Source: the human T2T-CHM13v2.0 reference genome, Homo sapiens
NCBI RefSeq assembly: GCF_009914755.1
Contig: NC_060946.1
DNA: 64,000 bases
Direction: 5' to 3' (one strand)
A program made the translations under genes and the position numbers. Under the pieces are notes generated by a model, which saw nothing but the letters and a program-made list of their open reading frames with translations, made no database searches and was not told the origin of the DNA. Below, piece by piece: positions 1 through 64,000 of the stretch (the stretch's first letter is position 1; every line of letters starts with the position of its first letter).

Positions 1-275
1 TCTTGGTGTAGCTTATTTTTTTATTCATTAACTTCTTTTCCTTATGAATTAAAAAATAGCATTTTTTTTTCCACAAAGGAGTGCTTTATTTACTTCTTTT
101 TGTACCACAGCCAGCGCTTCCTCTGCCTGCTGGGGAAAGTGGATGCACACACCCACTTTGGCAGGCAGTTTTCTTTCAAGCCATGGCATCTTGGAGAGGT
201 AAGTGTGTGTGTTCAGACCACTGCCCTGTGGCTCCAGCCCCCCTGATATCAGCCACAGCCCCAAGGCTTGGGTGT

Positions 276-594
276 TGTTTGTTTGTTTTTTCATTTTTTT
301 TGAGACAAGGTCTCACTCTGTTGCCCAGGCTGGAGTGCAGTGGCACCATCACGGCTCACTGCATGCAGCCTCAAACTCCCAGGCTCAAGTGAGCCTCTGG
401 CCTCAGCCTCCTGAGTAGCTGAGACTACAGACTCATGCCACCACAGCCAGTTTTTTTTTTTTAATTTTTAATTTTTATAGAAACGGGGTCTCACATTCTT
501 GCCCAGACTGGTCTCAAACTCTTGGCCTCAAGTCATCCTCCCACCTTGGCCCCCGAAAGTGCTACAATGATAGGCGTGAGCCACCAGGCCTGCC
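276..594 (-). mobile_element. Alu SINE (old, AluJ-like), full dimer, reverse orientation
   Basis: T-rich tail, then GAGACAAGGTCTCACTCTGTTGCCCAGGCTGGAGTGCAGTGG...AAAGTGCT...GCGTGAGCCACC, with an internal T-run linker at ~451-470. Confidence 0.93.
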
Positions 595-1486
595 TGGTTG
601 GCTTTTTGGTGAACAGGAGCATAATAAGGGTTTCACTGGGCTGTCAGCCTCCATTGTGGTGGCCAGTATCTCAAAGCCTCACCTGGCAGAACTGGAGACG
701 CGTCTGCTGACCGATGCCCTCATGACCCATTTTCCTGACTTCAGAAATGTCCCATGCAGACACTATGCCATCCAGCAGGCCTCCCAGCTAGACAGGGTGC
801 AGCCTCGATGTGTCTGTGGAGGGACTCGGGCTGTCCCTGCACTCACAGTCATGGTGACCAAAGTCCCAGAGTAAGGGAGCAGATGCCGCTTCCCCCTTCC
901 AGCCCAGGCATTTTACATGAGGCGCTGACCCAGGACCACCCTTGACTTCACTCTTCCAAGGAGTGGCTCCCAGTCCTATATATTCCATCAGCCTCCAGGC
1001 TGGCTGTCCCTTAAACACTGGTCTCCAATCTAACTGCATTTCTGTAAGTAATCTTTTGGGACAGACTTTTTTAAAAAAGATCATGTTTATGCCGTATTCC
1101 TCATCTTTCTTGTCTTCTATCTCCAGATTTGTTTTAAAACCTATTACTCCTGTATACATGTGCCTCCCACCCTTTGAGCTATGCCCTTGACCTGCTATGC
1201 ACTTGTCTCAAGGCCAAGTTCAAACCCCCTAACCCAAGGCTGTCCAGAGCTGCCCTGCCACCTGAGCCATGGGGAGGGGCGCTGAGCTGGTGCCTTTCAC
1301 AGGCTGCCTGCCTCCCCCTGGGCAGGGCTCCTGTCTCTCCTCCTTTGTCTCCACAAGCACAGGCTTGCATGGGTCAGCACGTGGTGAACAGCCAACCATC
1401 ATTTTCCAATTCTTTCCAAAAAGTCCTGTCTATGCTCAGAAGTCCTGCCTGGCCCTTTGAGTGCCCCTACCCCCACACACACATTC

Positions 1487-1733
1487 TTTTTTTTTTTTTT
1501 TTTTTTTTTTTTTGAGACGGAGTCTGGCTCTTTGGCTCAGGCTGGAGTGGAGTGCAGTGGTGCGATCTCGGCTCACTGCAACCTCCGCCTTCTGAGTTCA
1601 AGTGATTCTCCTGCCTCAGTCTCCTGAATAGCTGGGACTACAGGCATGTGCCACCATGCCTAGCTAATTTTTTGTATTTTTAATAGACGGGGTTTCACCG
1701 TGTTAGCCAGGATGGTCTTGATCTCCTGACCTC
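1487..1733 (-). mobile_element. Alu SINE (AluS/Y-like), 5'-truncated
   Basis: poly-T, then GAGACGGAGTCT...GGGTTTCACCGTGTTAGCCAGGATGGTCTTGATCTCCTGACCTC. Confidence 0.93.
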
Positions 1734-1739
1734 AACACA

Positions 1740-2010
1740 CATTTCTTTATCGAAATTCCAAATTCTCCAAAGCTCAGAAACATAAAGGTTTTTCAAAACT
1801 CAGTGGCAAAGCTGGACCTGAACGATGCGCCATCACTTACTGTCTTTATTTCTTCCAGTTCACCTGAATACATATGTTTTGCCCCGAAAATATAAATGGG
1901 TCTGATTATGAGGAGCAGCCCCAGGTTCCAAAGAGGTGCCACATAATGTATGATGTATACAAAAAAGCCTGAGTTCCAAACACATCTTGGATGAGAGGTT
2001 GGGACTGTGG
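1740..2010. mobile_element. Possible degenerate TcMar-Tigger (MER46/Tigger4-like) DNA transposon remnant
   Basis: AT-rich block ending CTGAGTTCCAAACACATCTTGGATGAGAGGTTGGGACTGTG resembles recalled Tigger-family termini; not aligned to a consensus. Confidence 0.35.
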
Positions 2011-2849
2011 GGGATCCCTACACTGGTTAGAGTTCTAGACCCAGAGCAGGGTTATGGTCAACGGCGCTCTGGCCACAGAATGCAGCAGAGCAAGGACTGT
2101 GGAACAAAGACGCGGCTTACATGAATTTTTCACTTACCGTGCTGGGTGCTGGTGATTCAGAGATGGAAAGGCCCTAGCGACACCCCCCTCCACCCAGGGA
2201 GCCCACGGGCCAGCAGAGGGACCAAGGGGCACAGGACGGGTGGGGAGCAGAGGCGGATTCCCTGGCTGTGGAGGTACTGTCTATACGGGGTGCAGGAGAC
2301 ATCTCCATACAAGGGGGCCCTCACCTGGGGAGGTGGTGACCGCAAGCCTGACAGCCCCAAAGCCTTCAGAGATGCCGCCTGGGGACACTTTGGGAAAGTC
2401 CAGGCGGAGGACACCTGGGAATGTGATAGTGACACAAATGACCGGAGAGACTTGCTCTCAGTCACTGAGTCTGGCTGACTCACTGAAGATTAGGGCCTGA
2501 ACTTCCCCCTCTGTAAATGGGGTGCAGGCCCTGGCCCTGCCTTCACAGTGCCCCTCGGTCCCCTACAAGCCTTCTCCGCAGGGTGGGATCGGGTCTGCCT
2601 GGAGCATCCCCACAGCCTATGGGTCAGCAGAGAAGCAGGCGCAGAGCTGGGGTGAGACGGTCAGGGCCGGTCCTGCCAGACACCTCAGATCACTCCTCTT
2701 CACAAATAATCCCATTTTACAGCCCAGGAAGAGAGAGGCCGGACCACTGCCCAAAAGCCTGTGGCCTACAGCCTGCCAGGTGCGTCTGCTCGCAGAGCAG
2801 GTCTGCGCAGCACCGAGCGGTCAGCAGGGGCAATGCTGGGCACTGGCCA

Positions 2850-3800
2850 GCCGCGCCAGGACCATCCCTGCTGACCTCGGCGGGGTGGGGCGGAGCGTGC
2901 AGGGTCTGGCCCGGAAAGCCAGGGCAGGCTTTAGAGAAGGGCCACCGGACGGATGGTCCGAGGACCGGCATGGACCCGGGTCCCAGCGAGGGCGGGGGGA
3001 GCGTAAGGCTGGGCCTGGGCTGCGGCACCGGGGAGGTGGCGGGGAGGAGGCCGGCAGGAACAGCCGTGCAGGGCGGGGGCGGCGCGGGTCTGGTCGGGTG
3101 ACCCCGGGCGCGGCCAGGGCTGTAGGAGGCGAGGGCGTCGCCCCGAGGCCGCGGGCTCGGGTCCATGGTGGGGGGCCTGGGTCCCCGCCCCCCCGGGCCG
3201 CGCTGGGTCGCGCGTGGGCGCGGCGGGCGCCGATTGGCTGCCGGGCGCGCGGGCGGAGCGGGCGGCGGCGGCGGCGGCGCGGAGGGGCCGCTCACCCCGC
3301 AGCCCGGCCTCGGCCTCCGCCGCTTGTCGTCGCGCCCCGCCCGCGAGCCCGCCCCGCACGTCCCCCGCCGGCGGCCACCATGAGCACAGGCCTGCGGTAC
3401 AAGAGCAAGCTGGCGACCCCAGGTGAGCCCAGCGCCTGCCCGCGTGCCCGCGCGCGCCTTTGTCCCCGCCGCCCGCGCGCCTCTCACCGTGTCTCTCCGT
3501 CTCTCCCCCGCCCGCCGGCCCGGACCCGCTCGGAACCGGACCCGGACTCGACCCCGACCCCGACCCCGCAGAGGACAAGCAGGTACGTGCGCAGCGCCGC
3601 TCCCCCGCCGGGAGACCCGGCCGGCTGTCACCCATTGTGACACTAGCGCCTTGGGCGCCCAGGCGCGACCCCGCCCCCGCCGGCCCTCACCCAGCCCTGT
3701 CGCGATCACCGATTGTCAGCCGGGCAGTGCCGCCGCGCCTGGGGCTTCAGAGGAGAGGAGTGGGGGCCCTGGTCCCCGGACCCGCACAGCAGGGACCCTG
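2850..3800 (+). promoter_or_regulatory. SEPTIN5: CpG island / SEPTIN5 main promoter
   Basis: Very high CpG density, GC boxes, inverted CCAAT (ATTGG 3233-3237), short (GGC)n run ~3261-3278, strong Kozak GCCACCATG at 3374-3382. Confidence 0.88.
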
Positions 3801-6800
3801 CGCCCCTCCCCAGGATGGGGGGATGGGCAGAGTGTCCCCCTCCCACAGGGCCAGTGCCAGCATCTCCTGCTGACCTGGCCTGTAGGCCATGAGCTGGGGG
3901 TCCTGGGTGAGGCCATGGTCGTGGCAGGCCACGCTGGGGGAGGGGAGTCAGGCTCCATCAGCCAGCACAGTCCCTGAACAGCCCTACAGCAGAGGGCCTG
4001 TGGTCACCACCCACCTCCCCTGCACCTTCATGCCCCTTTCCCTCCCCATACACAAATTTGAGTGTTCAGGTCTGCAACAGGGACTCTTCCCCAGATTGGG
4101 AACCCCCAGGGTCTGGTCTGAGTCATTCTGGGTGCCCAGATGGGTCCTGGGACCCTGTGGGTACAAATAGGCTTGTGGCTTCTCAAAAGGGTTGGCCCCA
4201 CCCTCCAGGAAAGCAAGACTGGACAGGAGGCTGGTCTAGGCACCTGGGTGAAACCCAGCCGAGCTCAGGGTTAAACAATGCTGTGAGGCCCCTGGGGTGG
4301 GGCGGGGGCTGACAACCAGGTGGGCTGGGGGGGCTGGGGAAAGCCTGCTGGTGTCCTCTCTGGCTTGAGCTCAGCCATCTTTGGAGGAAAAAAGAAGAGC
4401 CCAATTCTGGCACCAGGGTGGCACTGGCAGCCCCCATCAGGGATGGAGTTTCTCAGGAGCCATGGATGCTGAGTGGAACTCCAGAGTCCTGGCCCAGGGT
4501 GCAGCAGGCAGGGCAGGAGGGCGGGCAGGGGGGCCAGGAGCTGGGGGAGTCACTGGCTGACCAGTGCCATTCTCCTGGAAGGGACACACCCCACCCAGAG
4601 GTGGATGAGGCTCTCTGGGAGGGGCCCCTTGGGGAGCCAGGCTGGGAGCTGCCTCCCCATCACAGCAGGTCAGACAAAGCCTGAGATGCAGGGACACATG
4701 CGTCAGGCTACTGTTTGAGGGAAATGGAAGGAACTGAGGCTGGGAAAGCCAGGAGGCCAGGCCCCTGAGGCTTCTCCTGTGCCTGCAGGTGTCCCCAGCT
4801 TGACCCAAGGGCACTCTGAGACCCTGGGCTCCAGCCACTGCTGTTGGGTGCAGCCAGGTTCTCTTGCCCATTACTGCAGGGTGGGGACCCCCTCCTGCTG
4901 AGGTGCCCATCGTTTGAGGTCAACCGGGAGTCCACCTCACCCCATCCCAGGCCTCCCAGGCCTCCAAGCCCAGAGGAAGAAGGCACTGTGTGGCCAAGGA
5001 AGGGAGCCCCGGAGCAGGAGCCAGGCCAGGTGTCTGGGTGACCAGTGGGTCTGGGGGAGCTGGAAGCACATGGCAGCTTCCCTGCTACCACCGTTGCTGA
5101 GCCTCAGCCTGTCCAAGCATTCTTTTTGCTCTTTGAAAGGGGGCTGTAGAGGCATTGGGGGAGTTCCGTCACTACGCTCTGTGCCCCCACCTCCTCACAG
5201 GCAGCACCGGTGATCTCTTGGCCCTGGCTGCTGCTCCCAGAGCTGACTCGGGTGATTCTAAGAATGGAAGTGCCAGAGAGGCTCAGGCATTGGGAGGAGA
5301 TGGGCGCAGCTGTGTCATATGGCTCAGGAAGCCCTGGGAGTATCTTTTGTCACTTGGGGACCAGAGAAAGGGGGTGGCAGGTACGGCCCCTTCCTTGAGG
5401 CTCCCCCAGGGAATCCACAGGCCCTGACTGGGCCCCAGTGGGTGGCAGGGCAGGTGGGTTGAACGCTGAGAGTGAGATTCTTGCCCTCCTGACCTGGGCC
5501 TCCCCAGAGGCTGTGCCTTACCAATGGGGAAACTGAGGCAGGCAGTCTGAGAGCCACACACTCTGTTAGACACCTCCTAGCCTGAGGCCTAGGCCCAGGG
5601 CTGTCTGTCTTCCTGGAGATGCCCTGGGCCTGAGATGCCAGCCTGTCTGGGTGGGTGCTGGGCTTCGAGGTGTGGACCCTCAGTTGGAAACTGGGTGGGA
5701 CTCAGCCTAGAGGCTTCCTGCAGGTCAGGGCCATGGAAGGCTGGGGCCAGTGAGGAGGCTTTCTGGCAGCAAGGACTGAGGGATGCACTGGTAGAGCTGG
5801 GGGGCCTGGAGCTGCCCCCTTTCCCTGGGATGAAAGGCTCTCCTGTTCCCAGCTGTGGGCCTGCCCCTCCTCCCCAGGTGCCAGTGGTCCAGGCCCCACA
5901 ACAGGACCAGGGCCTGGACAGGAAGTGGAGGAGGTCTCTCAGCCAGGAGAGCCTAAGGGAGGGCTGGTGGCGGGTGGGGTGGGGTGGGGTTGGGGCCTCC
6001 AGCTTCTAATGTTCTAATGTGCAGGGGCTTGGCCTGACCAGTCCTACCCTGGAACCTTTCCAGGCCCCATGTCCTGCTCCGCTGGGCTTGCCTGTTGGGA
6101 TTCTACTGGGGTCATGGAGGTGGGTGGCCCACAGAGCGGAGCTCGGGAGACCCCCGCAGTCCCTGGAGTAGCCACATGGGAGGGAGGCCCGGCTGGCAGG
6201 AGCTCCCAGTCCCTCCAATCCTGTGGGTCAGAGCTGGTGAGGATGCTCAGAGGGCAAGGGAATGTCCACAGAAGCACGTGGGAGATGGGTCCCATCCCAC
6301 CCCCACCCCTGTCTCTGAGGGCAGGGCCACCTGAGGGCTGCAGGGCAGCGCATGGGTGGCCGGCGTTTATTCAGCAGGCTGGCGGGGGCTTCCAAGTTTT
6401 GCAGGGACCTCCAGTACTCCGGCAGCCTGCACCCTTCCTTTCCCTTCCCTTCCCTTCTGTCCACCCTAAGCCTCCTAGGGGACAGGCAGGCTGGACTTCA
6501 GAAAAGGTGGGCTCTGCCCTCCTCCGGTCCCCCGAATGTCTTGGGAAAGAGTCCACCAAACACACATGCACACACCCGCGCACACGCACATACCCAATGC
6601 ATGCACACACGTACACACACACGCATACACGCATGTATACACGCGCACACACGCAGGCATTACACACACACACATTACACACACACACCCGCACGGACGC
6701 GCACACACAAACGCGCGCACGCACGCACGCACGCACGGGGGAGGTCAGCCCCAAGCAGGGCTGGGGAGGGGTGCAGGGCGCGGCGTGTCTGTGGGCACTT

Positions 6801-9800
6801 GGGGCGTCGAGACGCCGCCGGGAGGTTTTCGGGCAAGTCTGCGAGAAGACGGCGGGCCCTGAACTGGGCGGGTACCCGCGCTGTTGCGCGTGGGTCCCGG
6901 GAGCGGCCTCCGGCGCCCTCTGGCGGGCGGAAGCCGCGCAGCACCTCTTGGGGGCGGGACGCGCGGTGGCTACCGACTCCCGGCCCGCCCCGGCCCGCGT
7001 GCAGGACCCGGTCGTCCCCTCCTGCTGTCCTGGAGCCCGGACTGAGGCCCCGGGGGCGCGGCAGGGCTCCCGGTCCACGCGAGCCATGGCCCGACCGCGC
7101 CTCGGCTCAGCCCTGCCCTCCGCAGCCGCTTTCGGGTGGCTCCGCCCGCGGCCCAATTTCCAGGCGACCGTTTCCCGGCGACGGCGGGCGGGGCCGTCTC
7201 TGCCGCCCCCCGCCGCGCGCTCCGCGGGCGCCTGCGACGCCCCGCCTCTGGCTCGGGTGCGGGAGCGGGGCCTGCCCGGACTGCGACGCCGCCACAGCTT
7301 GGGGCCAGTTCGCCCAGTCAGGGGGATGGCTCGGTCGGCCTCGGGGGTCGACGATCCCCCGGGTAGGCGACGTGCCCTGTCCAGGCCTCACTTCCCGCGT
7401 CCGCAAAACGGGGTGGACAACGCAGCCTAAGGCAGAGCCGCGCCAAGGTCCCTCGCTGTCGCCGGGCTCTGGCGGCCTGACCGGGCCTGGGGTCCGAGCG
7501 TGCCCCCGGGCCTGGGGGGGTCGCCGCGATGGACTCGCTGGCAGCGCCCCAGGACCGCCTGGTGGAGCAGCTGCTGTCGCCGCGGACCCAGGCCCAGAGG
7601 CGGCTCAAGGTGCGTGTGTGGAGAGGGCGGAACGTGGGTCTGTGACCCCGCGGGCTCCGGGACTCGGCATGGGGTCCCCGTCCCCGCGCGCCACGGCCCG
7701 CCAGCGCCTAGGCTCAGCCCTTCCCTCCGCAGCGGCCTCGCAGGTCCGCGGCCCCACGGTGGGGCGACGTGCCCTGTCCAGGCCTCACCTCACGCGACTC
7801 CAAAACGCGGCGGAGAATGCGGCCGTGGGACCCCTCCAGGGGCCCCAAGGGTCTGCGGGGGCTGGGCGCCTGGGCGCGCGGGCGGGGGAGGCTCGGCGCC
7901 GCGGTCTATAAATAGGCGCTGCTCCGCCACCGCCGCTGCCGCCGCCCCCGCGGCTGGATCCGGGCCAGGTGGGGCCTCCCGCCCCCTGGCACTCTCCGGA
8001 GGGGTGAGTGTCGAGGCCCCCAGCTTCTCCGGCTTATGGAGGGCCTTGAGTGTGTCCCAGGGGTCCCAATCCTGCTGCCCTCTGCCCGAGGAGGGAGGAC
8101 ATCGCCTGTGCCTGCTGCGGCCTGACATCTCCCCACGGAATAAATACAGTGTCGGTCCCTGCAGAGCCCTCCCTGGGATTGGGGCCAGGGGTGCCTTCTC
8201 CTGCCACCACCTCGCCTGCCTTCTTATCTCCAGGCTTTTGCCCACGGGCCCTCCCCTTATTTTTGCCAACGAAATGCCCCACCCTGGGAACCGTACCCTC
8301 TGCTGTCTCCTCATACCGCATTTGGTAAGAGACAGGGTATTGGGCTTCTGGAGAAACCTTTGTGTCCCTACCCTGTTCCATCCTGTCCCCAGGACATTGA
8401 CAAGCAGTACGTGGGCTTCGCCACACTGCCCAACCAGGTGCACCGCAAGTCGGTGAAGAAAGGCTTTGACTTCACACTCATGGTGGCTGGTGAGTGGGCC
8501 AGGCTCCTCGGGGGAGTGGCTGGGGTCACTGGCCAGCCAAGCTCTGTCGTTGGAGCCCCAGACCTAACGCAGCTCCTTCTCTGTACCTGTGTGCAGGTGA
8601 GTCAGGCCTGGGGAAGTCCACACTGGTCCACAGCCTCTTCCTGACAGACTTGTACAAGGACCGGAAGCTGCTCAGTGCTGAGGGTGAGTGGCCCCCAGGA
8701 GGCCCTGGCACTGATCCCCAGTCCCCTTCCATGGGACCTCTCCAAGGACTCCCTTTCAGGTCCAGCTCCCACTGTTCTGTTCTCGCGGTGTGGGTCCCCT
8801 GGGGGTAGGGCCAAGGCACCAAGATGGATGAGGACGAGGGTCCTGGCTGCCAAGGGTGAGGGGCTGAGGGTTGGAGAGGCCCTTCCAGTGGCCCCTTCCC
8901 CGTAGAGCGCATCAGCCAGACGGTAGAGATTCTAAAACACACGGTGGACATTGAGGAGAAGGGAGTCAAGCTGAAGCTCACCATCGTGGACACGCCGGGA
9001 TTCGGGGACGCTGTCAACAACACCGAGTGGTGAGTGAGGCCTGCTGAGAAAGGCCTTGCCTAGGCGGCCACAGCACTCGAGGCCTGGCCTCACCTCCCTC
9101 CTGCCCACAGCTGGAAGCCCATCACCGACTATGTGGACCAGCAGTTTGAGCAGTACTTCCGTGATGAGAGCGGCCTCAACCGAAAGAACATCCAAGACAA
9201 CCGAGTGCACTGCTGCCTATACTTCATCTCCCCCTTCGGGCATGGGTGTGTGGCTGTCCTGGGGCCAGGCTCGGGAGTGCAGCCCCTACAATATGGCCCC
9301 CTGGCTGTGCCTATGCCCACCCTTGGCTGCTCTCGGCAGGCTGCGGCCAGTGGATGTGGGTTTCATGAAGGCATTGCATGAGAAGGTCAACATCGTGCCT
9401 CTCATCGCCAAAGCTGACTGTCTTGTCCCCAGTGAGATCCGGAAGCTGAAGGAGCGGGTGAGCCTGCCGTCGCACAGGGGCCTGGCCAGGGCCCTGGGGC
9501 TGAGAGTACCAGGGGGACTTGTCTGGCCTCAAATCTGATGGTCCTTGCCCCACCACAGATCCGGGAGGAGATTGACAAGTTTGGGATCCATGTATACCAG
9601 TTCCCTGAGTGTGACTCGGACGAGGATGAGGACTTCAAGCAGCAGGACCGGGAACTGAAGGTGAACATGCAGACTGGTGGGGCAGGGGGGATGGAGCTGG
9701 TGAGGGGCAGAACCAGAGGGCTTTGTCTCCTTCACATTGAGCCTGCTGGAGGAGGGCCAGGTCAGCCCAGTTGGGTGCAAGAGTCATTTGTTCTAGGAGT

Positions 9801-11275
9801 AGAGGACCTGTACCCCCTTCATCCAGGGCTAGAAGGTAAAGGTCACCATGTCTTTGCCTGGCTGGGGTGGGTCATGTGGGCCCCGTGTGGTGCTTGGCAG
9901 GTATGGAGCACTTGCCCAGATCCAGAGGTGCAGCAGTGGGCCAGGCCCCCAACCCCAACCCTCTTCCCATGGGTCACCAGAGGAAGGGGCTGCCCCAGTG
10001 GCACACCCTGGCTCCCAGATTTCTGAGCTCCAGGGTTGGTGGCTTTGGGTGCCCCGGCAGCTAGAGTGATGATGGAGACCATGCCAGGGGCAGGTGGCCA
10101 CCAGGGCAGGGGCATCAGCATGGGGAGACATAGGCTCAGCCCTGGGGAGGGAAGGGGCAGCTGGAGGGGGTGGTTCTTGATGAGGGAGGAGATGAGGAGG
10201 GAGCATGCCTGGTTGGGCATAGCCTGGAAAGGCCCTGGAATGTGAGCCACATGGGCTCTGGCTCCAGCCAGGGGCAGAGAGGCCAGAAAGGGGCAACGCC
10301 AGGATCTCTTTGAGGAGAGATAGTTGATGGTGATGCTGGAGGGGTGCCCCGGGAGTTACATGCCCGTTTCCCATCAGTAACCGTGCAATTACGCTCACCG
10401 GGTGTGAGCCTTTCTCCCTCCTTCCCCCAGGAGAGCGCGCCCTTCGCCGTTATAGGCAGCAACACGGTGGTGGAGGCCAAGGGGCAGCGGGTCCGGGGCC
10501 GACTGTACCCCTGGGGGATCGTGGAGGGTGAGTAGAGTCTTGGGGTACCAGGTCTGGTGGGGGAAGGCTGTCCTGGGCCGGCGCCAGCCCACTACCCACC
10601 CCCACCCCGCAGTGGAGAACCAGGCGCATTGCGACTTCGTGAAGCTGCGCAACATGCTCATCCGCACGCATATGCACGACCTCAAGGACGTGACGTGCGA
10701 CGTGCACTACGAGAACTACCGCGCGCACTGCATCCAGCAGATGACCAGGTGCGCGCCCCAGCCGCGAGCCAGACCTCGCCCCTCTGGCCCCGCCCACGTC
10801 TCCATAACTGAGGGCCGGTCCTGTCAGCCCACCCAGACTTGAACTTTGCACCATTCCCTAAGCCCCCCCCCTCCCCCAGAGCCTGGTCTCCCTAGAACCA
10901 AGTCCAGGGCTGTGAGGGCTCCGGAGGGCAGGGCCTCAGCAGTGGCGGGGATGGGCCAGGCATCGCCAGCCCACGCTGAGCCTCCCGGTGGCGCCGCCCC
11001 GCCCATCCTCCCCCCCGCCCCGCGCAGCAAACTGACCCAGGACAGCCGCATGGAGAGCCCCATCCCGATCCTGCCGCTGCCCACCCCGGACGCCGAGACT
11101 GAGAAGCTTATCAGGATGAAGGATGAGGAAGTATGTGGGGCGGCGGGGGCGGCGGAGGCGGGCGTCAGGGATGCTCCTCCGCGGTGCTGCTCACCCGCCG
11201 GGTTGTCTCCGCCCGCAGCTGAGGCGCATGCAGGAGATGCTGCAGAGGATGAAGCAGCAGATGCAGGACCAGTGA
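3380..11275 (+). CDS. SEPTIN5: Septin-5 (CDCrel-1/PNUTL1), 369 aa, 12 coding exons
   Basis: Exons 3380-3422, 3572-3582, 8393-8489, 8597-8683, 8906-9029, 9111-9245, 9340-9457, 9559-9660, 10431-10527, 10613-10748, 11028-11130, 11219-11275, all GT-AG; sum 1110 nt = 369 aa + [30 protein letters not shown]..., P-loop [10 protein letters not shown]3 DTPG, G4 AKAD, septin unique element GRLYPWG, C-terminal coiled coil. Confidence 0.98.
6559..6736. repeat. Compound (CA)n/(CACG)n alternating purine-pyrimidine microsatellite
   Basis: ACACACATGCACACACCCGCGCACACGCAC...GCACGCACGCACGCACG. Confidence 0.9.
6740..8050 (+). promoter_or_regulatory. SEPTIN5: Intragenic CpG island, alternative SEPTIN5 promoter(s)
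   Basis: CpG-dense, contains an alternative coding first exon and a TATA/MEF2-like CTATAAATAG at 7906-7915. Confidence 0.82.
7529..7609 (+). CDS. SEPTIN5: SEPTIN5 alternative first coding exon ([27 protein letters not shown])
   Basis: GCCGCGATGG Kozak, 81 nt, donor AAG|GTGCGT; phase 0 joins in frame to the exon at 8393 (DIDKQY...). Confidence 0.88.
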
Positions 11276-12085
11276 CGCTCGCCGCGGACACACCGTCCGT
11301 CTCCGGGACGCCCTCGCACCCCTGGACACCAGACCGGACTGTTCCCGACCCGGAGACGCGGGGCCACAGCCCCCAGCTGACCCTAATTTATTCTCAGCAC
11401 CACCCCCTCCCAGGTCATTGTGTCTGTTTCCGAGGGGCCTGGACCGTAGCCCCCGCCCAGCTGGCCCTCTCTGACCTTGGGGGATCAGGAGCGAAGTTGG
11501 GCGGGACTTCAGAGATCCGCCTCCCTTGCCCTTCCCCCGCCCCCGGACGGTCACAGCACCCAAACCGCAGGCCCTGCTCTGGCAGGCAGGCAAAGCTAGG
11601 CAGAAGAGGATTCCCAGGATCCTGGGTCTGTTCCCTGCCCCAGTGCTGCAGAACGGACTTGGGAGCCCTCCTTTGCCTGCTCCCGCGGGTCACCCAGCGA
11701 GTGCTGAGACCCCATTTTCTGTCGAGGCGGGCCGAGTCTTCCCTTATCCCCAGACGCCTAGCGGGCAGGGTTGGGCTGAATCAAATGGGAGCCCTCCAGA
11801 CATAAGGAGGCCAGAGGCTGCAAGGAGCGGGGTCGTGACCGCTTACACCCCTTCTCCACAGCCCGGCCCGACCTGGAGGGCCCCCGGGGCACTGGGCGGT
11901 GAGCCACCTCCTGGCAACTCTCGGTGCCGTCCCCTGCCCTCGCTCGAGGCCTCTTCTCCCCAGCACCGCTGTGGTGTGCCGGGATCCTGAGCCTAGGCCT
12001 CCCGATGTTCCCACCCGCATGATCCCTTCCCGCCACACGATGCTCCGTTTTCTTCCGTTGTGAATGCCGCGTCCTGTCCTGGTGA

Positions 12086-13255
<1,170 letters not shown>

Positions 13256-13542
13256 GGAGAGAACCGGTGCGTCCTGAGGAGAGAACCGGCGCTGGGCAAC
13301 ACGGGCCTGCAAACTCGACAGGACCCTGCCCGAGGGGCCCTCGCGCCAACCTGGACCGGTCTCCGCCTCCTCCGCTGCCCAATCTCTCAGACCCACCCCA
13401 CCTGCAGGCCCAGACCACGTGGGACAGAACTCCTGCCCACCCTACCCCGAGGGAGGCGAACCCGCACTTCCAGGCTTGGGAGGACCATGGGGCACAATGC
13501 GGTCCAGACCCTGCTGCGTCTCCCTTCCAAACTCTGGTGCTG

Positions 13543-13548
13543 AATAAA
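13543..13548 (+). terminator. GP1BB: Canonical poly(A) signal of GP1BB (and read-through RNA)
   Basis: AATAAA ~290 nt after the stop, followed by a T/GT-rich segment. Confidence 0.88.
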
Positions 13549-13769
13549 CCCTTCTGATCTGGTCTTCTCTGCACGACTGACCTGGAAATTCCCCTCGCCA
13601 AACTCAGGAAAAGGCCCCAGGAGGCGGTTCAAGGGGACACAAACACATCCTCACATGCCCACCCTAACCTCAGGGGCAGACAGGAGTCAGTGGGTGACCT
13701 CTCCCCTTCCAGACACACTCCCAAAAGGCCACATGGGAAGGCATGAGAGAGATGCTAAGTGATAACGTG

Positions 13770-16700
13770 GGGGCCAGTGAGGACGTTGTGGGGACACTGA
13801 GGACCCTGTGGGGGCAGTGAGGATGCTGTGGGGATGCTGTGGGGACAGTAAGGACACTGGGGGCAGTGAGGACGCTGTGGACACTGCGGACGCTGTGGGG
13901 ACAATGACGCTGTGGACAGTGAGGACGCTGTGGGGGCGGTGAGGACACTGTGGAGTGAGGACACTGGGGGCAGTGAGGACGCTGTGGACAGTGAGGGCGC
14001 TGTGGGGGCGGTGAGGACGCTGTAGGGGCGGTGAGGACGCTGTGGGGGCGGTGAAGGCGCTGTGGGGATGGTGAGGACGCTATCCGGGGCGGTGAGGACG
14101 CTGTGGACGGTGAGAACGCTGTGGGGACACTGAGGATGCTGTGAGGACGCTGTGGGGGCAGTGAGGACGCTGTGGACCGTGAGGACGCTGTGGGGATGGC
14201 GAAGACTCTGTGGGGGCGGTGAGGACTCTGTGGACGGTGAGGACGCTGTTGGGGCAGTGAGGACGCTGTGGACCGTGAGGACTCTGTGGGGGCGGTGAGG
14301 ACTCTGTGGACGCGGTGAGGACGCTGTGGGGGCGGTGAGGACGCTGTGGACAGTGAGGAGGCTGTGGAGACAATGGGGACGCTGTAGACAGGACGCTGTG
14401 GAGGCGGTGAGGGCGCTGTGGGGGCGGTGAGGACGCTGTGGACACTGACGACGCTGGAGGTAACAATGAGGACATTGGGGACAATGAGTACACTGTGGGG
14501 GCGGTGAGAACGCTGTGGACACTGAGGACGCTGTGGGGGCGGTGAGGGCGCTGTGGACGCGGTGAGGACGCTGTGGGGGCGGTGAGGACGCTGTGGGGAC
14601 CGTGAGGACGCTGTCGGGGCCGTGAGGACGCTGTCGGGGCGGTGAGGACACTGTCGGGGCGGTGAGGACGCTGTGGGGACGGTGAGGACGCTGTGGACGC
14701 GGTGAGGACGCTGTGGACGCGGCGAGGGAGCTGTCAGGGCGGTGAGGACGCTGTGGACGCGGCGAGGGAGCTGTCGGGGCGGTGAGGACGCTGTGGACGC
14801 GGTGAGGGCGCTGTGGGGACGGTGAGGACGCTGTGGACGCTGTCGGGGCAGTGAGGACGCTGCGGACGTTGAGGACGCTGTGGGGGCGATGAGGACGCTG
14901 TCGGGGCGGTGAGGACGCTGTCGGGGCGGTGAGGACGCTGTGGACGCGGTGAGGACGCTGTGGGGACGGTGAGGACGCTGTGGGGACCGTGAGGACGCTG
15001 TCGGGGCCGTGAGGACGCTGTCGGGGCGGTGAGGACGCTGTCGGGACGGTGAGGGCGCTGTGGACGCGGTGAGGGCGCTGTGGGGGCGGTGAGGACGCTG
15101 TGGACGCGATGAGGACGCTGTGGACGCTGTGAGGACGCTGTGGGGGCGGTGAGGACGCTGTGGACGCGGTGAGGACGCTGTGGACGCCGTGAGGACGCTG
15201 TGGGGACGGTGAGGACGCTGTGGACGCGGTGAGGACGCTGTGGACGCGGCGAGGGAGCTGTCAGGGCGGTGAGGACGCTGTGGACGCGGTGAGGACGCTG
15301 TGGACGCGGCGAGGGAGCTGTCGGGGCGGTGAGGACGCTGTGGACGCGGTGAGGACACTGTGGGGACGGTGAGGACGCTGTGGACGCGGTGAGGACGCTG
15401 TGGACGCCGTGAGGACGCTGTGGGGGCGGTGAGGACGCTGTCGGGGCGGTGAGGACGCTGTGGGGGCGGTGAGGGCGCTGTGGACGCGGCGAGGGCGCTG
15501 TCGGGGCGGTGAGGACGCTGTGGACGCCGTGAGGACGCTGTGGGGGCGGTGAGGACGCTGTCGGGGCGGTGAGGACGCTGTGGGGGCGGTGAGGGCGCTG
15601 TGGGGGCGGTGAGGACGCTGTCGGGGCGGTGAGGGCGCTGCGGACGTTGAGGACGCTGTGGACGCAGTGAGGACACTGTGGGGACAGTGAGGACGCTGTG
15701 GACGCCGTGAGGACGCTGTCGGGGTGGTGAGGACGCTGTGGGGGCGGTGAGGACGCTGTCGGGGCTGTGAGGGCGCTGTGGACGCGGTGAGGGCGCTGTG
15801 GACGCGGTGAGGACGCTGTGGGGGCGGTGAGGACGCTGCGGACATTAAGGACGCTGTGGACGCGGTGACGACACTGTGGGGACGGTGAGGACGCTGTGGA
15901 CGCCGTGAGGACGCTGTCGGGGCGGTGAGGACGCTGTCGGGGAGGTGAGGACGCTGTGGGGGCGGTGAGGACGCTGTGGGGGCGGTGAGGGCGCTGCGGA
16001 CGTTGAGGACGCTGTGGACGCGGTGAGGACACTGTGGGGACAGTGAGGACGCTGTGGACGCCGTGAGGACACTGTCGGGGTGGTGAGGACGCTGTGGACG
16101 CGGTGAGGACGCTGTCGGGGCTGTGAGGACGCTGTGGGGGCGGTGAGGACGCTGTGGGGGCGGTGAGGACGCTGTCGGGGCGGTGAGGACGCTCTCGGGG
16201 CGGTGAGGGCGCTGTGGACCCGATGAGGGCGCTGTGGGGGCGGTGAGGACGCTGTGGACGCGGTGAGGGCGCTGTAGGGGCGATGAGGAGGCTGTGGACG
16301 CCGTGAGGACGCTGTGGACGCGGTGAGGACGCTGTGGGGGCGGTGAGGACGCTGTGGGGGCGGTGAAGATGCTGTGGACGCGGTGAGGGCGCTGTGGGGG
16401 CGGTGAGGACGCTGCAGATGTTGACGCTGTGGATGCTGTGGGGGTGGCGAGGGCTCTTTGGACGCGGTGAGGACGCTGTGGGGGCGGTGAGGACGCTGCA
16501 GATGTTGACGCTGTGGATGCTGTGGGGGTGGCGAGGGCTCTTTGGACGCGGTGAGGACGCTGTGGGGGCGGTGAGGACGCTGCAGATGTTGACGCTGTGG
16601 ATGCTGTGGGGGTGGCGAGGGCTCCGTGGACGCGGTGAGTACGCTGTGGACAGTGAGGGTGCTGTGGGGACAGTGAGGATGCTCTGGGGGGCAGTGAGGG

Positions 16701-16820
16701 CGCTGCGCGGACAGTGAGGGTGCTGTGGGGGCAGTGAGGACACGGTAGACAGTGAGGACGCTGTGGGGGCAGTGAGGATGCTTTGGGGGTGGTGAGAACA
16801 CTCTAGGCAGTGAGGACAGT
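13770..16820. repeat. G-rich, CpG-rich minisatellite (VNTR), 20-bp unit GGTGAGGACGCTGT(GGAC/GGGG/CGGG)GC, on the order of 150 copies
   Basis: Directly visible tandem array; homogeneous core ~14520-16400, diverged ends, 84-bp higher-order unit x3 near 16377-16628. Confidence 0.97.
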
Positions 16821-19800
16821 CCCAGCAGTGTGTCTCGTCCTCTGAGCATGTTCAGGGGCTGGTTCTTGTGGACAGTGCCGGCCTTGAGGACACCAAGAGC
16901 ATTTCAAGGGTTGGGTTTCCTGATGCAGGGACTGCGGCGTTGGCAGCATTCAGTTCACTAGGGGAGCGTTGGGGCAGGTGACCAGGGCTGGTTCAGGTCT
17001 GTTGCTCCATCCGGGATCCCTGGACCATCCGAATGAGAAGATGGCCTCTATGTGACAGAGTCACATGCGGTGGGGGTTCTTGGAGGGCCCCACAGCGATG
17101 AGTGGACCTCAGGGGTTGCAGGGTCTCTGGAATCATTGTGTTCTGGAGTGAACTTGCCCCCCCACAGGCTCCACCAACACCCCCAAACCCTCTTCCTGCC
17201 ATCCCTCCCCATCCCACAGCAGCGGCCCTGGCCCCAGACCCCTTCTGCCAGGGCTCAGGGCTGGCAGCCTGCTCCTGCCAGCCAAGAGCCGTTCCTGTCC
17301 CTGCCCACAGCTGCTGCCTTCCCCAGGCTCCCAGGCTGCACCACACGGGGCCTGCATGTTCCTTCTGACTGGCACAAGGTACTCTCCATGCCACTGCTCC
17401 TTGCTCATCTCCTGTGCCTCTGGCGAGTCCCCCACCGGGCCACCACTTCCCTCAGGAAGGCCTCTCCGACTGCCCAGACCAGCAAGGGGCTTCTCAGAGT
17501 TCTCCAGTCTCTGGCCTCCCACTGCCCTGCCCGGATTCTGGAGCTGAGCAAACAGGTCAGCACATGGTGCCCAACTTAGGAGGTGACTGACGCCTTCCTC
17601 ACTATTTGGGCTGGCCTGGGGTGCCAGGGACAGGGTTCCTCTGCCACCGTCCATGTGGCCCCCACCTGTCTGGCCTTATGAACAATGGAAACTATTCTCC
17701 ATGCATCCCAGAGAGGCCCCAGATGAGGAGCCTCAGGTCCTGGCTGCCCGGCCCAGGAAGGCCCTCAGCCCCCAATGGCCATCACTGACCACCACTGACC
17801 GGGTCGGGGAGGCTGCCACTGACATGGCCTTTGTCCTGGCCTTTGTGGGACAAGACAGATGGCCCTCCTGTGGGGCTGATGCTATCTCGAGGCTGCCAGT
17901 CAGACGTGAGGCAGGAACCACCCCTGCCTTTGTGAGCAGGTGCAGGGCATCCGGCCCATTGTGGGCTGCAGCCGACTGTGGTTGTCCATCCGGCCTTATC
18001 ACCACATCGAGGACAGTGGCCCCCTTTATACAAATGAACTGCCCAGCTTGCCCTCCCCAGCGGTGGCCTGGCACCTCCAGAGGTCCTAGTGTAGGTCAGA
18101 GGTAACCATCGTCATAACACCGTGCATGTGCAACACTCTAAACTCAGTCCAAGCAGGGCAGGGGAGGGGGTGTGCTCCCCACTTTCTCTAAGAAACCAGA
18201 TCCCAGAAGGGGGCTCTCTGCTGGGCCCCAGAGCATTTTTTGTGTGAACTGGAAACAGGGCTGAGGCAGGCCTCTTGGATCCCTTCTCTGCCTCACTGAG
18301 GTCTTTGGGGTGCAAATGTACAGCCCAGGAGAAAGTGGCCCAGGGTCTTAGGTGGCCCCCAGCCAAGAGAAGGACGCTCCTCTGGTCTGTGGGAAAAGGC
18401 CCCAGCAGGAGATAGGGGGAGTGGGCAGCCCACTGCTTGCAAGGCTTGAGGTCTCCTGGGCCAGTGTGTCGCTCAGGGGGTGGCAGGGGGGGCCCTGAAG
18501 GGCAGGAGCTGCAGAGGCAGAGGGACTCCTGTTGAGGAAAGCTACTGGAATCACTGTGTGGTTAGACCTAAGGAAGAACTTCCTGCCTGCTGGTCGGCGG
18601 GGCAGCCGAACCCTATGATTCCTCCACAATCCCTCCTCTTGCCGGCTCTCCATGGTTTAGACTGGTTCGTGCCAAGGTACTGACTGTGGAAGGCACAGGG
18701 CTTCCCTCGCTGGCTGACCTTCCTTGGCTGCCTGGGAGCCCCCAGTCCCCATGCCTGACTCTGAGCTGACCCTCCACACACTGACCCTGGGGCCTCAGCC
18801 TCCAAGGGGTGTGGGGAAGTGAGTAGTCCCAGTTCAGTATACCTGAATGGCCCTGTGGGGACGGGAGAAAGGCACACCCTCCCTGCAGATCTGGGCACCA
18901 CCTTGATCCCAGCATTGTCCTTCATTTCACAGACAACACACCTGCCCCAGGGCCCCCTCCCCACTGATGAGCTGGGCCCCTCTGTGACCTCAGACTCTTC
19001 CTTCTAGGCAGGAACAGGTTGGGGGTCCCGTCTCCAAGCCCTGCCTGGACCCCGCACCTCCAGTCCCAGGCTAGCTGATTCAGGGCTCCTTGCCCTGCAG
19101 CCCAAGGGCCCTCTCACCACCATTGCCCACCCCACCTCCCTGGGCTCCTGGGATCTCAGCCTTAGGTCAAGGCCCAGCCCTGGTGCACCCTCCCCCATGG
19201 GCCAGGCCCTCCATGCCTTTGCCCGCGCCAGTCCCTCCACGGGGCACGCCCTTCCCGCTGTGGCTACTCCTCAATCTTAGAGGCCCCTCCCAAGCCCATT
19301 CTCACAGAGCTTCCTAGGCCTGCCCTGGCCTGACACATAGTGCAGGACAGTGTCCAGGCCTGTGTCCCCAAGACCCATCTGGGGTTCAAGCCACATCTTG
19401 GGCCTATACACAGCCAGCTAGTGAGTGAGCGAGCGAGTGAGTGAGGCCCTGCAAGATGGTCATCTGTCTTGTCCCGCAAAGGCCAAGACAAACGCCGTGT
19501 CAGCGGCAGCCTCTCCAACCCAGTCTGTGATGGCCAGTGGTGGTCAGTGAGGGCTGGGCCGCGAGGCTCACAGCTCAGGCCGCACCCGCCGGTTTCACAG
19601 ACCGGCCAGGAAGCTCCCAGGGCGAGGGCCTAGTCGTGTCCTCCCCATGGGCGAGCAACCCTAGGCAGGCACCAGAGGGCGCTCGCGGTCTGCAGAAAAC
19701 GCTGGCTAAGGGGGGAGCGCGGAAAGAGGTGGGCACTGTGGGTGCAGACAGCTGGGGTCCGCGGAGAAACGAAGGCCTGGAGCGGGGGCGCTGGGTTGTC

Positions 19801-20926
19801 CAGGCTGGCGGCGAGCTGCACCGAGTGGGACGGGCAGGCTGCCCCTAGTGAGGGCGGGGAGGGTGTCGCCGCGTGGCGGCTGACAGACGGGGCGGGATGA
19901 GCGTAGCCCCCGCCCCTGCCCTGGTGCACTGACAGCCTGTCAGCCGGGAAGATAAGGGACTTCTTCCGCTGGGCGTGGGGTGGGGGTCAACCCAGGTGCG
20001 CTGTCCCCCTCCCGCTGGTGTTTGCTCGGTAAACACTTATTGGGCCCCGGGCTGTGCACACCGCCGCGGGGGAGGGGCGGGCGACCTGAAGGCCTGGACT
20101 CCATGGCCTCTGCCAGGGATGCCGGGTCCATGGGCCATCAATGATGCAGGAAAAGAGGCTCTGTCACCTCTGGCCCCGCCTGGAGAGAGTTGCCTGTGGG
20201 GTCCTTCGTGGGCCCCCTCCAGCCTGGGGTGGCCCTAGCCTCAGCTTCAGAGCTGGGCTGACCCCCGACTAGCCGAGGCATTAATGGGGCCCCGTGGAGG
20301 AGGTCCTGGGAAGGTCTGGGGAGCTGAAGTCCTGGCCACGTGGGGGGGACTGCACCCCCTGCCCAGACGGAGCAACAACATTGGGGTGGGTGGCGGGGCC
20401 CTGGGGGCCCATAGCTCAGCGCAGCGTCTGCGCCCACCCCCTGTGTTTCCGATGGAAGACAGGCTGAAGGTGATAAATCACCAGGTCCCACCCCCACCCA
20501 CCCTGCCAACGGGTGGGGAAGGGGGGCTGCATGTGACAGAGATGGGGACCGAGACAGAGATGGGAGCCAGGTCTAGAGGAGAGACCAGAGACAGTGGCAC
20601 TGTGGTGGCCCCGTTGACACGGGCCAGGACCCTTGCTTGGGTGTCTGGCCTCCCCGCTCTGGGCGCCCCTTCCACAAAGCCCATCTGGAAACCAGCTGAG
20701 AGCCACCGTACCCCCACCCCGGCTGACCCCCAACAGGGAGGTAGAGGAGGGAGGGAGACCTTTGCAGCCATAACTCCGTCCCCCGCCTGCCCGCCCCCAG
20801 GAGGACCATAAATCAGCAGGGGCTCTCAAAGCACTACCTCCACAGGCTGAAGGGAGGGCTTCAGGGCCACTGGTCTTAGGGACTAGGCCTGTCCTTGGCT
20901 GTGTCTGTCCCTCTTTAAACAGCCCT

Positions 20927-21360
<434 letters not shown>

Positions 21361-23764
21361 TCAGGAACTAGGGATCAGCATGTCCTACCCAGTGAAGCCC
21401 TCCTGGGGGTCTTCTCTGCCCATAGGAAATGCCTCCTTCTATCCTGTCTTCCTGTCACCACCACCCCCCAGGGTACTGAGGGCCAGCTGGACAAAAGGTG
21501 GTGAGAGATGGGCCAGGTGGATCCCCCGCAGGTGAGCGCACCCCACACACATACACACAGGGCAGGTGCAGAGTCAGTACCCAGTGGGAGAGGCTTGAGA
21601 GGGCCTGGGGGAGTGCTCCCTGGAGCTGTGGGGTGTGCTCAGCAGCCTAGTTCTAGCCGGGCCGGCCTCAGCAACCCCTGTCCAGGGTCTAGCCTACAGA
21701 CATTCCCAGGGTTCCCGTGGTGGGCATAAGGGCATTGTACACAAGGAAACACAGATGTCCACCGTGACATCACCCCAGCTTGTCTCAAAGAGCCGTGGGG
21801 TTGGGGATGAGGGCTGCTTCTTGTCTAGAAAGACCTTCAGAGATGTTGGAATTCTGTGCCTGAGACAGGCACTGACTGTCACTGGGCTGGCCTGGGCCTG
21901 GTTACCTGGACTGTCGCCTTCATCCTCAGAGCAAACCCTTGAGTCTAGCACTAGCGATGTCTCAGGGGAGGGTTCAGAGTGTGCAGCAGCTGGAAGTGTG
22001 CTCAGCTCAGCCTGTAGGAGGGTCTGGCTTTTCCAGAATGTCCCAGGGAGAAGAGCGCAAGGGGAGTAGGGTGCTGGGGTGTGCAGGGGAGCCCATCTCC
22101 CGTCATCCATTCACGTTCAATCATTCATACCAGTGTGCAGACCTGTCTGGAGCCTGCCGGCTGCCAGGGTCAAGGGCTGGGGGGGTGCAGATCCCTTGGC
22201 CCCAGACCCCCACCTGGCAGAGGCACTTCACTCCTCTTCCATCCCTCCTGAGAGGGCCAGCTCCCTCCTCCCCGCACTGGGATTCCCCCTAGTACGAAGT
22301 CCTCTGGGGCTCACCTAGGTGTATTTAAGCATGTCTGACAAATTGAGGGACTCCAGGCCTAACAGACTGGAAATGGGCCGGGAAGGCGAGGGCTCACTCA
22401 ACCACAGGGACCAGTCTGCCCTGCCCTTCCCAGGCCGCCCAGGTGTGACTCTCTCCACTCTCTTTGTCCCAGCCACGCAGGACCTTAGGGCCAGCCCTGC
22501 AAGGTCACTGCACTCCTGGTGGGGTACAGGAACCCTCAAAGATGGGAGGATCTGGAAGGGAAGCCATTGAACTTTGCCTGATGGACCCATGGGATGTGGG
22601 GGCACAGACCCCAGCTGGGCACCAGCAGGTCCCCATTTGGCTGGACCATGTTGACAGAATTAGGGTGCCCACTCCTGGGAGGAAAGCCTCAGTCTATGGC
22701 TGGAGGTCCAGTGAGCCAGGGGTGAGGGTCCCAGGGCAGCATCAGCCCACAGAGCAGACCAAGGCTTCTGCCAACTGCATTGCACCATGTGGCAGCTGTA
22801 CCTGCCAGTCAGGGGATCCCAAGCTGGGGTGGGGCTTCAAGGAGGTGCCTACGGGCAGATCCAGGGCCGAGCTCTGCCCGGGTGTCTGCTTCAAAATCTA
22901 TTTTGATGTGCTTTGTATTTGGGGAGTTGCTTTTCTCTATGCTTTGTTTATTTAAAGATGCTATTGAAGAGTTCCAGCCAAACTTTGTAAATGCCGAGGA
23001 ACGGGCTGCTGTCTGAGCAGGGCTGGGGAGGGTAGGAGCCCCTGACAGCCGCCTGTCCCAGCATGCCCACCCCGTGCCCTTATTGCCCACTGAAGGTGCT
23101 CGCGCGGCACCAACTGCACTGGCTTCCTCCAGGAGGGTAGCCTGGGGGCTAGGGCCAGAGAGGCACCAGTACGCAGAGCAGTACGTGAGGCCAAGGACCT
23201 GGTCACTCTGAGACCAAGCAGGTTCCAGGCATCTATGCTGAGGGGAGTGGGAGACCACTGACTTTCTTTGTGGCAAAAGTGGGGATGGACCTGTTTGTGT
23301 GAGCTCAGGGCCTCTCTTGGCACTAAATGCCTCTCTTGGCCACCCTCTGCCCTGGGGTCCTTGGCATGGGACTCTCTGGTATGGGAATCCCAGGTCTATG
23401 GAATGTTAGTCTATGAGTCCCTGGTCTGGGGTTCTGAGCCTGAAGAGTCCTGCTCTGGGTGTCTCAGGTCAGCAGGTCTCTGACAGGTGTCTGCTCAGGG
23501 TCCATAGTCTAGGGGTCAGTGATCTGGCCTTTTCTCCCCAGGGGTGCCAGGTGCCGTGTGCTGCCATGGATGTCTCTGGGATATCAGTCAGCCCCTTCTC
23601 TGTTGGCCAAGGAGCCACTGCTAACAGGAGTTGTCCCAGAGGGTCACACTCTTGAGTCTCTTGTGGCAAGGTCAACAGGAGGACCATCTGGAGCACGGAG
23701 AGCATCCCCAGATCATAGGCAGAAGGGTGTTTCCTGCTAAGGCCAGCCAGAAGACTCCACAGAC

Positions 23765-23965
23765 CTCCCAAGTCCTGGCTAGACTCAATCCTGCTGTTAT
23801 AAGTCTCCCTGGGTCCTCCCTGAATCCTCCCAGAGCCCTCCCTGAATCTTCCCAAAAGCTCCCTGAACCCTCCCCAGGTTGTCTCCTGGAGTCCTCCCAG
23901 TCTTTCCTGGATCCTCTCCACATCCTCCCTGAGTGCTCCCAGAATCTTCCTGCAGTCCTCCCCAT
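23765..23965. repeat. Degenerate pyrimidine-rich tandem repeat (~20-nt unit CCTCCCTGAATC(C/T)TCCCAG)
   Basis: Recurrent CTCCCTGAAT/CTCCCAG/CTCCTGGA motifs. Confidence 0.55.
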
Positions 23966-26900
23966 GTTCTCTCAGGCGTGGGCTGCTGTACCTGGATTGG
24001 CCCTAGCAGGTGACTCGGGCTGGAGTTTGGTTGACACCAGTGGAGCCACAAGCCTGCTGTGCACAGGTGTGATGGCAGGCCTGTGAGGGTTCGGGGCTGC
24101 ATGGCCTTGCTCCCTTTGCACTGGTGTCTGGATGTGCTCAGAGGCCCCCTGGGTCCCCAGGCCTCTGGGACAAGGCCGGTTGAGTCTCAAAAACAGGTAG
24201 GACCCCAAGCAGAGCCAAGGCATCACCAGCCCCAGCCCTTGTTCCCGTGTGCCCCATCTCCCGAAGCACTCCCCTGTGTCATGCGGTACCAGCTCTGCCT
24301 CTGACTCCCCATGCAGTGGCCCTAAGGCCACCCCTTGTCAGTGTCCTCCTGGGCCTCCTGGGGCGGGCAAGAACCTGCTCACACAGGTACATGCACAGCA
24401 AGCATCGGAGGGTCTCCTTCCCTGGGAGACATCACCGCCCCACAGTGGGTCACCCTCAAGGCTAACCACTCAGCTTCCGGGTGGCAAGCCTGCAGAGTGG
24501 CCCCAGGCATGCCGGGCCACCTTCTAAGTGTGCCAGTCCCACCCTGTGTGTGTGTGTGGATGTGCCAGAGATGTGCAGTCACACTTCCATCTGTGTCCCA
24601 TGCCCCCATGAGTGTGTCCTCACACCTCTTGCCCCGCCTCCCTGCTGTGTGCCCCTCGTAGCAGCTTGGCCCTGCCCGCTGCACCATGTGTACACAGAGG
24701 CTTATTTTCTCTGCCTTTCGGGCCAGGGGCGTGCTCGTAAATTGTGCAGTCGACGACACATTTATCCCGCGGGCGGCTGGCGGTGTGAATTTATGGCTGC
24801 ACCCCCTTCCTGGCTGAGGCAGGACAGGGGCCGGGATACCTCTCAGGCAGGAACCTCCAGTCCACTCCACTGGGCTGTTGTGGGGCCATGGGGGCGGGCT
24901 GGGCCGGGAGGGCTTAGGAGTGCTCCCAAGGTCTGGTCTTGCACAGAAACCCTGCAACTTCAGGGTGCTTGGGGCAATGAGAGGCGAGGCCACTCTGCCT
25001 GGGTGAGGGCTGGGGGCACAGTGGCTGCCCACGTGCCAGAGGCATGGAGGCCCAGAGCCCAGCCTAATGTCCCAGCCTCCATGCCCCCTTCCAGTCGGCT
25101 TCTCATCTTCCCACCTAAGAAAGAGGGGACAACTTGGATGCCCCAGGGACAGCAGGTGTGGGGGTGGCTCCCCTCAGGTGCTGAGTCAGCCACCCACTGC
25201 CACTAGGCCCACTGGGAGTACTGAGATCTGGGGAGGACTGTCAGAAAGGGTGGGGGCCTCGAGGGCAGCTGGGGCTGCACACAGGGAAGAGGAGCGGAGA
25301 TACTGTCGAATCAGAGCAGAGAGCCCCTCAGAGCTCACCTGCCCTCCTCTGCCTTGTAAAGATGGGGAAACTGAGGCCCAGGGAGAGCAGAGGTCCCAGG
25401 TCACATGGGTAGGATAACAGAGCCTCAAGATCCTGGATTCCTGCTCCCTAGTATGCAATAAAGGGGGTCCTAGGCACACCCCTCCCCACGGAGCCACCTT
25501 TGTCCTGCAAAGTCTGGAGGTGGGGCCTCCGGCTGAAGCCTCAACAGGGAGCTGATGGAGCAAATTGGCAAGCTGGTCCCATCAGGGCCACAGCTGGGGC
25601 CTGGGACCTGGCTGCCTCCCCTCCGTCCGTCGGTCTGTCTGTGTGCAGGGTCGGGTCTCCAGGGGACCCTCTGTCGGCTCTCAAGCTCCCTCCCATCTCG
25701 GCCCCAGCCCCCCCTCACCGCCCGCTGTCAGGATGAGCGATGGCCGTGCCCCTCCCCGGCCCTCGGCCCCAGGCCCGGTTCCCGCTCATTAGCCACTGAC
25801 ACTGTTTGCTTTCCCGCCATGGACGCCCACCCCGTCACAGGCCATTTCTCCCGGCGCCCCCCACCCCTGAGGACCTGCCCAGGGGTCCAGGGTGCCGGGT
25901 CGAGGGGACTGCCGGGTGCCAGGCAGGACCTGCATTATGCTCCCGGAGCAATGGCCACATGGAGTGCCGGCCCCACCCTCACCTGCACCCCAAGAGACGG
26001 GGAGCCACGGGCCACCCTGAGTCTCCCATGGCCCTGCCCACATCACACAGGCCAGACACAGCCGCCGTGAGACTGGGCCGTGCCTCGCAGCTTGGATGGC
26101 TTGGTGCTGCACACACTGGGAGGGTCTCTGATGACAAGTACCTGGCCCACTGCACCTATCTCTGTCTCTCTTTATCACTGCCCCTATTTCTGTCTTTGTC
26201 TCTCTCCTTGGTCTCTGCCCCTAGCCCCATCCTGTGGAATGACCACTGAGCCAGCAGCCCATTCAGAAAGTACATCCCTCACCTGGAGCCCCTCTGTCCC
26301 CTCAGGCAGCCCCAGTACACAGCCTGGGGGGTGGGTCCTGAGGCAGCAGGCACCCCTCCCTCCTGCACCACCCCCGCCCCCAATATGGCCACAGCTGGGC
26401 GGCATCAGGGCCCGCAGGCCAGTGGCAGCCAGTCCTTCACTTAAAAATGTGTTTGTGATTTCGGCAGCGAGGCAGATAACGGTGACGAATGGCCCGCCTG
26501 CCCCCCAGGGCCCTCAGCCCATCTGGTTTGACTTTGGCCTGTCGGCAGTGCCCTTGGGCCTCACTCCTGCCCTCTGGCAGTGCCCTCCGAGTGAGGCACC
26601 CCTCAACCTTTGCACACTCTGGTTCCTTTGCTGGAAATGCCCCTCCTCTCCACCCATCTGTCCCCCCATCATGGGCTCCCCTGGCTATGCCCATAGGAGC
26701 CACCCATGCAACACTCGGGGTGGCAGGTCCTGGGCAGTGCTGGGGTTTGCAGGGTGGGGGAGGGCACAGGCCCAGCAGGGAGGGGGCATGCCTTGCCTGG
26801 GCCCTGCATCCCCTCTGTCTAGGAGGGAATAGTGAGTGCCCACCTAAGGCCAGAGGGGCCGAGGCTAAGGTGACGGAGTGGGCCAGGACCGAGAGAGGTG

Positions 26901-29900
26901 GCCCGGCGGCCAGGGCAGGGCCTAGCCCTGTGAGACAGCCCATGTGGTCATTGTCAGGAGGAATTTCTGACAGGGCTCGGGACCCTCCTGACCATCGATT
27001 ATCCAAGCAGGAGGAGTGGCTTCCGGGTCCGGCTGTGGGCTCAGCTGGGAGGTCACTGAGGTCAAGCCCGAGTGCCCCTCCTCCTCCAGTCTCCCCTTCT
27101 ACTCCCTTGGGGCTCCCCAGTTGGGCAGAGGTGCCTGGAAGGTTGCTCCTGCCCAGTTTGAATCCTGGCCAGCTACCACAGGGAGTGGTCAGGGGTCCAC
27201 TAGGGACTGGAGCTCATGCATTCCTTAGCACAACTTCCCAATCAACCCCTGCGTGCCCAGGTCACAGACGGAGTCAGACCTGGCCCTCAGAGAGGAGATA
27301 AGGAGAGGTGGAGGTGCTTAGAGCTCCCCTGGCCCATCTCAGGGGTTGGGGAGGGGCTTGTGTAGAGGGAGGGCATTCGGGCAGGATAGAGGAGGCAGCC
27401 CTCCCTGGGGGTCTGGGGTCGCCTCCAGGAGAGGCACTGCTCCATTCCCCACTGCACCCTCCAGGCCCACTCCCTGCCCTGTGGCGAGGACAGCTGTAGG
27501 GGGAGGGGAGGGGCAGCGCCGTGTCAGGACCCCCACCCCCTCCTCCAAAGCAGGAAAATCCCTCTCCGTTAGTATCACATTGTTGAGAATTAACTTTGTT
27601 GAAATAAAAATTGGTCGTGGTATTAACTCGGCCTCAAGGATTTTCTCTGGGATCCTGGAGGCCGCAGAGGGGTCAGACGCCCATTCCCAGGGCCAGCCGC
27701 TGGCTCGGGTTTCGGGGACTCCAGCGACCTCAGATCCTTGGGACACGGTGCCTGGTTCCTCCGGGTTGAGGGAGCCACCCCAGTCCTGCCTTCTACAGCC
27801 CCGGACACGAAGGAGGACGGCCCAGACAGTGTGGGTCTTAGGCATCCATCTGTGCCCCTCCCCCATGTCTCCGTGTCACTTGCAGCCATGGCTGTTGAGC
27901 CACAAGATGCCCCTCCCGCTCCTCAGGGGTCAGCCACGGCCTTAGTTTCCCCACATGTAAAATGGGAGCTTCACCCCAGCACAGGGTGTGGGGGGCCCTG
28001 GGCACAGACAGGCAGCCGGATGCTCAGACACCCCAGAAACCTGGGGCGGGCACGGGTAGGGACAGACCCACCCAGGTCTCTCCAGAGGGCACCAGGTGGC
28101 CACACAGGCACTCCTGGCCTCAGCACAGCCTCGCTGGCCACAGAAAGAAGTTGGCACCCCCGACTGTCTGCCAGCAGGGCGTGGGCACTTGCTCCCAAGG
28201 AAGCAAGCAGAGAGCCCACGCGTGCTGCCAAGAAGGGACGGCAGCCCTCAAACGACACGATTCCACACAGACAGATCCGCGCAAAACTGCTCTGAGAATT
28301 GCTGGGGTCCCGCCCCCCCGCCATGGTCCCTGCTGGACAGGGGGCGTGAGCACTGCCGAGTTCCCACGCCCCCACTCTGGAGTGTGTATTCCTACAGAGG
28401 GAGTGCCCACGGACAGAAGCACAAGGGATGGAGGTGGGGCCTCCTCAGGGCCTGCGGGTGGCTGGTCCTGCGTCCCGGTAGCCAGGGGACAGGCGAGACC
28501 TCCCAGCCGGTGGTCCCCTGGAAGCCTCCTCTGCTCACATCCCAGGCAGTGTGTTTTCGGGGGTGGGGTGCAGCCTGGGAACGGGCTGGTTCGGGGGCCT
28601 GGGAACGAAGGCAGGGGCCCCTGGCGGGGGATGCACCAGTGGGCCCAGCTGTTGCTGCCTGGCTCCAATTCCCACTCTGCACCAAGGCCTGTCCCTGGGG
28701 CCAAGGCTGGTGGTCTGCCTGGGAGGGAGTGAGGGGGTGTGGGGGCCATATCTTCCTCCAGTCAGTGGTCCCTGGGCAGTAGAGGTAGGAGAGAACCGCC
28801 TTCGAGCTGAGTGGCAGAGCCCACAAGCAGGGGGTGCTCTCCTGTCTCCCCAAGCCCAACTGCAGCAGGTCCCAAAGCCTGCTCCGAGCATGGAATCACC
28901 CTGAGGCCCCATCCCCTCACCCAGCACCCAAGCCCACCTCCTCCCTGGGCCTGTGTTGGCGGACCAGGGCCTCCATTATACACCATGAGCCTGGCGCCAG
29001 CCCAAGCCCTCCAGGCCTCTGCTGTGGCTGCTCCTCCTGTCGAGGGAGCCTTTGCACCAGGGCCATCCTAAAACTCCTACTTAACCTTCAAGACCCCATG
29101 CAAGTGTTCCTGCCCCAGGACCCCACCCCGAATACTGGGCCCTGCACCCAGCTGGTGTCATTCTCTTTACAAGACTCCTGATGCCCCTCATCTGGCACAA
29201 GGCTGGACACCAGAGTGGGGGGTGCACATTTCCACCTCCAGGAGCAAAAAAGGCTGACTCCTCAAGGAGGCCTCCTTCCCAATGCCTCAGTTTCCCCATC
29301 TGAACTGTCCTTGGCTGACAGTATCCATGGTCCTATGGGAGCAAGTGTGAACTCTGGGCAGGAACCAAGGCCAGTGTTCTAAGCAGGGTGGAGGGACCCT
29401 GAAGAGGACAGGCCAACTGGGGGCTCCTCCAAAGCAGGAGAGTGGGTGCCCAGCCAGCCACCCCACAAACATTTGGCTGGCTTCAGCTGAGGCCAAGGGA
29501 AGGCAGAGCTGCTGGCAGGGTGGGGGCCAGAGCGGGATTCTTCTTACTCCTAAAATCCCTCCCGCCTGCCCAGCGGGCCCCGAGGGAAGCCCCATGATGC
29601 GGGAACCTGATATTTTAAGACTTAAAGCAAATGTTTCTGGAGCCCGAGCTGGGCCTCGGCGCCCGCCCGGGCCTTGTGGGGGCAGGGCCAGCGAGGAGGA
29701 GAGGACCCCTCCCCTGAACCAATCCTGCCCCTCCCTGGACTGCAGTTTCTGGTGACAGGCAGGGGCAAGGCTGGAACCCCTTGGGCACCTTAAGGTTCCC
29801 CGAAACCTGAGGGTGGGGGCCCCGTTGTCGGCTCTCCGCTCTGCTGGTCCCTCTCTCGGCTGCCAGCATCAGATGAGGCTCACTGAGAGCCCTGAACCCC

Positions 29901-30119
29901 TCTAGGGCTGGCTTTGCCTGACCCAGAGCCCAGGGATACTCCCTTTCTTACCACTAGCAGGGTGGGCGTGTACAGGTGCTGCTTTTGAGCCACTGGCAGG
30001 AGCCACTTGGAGCTCAGAGCTGACACCTGAAGCTTCCTATCTGAGAGGACAGGAGATCTGGGACTGACTGGCGATGTCTGCCTGGGGTGTTGCAGGATTC
30101 CTGCGCTTGGAACCGCAGC

Positions 30120-30402
30120 AGATGGGATCTTGCTCTGTCGCCCAGGCTGGAGAGCAGTGGCACAATCACAGCTCACTGCAGTCTTGAACCACTGGGCTCA
30201 ATGGATCCTCCCACCTCAGCCTCCTGAGTAACTGGGACCACAGACACACACCACCGTGCCTGGCTAATTTATTTTTTTATATTTTGTAGGTGGGATCTTG
30301 CGATGTTACCCAGGTTGGTCTCGAACTCCTGACCTCAGGTGATCCTCCCTCCTCAGCCTCCCAAAGTGCTGGGATTATAGGCGTGAGCCATGGCACCTGG
30401 CC
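30120..30402 (-). mobile_element. Alu SINE (AluJ-like), tail eroded
   Basis: TCTTGCTCTGTCGCCCAGGCTGG...CCTCCCAAAGTGCTGGGATTATAGGCGTGAGCC. Confidence 0.92.
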
Positions 30403-33400
30403 ATGATAGGGTTTTTTTCTCTATATATAGAAGGGACTCCCCATCGCTTGGACCATAGGGCAGTCTGACACTCGGCTGAGGCTGAGTGAAGCTGGCCTGG
30501 GCTCAGGGGCATGAGTTCCAGGCTCCAGGCCCCACACTGGTGCCACCTCCTTCTGGGAGCCTCCTTGGGGGCCTTTGAGAGCAGGAGCATCACAAGTGGA
30601 GGGGTGACTGGGTCAGGGACAGCAGAGCAGGGAGGCAGGGGCCGTGTTGGGCAGTGAGGAATTAAGGCCTAATAATGAAGGCTGTATCTCCAAAAAATGT
30701 TTCGGAGGCAGGGCCATCCGGGCCCAGCTGGGAATGTGGGGGTGTAGGGGAGAGACGTTCTCCAGGTTCTCCCAGAACAGGCCATCCTAAGGACCCAGCC
30801 AGCCCAGTATCCAGCCCAGCCCTCCAAGCACTTGGCACCAAGGCCCTTCCTTGTCTGCTCTCAGCTGGTGGGGCTGGGCCAAGCTCCTACCCACTAGCTG
30901 ACAAGCCTCCTCTGGACCATGTCCACATTTTACAGATGGGGAAACCAAGGGCCAGGGTGGGAACAGTGCTTCCAGAGAGCCTACAGCTGGCCTGGCTGTG
31001 TGGACCCTTCCTCACCACCCCTGAGGTCCTCCTGCCTCAGTCTGGAGGAGGGACGGAGCTCTGGCCAGCTGTTTGGGTTCGTGCAGACCTGAGCGTGAGT
31101 CCACCTCGGCCATGTCCCGCCTCCAGGCACTGTCTGCTCACCTGAAGCTCTGGCTGTCTCATGGGGCCTTGGAGGGTGTCACCACCTGACTTTGGTCTGC
31201 TCCTCGCTGGTCCTACTGCCCTGGTGGACTCCTGTGCACCCTTGAAACCCACTGGAATCCTGCCTAAATCGTGAGCCCAGGAATGCCCCCCACTTCCTAG
31301 CTCCAGCGCAAGCACTCAGCAACCCTCCCCTGACGGGGAATTCCTTGTCCATTGCCCCCAGGAAACCCACCAGCCCCCGCCTCGGGCAGTCCCAGGCTTG
31401 GCCCCGCCACTTACCTCACTGGACAGTCTTGGACTCACGCTGTGAGGACAGACACATGACGTCACGCCGCCTTAGTTTCCCCAGCTCTGAAATGGAGATG
31501 GTAAATGTTGGGTGGGTGTTAAGGCCGGGTGTCCTGAGCTGCCCAGAGGAAGGGCAGCTGGCAGGAGAGCTAGGGGTGGTGCCCACCCTGGGCCTCTGCA
31601 GCACCACTTCCCACTTTAGGGGCCCAGATGCCATCCGCAGATCCTTGGTCCAGCCTCTCACTAGGCCTGGAAGCCAGGCTGCCGCTGTGGGTAGACTCCT
31701 GCCAGGCTGTGGGGGCTGGGGAAATGTGCCCAGCGGTGGCTGAAGCCAGGTTGCCTGGGGAACCAGTGCTCCCCAGGGGGCCTACTGCTGCCTCCAAGGC
31801 CCCATAACACCCCTGTCCACAGCTCCACCCAAGCTCCCATTGCTTTCCCTCAGCATTTTCTTTCATCCTTTGGGCCTCAGTTTCCCCACATGTGTCTCGG
31901 GAAATGACAGATGGCAGATTTGGGGGCGAGGAGAGGAGAGGGTATCCAGGCACTTTGTTAGGATTGAGGTGGAAAGAAGAGGTGGTCAGTGGAACATGGG
32001 GCGCCAGGGTGGGGAGGAAGGCCGCAAGATCCCCATCTGTCCCCTCCAGAGGCAGAGTGAGGTTAGGGCCTCACCAGACCAAGTGGAGGAGCCAGGATTT
32101 GAATGGGGGGCAGGATGCCGCCATGTGGGTGGAGGCTCCCTGTGCCTGGGGCCTGAGTGCTGGCCACCACCTGCTGTCTGGCGTCCTCTCCAATCCACAC
32201 TGGCCCTCAACCCCTGTCCCAGGCTCTGGTTCCCCACCTGTCAGGTGAGGTCCTTTTGAGCCCACGGCACTGGGGCGGTCTGGGTGGAGTCCCTGCCCCC
32301 TCCCAGCCTCAGGCAGCATCCCAGGCACACACAGCTTGCTTCCCAGGCCTCTTTGAGGAAGGTCAACGGCCGAGAACTAAGGCTAGGGATCACCGGAAAC
32401 CTGTCCCATCCTCGCCCCCAGACCCTCTGACCGCAGAATCTCCTGTGGGGCTGTACCCTGGGTCCCCTCCCAGGCCTGTGACCCGGCCAGAGGCTGGAGG
32501 CAGACAGGCTCAAAACCAGGCCCCCTCCTCAAAGCCTGTGGAAGCCCATGAGATGTCCCCCAGCACCCCAGGGTGGAGCTCACCCACCTGTCCACAAGCA
32601 AAGGCAGGCGAGGGCAGGAGGTGGCAGTGAGGCCAGGCCCAGGGATGACCTGGCACTAGGCCCAGCCCCTACCCACAGCCCCCCTCTGCCCATCCCCAGC
32701 CCCCTGGCCCAGCTTGGGCACCCAGGCTCCAAACCAGAAAAACTAGACGGAGAGCAAACAAGCCCACGGTGCAGACTCCCATGTCTAGTGGACCAGTGTG
32801 GGCAGGGCCTTGGAGCTGGGGTTCTGCCCCGGCAGAGCCCTGAGAGCCAGGGCAGGAGTGATAGGCCCATCCAACCCTGAGTTCAAGGCCTGTCCTACCA
32901 GGCACCCCACGTTGGCCCTGTGCATCCCTCAGTGGAGGGGGATTTCCACCCACCAGCCTGCAAAGTGAGCACTGCCATGCCAGCTGCCCCAGATGCCACA
33001 GGCTGCTTCTGGGGAGTGGGCTTCTCATCACTAGGGGTGTGCAAATGGTGCCAGCAGCCACGGCAGGCTGGCCGGGTAGGACTGATTCCCCAAGGTTCTG
33101 TTCAGAGTCCCTGGACCCAAGACTCCAGAGCCTAAGGCTCTGGAATTCTGTCCCCTGAGATGGTGACATGTTTCACAGTGGGCACAGTGGTGCGCACGTC
33201 ATAGGGGCCGGACAAACACCTGCTTATTCAATCAGCACACACCTCAGTGGGGTCCAGGGGTGGCTGGGTGCCTCAGGCTCATTGCCCTTCACCTTCCCCT
33301 CCACCAGCCCTCCCCATTCCCTCTCTAAGGGTCAGGCCGACCACTGCAGCCTGCAGTGCCTCACACAGGTCTCTCCTCCCCAGGAGTCGCTGTTCTTGCC

Positions 33401-33887
33401 CCAGGACCCTTGCACAGGGTCACCACTGGAAACCGGGGAGGGTCCATCTCTCCCGGGTCTGCTTGGTATTTTCCAGTGTATTCGCAGATTCTTAGCATGA
33501 CACTTCCACTCGGCAGAAAGGACAGGGAGAGAAGGCTGTGCTTTAGGGCGACGGCAGCAGGGCCAGCTGGTGAGAACCATGCACAAGGGTGGCTGGCAGA
33601 GGGATGTGACATGGGCTCCCAAACAGGCCAGGGGACCTGAGGCCCAGGATGCCACCTGAGAGGCTGGGGAGGGCAGCTGAAGGAGGGAGGGGGCAGGGAC
33701 TCCCCCCGGGGCCAGCCCACCTGCTGTTCTCGCAGCCCTGGGCCCAGTGATGTGGGGCTCAAGGGGGCCTCACCTGGAGGTCAGTTGGGGAGCTAGAGGC
33801 CGGGACAGGAGCTGAGGGCCAGAGGGGACTCCGGAGAACACTGGATCAAGTGCCATCAGCTGGGCTAGTTGAAGAGTTTTGTGAGGG

Positions 33888-33918
33888 TTTTTGTTTGTTT
33901 GTTTGTTTGTTTGTTTTT
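33888..33918. repeat. (TTTG)n microsatellite
   Basis: TTTTTGTTTGTTTGTTTGTTTGTTTGTTTTT. Confidence 0.9.
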
Positions 33919-36639
33919 GCGGGAGGGGTGGAACAAGGACCAGCATGCAGGGCAAGATGAGGCCTGAGGGTGGAGGGGACAGAAGAGCCCTGCCGGGACA
34001 AGGGACACAGGGACATCGGTTAGGTTTGGACCCATGCACAAGGGCTCAGCCACGCTGCCAGTGCCAGACTGGCCCCCCTTCCTGGGGCGTGGCAGCACAT
34101 TCAGTTATGGGCACAGGCAACGGCAGGGGCCAGGGCTGCCTCGAGCAGGGGAGGCTGGGCACCCAGCTGTCCTGTGAGGACACACCACCCCACCCTCAGA
34201 CCGTGCCACTGGACACTCACATGACCCAAGTCTGGCCGCTTGCTCACTGGCACCCCTGCCAATCATGCTGACCTTCTTCCCACTAGCACCTGCTGGGAGC
34301 TGACAGAGGTCTCTATTCCCAGCCAGGCGCCTGCTCAGGTTATATTTAGGCCACAGGGGTGGGAGCTGGGCCTCTGACCCCCACCATGCCCAAGCAGGGG
34401 CAGCTGGGCTGACGCCGTGGGTTGCTCACTGCCTGCAGGGCCCCTCCCTCCAGGCCTTGTCCTCTCATCCATCGGCCATGTGCAGGCTGGGAGGCGCGGG
34501 CCGGCCATGCTTCATATGGGAAACAAGCTAGTCTGGCTTTGAGCTCCTGGCCTCGGGACGATGGGGGCTGATGGCACCAGAAACTCTAGGGAGGCCAGCA
34601 CAAGGGGACAGGCCCGGGAGCTCAGGTTGGGTGGGGGGCTGGCGGGAGGCCCAGCCCAGCCTTTCAGCTCCGGAGGCTCAGACGTGCCATGAGGTCATTC
34701 CCTCCTGGGAGCTCCCAGAGCCCTGCCCGAGGGGATGCTGAGCCCCAGGCCCTTCCTGCCCAGCCGGGGCTGGATCCCTCTTTTCCCTCCTGCTGCCCAG
34801 GCAGGATGTTTCCAGGGAGGAAATGGCTCCTGGGAGGCCACCCCACCCCCGCTGGAGTCTAGGGCCACTTCCTGCCCCGCATGGGCCTTGGTTCTGCCCC
34901 CAGTCTGCCAGCCTGGGCCAGATCCCAGATTTCCTGTCCCTACAGCATGGAGAGGCAGAGGTGTCTCGGCCTCAACCAGCCTGGGAGGCACAGTCGCAAC
35001 CTCCTGGACCCCAGGACCTGAGAACCTCCCCCTGGAGCCCCACTTCCCTTGCCCCACAACCCTGGTCAGAGGGAGGCACGACCTGCCCTGCCCCCATGCC
35101 CAGCCTTCCCCAGCGCCACAGAGCCTCCTTCATATAGGTTCCGCTTGGGTACCAGCTGCTGCTCCACCGCCCATCTCCATGGGGCCCGCGGGCCTGGGCC
35201 ATCCCCAGCCCACCCCAGGAAGCTGAATGGCTGCATCGAAGCTCCCTTTTGGCTACAATCCTGCAGGGCTGGCCTTGGACCAGCGGGTTAGCCTGGATCT
35301 GATGGGCCCTCCTAGCAGAGGTCATCACCCGGCTCCGTGGGCAGCCCCATCCCCAGGGGAGGTCAATCAGCTCAGTCCTCACCCACCCTATTCAATGGGG
35401 CTTCCTGCCGACCCCAGATCTGGGTGAGTGTCCTGGTCACCGCCCCCTCGACCACCACCCCATGCAGCAGGAAACACGTAGCTGGGGGGTTGTGGGGCTT
35501 CAGGACTGGGATTGGAGAGGCTGACAGCAGGGCTCAGGGCTCTCGGCGGAAGTGGGGCCTCAGCCCACTCAGAGGTCCAGGAAGTGGGGGTCTCGGAAGC
35601 TTCCTCTCGGCCAGACGAGCCGGAGGGTCAGAGGCCTGGCCGCAGCTGCCCCTTCCTCTTCGGCCAGCCAGCTGCTGGGTGGCCCGTGCTGCAGCAGGCC
35701 TCAGGTTGGGGAGCTGGTTGTCCTTCAGCCCCCGCAGGTGGCCAGCATCAGGACCGGAAGGCTCTGAATCAGCCTGGTCTGGAGGTATGGGCAGCTGTGG
35801 GGGCCGGTGGACAGGTGTAGCAGAGCTCAGGGCGCACAGCAGGGGCCATCTCAGCCTGGGCCTGTGTTCCCTTCAGTCAGACCTCTCTCCAGCCTCGGCT
35901 TGCCCATCTCTCCAGTGAGGTGACAATCCCGGGCCTGACCAGACAGGCTGACCAGGACAGAGAACCCTGGGGCCTTCTAAGGCCACTGCCATGTGGGCCG
36001 GGTCCTGTCAGACACCCCCAGCCCTCAGCCCCTGACCCATTTCTGTTCATGCCCTGGCCCTCCTGCATGCCCACCCAACCCCACTGGAGCTCAGAGACCC
36101 TGCCCCTCCAAGGCCTTTTCTCCACAGCCAGGACCAGGCCCCCAGATCTGGTGCCCCATCAGTCCTGCCGGTACACCTCTCCACAGAAGAAGCCCAGACC
36201 CAACCCAGCCTGCGTGAGCCCTGCTGGGGGGCCTGGGCCATGGAGGTCCCCAGCCCCATGCTTCAGGGGACCGCAGCCCAGTCAACCCAGGCTGCAGAGG
36301 TGTGAGGAGGGGGCTCTTGCCCTTGGCAACTGGCAGGAGCTGAGGAGGTGCCCGGGAGACCCCATCCTCACAGATGCTGTCATCCTGGCACATCCCTACC
36401 TGCAGTGGGGACCTGGACAACTCATGGAACCAGTGGGAGCTGGAGGCTCCAGGCATTGATGTGCTGGGCCTCAGTCCCTATGGGTCCCCACTGTGGGAGT
36501 GTCTCAGAGTGGGATGAGGAGTCTGTGTCCGTGCCTGGGCCGAGGCCTGGACAGGCCCCACCCCCGGCCCACACATGATGGGCGGTCGTCCATCAGCACA
36601 GCCAGCCCCTCTGGCCATCCATCACCAGCCAGCGGCCAC

Positions 36640-36670
36640 AGGAGGAATGGCCTGTTTGTTTTGCCAGCTC
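36640..36670. promoter_or_regulatory. TBX1: Candidate forkhead-binding element of the TBX1 upstream (Shh-responsive) enhancer
   Basis: GGCCTGTTTGTTTTGCCAG, FOX core at 36653-36662, ~13 kb 5' of ATG 49697; distance and motif resemble the recalled mouse Tbx1 Foxa2/Foxc1/c2 site; orthology not verified. Confidence 0.55.
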
Positions 36671-39600
36671 CGTGTCACTCCCTGGGGCGGGGGCTGGAGG
36701 AAATGGCCATTTTCTGCCTGGGCGGGCGGGTGGACAGCAGGGGTGGGCAGGGCACCGGGGACAGGGATGTGGCAGGACCCTGGCTCATCCCGGCCCTGCA
36801 TAGATGCCCACAGCCTTGCCCTGTTCTGTGCCTCAGTCTCCCCTCTGGCATCAGGGTGAGTGACACTGGGATTTTCTGACTGTTCCCATGGCAGCTCTCT
36901 CCAGCTGGGTCACTCACCCCTGCCCCTTGCCACTGGGTAGGGTGGGCTCAGGTGTCAGCTGCCACCAGGTGGGGGGTCCCCCTATCTGAAATCCAAGATG
37001 CTTGATGCTGGCTGTTCTTATAAACCATGGGGGGAGGCTCTGGAGCTAGGTCCAGGCCATAGGCCAACTGTTGATTGGGGTTGGGGTGGGGGCTGTCAGG
37101 AGGTCTGAAAGGGCCTGGGCACCGATTTGGAGACTTCCAGCCTTAAGATCAGAGCAGGGGACAGTTGGGGCCACATTAAAAAAGGTAGCACGTGTAGAAT
37201 GAAGGGGGAGACATCCTGTACCAAGAGGCTGGTGTCCAGACCCCGGGACTGTGTCCTCAGCACCTGCACAATGACCCTCACTGCATCCTCATGGTAGAAT
37301 TTGCAGATATGATGTAGAGGTGTGCGTATATGTGTGTAAAGGGATACATGGCAGGTATAATTTGCTGACACCATGCTAGGGACTCTACAATCATTTTATC
37401 ACTTCTCACAACACCTACAAGGCTCCGGGGAGTCAAACTGGGATATTTCTTTTACCACTGCAGCCTCAGACCTCTGCCCTGGTCCCTGATCCAGAACACA
37501 GTCACCCCACACTCCCCTGGTCCTGGGCTAGCAAGGAGGGCTGTGGAGGAGGCAAGCAAGCTCCAAAGTGCAGCACTGAGGCTGGGGCGGAGACACTGAG
37601 AGTCCGAAGGCACCTCCATCCCTAGGAAGCAAAGCCAGACACCCAATTCTGGAGTCAGAAAAAAGCCCTTCAATTTCCATCCCTGCAGCCCAGTGTCCCA
37701 CCACCCTCAGGGGAGAAGGGTCGCTTTGCTCTCCCTGGGGCACTGTGTTTGCTTACCTCCCAGGCAGCTCTGATGTTGCATAGCTCTTTTTCATTTAGGA
37801 GCAGTGACTTCCTTCCCGAAATTTCTTCCCTTAGACCTGGGCTGCTTCCTCTGACCCTGCACAGCCCTGCAGATGTTTGCAGGGTATCGCCCTATTTTAT
37901 CTCCCTAGACTGAAACATACTCTGTCCTGAGTTAAGACTCTGGCTGGTTGTAGCAGACTTTAAGGAAAGAACTTAATTGCAAAAATTCACTCTAAGTGTG
38001 GGCGTGACTAAGACTCATTGTGTCTTGAATGTGCAGAGATGGATAGGAGGAGCTCGGGGGTTAGTGACATTGAGGCCACATGAGGGAACTCTCGTGAACA
38101 CTCAGTTGAAGGGTTCTGGAGTTGGGAGGCTAGTGAACCAGTCCCACCAGTGCAGGGCTGACGGCCCTGTGTCCAGAGACCCCCAAGCCCAGCCTGTTCC
38201 TTGAGCCAGGGCTGCCGTGCCTCTGCCCAGCCTCCAGCTCACGAGGGCTGGCTTAGCGGGATTCATGTGCCACCCCCTCGGTGACATCTGAGACCATGCA
38301 CGTCTTGGTTGTGCCTTGTTGCTCTCTGCTGCTCTACACAGGGAGACAGGCCGGCTGGTCGCCTCGGGGGTTATCTTCCCTGGCCCCCGAAGCCCTGGTG
38401 ACCCTGAGCCTGACCCAGGGGGAACAATGACACAACAGCAAATGCCCTGGGGCGAGTGCCACCCTGACAGCCCCAAGGAACAGAGAGAATCAGCAGGGTG
38501 CAGGGCTCAGCAGGTGCAAGGGGAGAAGGCTGGCTTATGTGGTGGTGGGGACAGGGCACAGGGCCGGGAGGGAGGGGACAGGTGGCCAGGGGCTCTGTCT
38601 ACATGGGAGCCACATGGGGGTGTGGGTGGGCACTGCAGAGAGGGGCCCTGGTCATGGGGTCCACAGGAGAGCCAAGCCAGCCTAGAGGATCCAGGGATGG
38701 CCCAGGTGCTCCTGCCCCACCTGTTCCAGGCCAGCTGTGTCAGGGGTACTGCCTCCGTTTCTCCAGGCTGGGACCTCCACTGCAGTGGGTACATTGGACA
38801 CTCAGACCAGCCCCAGGGCCTGGCAGTTCCTGGTGAAGACTGAGACAGCCCGACACCCGTCCACACCCCCGCCCAGGATGGGGTGGCTGCTGGGTCACTC
38901 GGTCCTGGCAAACACGCTGGAGGGAGGGGCTGGATTGACTTTAGGGCACTGGTAAAAGCTCACATCCATCTGTCCACCCAGAACAGCTGGTGCCAAGCAC
39001 CCACTTAGCAGGACAGGGCAGCCCGCGCCTCCACACTGCCCATGCCCCCTCCCGTCTCCCAGGACGTCCACACAGGAGCCACATGTGTCCTGGACCCACG
39101 CCACCCCCCGCTCTGTCCCTCTGTTCCCTGAGCTGGGCTGGCAGGGGAAGCTGAGGTGTACAGGGATGGCCAAGGCCTCCTCCCTCCCCCCTGCACCCCC
39201 TAGCCCCATTGGCATTACCTCAGAGCAGACAACAGCTTAGTGGGGACCCAAGTGAGGGGGTGTCAGTGGCCCAGGCCCTGCCCTGCCCAGTCACTCAGGC
39301 AGCTAAGAGAGCAGGAAGGGCCCAGACGACACCCCCACAGACATATGCCAGCCCCTCCGGGTGACCAAAATCATCTCAGTAAAGGCAGATGAGGCCAAGC
39401 GAAAAGGGGTGGGTGGAAGAACCGGCTCTGAGTCTCAGCCCACAGACACTCGGACACTCGTCGGCCCGGTAGGCAGGGGTTCCTGGTGGCCTCAGGCTGT
39501 CAGGCCCGGCCCCCTCCCGCAGCTGTCTCCAGCTCCCACCTCCCCCGCCCACCCCCCAGGACTCCTATTTCACTGAGGAGATTAAGACCACCTGGCGAGA

Positions 39601-41899
39601 ACCCCTCCCACCCCTCCCCTCTCCCCAGCCCTCCCTCCTAACCCTGTCGGCCCCTTGAGGTGCCCTCCCGGCCCCGGCCCTCCTCTCCCATCCCCACGTT
39701 CCTCCACGGCAGCCTCCACGCCCTGCCCTGCCCTGCCCTGCCATGGGCCTGAGGATGTCCCCACCCGCTCTGATGGCCACCTCGGGTCACTTCTCCTCAG
39801 CCCATACCCTGGCCTAACCCCCACCCTGAGCCTCCAGTCCCTCCAATCCTCACCCTTTATGTCCCCCAGCCCTGCATAGATACAGGCATCGTCACCAGCC
39901 ACGGCAATGGATCCCGTCCACCTCCCACCCGGCCACTCCAGACCCAAATTCAGCACTGGCTTCAGCCTCCTGCCATTCTTGCTGGGTCTCAGGAGGGAAC
40001 CGGGCCAGCCAGGTGCTGTCTGGGACTGTAGGCTCTGAGCCTGGTCCCTGCTCAGTTCCAGCAGCCAGTGGGCCAGGGGTGCTCAGCTGAGGACCCCCAC
40101 TCCATCCAGCCTGCCGTGGGGCAGCCGGCCTGGCCTGATGCTGGCTCAGACAGACTCATGAGGAATCTGAGCTCTGAAAACCGCAGCTCCGAGCTTGCCT
40201 GTTTGTTTGCTTTTGAGAAATTCCAACCTGGTTCAGCAGAGCCTTGGAGGAGGGAAGGGATTTGTCAGGTCTGGGGTGGGGCTGGGGCAGGCTTGTGGAT
40301 GTGGGGAAACCAAGGCTGAATCTGGGCACAGGGACCCAGTGGGGAAGCCGGGAGAGGGTGCCTAACTGGGCCTCCTGGGGGGTCCAGCTGTGATTCCCCC
40401 TCCCCAAACCTCACGCCAGGCCTGGAGGCTCCACAGGGGCTATGGAGGCAACAGCCACCCTACTCACAGTGCTGGGAGGACCTGCGGGGCTGGGAGGGGC
40501 CCAAGGAGGCCCTGCAGCAACAATAGTGACATCAGCTGGGGAGCTGCAATTGAGGGCCCACATGTGCTGGCTCCATCCACCCATGGGGCCTGCAGCATTC
40601 TCCCCACTTCTCAGATAGCATCACTGAGGCTTGCAGAGGCCAGGGCGTGTTCCCAGACACAGAGCCCTGAAGGGTGAAGCTCGCTCCTGGACCCAGCTCC
40701 TGAGACTGGGCGACATCACCACGCTGGTTCCTCCCTGTGCAGAAGGGCCCAGAGTACAGGGGTCCTGCCGAAGCAGTCCTGTTCTCCTTTGAAATGAAAT
40801 ATTGCCAGCCTTCTCACCAGCTCCTTCCCCTGGGAAGGCGGGAGACCAGACAGAGTTGGCAGCCCCCAGCCCTGCATCGCCACCCCGACCAGGGAAAGCT
40901 GCCTGTGCAACTAATCTCTCCAGGCCCCGGTCCCCCTCTGCCCACGGGCTTGGGGATCCTCCACAGGTCTCAGCAAAGGGGTTCCCGTGCTAGAGCCTTG
41001 CCCATCAGGGACACTCCCCAAAACCTGCCCCAGCCTGGGCAGCCCACCTGCCTTTGGCCCCAGGTCAGTGAGGGCGCCTCAGGTCAGCCCCCACAAGCAC
41101 AGGGGGAGATATGAGCAGGGTCTGCCCAGAGCAGTGGGCAGGGAGGCTCAAATGCCAGCCTGGGCACCTGGGCACAGTCCTGGCCTAGGAGGGACAATCC
41201 AGCAGCCTTGGGGGCTTGGCCAGGGAGCAGAGTGGACCGAGAGGCACAGGGTGTGGGGCCAGTCCTCCCCTCCACTGAGACAGGATTTCCACACAGTCTC
41301 TTCCAGCAGTCACACTGGGCTGTCACAGTGACAGTATGGACTACTTGAATCAATTGAGCATTTAATGAAAACTGCAAGTGTGATATATTTGACTACTTTA
41401 AATGCTTTAAGCATCTTTAAAGAGAGATACAACATATCCAATGTTTACGGGGGCATGGCCTCGTTAGGACCCATTAACAAAGGTGCTGAGGTCACTGGCT
41501 TAGTTGTCATTCCTCATTGCCTCTGGCCCTGTCCCCAGAGCCTTCCTTCTCAGAGCTTCCCAGGGCTCATTCGCCACCAAGCAAGATTCAGGGTTGGGGT
41601 CTGAGCATGGAAAGTGGCCTCCCAAGGAGTTCCACCCAGAAGGTTCTCTGTAGACCGATCTTGTCTTGAGAGTCTCTTCCAGTACCAATGTCCAAGGAAG
41701 CAGGCTGGCCAGTCGGATGCCATCATCCGAGTGCATCCCCTTCAGAAATGACCCAGCAGGAGAGGACTGAAATATTGCATTCTTCCTTCCTCACACAGCA
41801 GCAAGCTTCCACAGTGCTTCGCCCAAGTCAAGTCAATCCAAGGCACATGTGAGCATCGTCATTATTGTAGAAGGGTTACAGTGGCCACTGTGAGTGATA

Positions 41900-42355
41900 A
41901 GCCTGCACATGTGTGCGCCTGTATGTATATCTGCTACATGTGCTGTGTGTGCACACTCTCTCACACTGGTGTCTGTGTTGGTGTCTGCTATGTGCATGTG
42001 TGTGCCCATGCTCACGTGTGTCTATGTACAGAGGTGCATGCATGCCCGTGCTCACGTCTGTGTACATGTAGAGTGCCCATGCTTGCGTGTCTGCAGGCAT
42101 ACAGTGTGCATGTGTGCGTCTGGGCCCAGTCCGTGTGTCTGCATGCAGTGTGCCTGTGTGTGCCCATGCTCACGTCTGTGTGTCTGATATGTGCATGTGG
42201 ACACATGTGCCCATGGTCACAATATTGGTATGCTCACATGTGTAGGCATATGTGCCCACACTCCCATGTATGTGTGCCTGAGTATGAACATGGTGTGAAC
42301 ACACACATACACTCATGCTCATGCTCATGAGTATGTGTGCACGTGGTGGTGTGGG
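41900..42355. repeat. Degenerate (TG)n/(CATG) low-complexity repeat
   Basis: Recurrent GTGTGCCCATGCTCACGT units in a TG-rich background. Confidence 0.85.
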
Positions 42356-43779
42356 TGCTTGAACATGGGCAAATGGGAGCTACTGTCCAGTCAGGGTTCC
42401 CTGCTGCCCAGAGGAACTGGAGGGGCCTGTCTGCACGTGTCCATCTTCTGGCCACTCACCCTCAGCCAACACTCCTCCAGGGTCTTTTGGGACAAGTCCC
42501 TTCCCCTGGCAAGTGTGGCTCCCCCTGCTGGGGCCACAGAAGGGAAGGGGGCTAGCAGGGACTGGTTCCTCAGCTGGCCCGCCAGGCTGAGATCCAGCCA
42601 CCTCACCAGCCTGCACATAGGTCTTCCAGGGTCTCAGAGCCTCACCTCTGCCTGGCTGCACCTGGGGTGGAGGGGCTAGTGTGGCCAGGAGATGGACAGA
42701 CAGATGGACAGCCAGCTCCCCATGTGGCTGGGTCCTCCCACCAAGTGGGCAGCTAAATCAACAGCCTCAGAAATTGGAGAGGGGTCCAGGGCTGGGCTGT
42801 CCATCAGTCTGTCTGTTTGTTTGTTTGTTCTGGAGTTGTGGGAACTTCCAGTCTGCAGGGAGTCCTGGTGCCTGGCGAGGTCGGGGGGCAGAGGGTGCCA
42901 TTACCCATCCGGCCAGCCATCCCTCTCATCATCTCCCCACATCTGTCCTCCTGGGAACTTGGCCCAGAACATCGCACCCATAGTTGCGGGGGACAGCTAG
43001 GCCGGGTGACAGGAGGTTGGGGACCAGCTGTATGCGGCTGGCTGTGCAGACCCTGGCCGGCCCCCTCCCGGCTGGGAGGAGGCTGGTGTCACACGGCTGT
43101 GTGCTTCCCTGTCCAGTCTTCTCTCCACCCATTACCCCATCCCATGTCTGCCTCTCTCAGGGTCTCGCTGTTCTCTTTGTCAATCCTGCAGTCTTTTGTC
43201 CCCCAGGGTCCAGGCACTAGGACTCTCAGGCGGGTCAGACCCTGCCCTGGGACCAGGGAGCAGATGGTGCTGGGGCCTAGGAAGAGTCCCAGGGGATGCT
43301 CTGGGCCGGGTGAGGGGGCCACACCTCCTGTCATCCTGTCCAGTGTCCTCCCAGCCACAAGGTGTGCACACCAGGCTGTGTCTAACTCCCAGGCCTTTGC
43401 CAGCTATGTGGTCAGCCTGGTCCTGACCAGACTCACAGGGACACCTCCTCCAAGCCCTGGGCCCCTTCCTGGGAACGTGGCTGTGGGCCTGGAGCTCCTG
43501 GGCAGGGTTCCTGCCTGCTGTCTGACACACCCCCCAGAGCTTGGAACCAGCCAGAGTACCCACGACCCCAGCAGTTTGAGTAAAGGCCCAACACCAAGGA
43601 GAACACGTGGGGGTGGGCTTGGTGAGGACTTCCGTGTCAGGAGGCGGGCGCCAGGGAGGAGAGAGGTCCAGGGAGGGCAAGGTCAAGGAGCAGTGGGACC
43701 ACCTGAGCCACAGGTTGGGGAGGACTCCCATTGAGACCCCAGGCTGGGTAACAGGAACGGCCTCCTTCTTCATCGCAGG

Positions 43780-46050
43780 CAGTGTTTGCGGTGGCACAGG
43801 AGATCCGGCGGTGGACCCAAATGCGCCCTGCCCTGGCAGGCAGGGAAGTAGACCGCTTCTGTCTCCAGCCCTCCCTGGAGGCGGACCTGGCCCCTGTTCT
43901 GGCTCTGGCTTGGGTCCCTCCACTCCAGGAGTCCCCAGCCCCCAGTTCTAACTCAGCACCCGCCCCAGAGGCTGCAAACCCACTGCCTATGCACAGAGGG
44001 AGACAGCACTCCCGTCAACGCCTCCGCATGCAGGACCTAATGTCCGACCCGGCTTTGATGCAGATCCCAGCTCGCTCCCGTGCCGGCTCCCGCTCCCGCT
44101 CCTCCCCCGCCGCCCCCGCCCGCGGTTCTTCTCTCGGCTTGGCGGCTGGGGTCCGACGAAGGGGCAGAGGCCACAACTCAGCGGCCCCGCGGGCAGCCCC
44201 GGCACGCGGCCCCACCCGCCCGCCTCCCAGGCTCGGGGTCTCGGCTCGTCCACGGCCACGAGGGTCGCCCGGAATGTCGCGTTCGCCGGTGCTGTGGGCC
44301 AAGCACTTTCGTGGGATGGAGGGACGATTGGGGAGCGCCCGAGGCTGCTGTGTTGGCGCCCGCCCCCGAGGGCTGGGAGTCAAGAGGTGGGAGTGGAGAG
44401 GGGAGGAGAGGGCAGAGCTCCTGGGCGCGCGGTCCTGTCCGGGTTCCGGCGAGGTTTGGGCCCCCAGCCGCCCGCCCTTCTCTGGGGCCCGGGGCTGAGC
44501 TGCTGATGGCGGGAGGGAGGACGGTGAGGGCAGCTCCTGGCGGCGGGCCTTCCCCGAGACCCCGAGGCCGCGTCCAAATAGGCGCTGTAAGCAACTCCAG
44601 GCGGTCCATCCTAAAACGAATTAGCAGGGTCAAGTAAAGCCCGGCTCCTCAGTGCTTCCCTTTGCACGGTGCGCGGCGGAGCCCGATTCTGCTCTCTCCA
44701 TACTCTGAGGCCTAGAGGAGGAGTCCCCCGTGCACCTCGAACCTCCGGCCGGTCTCTTCTGTGTGTATATTTGCCCCAAGTAGCCTGGGACCAATGCTGG
44801 GGGCGCAACTTGCCTGGGAAACACAGCCCAGCCCAAAGATCCTGGTATACTGTCTGCCCACCAGGGACGCACGGGAGGTAAAGGAGGGTGCGCGGCAACC
44901 CAGCGGTGCTCAGAATTCTGAGCAGTGGGGAGGTGCTGTGCCTTTATGGATAGGAGGGGAAGGGGGTCCTGCTGGGTGGGCGTGAGGGTGCCTGTCTGAA
45001 GGCTCCCCTGAGGGAGCCACGTGTGTGCAGGGGAGGCGGAACTGGGCAGACAGATGGGCGGCCACAATTCTCCAGCGGCAGCCTACCTGCGCTAGGGAAA
45101 AAAACTTCTGGAATTAGGGTTTGCTTCACCCACAACTACGAAGACTGGGGTGGGGGGCGAGTCTCAGCACACTGGACTCCCTTGGGGCAGGGCTGAGGTG
45201 CAGCCCAGACAGCAAAGGCCGCCGCGGGTCCTCGGTCGCATCCCTCCCTTCAGCCTCCTGCACTCAGCCAAGCCTCTGCTCCCCACCCCTTACCTACCCG
45301 AGTGGAAGCCAAGCTTCGGTTTTCCGGCCTGTAAAATGGTATCATAGCTCCCATCTCGCCCCCTGCGCTGGGAGAAATGGGCGTCTTGTCTTCGCTGCGC
45401 ATTGCATGCGGAGGAGCAGATGTCTCAGCCCAGGCCCTAGCCTTGCATCGAGCCCTGAGGAATCAGACCCTGCGACCCCTAGCCGCGCCTCACCTTCCTG
45501 ATCCACGCAAGGGAGCTCCCAGTCAGGCCTCCTATCGCGCGGGTGTGGAGGTGCGGCCGGCAGGGGGAGCGAGGAGGAAGGGAACCGCGGCCGGGCCAGG
45601 TGAGGGAGGGAGGAACACTTGCCGCGGGCCGTGCTGAGGCGCTGCGTTCGCGTGCGGAACCCGCGTGTGCCGGGCTAGGGCCATCCGACGGGCGCGCTCC
45701 CTCCGGGCTGCGGGAGGGCACGACGGGTGGGGTGGCGGCAGGTGAAGAGGAGTGTGGGCGGGTGGCGGGGTGGCGGGGCGGCGGAGCGCGGCGGGGCGGT
45801 GCCCTAGGCGGGAGGGAGGGTCGGAGGAGCCCTATCCTGCTGCGCGATGGAGGCGGTGGAGGCGGCGGCTCCGGCTGGAGGCTGGGACGGCCTCGCGCTT
45901 CGAGGGCTTCCGGGCCCCTTTAGCCGAGGGCTCCTGGAGGGTCCCAGCGTTGAGCAACGGGGTCCGGGGGTCCGAAATCAAGCGAGTGAGTATAGGCAGC
46001 CGGTGGGGTAGGGTCGGCCGACGGAGCCGGCTGGGTGGGGCCCCTCACCT
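43780..46050 (+). promoter_or_regulatory. TBX1: CpG-island cluster around the distal TBX1 promoter
   Basis: CpG-dense blocks 44000-44760 and 45480-46050. Confidence 0.75.
45557..45599 (+). other. TBX1: TBX1 non-coding first exon (distal promoter); 5' end approximate
   Basis: Strong donor CAG|GTGAGG at 45599/45600 inside a CpG island; sequence matches my recollection of the TBX1 mRNA 5' end joined to 48412. Confidence 0.65.
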
Positions 46051-48497
46051 CTTCCCGTCGCCCTTCTGGTTGACCAGGGTTTCCTCCACCCTGACGGCCT
46101 CTTCTCTGCTGTGGCAAGCTGGCCGCCCCTGCCTGCCTGCAGGTCCTGCTCAGGCACGAAGGGGTTAATGCGGGCTGGAAGGGCTCTGCTCCTCCCTACA
46201 AACCTCAGGCACAGAGGTCTGGGGACCTCTGGACCGATCCTTGAGCGGCTGACCCAGAGTCTCCAGGAGGCCCCAGGGTTTTTCACTTTCACTTCTCCCT
46301 CCTCAATGTTGGCCTCACCCACAGGCCCCACATCTGGCCAGTGCCCTGAGGTGTGTGCAGATGTACACAGGACACAAGCTTGGGCATACCCTCAGGCTGG
46401 GGCACATGCAGGAGCCCCACCCCCATGCCCCCACCGACTGGCCCAGGCCTCTCTGGGTGCAGACTGCCAACACAGGCACGTCTCCTGCAACACTACCAAA
46501 TCTGCGGCCACCAGCATCCCTACCACCCGCCTCCACGGGACTGTCCTTCCTGCAGGAGCAGCTCCTGGGGACAATGGCTGGTCCTGCTCAGAGAGGAAGG
46601 AAAGGGGCCTGGAACCAGCTGGTCCATCCCCACACAGCACTCCTCACTGGACTTGTCCCTGGGTCCCCTCAGTGACACTGAGAGACATAAGTCATTGTCA
46701 CTGTCATGGCCCAGAATGACTACTCAGGGCAAGAAAAATGCACTAAGGACAGCTTCCCTTTTCTGACATGGCCCACAAAGCTCCAGCTGCAGGCGGCAGG
46801 GGTTGTGGGGGGCAGGACATGAGGCACCCCATACAGGCAGCAACACACACCACATCCCAGACAGGCAGCACTATTCGTATACTCACCCACTGCGGCCCTG
46901 GACTCACATGCGTTCCTGAACCTCAGGCCCAGGGCCAGCCTCCCCACTGGCGCCCAGCCCCCCAGCCCGTTACTGGGCCTTCCCAGTTCCCAGCCAGCAT
47001 CCTCTCCAGCCCAGGGTCTGAGGTCCTGAGATCCTAAAAACCCTGGGAGAGGTTGCCTGCCTCCCACTCCCATCCTGAGCATGCACAAGCGAAGGCTGCA
47101 ATGAGGTTGTATACAGAGAGGCCTTGCAAACAGTGGCCCTGACCACCAGCACCAGGGAGGCTCCAGCAAGGCACAGAGGCTCCAGCAAGGCACAGAGGCA
47201 CAGAGCTGAGGTTGACACCCAGCTGGAGAGGCCCTGTACAGGAAAGCCATGGGTGCGCTGAACTGGTTAGAGGAGACCCTGGAGACAGTAGGTGGGGAAA
47301 CGCACAGGCCAAGTCAGGCCTTGGCGTCTGGGATGCCTGGGCCTAGAAACCAGGCAGAGCGGCGGGCCTCGGCCTCACTCTGCCCAGCCTGGTCGGGCCA
47401 TAGAGCTTCTCCCGGCAGGCAGGCTGGCTGCTGGGTGCCGGGGGGCAGCATACGACCCAGTGGCCTGAAGTTCTCCAACATGTCCTCGTGTCCTCGGCTC
47501 CCTCGGCTGGCCAGGCTCCGCCCCCGGCCCTCCCTGCGCCCGGCCGGTGCGCAGGGAGGTCGGAGGAGCGGGCACTGCCCACCCTCCGGATGTATAAGCG
47601 TCCTGGCCAGAGGCGGGCGGTGCGCGCAAGTGCGCGTGACGCTCGGGCTCGCGGGCTGCGCAGCCTGGGCAGCGTCCCTCTGCTGGGGTCTCCAGCGACG
47701 ATAGTGAGCCAACTTCAGGGGGCTGTTGGGCATTTACTGGGCTGGGTCCTGTCCTGCTGCGCCAAGGAACAGAGGACGCTGCGGCCCTGGGGCTCCTGTC
47801 AGTGGCCGGTGCGAGAGCCCAAGCTGCCCTCTCCTCACCCAGGTGCAGGGGCAGCCAGGGAGGAGGTGGAGGCGGGAGGGGCCAAGGGCAGGGGCAGGGC
47901 TGGGCTCCGGCAGCCACTCGCTGCTTCATGGGTGCCCTGCCACCTCGGGCTAGGGCTGGGTGCTGCTGGCATAGACACCTCTCCTCGGGGGGCTGTAGAA
48001 GCTGACGGTGGCTTCGCTGCACAGAGAAAGGCCGTGCCTTGGCAGGAGCAACGGGATGTTCAAGGGGCGTTGGTCATGGAGGTCCCTGGGAATGGAGGAA
48101 GGGGGCAGGGAGCTTGGAAAGCAAGAGGGCCCTGCACTTCCAGGGTGCTCCACCCGTCTGGGCCCCTCGGCTGCTACCAGCCCCAAGTGGGGGGCCCATG
48201 ACGCCATAATCCTCTGGGCCAGGGGCCCCTGGCTGTGAGTGGCACCACAGGCCCCCGCCCCCGGACTCCGTGGGCTGGGCTGGGCTGGGCGCGGTGCGGC
48301 TGGGCACACGCAGTCGGAGGCGGCGCCGGCCAGGCCGCCGGGCGCCTATGGACGCGCGGAGCCCGCTGTCTCCCCGAGCCAGTGCGTTCAGCATCGCCTC
48401 TCTGGTTGCAGCCGAGGCGGCGGAGCGCACCGCCCACCAGGGCTCAGGGTCCTCCGACCGGGTGAAGCTTCGCTGGCTGCCAGGATCCCCGGCAGGG

Positions 48498-48531
48498 ATG
48501 CACTTCAGCACCGTCACCAGGGACATGGAAG
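48498..48531 (+). CDS. TBX1: TBX1 alternative coding start (MHFSTVTRDME) in exon 48412-48531; 495-aa isoform C
   Basis: Acceptor TTGCAG|C at 48411/48412, donor G|GTGAGC; phase 1 joins the internal acceptor at 49758 (G+CC=Ala, AFTASSL); 34+376+1078=1488 nt. Confidence 0.92.
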
Positions 48532-48779
48532 GTGAGCCTCCAGGCCGTGTCTACACTGGCCCGCCCGCCAGACCCCCTGCCTCAGCTGCTGTGGGGCCCG
48601 GGTGCAAAGTAGGTGGAGGCAGCTCTTGGTAGCGTGGGCTCCAGGCTTCTGGCTGCGATTCTGGGGCAGAGAGGAAGAGCCGGCATCCCGCCCACAGCCT
48701 GTCCCCTCACCAGCCTGGGGGCCCAGCTTGGAGATGGGCACTCAGGTATACACAGGCCCGGAAGAGGGCGAGTGAGGCT

Positions 48780-55720
<6,941 letters not shown>

Positions 55721-56161
55721 CACGGGCCCTGTCGCGCTCCCGCCCCGGTCCTGCACAGCCCCGAAGTTCGCCGGGCCCGGCCACCCTGCCCCAAGGGCAA
55801 GCAAGGAATACGTTCCCCCAGCCCCAGGGGCCACCGCGGCTCTCCCCTTCCCCAGCCTCGAAGCCATGGGGGCCCCCTCGCCACCCCCAGCCCCTTGGGC
55901 TATCGAAGTATCCGGTTCCCCAGTCCCTGGAGCCACCGCGGGTCCTTCCCCGGCCCCGAGGGCCAAGGGGGTCCCCGCCCGCCAGTGCCAAAGCGCCCGG
56001 TCGGAGGCGGAAGGAAGTGATATTTATTGTTCTCCCCGAGACCGCGTCGCCCGCGGCCCGGCCGGCAGTTGCAGTGTAGACAGCCCGAGAGCCCCGCCTG
56101 CAGGCGGTGTAGATACATGTAGATACTGTAGATACTGTAGATACCGCCCCGGCGCCGACTT

Positions 56162-56167
56162 GATAAA
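56162..56167 (+). terminator. TBX1: Probable non-canonical poly(A) signal GATAAA for TBX1 isoform C
   Basis: No AATAAA seen in the 3'UTR; GATAAA is preceded by TGTA elements and followed by GT/T-rich sequence (GCGTGTCCATTTATTTGTG). Confidence 0.65.
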
Positions 56168-57804
56168 CGGTTTCGCCTCTTTTGGAAGCCGCCTGCGTGT
56201 CCATTTATTTGTGCCCAGTTAGATCGCGTTGGGAATCTTCGGGACAGCGAGCCCGGGGTAGCTCAGGGCCCTCAGGGCCTCCCCAGCCCCAATCCCTGCC
56301 GACTGTAGGTCGGTCCCGGTCCCACAGCGCCCTGTCCGCCACGCCCCCTGCCCTCTCCCCGCCCCATAGGGGCTCCCACTGCCCCTCCCCTCTCCGAGGC
56401 CCCTCCTGCCAGGCCTGTGCACTCCCCCCACCTTCCCACCGTCCCGTCTCATCCCAACCTCCCCAGGGCTGGTGGTACCGCCCAGGTGTGCATCCTGCCT
56501 TTTTACTTAAATTCCTCCCACCTGCAGTTGTCCCTATTCTGGGACTTGGGCCTGCGCCCTGGCCTGTTTTCGGGACAGATGCTTGTGCTTTTCCATGGAA
56601 GCTGGGAAGAAGGGTCATGACAGACACTGCCGGTCGGTGCTGGGAGGGGGAGAAGCCCCTGACCGGGATGGGGTCATGGAAAGACAAAAACAGGCAGCAC
56701 TGTTCTGCTAGCATTTCCCCTGCCGGCCTAGCCCAGGCCCGCATGTTCCCTCCTTAGTGACTTTATTTGCTGTGAGTGTCCCTACGGAGTGACCTGGCCA
56801 GGGGGCACAATGACAGTAGCCATGAGTCATCTTGAGACCTGTGTATGAAGCATTTTTCCCAGGCCAGGTGGCTAAGGGACCTCTCCCCGTTAACTCAACA
56901 CCAGGGATGGGGCGAGAGGAACTCTTTGATCCCTCCCTTCCTGAGCGCAAGCAGGAAGGGCTGACAGCCGGTCAGCGCCAAGGCTGCTGACTTGGACACA
57001 AGATGAACGGGAAGTGCACGTGGCCGAGGCTCTGTCCCCCACCTCCCGTGCCTGTCCCAGTGTGTTTGTGGCAACTGCTGCCTTCTAGGCCACTCGGCTC
57101 ATCACCCCACGTGGTAGCGGCAGCCTGAGTGCCACCTCTCCGAGGGCACAGCCAGGAGTTTCCAGATGTCCACCCTCGCGGACCTGTTTTTCGTATACAT
57201 GTTTGCTCTGGCGGCGTGAAGTGAGTGGGGTCTTAGTAATTGAATGGCAGGAACCATTCCCAGAGGCCAGTCTAGGGTGGGAGGGGGTCTCCAGGGGCCA
57301 TCCAAAGCCTCAAAGGGCATCTAGCACCAGAGAGTGAGGACCTCTGCAGCATCTGCCCAGGCTCCGTGAGCACGGCTTTGGAGATGCATTTGGGGGGACG
57401 GCTGTGGATGCCCATTCCCAAGTCCTGATCCCCACCTGCGTGAACTTGGGGCAGCCATTACCCATGTGCCCCACGGTGGGTGGGGCTTTGCACTGCAGAG
57501 GGCCTCCCTCTCTTGCTGTCAGAAGGCAGCCATTCCGTACTCCACATCCAGGATGTGCGGAGGGGCTGCCATTCGAGACCTCCGCCTTGGTTTTGTTCAG
57601 AGCTAAAGGGAGGAAAAGCCCTCCCCTGAACAAAGAGCAAACACAGTGTTTGTAAATGAGGGTGGGACACACAGCAATGTGCAAGGACCCTGAGTGTGCA
57701 GCAAACTGGCCTGTTACCGTGCCCCTCCTGTTGGGATGGCCATGCAAGATGGAGCACCCAGCCGTCCAGCAGGGCCGCCGCTGGCCATCCGGGGCTGTTC
57801 GCAT

Positions 57805-57806
<2 letters not shown>

Positions 57807-57848
<42 letters not shown>

Positions 57849-58129
57849 AGACTGAGTCGCGCTCTGTCGCCCAGGCCGGAATGCCGTGGTGCGATCTCGG
57901 CTCACTGCAACCTCCGCCTCCTGGGTTCAAGTGATTTCTTTTGCTTCAGCCTCAGAGTAGCTGGGACTACAGGAATGTACCACCATGCCCGGCTAATTTT
58001 TGTATTTTTAGTAGAGACGGGGTTTCACCATGTTGGCCAGGCTGGTCTCGAACTCCTGACCTCAGGTGACCCGCCTGCCTTGGTCTTCCAAAATGCTGGG
58101 CTTTCAGGCATGAGCCATCACACTCGGCC
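57807..58129 (-). mobile_element. Alu SINE (AluS-like) with 41-nt pure poly(A) tail
   Basis: T41 at 57807-57847, then GAGACTGAGTCGCGCTCTGTCGCCCAGGC...CTCCTGACCTCAGGTGA. Confidence 0.95.
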
Positions 58130-58574
58130 ACACGTCCTAATGAACTAGGATTCATTAAACATTCAGGTCCTCACTGGCCCCATTCCAGGTGCTCCGTGGC
58201 TCACAGGCCGCGGGTCACCACACTGCTGCTGTTGCTGCTGAGGGCACTCCCACGCTGGGCAGTGGCCCCCAGAAGTGTGGGTTTCCTCCCCTCCACCTTT
58301 GTAGATGAGTTTGTGCATCTGAGAACTTCTTGTAAATGAGAGCTCGCAGGCCGGCGTCTGGGTGGCAGCTTCCGCTGGCTGTGTGTCTGCAAGACTGGCG
58401 CACGCCGCTGCTCACCGTCCCTCATGTGCTCAGTCCTCAACCAGTGCCCAGTGATTGCCTGCCCGCTGCGGGGGCTGTCTGGCTGATGCCCCAGCCACTA
58501 CCGTTCCTGTGGAGGTGACGTTCCCATGGGCAGCTGCCCTAAGGCCTGGCTTCCAGCAGCTTCCTCTGTGACAG

Positions 58575-58790
58575 CTGTGATCTGAACGTTCACCCCCAAG
58601 GTGATGGTGGCAGGAGATGGAGCCTTTAGGCGGTGATTAGGTCACGAGCGTGGAGTCCTCATGAGTGGGATTAGTTGAGTGCTACGCTGCTCACAGACCT
58701 CCAGCCTCCAGAACTGGAAGAAATAACTGTCCATTGTTGATAAGCCACCGGGCCTATGGTCATTTGTCCTAGCTGCACTACTGGACTGAC
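58575..58790 (+). mobile_element. MaLR LTR fragment (MLT1A-like), internally deleted
   Basis: CCCCAAGGTGATGGT..GGAG.TGGAGCCTTT.GG.GGTGATTAGGTCA.GAG and CCAGCCTCCAGAACTG..AGAAATAA...TAAGCCAC....CTATGGT.ATTTGT hallmarks. Confidence 0.75.
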
Positions 58791-60407
58791 AGTGGCCGTT
58801 CTTCCATCTCCTTCTTGTTCCCTGTTTTAGGTTCCCCGTTGAGCACACCTGCCCTGCCCCTTCTGTAAGCTGCTGTGATGGGCAGTATGGTGTAGGGGAT
58901 AGGGGGCTCGTCCCACCACTGTTCCCCCACAGGCTCCCCCTCAGCTGTTGGACTTCCCCCAAACATCCTCCTCCAGGTTCCCTAGCTGGTCCAGAGGCCC
59001 CGTTGCCCTCCCCTAGCCTGGCTGCAGACGTCCAGCTGCCAGGACTCAGGAGGACGAGAGACCAGAAGGGCCCCCAGACTCCTCACTCCCAAAAACTCTC
59101 CAAAAACAACAGATGCACAACGCAGGAAATAGATAGATTCTTGACTAAGCGGGGGTGGGGACCATCCACACCCCCTTCACACCACTGCATCCCACGGAAG
59201 GGTTCTAGGACCCCAGGGCCTGGGGGTGCAGCTGGACAATCCTGCAGTAGCCCCGCTCCCTGTTTTCAGAAGACCCCCCCACGGCTGCCCTCTGCAGCAT
59301 GTGCCCCTTTGTCGAAGGGACAATGGGCACTCCATTGCCCAGAGAGGCTTCTCACCCAGGAAAGCACTGGAGGTGCAGAGGCAGGAGCACGCGGGGGCTT
59401 GGCTGCGGGACAAGGCGAGTCTGTTTGGTGGCACCTTGAGCTGCGGAGGAAGACAAGACCCTGGCCCGGTGGAGATGAGACCCTGGCCTGGTGGGCTTCA
59501 GGCCCCACCCTGCGGCGCACCCTCCAGCTGGGGAAGTCCATGGGGTGTGTGGGATCCATGCGATGACAGTTGTGTGAGGCTGAGGCCCTGATCTCCAGGT
59601 GTGCCGCAGATCAAAGCACCCGCATACCAGAGAATTCCACGTAGCCACAGTTGCCAAGGGCAGAGGCAGCCTCACCTCTCACTGGTGGAGGGAGAGTGAT
59701 GGGTGAGGAGCTGCTTCTAGGACGAAAGGGATGGCTCCAGTGTGGCAGGCAGTGCAACCCAACCAGGAGCTGGGCACCAGGGGAGAGCATGTGGCCCGTG
59801 TTCCAGAGACTCTGTGTTCCAGAGACTCAGTTTTCCCTTCAGCTGTGGTGCTGACCTCCGCCCTGTGTGGAGAAGCTCTCTGTCAACAGTGGAGGCCTGT
59901 GTCAGCCATGGGCACGGGGACGTTCATTCCTGCTTCTCTCCTCCCTGTGGGTTCCAATGAGGCGGTGTGCTCGGGCAGGGTCCACAAGCATCTGCACCAT
60001 CCTGCCTCTCCTCCTTGCCAAGCTCCTTCACCCCCCGCCCTGAAGGAGCATCCTGCAGAGCCTGGCCAAGGAGCAGGTGGGGGCACGGCCCCCCAGCCTG
60101 GCATAGTGGCACCCAAGCCTAGGGAGGGCAGGATGAGACCTTTTTCCTTGGTGCTACCTCACACATTTTCTGGATTTCAAAAAACACAACTGGTGCCTTT
60201 GATTCAATTCCCTTTCCTGCTTGTTGTACTACTTCAAACCAGATGGGCTCCTCAGATGAAACTCCGGAGACTCAGTGTCTCTCTTTAACCGCTGCCAGGT
60301 CTGTGTGTGGGAAACAGCAGAACCAGAAATATTTTGCTAAAACCAGCCCATGTGGGGGAGAGGCTTAGCTTTTAATAGCAGTAATTAAATTATCTTCTTA
60401 ATTATAA

Positions 60408-61483
<1,076 letters not shown>

Positions 61484-62919
61484 CCTCTTCTCAAATAGTT
61501 TTTTTTTCCCCTCCGTTTCTGAATTCATCCTTTATCTCAGAATATGTTTTCCGGATTACTCCCCCAAGACAAGCTTTTTTTCTTGTGACATCATCACAGA
61601 ACGAAGATGGTGACAGCAGCAGGGCCACAAAACAGTCCCCAGTCTACCCAGTTGCTCATGGCTGTGGTTTGGACCTTCAGCCATGAGGCAGTACGTCTTC
61701 CCAGGGCAGGGTAGGGACCTTCACCGCGGGGCTGGGTCTCAGGAGCTGCCGGGCGCCCTTCTCCAGCCCGCCTTTGTGATAAGGGACAGAATCGGGGTCA
61801 CTGGCAGGACACAGGTCCCCTTCCCTGTCGCCTCAGGCTGGTGGGATTCCTGCACCCGAGTGCTGCTGGGGCTGCAGGCGAGGCCTGGGCTACACAGGAA
61901 GCCCGGGCACCGCAGAGTGGCCGCTAGCTGGTGGCATTGTTCCTCCACGGATTCAGAGCTTACGAGCACGGGCGTTGAGCTGAGGCAAAATACGGAAACA
62001 GCCACTTCCATGCAAATAATCACCCTTCTGATAACAATAAGTCAAGTCTCAAGGGACTAAGAAAAACAAGCAGCTTTATTAAGATGCAGCTGACCGATCT
62101 GAAAGCCTGCCTGCTCCGCCACCTCCTGGGAGAGCCTGCAGGGCCCGAGCTCTGGGGACAAGAGCTGCTGCTCAGGCCCCAGAGGAAGGTCTAGGTGGGA
62201 AATGGGCCGCCAGGAGGTGGACACCAACACATAGGAGCACATCCCAAGACACCCATCACCCTGTGTGGTGGGTGCTGGAAAGAAACAGCCTAGTTATGAG
62301 AGAGACTTGCAACTGGGGGCACCCTAGCACCCCACGGAGGCATTTCCAGGTGGCCCCTCCAGCTTGGCTGTGTGGGCTTCCTTGGAGGACCCTCCCTCCA
62401 GGCGGCCAGCCAGAAGGGGCCATCTCCAGGCAGGCACCCCCTTCAGGAGAGCCCATGCCCAGTCACTGCCTGGGAAGCTTACTGCAGGGCTGGCCCCCAC
62501 CTGCCACTGTCACCTCCTGACCTCCACCTGCTCTCCTGGGTCCTCAGGCCTCACACAGTCCTGTCCTTCTAACAGGTGACTGCAGGATGGAGCCCCAGGC
62601 ATCTCGGCATCCTGATGCGGTCACTGCCAGGAGGGGAGTGGTCTCAGGGTGGGCCAGACCCCTGGACACCAGCGTGGTCTCCTTCCTGAGCTGCCGAGGG
62701 AGATTTGCCTGGCAAAGCCCACCTGGCCCCTCGGCCCTCAGCCGCCGAGTTTCCCTCCTGCAGTGGGAGGTTTCCCACGACTGGAGGGAAGCAGTGGCTA
62801 TTCCAGTAGTAGCTGTTTCTCATGCACAGGTCTCTTCCCCAGAAAGAATTTGAGCTGCAGGACAGAGATCCTATCACATATATACCCAGAAGGTGATTCA
62901 AGGTGAATATTAAAGACTT

Positions 62920-63815
<896 letters not shown>

Positions 63816-63817
63816 CA

Positions 63818-63947
63818 TTCTTTATTTTTTGTAGAGACAGGGTGTCACTGTGTTGCCCAGGCTAGCCTCGAACTCGGGTTCAGGCTCTCCTTCCACCTCG
63901 GCCTCCCAAAGTGCTGGGATTATAGGTGTGAGCCACCACACCTGGCC
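63818..63947 (-). mobile_element. Alu left monomer (FLAM-like)
   Basis: TTTTTGTAGAGACAGGG...CTCGGCCTCCCAAAGTGCTGGGATTATAGGTGTGAGCCACC. Confidence 0.88.
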
Positions 63948-64000
63948 AAATTTGTGGGTTTTTTGGTTTTTATGTTTTTGAAACAGAGTTTCTCCCTTGT

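What the first reader, a model, noticed from the sequence alone, without database searches (positions are those of the whole stretch)
48348..48531. Hidden in-frame N-terminal extension of TBX1 carrying an eh1 (Groucho/TLE) repressor motif
Seen: an ATG at 48348 (GCCTATGG) lies exactly 150 nt upstream of, and in frame with, the MHFSTV start. It reads MDARSPLSPRASAFSIASLVAAEAAERTAHQGSGSSDRVKLRWLPGSPAG-MHFSTVTRDME with no stop, predicting a 545-aa protein. Established: FSIxxL/I is the eh1 motif, and the sister Tbx1-subfamily repressors begin with near-identical text (recalled: TBX20 LSSRANAFSIAALM; TBX15/18/22 LSxxAHAFSVEAL). The commonly annotated TBX1 N-termini lack it. Seen: the eh1 codons (48387-48407) double as the pyrimidine tract of the acceptor at 48411/48412, so transcripts from the distal exon splice the motif away, while transcripts starting in the local CpG island (47300-48340) keep it. 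Inference: promoter choice toggles a TLE-recruiting repressor isoform of the main DiGeorge gene, and variants filed as intronic or 5'UTR here would be coding. It may exist as a predicted gene model; I know of no functional characterisation.
Basis: partly seen in the sequence, partly recalled or inferred. Interest (0 to 1): 0.9.

Follow-up and report, generated by a model that had tools for sequence, protein, structure and literature searches.

The report
Hidden ancestral start of TBX1 protein
Just upstream of the annotated start of the DiGeorge-syndrome gene TBX1 lies an intact, unannotated 50-codon extension that is conserved from amphioxus to human and carries the same co-repressor docking motif as TBX1's sister genes, a motif the literature says TBX1 lacks.

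Summary
ATG 48348 opens 50 stop-free codons in frame with the annotated MHFSTV start at 48498. None of the 7 RefSeq TBX1 mRNAs covers 48348-48411.

This is not a chance ORF. The same N-terminus (M-D/E-x-x-SPLSP-K/R-A-N/S-AFSIASL-I/V) begins 77 of the 148 TBX1 protein clusters I retrieved. They span sharks, coelacanth, ray-finned fish, amphibians, reptiles, birds, a marsupial, 14 placental clusters and amphioxus Tbx1/10.

The motif and its flanks match the eh1 motifs I read from the human TBX20, TBX15, TBX18 and TBX22 genes. In TBX20, the aligned F18/S19 are required for TLE binding.

The human exon-2 acceptor (AG 48410-48411) sits one codon after the motif. In 7 of 10 models from other species with a different upstream exon, the join falls at the same codon.

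Papers I read state that TBX1 lacks this motif, and 9 literature searches found no description of it.

Not shown here: transcription or translation of the extension in human, or TLE binding.

Verdict: a real, ancestral, probably functional eh1-bearing TBX1 N-terminus that is missing from human annotation.

The parts
48201..48347 (+). ATG-free, CpG-rich stretch immediately upstream of the conserved start codon. Inferred core promoter / 5'UTR of an eh1-keeping transcript. Contains a GC box (CCCCGCCCC, 48253-48261) and (TGGGC)4 at 48271-48290.
   Evidence: No ATG between 48201 and 48347; CpG o/e 0.76-0.88 in 48200-48499. GC box and repeat. No TSS is annotated here, so the promoter role is inference.
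48207..48209 (+). In-frame TAA that closes the frame upstream. It ends a 3-codon uORF from ATG 48198.
48348..48350 (+). Conserved ancestral start codon (Met1 of the extension). Context C at -3, G at +4.
   Evidence: Met sits exactly 12 residues before A13 in 74 of 77 orthologue clusters.
48348..48497 (+). 50-codon unannotated in-frame N-terminal extension of TBX1 (MDARSPLSPRASAFSIASLVAAEAAERTAHQGSGSSDRVKLRWLPGSPAG).
   Evidence: Orthologous extensions. All 14 placental clusters have exactly 50 residues before MHFSTV.
48360..48407 (+). Conserved block S5-V20 (SPLSPRASAFSIASLV) holding the eh1-like motif. Core F14-V20 is 48387-48407.
   Evidence: A11, A13, F14, A17 and L19 are invariant in 77 of 77 clusters; S15 in 73, I16 in 75. 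Matches human TBX20/15/18/22 eh1 context. The pattern is unique in the window and absent from 100 simulations.
48410..48411 (+). AG of the exon-2 acceptor, falling in codons 21/22 (GCA G|CC), one codon after the motif. Exon 2 begins at 48412.
   Evidence: 5 of 7 RefSeq mRNAs use it. 7 of 10 models from other species with a different upstream exon join at codon 22. Residue 22 is A, V or G in 77 of 77 clusters, all of which have G-first codons.
48412..48497 (+). Variable linker of the extension. Annotated as the 5'UTR part of exon 2.
   Evidence: Only 6 of 29 columns are invariant among 15 placental sequences, against 18 of 21 for residues 1-21.
48498..48531 (+). Annotated start of TBX1A/B/C (MHFSTVTRDME plus the first base of the next codon). 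In the long form this is an internal Met.
   Evidence: 11 of 11 columns invariant in placentals. Amphioxus has MQYPSIPRDME here.
48532..48533 (+). GT donor of exon 2 (TGGAAG|GTGAGC), spliced to 49758.
49697..50133 (+). Exon 3. The MANE Select transcript starts at 49631 with ATG 49697 ([19 protein letters not shown]...). Exon-2 transcripts enter at acceptor 49758 (ME|AFTASS...).

Best explanation
Window 48348-48497 is the human copy of the ancestral chordate Tbx1/10 N-terminus. It holds a conserved start codon, an eh1 (Engrailed-homology-1) motif homologous to those of TBX20, TBX15, TBX18 and TBX22, and a fast-evolving linker that leads into the conserved MHFSTVTRDME block.

The gene appears to have three 5' configurations:
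1. A transcript starting just upstream of 48348 would translate the eh1-bearing long form (545 aa with the TBX1C 3' end).
2. Transcripts from distal non-coding exons (45557-45599 or 47631-47842) splice into an acceptor one codon after the motif. This removes the start codon and the eh1, so translation begins at the internal Met 48498.
3. A promoter in intron 2 gives the MANE form, which starts at 49697.

The most likely function of the motif is direct recruitment of Groucho/TLE co-repressors, as in the paralogues. That would make the long form an intrinsic repressor, while the annotated forms lack that capacity.

Shown here: the ORF, its conservation, its homology to paralogue eh1 motifs, and the position and use of the acceptor. 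Inferred: the proximal start site in human, translation from 48348, TLE binding, and the regulatory switch.
For: 1. ORF and frame.

2. Orthologues. 77 of the 148 TBX1 clusters retrieved in three protein searches carry the extension. They include:
- 5 shark/ray clusters, coelacanth, bichirs, sturgeon/paddlefish, gars and many teleosts (one cluster of 375 members, one of 198);
- frogs, newts, turtles, alligator and lizards;
- birds (clusters of 269 and 215 members; Gallus isoform X3);
- a marsupial and 14 placental clusters (a primate cluster of 11 members, a rodent cluster of 34).
By my hand sum of the member_sequences columns, this is roughly 1,500 database sequences.

3. Amphioxus P0148 starts MEANSPLSPKANAFSIASLISASEQ. 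Its T-box exons match human TBX1/TBX10 best: 87% and 86%, against 54-63% for TBX15/18/20/22.

4. Among 15 placental sequences, residues 1-21 (unannotated in human) are invariant at 18 of 21 columns. That is close to the annotated CDS (11 of 11) and unlike the linker (6 of 29). There are no indels in the 50 codons.

5. Paralogue homology was read from the human genome. A coelacanth TBX1 N-terminus aligns to the human TBX20 first exon over 34 residues at 50% identity (E = 4e-4 in a 45-kb database).

6. In TBX20 the aligned F18/S19 are needed for TLE binding, and their mutation is embryonic lethal in mice (passages of PMC10629681). In C. elegans MLS-1, changing FSI to ASA abolishes UNC-37/Groucho binding (passages of PMC3154951).

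7. Acceptor. 5 of 7 RefSeq mRNAs use 48412. 7 of 10 models with a different upstream exon join at codon 22: P0094, P0097, P0053, P0034, P0030, P0111 and P0064. In P0097 and P0030, residue 22 changes to S and T, as expected if only the first base of the codon comes from the upstream exon.

8. A mechanistic gap exists in the literature. Tbx1 represses Mef2c with histone deacetylation in mesoderm where Ripply3 is not expressed, and the authors invoke unknown intermediates (passages of PMC6176997).
Against: - None of the 7 human RefSeq transcripts covers 48348-48411, and none starts between 47631 and 49631.
- No retrieved cluster with the extension is labelled human. I could not see the members of the primate cluster P0007.
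- The start context has C at -3.
- The orthologue proteins are nearly all computational models, and models are only made where the frame is open. Species with a broken frame would therefore be invisible.
- The eh1 codons also serve as a 3' splice-site region, and the DNA just upstream of the ATG also looks conserved in placentals: the upstream translation is similar in the bat and kangaroo-rat models. Part of the mammalian conservation could therefore be non-coding.
- I had no vertebrate DNA and could not test for a synonymous-site signature.
- The junction evidence mixes NCBI Gnomon, Ensembl-derived and ab initio models. 3 of the 10 models do not fit: P0025 and P0028 are unclear, and P0043 has a degenerate motif.
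- No cyclostome, tunicate or non-chordate hit was found, although the word-based search is insensitive here.
- Human TBX10 shows no such motif in 9 kb.
- TLE binding was not tested.
Confidence: 0.68

Rival explanations
1. Ancestral relic in human. The eh1 N-terminus is real in other vertebrates, but mammals (or at least humans) no longer make the long form. On this view the human sequence is kept intact because the same bases serve as the branch/pyrimidine region of the exon-2 acceptor and as promoter or 5'UTR DNA.
For: 0 of 7 human RefSeq mRNAs include it, and MANE Select starts at 49631. The start context has C at -3. The motif codons are the pyrimidine tract. Sequence upstream of the ATG also looks conserved among placental models. 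The gibbon representative differs from human at 4 of 50 residues, two of them next to the motif.
Against: 18 of 21 residues upstream of the acceptor are invariant across primates, rodents, carnivores, bats and a pangolin. This includes the start codon and residues 1-12, which lie 28-64 nt from the AG, beyond a typical pyrimidine tract. There are no frame-breaking indels in 150 nt, although the linker changes freely. NCBI pipelines predict the long form in primates (11-member cluster) and rodents (34-member cluster). The fox model reads the stretch just upstream of the ATG in a different frame from human, bat and kangaroo rat. This suggests indels are tolerated before the ATG but not after it.
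Confidence: 0.2
2. The extension is translated, but the motif does not work by binding TLE. It could be, for example, a degron, a localisation signal or a different partner site.
For: No binding data exist. Residues at positions 4-5 of the core (A-S) differ from TBX15/18/22 (E-A). Pfam has no model for the segment and no solved structure matches it.
Against: The core and flanks are nearly identical to TBX20: AFSIASL against AFSIAAL, with the same LSx[RK]A lead-in. In TBX20, the F and S at the aligned positions are required for TLE binding.
Confidence: 0.08
3. A chance open frame and chance motif in GC-rich DNA.
For: GC-rich DNA gives long ORFs on both strands here. A loose, recalled eh1 regex matches 9 times in the window, against 6.8 expected.
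Against: The extended pattern is unique in the window and absent from 100 simulations. The same N-terminus heads 77 orthologue clusters back to amphioxus.
Confidence: 0.01

Closest known systems
TBX20 N-terminal eh1 motif (binds TLE; F18/S19)
   Same: It sits near the N-terminus, upstream of the T-box, in the first coding exon. The sequence is almost the same: human TBX20 LSSRANAFSIAALM against TBX1 extension LSPRASAFSIASLV. TBX1 F14/S15 align with TBX20 F18/S19, which are needed for TLE binding.
   Different: TBX20's motif is in the annotated protein and has been tested in vivo. TBX1's is unannotated in human, untested, and can be removed by an acceptor placed right after it.
TBX15 / TBX18 / TBX22 eh1 motifs
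   Same: They share the subfamily and the lead-in (LSx[RK]AxAFS[IV]xxL), as read from the human genome. Papers report TLE3 binding for Tbx15/18 (passages).
   Different: Their core is FSVEAL rather than FSIASL, and they are less similar to TBX1 than TBX20 is. In local tblastn the E-values were 0.12-6, against 4e-4 for TBX20.
C. elegans MLS-1 (Tbx1-subfamily) eh1
   Same: An N-terminal FSI core, needed for Groucho/UNC-37 binding and for function (passages of PMC3154951).
   Different: The paper says MLS-1 is closest to Tbx15/18/22, not to Tbx1. I did not compare the sequences here.
Ripply3-mediated recruitment of Groucho/TLE to TBX1
   Same: It also links TBX1 to TLE-type repression (passages).
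   Different: That route is indirect: an adaptor protein carries the TLE-binding motif, and it is reported as restricted to pharyngeal endoderm in mouse. An eh1 within TBX1 itself would be a direct route that needs no adaptor.
Annotated human TBX1 isoforms (A/B/C, starting MHFSTV; MANE Select, starting MISAVSS)
   Same: The same gene, T-box and downstream exons. The long form contains the whole A/B/C protein.
   Different: They lack residues 1-50. MANE has a different first 20 residues, encoded by the 5' extension of exon 3.

Membership tests
eh1 (Engrailed-homology-1) Groucho/TLE-binding motif of Tbx1-subfamily T-box proteins | Hydrophobic core F-S-I/V-x-x-L-hydrophobic, as in the paralogues | tested here: met
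   FSIASLV at 48387-48407. Human TBX20 has FSIAALM; TBX15/18/22 have FSVEALI or FSVEALV. It also fits the general eh1 regex I recalled from memory and used.
eh1 (Engrailed-homology-1) Groucho/TLE-binding motif of Tbx1-subfamily T-box proteins | Subfamily-specific lead-in LSx[RK]AxA before the core | tested here: met
   LSPRASA in TBX1, against LSSRANA, LSSRAHA, LSLKAHA and LSSRARA in the paralogues. The pattern is unique in the window and absent from 100 simulations.
eh1 (Engrailed-homology-1) Groucho/TLE-binding motif of Tbx1-subfamily T-box proteins | Position near the N-terminus, upstream of the T-box | tested here: met
   F14 in the extension, against F18 in TBX20. The T-box starts at residue 150 in the rodent long form P0125.
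eh1 (Engrailed-homology-1) Groucho/TLE-binding motif of Tbx1-subfamily T-box proteins | Conservation of the motif among orthologues | tested here: met
   F14, A13, A17 and L19 are invariant in 77 of 77 clusters, amphioxus to human.
eh1 (Engrailed-homology-1) Groucho/TLE-binding motif of Tbx1-subfamily T-box proteins | Physical binding to the WD40 domain of Groucho/TLE | not testable with these tools
   The two-protein predictor is off and there is no bench. No paper reporting it was found.
eh1 (Engrailed-homology-1) Groucho/TLE-binding motif of Tbx1-subfamily T-box proteins | Motif-dependent transcriptional repression | not testable with these tools
   Needs reporter or in vivo assays.
Translated N-terminal extension of a human protein | In-frame upstream ATG with no intervening stop | tested here: met
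Translated N-terminal extension of a human protein | A human transcript that contains the upstream ATG as its first AUG | tested here: not met
   0 of 7 RefSeq mRNAs cover 48348-48411. This tests the annotation only, since reads and CAGE are not available here. Any start in 48201-48347 would make 48348 the first AUG.
Translated N-terminal extension of a human protein | Protein-level conservation of the extension in other species | tested here: met
Translated N-terminal extension of a human protein | Codon-level (synonymous-site) signature of coding selection | not testable with these tools
Translated N-terminal extension of a human protein | Ribosome footprints or peptides | not testable with these tools
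   No such data here. The string FSIASL occurs in 0 papers of the held library.
Domain toggled by alternative 5' exon / internal 3' splice site | An acceptor inside the long ORF that is used by transcripts from upstream exons | tested here: met
   5 of 7 RefSeq mRNAs join 45599, 47808 or 47842 to 48412.
Domain toggled by alternative 5' exon / internal 3' splice site | The same junction used in other lineages | tested here: inconclusive
   7 of 10 protein models with a different upstream exon join at codon 22 (shark, basking shark, a teleost, a caecilian, a frog, wild yak, a langur). 3 of 10 do not fit. These are protein models of mixed origin, and no transcript or DNA was seen.

The most novel reading that the evidence does not exclude
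TBX1 is natively a two-mode factor. Its ancestral, chordate-wide N-terminus carries a TLE-docking eh1 motif. An equally old 3' splice site, placed exactly at the end of that motif, lets 5'-end choice switch the protein between an intrinsic repressor and the eh1-less forms on which essentially all TBX1 biochemistry has been done. The long form would supply the missing corepressor link for TBX1-dependent repression in pharyngeal mesoderm. It would also make chr22:20136348-20136497 (T2T-CHM13) coding sequence of the main 22q11.2 deletion-syndrome gene.
Probability: 0.4. Interest if true: 0.88.

Novelty: new member of a known kind. Interest (0 to 1): 0.78.

Why it matters
TBX1 is the principal dosage-sensitive gene of 22q11.2 deletion syndrome, and it both activates and represses targets.

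Papers I read state that TBX1 has no eh1 or Groucho-interaction domain: Copley 2005 (PMC1310626) and Pane et al. 2018 (PMC6176997, citing Farin 2007). Its repression is attributed to the adaptor Ripply3 or to unknown intermediates.

If the conserved long form is made, four things follow:
1. TBX1 joins TBX15/18/20/22 as a direct TLE client, and the eh1 becomes an ancestral feature of the whole Tbx1 subfamily.
2. Expression constructs, interaction screens and reporter assays built on the annotated cDNAs have missed this activity.
3. Variants in 48348-48497, now filed as intronic or 5'UTR, would be coding, and variants in the motif would also touch the exon-2 acceptor.
4. The question of how TBX1 represses becomes directly testable with one point mutant, copying the published Tbx20 F18L/S19I design.

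Tried and rejected
- A six-frame search of the human genome with the 50-residue extension found only the locus itself and one noise hit. The paralogue motifs are too short for that tool, so I fetched the paralogue 5' ends by coordinate instead.
- Pfam gave no family for the 61-residue peptide. The PDB sequence search gave only two chance hits, E = 0.18 and 0.76.
- Human TBX10 has no eh1-like motif by regex or by local tblastn with six TBX1 N-termini. I scanned 9 kb: about 7 kb at the 5' end of the gene plus 2 kb upstream.
- No YTNAY branch-point-like motif lies in 48340-48400. I draw no conclusion from this.
- I considered intron retention from the 47631 transcripts as the source of the long form and judged it unlikely to be translated, because 5 ATGs precede 48348.
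- I considered a chance ORF and rejected it.
- I did not run structure prediction or the Atlas search. A short disordered motif would give nothing decisive, and the two-protein predictor is off.

Literature searches. Searches returned listings; one search returned an error. No listed paper describes an eh1 in TBX1 or a TBX1-TLE contact other than through Ripply3. For the listed papers I saw only titles and abstract starts, except for these:
- PMC1310626, PMC3154951, PMC6176997, PMC10629681, PMC6071992 and PMC4890940: I read the passages returned by 'find'.
- PMC13308096: 'find' returned 0 whole-word occurrences of TBX1.
- Farin 2007, Kaltenbrun 2013 and Okubo 2011: I did not see these; they are cited only as quoted in those passages.

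Supplements are closed. Copley's Additional File 1 (per-protein eh1 scores) may bear on how TBX1 scored, but it used the annotated proteins. Subscription-journal papers are outside the library.

The protein searches list at most 120 clusters, require several shared 5-residue words and omit sample-only proteins: 2900, 21 and 9 candidates were left out. The absence of cyclostome, tunicate or protostome hits therefore means little.
Full report
**What is in the sequence**

The window is chr22:20088001-20152000 of T2T-CHM13. An ATG sits at window 48348-48350. It opens a frame that runs without a stop through the annotated TBX1A/B/C start codon at 48498, as far as the exon-2 donor at 48531/48532.

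The frame is open from 48210 and is closed upstream by TAA 48207-48209. No other ATG lies between 48201 and 48347. The TBX1C coding sequence is 1488 nt including the stop, so adding 150 nt gives the predicted 545 residues.

**Human annotation**

The RefSeq table lists 7 TBX1 mRNAs.
- Three curated mRNAs start at 45557 and splice 45599->48412.
- Two Gnomon models start at 47631 and splice 47842 or 47808 ->48412.
- MANE Select NM_001379200 and one Gnomon model start at 49631 and use ATG 49697 ([19 protein letters not shown]...).

None of the 7 covers 48348-48411. For the annotation, the first 64 nt of the extension are intron and the remaining 86 nt are 5'UTR.

The acceptor AG is 48410-48411, which falls in codons 21/22 (GCA G|CC), one codon after the FSIASLV core at 48387-48407. 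Of the 20 nt before the AG, 13 are pyrimidines.

**Is it more than chance?**

A loose eh1 regex, which I recalled from memory, matches 9 times in the six-frame translation of the window, against 6.8 expected. It therefore proves nothing on its own. The extended pattern shared by the paralogues, LS.[RK]A.AFS[IV].[AS]L, occurs once, at this site, and in none of 100 first-order Markov simulations of the window.

**Paralogues, read from the human genome rather than recalled**

I fetched 9 kb at the 5' end of each gene. The first coding exons read:
- TBX20: ...PQLSSRANAFSIAALMSS
- TBX15: ...ALSSRAHAFSVEALIGS
- TBX18: ...MLSLKAHAFSVEALIGA
- TBX22: MALSSRARAFSVEALVGR

The TBX1 extension has PLSPRASAFSIASLVAA. 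F14/S15 of the extension align with F18/S19 of TBX20. In passages of PMC10629681, substitution of those two residues disrupts the Tbx20-TLE interaction and is embryonic lethal in homozygous mice. In C. elegans MLS-1, changing FSI to ASA abolishes binding to Groucho/UNC-37 (passages of PMC3154951).

Human TBX10 shows no such motif in the 9 kb scanned.

**Orthologues**

The length filter prevents a short peptide from finding full-length proteins. I therefore queried with the 296-codon stop-free frame around exon 3 (49313-50200), scoring only the exon-3 part.

Of the 120 TBX1 clusters listed, 49 begin with the same extension. Two further searches used the N-terminal region of a gibbon model (P0007) and a shark model (P0083). 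They added 7 and 21 clusters.

In total, 77 of 148 stored clusters carry the extension:
- 5 shark or ray clusters, coelacanth, bichirs, sturgeon and paddlefish, gars, and many teleosts (clusters of 375, 198 and 77 members);
- frogs and newts, turtles (one cluster of 75 members), alligator and lizards;
- birds (clusters of 269 and 215 members; Gallus isoform X3);
- a marsupial (16 members);
- 14 placental clusters (primates 11 members, rodents 34 members, carnivores, bats, a pangolin).

My hand sum of the member columns gives roughly 1,500 database sequences.

At that stage 127 clusters were stored. Besides the 56 with the extension, 20 start at MH[FY]S, 22 at MISA, 10 have some other upstream sequence, and 19 are fragments or unclassified.

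**Amphioxus**

The weakest hit (E = 0.03) is Branchiostoma belcheri 'TBX1-like isoform X1' (P0148). It starts MEANSPLSPKANAFSIASLISASEQ and has MQYPSIPRDME where vertebrates have MH[FY]STVTR[DE]ME.

Searched against the human genome, its T-box exons match TBX1 and TBX10 best. For residues 194-255 the identities are 87% and 86%, against 54-63% for TBX15/18/20/22. The other exons give the same ranking. It is therefore a Tbx1/10 orthologue, and the eh1 N-terminus predates vertebrates.

No cyclostome, tunicate or non-chordate hit appeared. However, the word-based candidate step is insensitive for a 20-residue block, and sample-only proteins were excluded.

**Pattern of conservation**

Across the 77 clusters:
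- A11, A13, F14, A17 and L19 are invariant.
- S8 is kept in 75, I16 in 75, P6 and L7 in 74 each, S15 in 73 and P9 in 72.
- Met lies exactly 12 residues before A13 in 74 of 77; the other three have small insertions.

Among 15 placental sequences (human plus 14 clusters), the three segments differ sharply:

| Segment | Status in human annotation | Invariant columns |
|---|---|---|
| Residues 1-21 | upstream of the acceptor, unannotated | 18 of 21 |
| Residues 22-50 | 5'UTR of exon 2 | 6 of 29 |
| Residues 51-61 | annotated CDS | 11 of 11 |

All 15 sequences have exactly 50 residues before MHFSTV. The part of the extension that human annotation treats as intron is thus as constrained as the annotated coding part, and far more constrained than the part treated as exon.

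A minor point concerns the stretch before the ATG. The fox model (P0121) reads it in a different frame from human, bat and kangaroo rat. This suggests that a frame-shifting indel is tolerated before the ATG but not after it.

**The acceptor looks old**

Ten models have the linker and the MH[FY]S block but a different sequence in front. In seven of them the shared sequence starts at residue 22 or 23:
- Scyliorhinus X6 (P0094)
- Cetorhinus X3 (P0097)
- Aldrovandia (P0053)
- Geotrypetes X2 (P0034)
- Discoglossus (P0030)
- Bos mutus (P0111)
- a langur (P0064)

In P0097 residue 22 is S, and in P0030 it is T, where the eh1 forms have A. That is the expected result if the junction lies after the first base of codon 22 (x|CN), as in human G|CC.

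Two other observations fit an N-C-A G-N-N arrangement. Residue 22 is A, V or G in 77 of 77 eh1 clusters, and all of these have G-first codons. Residue 21 is S, A or T in 74 of 77. I could not check this at the DNA level.

Three of the ten models do not fit: P0025 and P0028 are unclear, and P0043 carries a degenerate motif. The models come from pipelines of unequal quality. I therefore rate the claim of an ancient shared acceptor as suggestive, not shown.

**What a long-form transcript would need in human**

A start site in 48201-48347 would make 48348 the first AUG. That stretch and the start of the ORF form a local CpG-rich patch (o/e 0.76-0.88). It contains a GC box at 48253-48261 and (TGGGC)4 at 48271-48290. 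No start site is annotated there.

Retaining the intron in the 47631 transcripts would place 5 ATGs ahead of 48348. The start context is C at -3 and G at +4.

Whether the long form is made in human is the main open point. I could not see whether any member of the primate cluster P0007 is human.

**Most likely mechanism**

- Shown: the ORF, its conservation, its homology to functional eh1 motifs, and the acceptor placed directly after it and used by most annotated human mRNAs.
- Inferred: a proximal start site yields a long TBX1 that recruits Groucho/TLE directly. Distal exons splice past the start codon and motif, so that the conserved internal Met 48498 initiates an eh1-less protein. The intron-2 promoter gives the MANE form.

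I put about 0.9 on 'conserved coding N-terminus with a paralogue-type eh1 motif', about 0.6 on expression in human or mouse, and about 0.7 on TLE binding if it is expressed.

**Comparison with the literature**

- Copley 2005 (passages) found eh1 motifs in TBX18, TBX20 and TBX22. [quoted passage not shown]
- Pane et al. [quoted passage not shown] They note that Ripply3 is restricted to pharyngeal endoderm in mouse, and they leave the intermediates of Tbx1-dependent histone deacetylation open.
- Nine searches of the held library ([error], 20, 21, 28, 32, 33, 49) turned up no description of a TBX1 eh1.

The feature is thus present in hundreds of automatic gene models. It is absent from human RefSeq and, as far as I could search, from the literature. 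Subscription journals and supplements were not searchable.

**Verdict**

This is a new member of a known kind: an eh1-bearing T-box factor, with a possibly ancient splice switch. It concerns a major disease gene and is directly testable.

Noticed in passing
window 49697-49757 (5' extension of exon 3): The block [14 protein letters not shown], which forms the N-terminus of MANE Select, is nearly invariant from sharks to human. In many bird, fish, frog and lizard models it is joined directly after ...TR[DE]ME, giving proteins with both the eh1 and this block. Human has TCCG rather than an AG at the corresponding spot (ATGATCTCCGCC). The human eh1 form could therefore only join at 49758 and would lack the block. 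The block's function is unknown.
   Followed up: partly
L005 (G000 chr11:67629443-67638442, TBX10 5' part plus 2 kb upstream): TBX10, the closest paralogue of TBX1, shows no eh1-like motif by regex or by tblastn with six TBX1 N-termini. Since amphioxus Tbx1/10 has the motif, TBX10 seems to have lost it.
   Followed up: partly
window 48498-48530: The MHFSTVTRDME block, including its Met, is conserved across jawed vertebrates, and amphioxus has MQYPSIPRDME. This fits long-standing use of the Met as an alternative start. The block's function is unknown.
   Followed up: no
window 48800-49300 (intron 2): A sharp drop to GC 0.34, with strong A and G excess on the + strand and several short purine-rich tandem repeats, sits between two GC-rich blocks. 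It is not listed as a masked repeat.
   Followed up: no
window 49456-49564: G-rich tandem repeats (units GGGGAG and GGGGC, about 7 copies each) lie 70-175 nt upstream of the MANE transcription start at 49631. They may be prone to forming G-quadruplexes.
   Followed up: no
window 47488-48201 (+): A 237-codon GC-rich ORF overlaps the Gnomon first exon (47631-47842). A langur 'hypothetical protein' (P0064) translates it and joins it to the TBX1 linker. This is probably an annotation artefact, not a real N-terminus.
   Followed up: partly
window 48270-48347: The translation of the stretch just upstream of the ATG (..RLG.RSRRRRRPGR.AP) is nearly the same in the human, bat (P0082) and kangaroo-rat (P0123) models, so the DNA upstream of the ATG is also conserved in placentals. 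The fox model (P0121) reads it in another frame.
   Followed up: partly
G000 chr15:39475311-39475886: The amphioxus Tbx1/10 protein matches a whole T-box (residues 132-325, 51% identity) in one uninterrupted 371-codon open frame on chr15. This is a single-exon T-box. I did not identify the gene.
   Followed up: no
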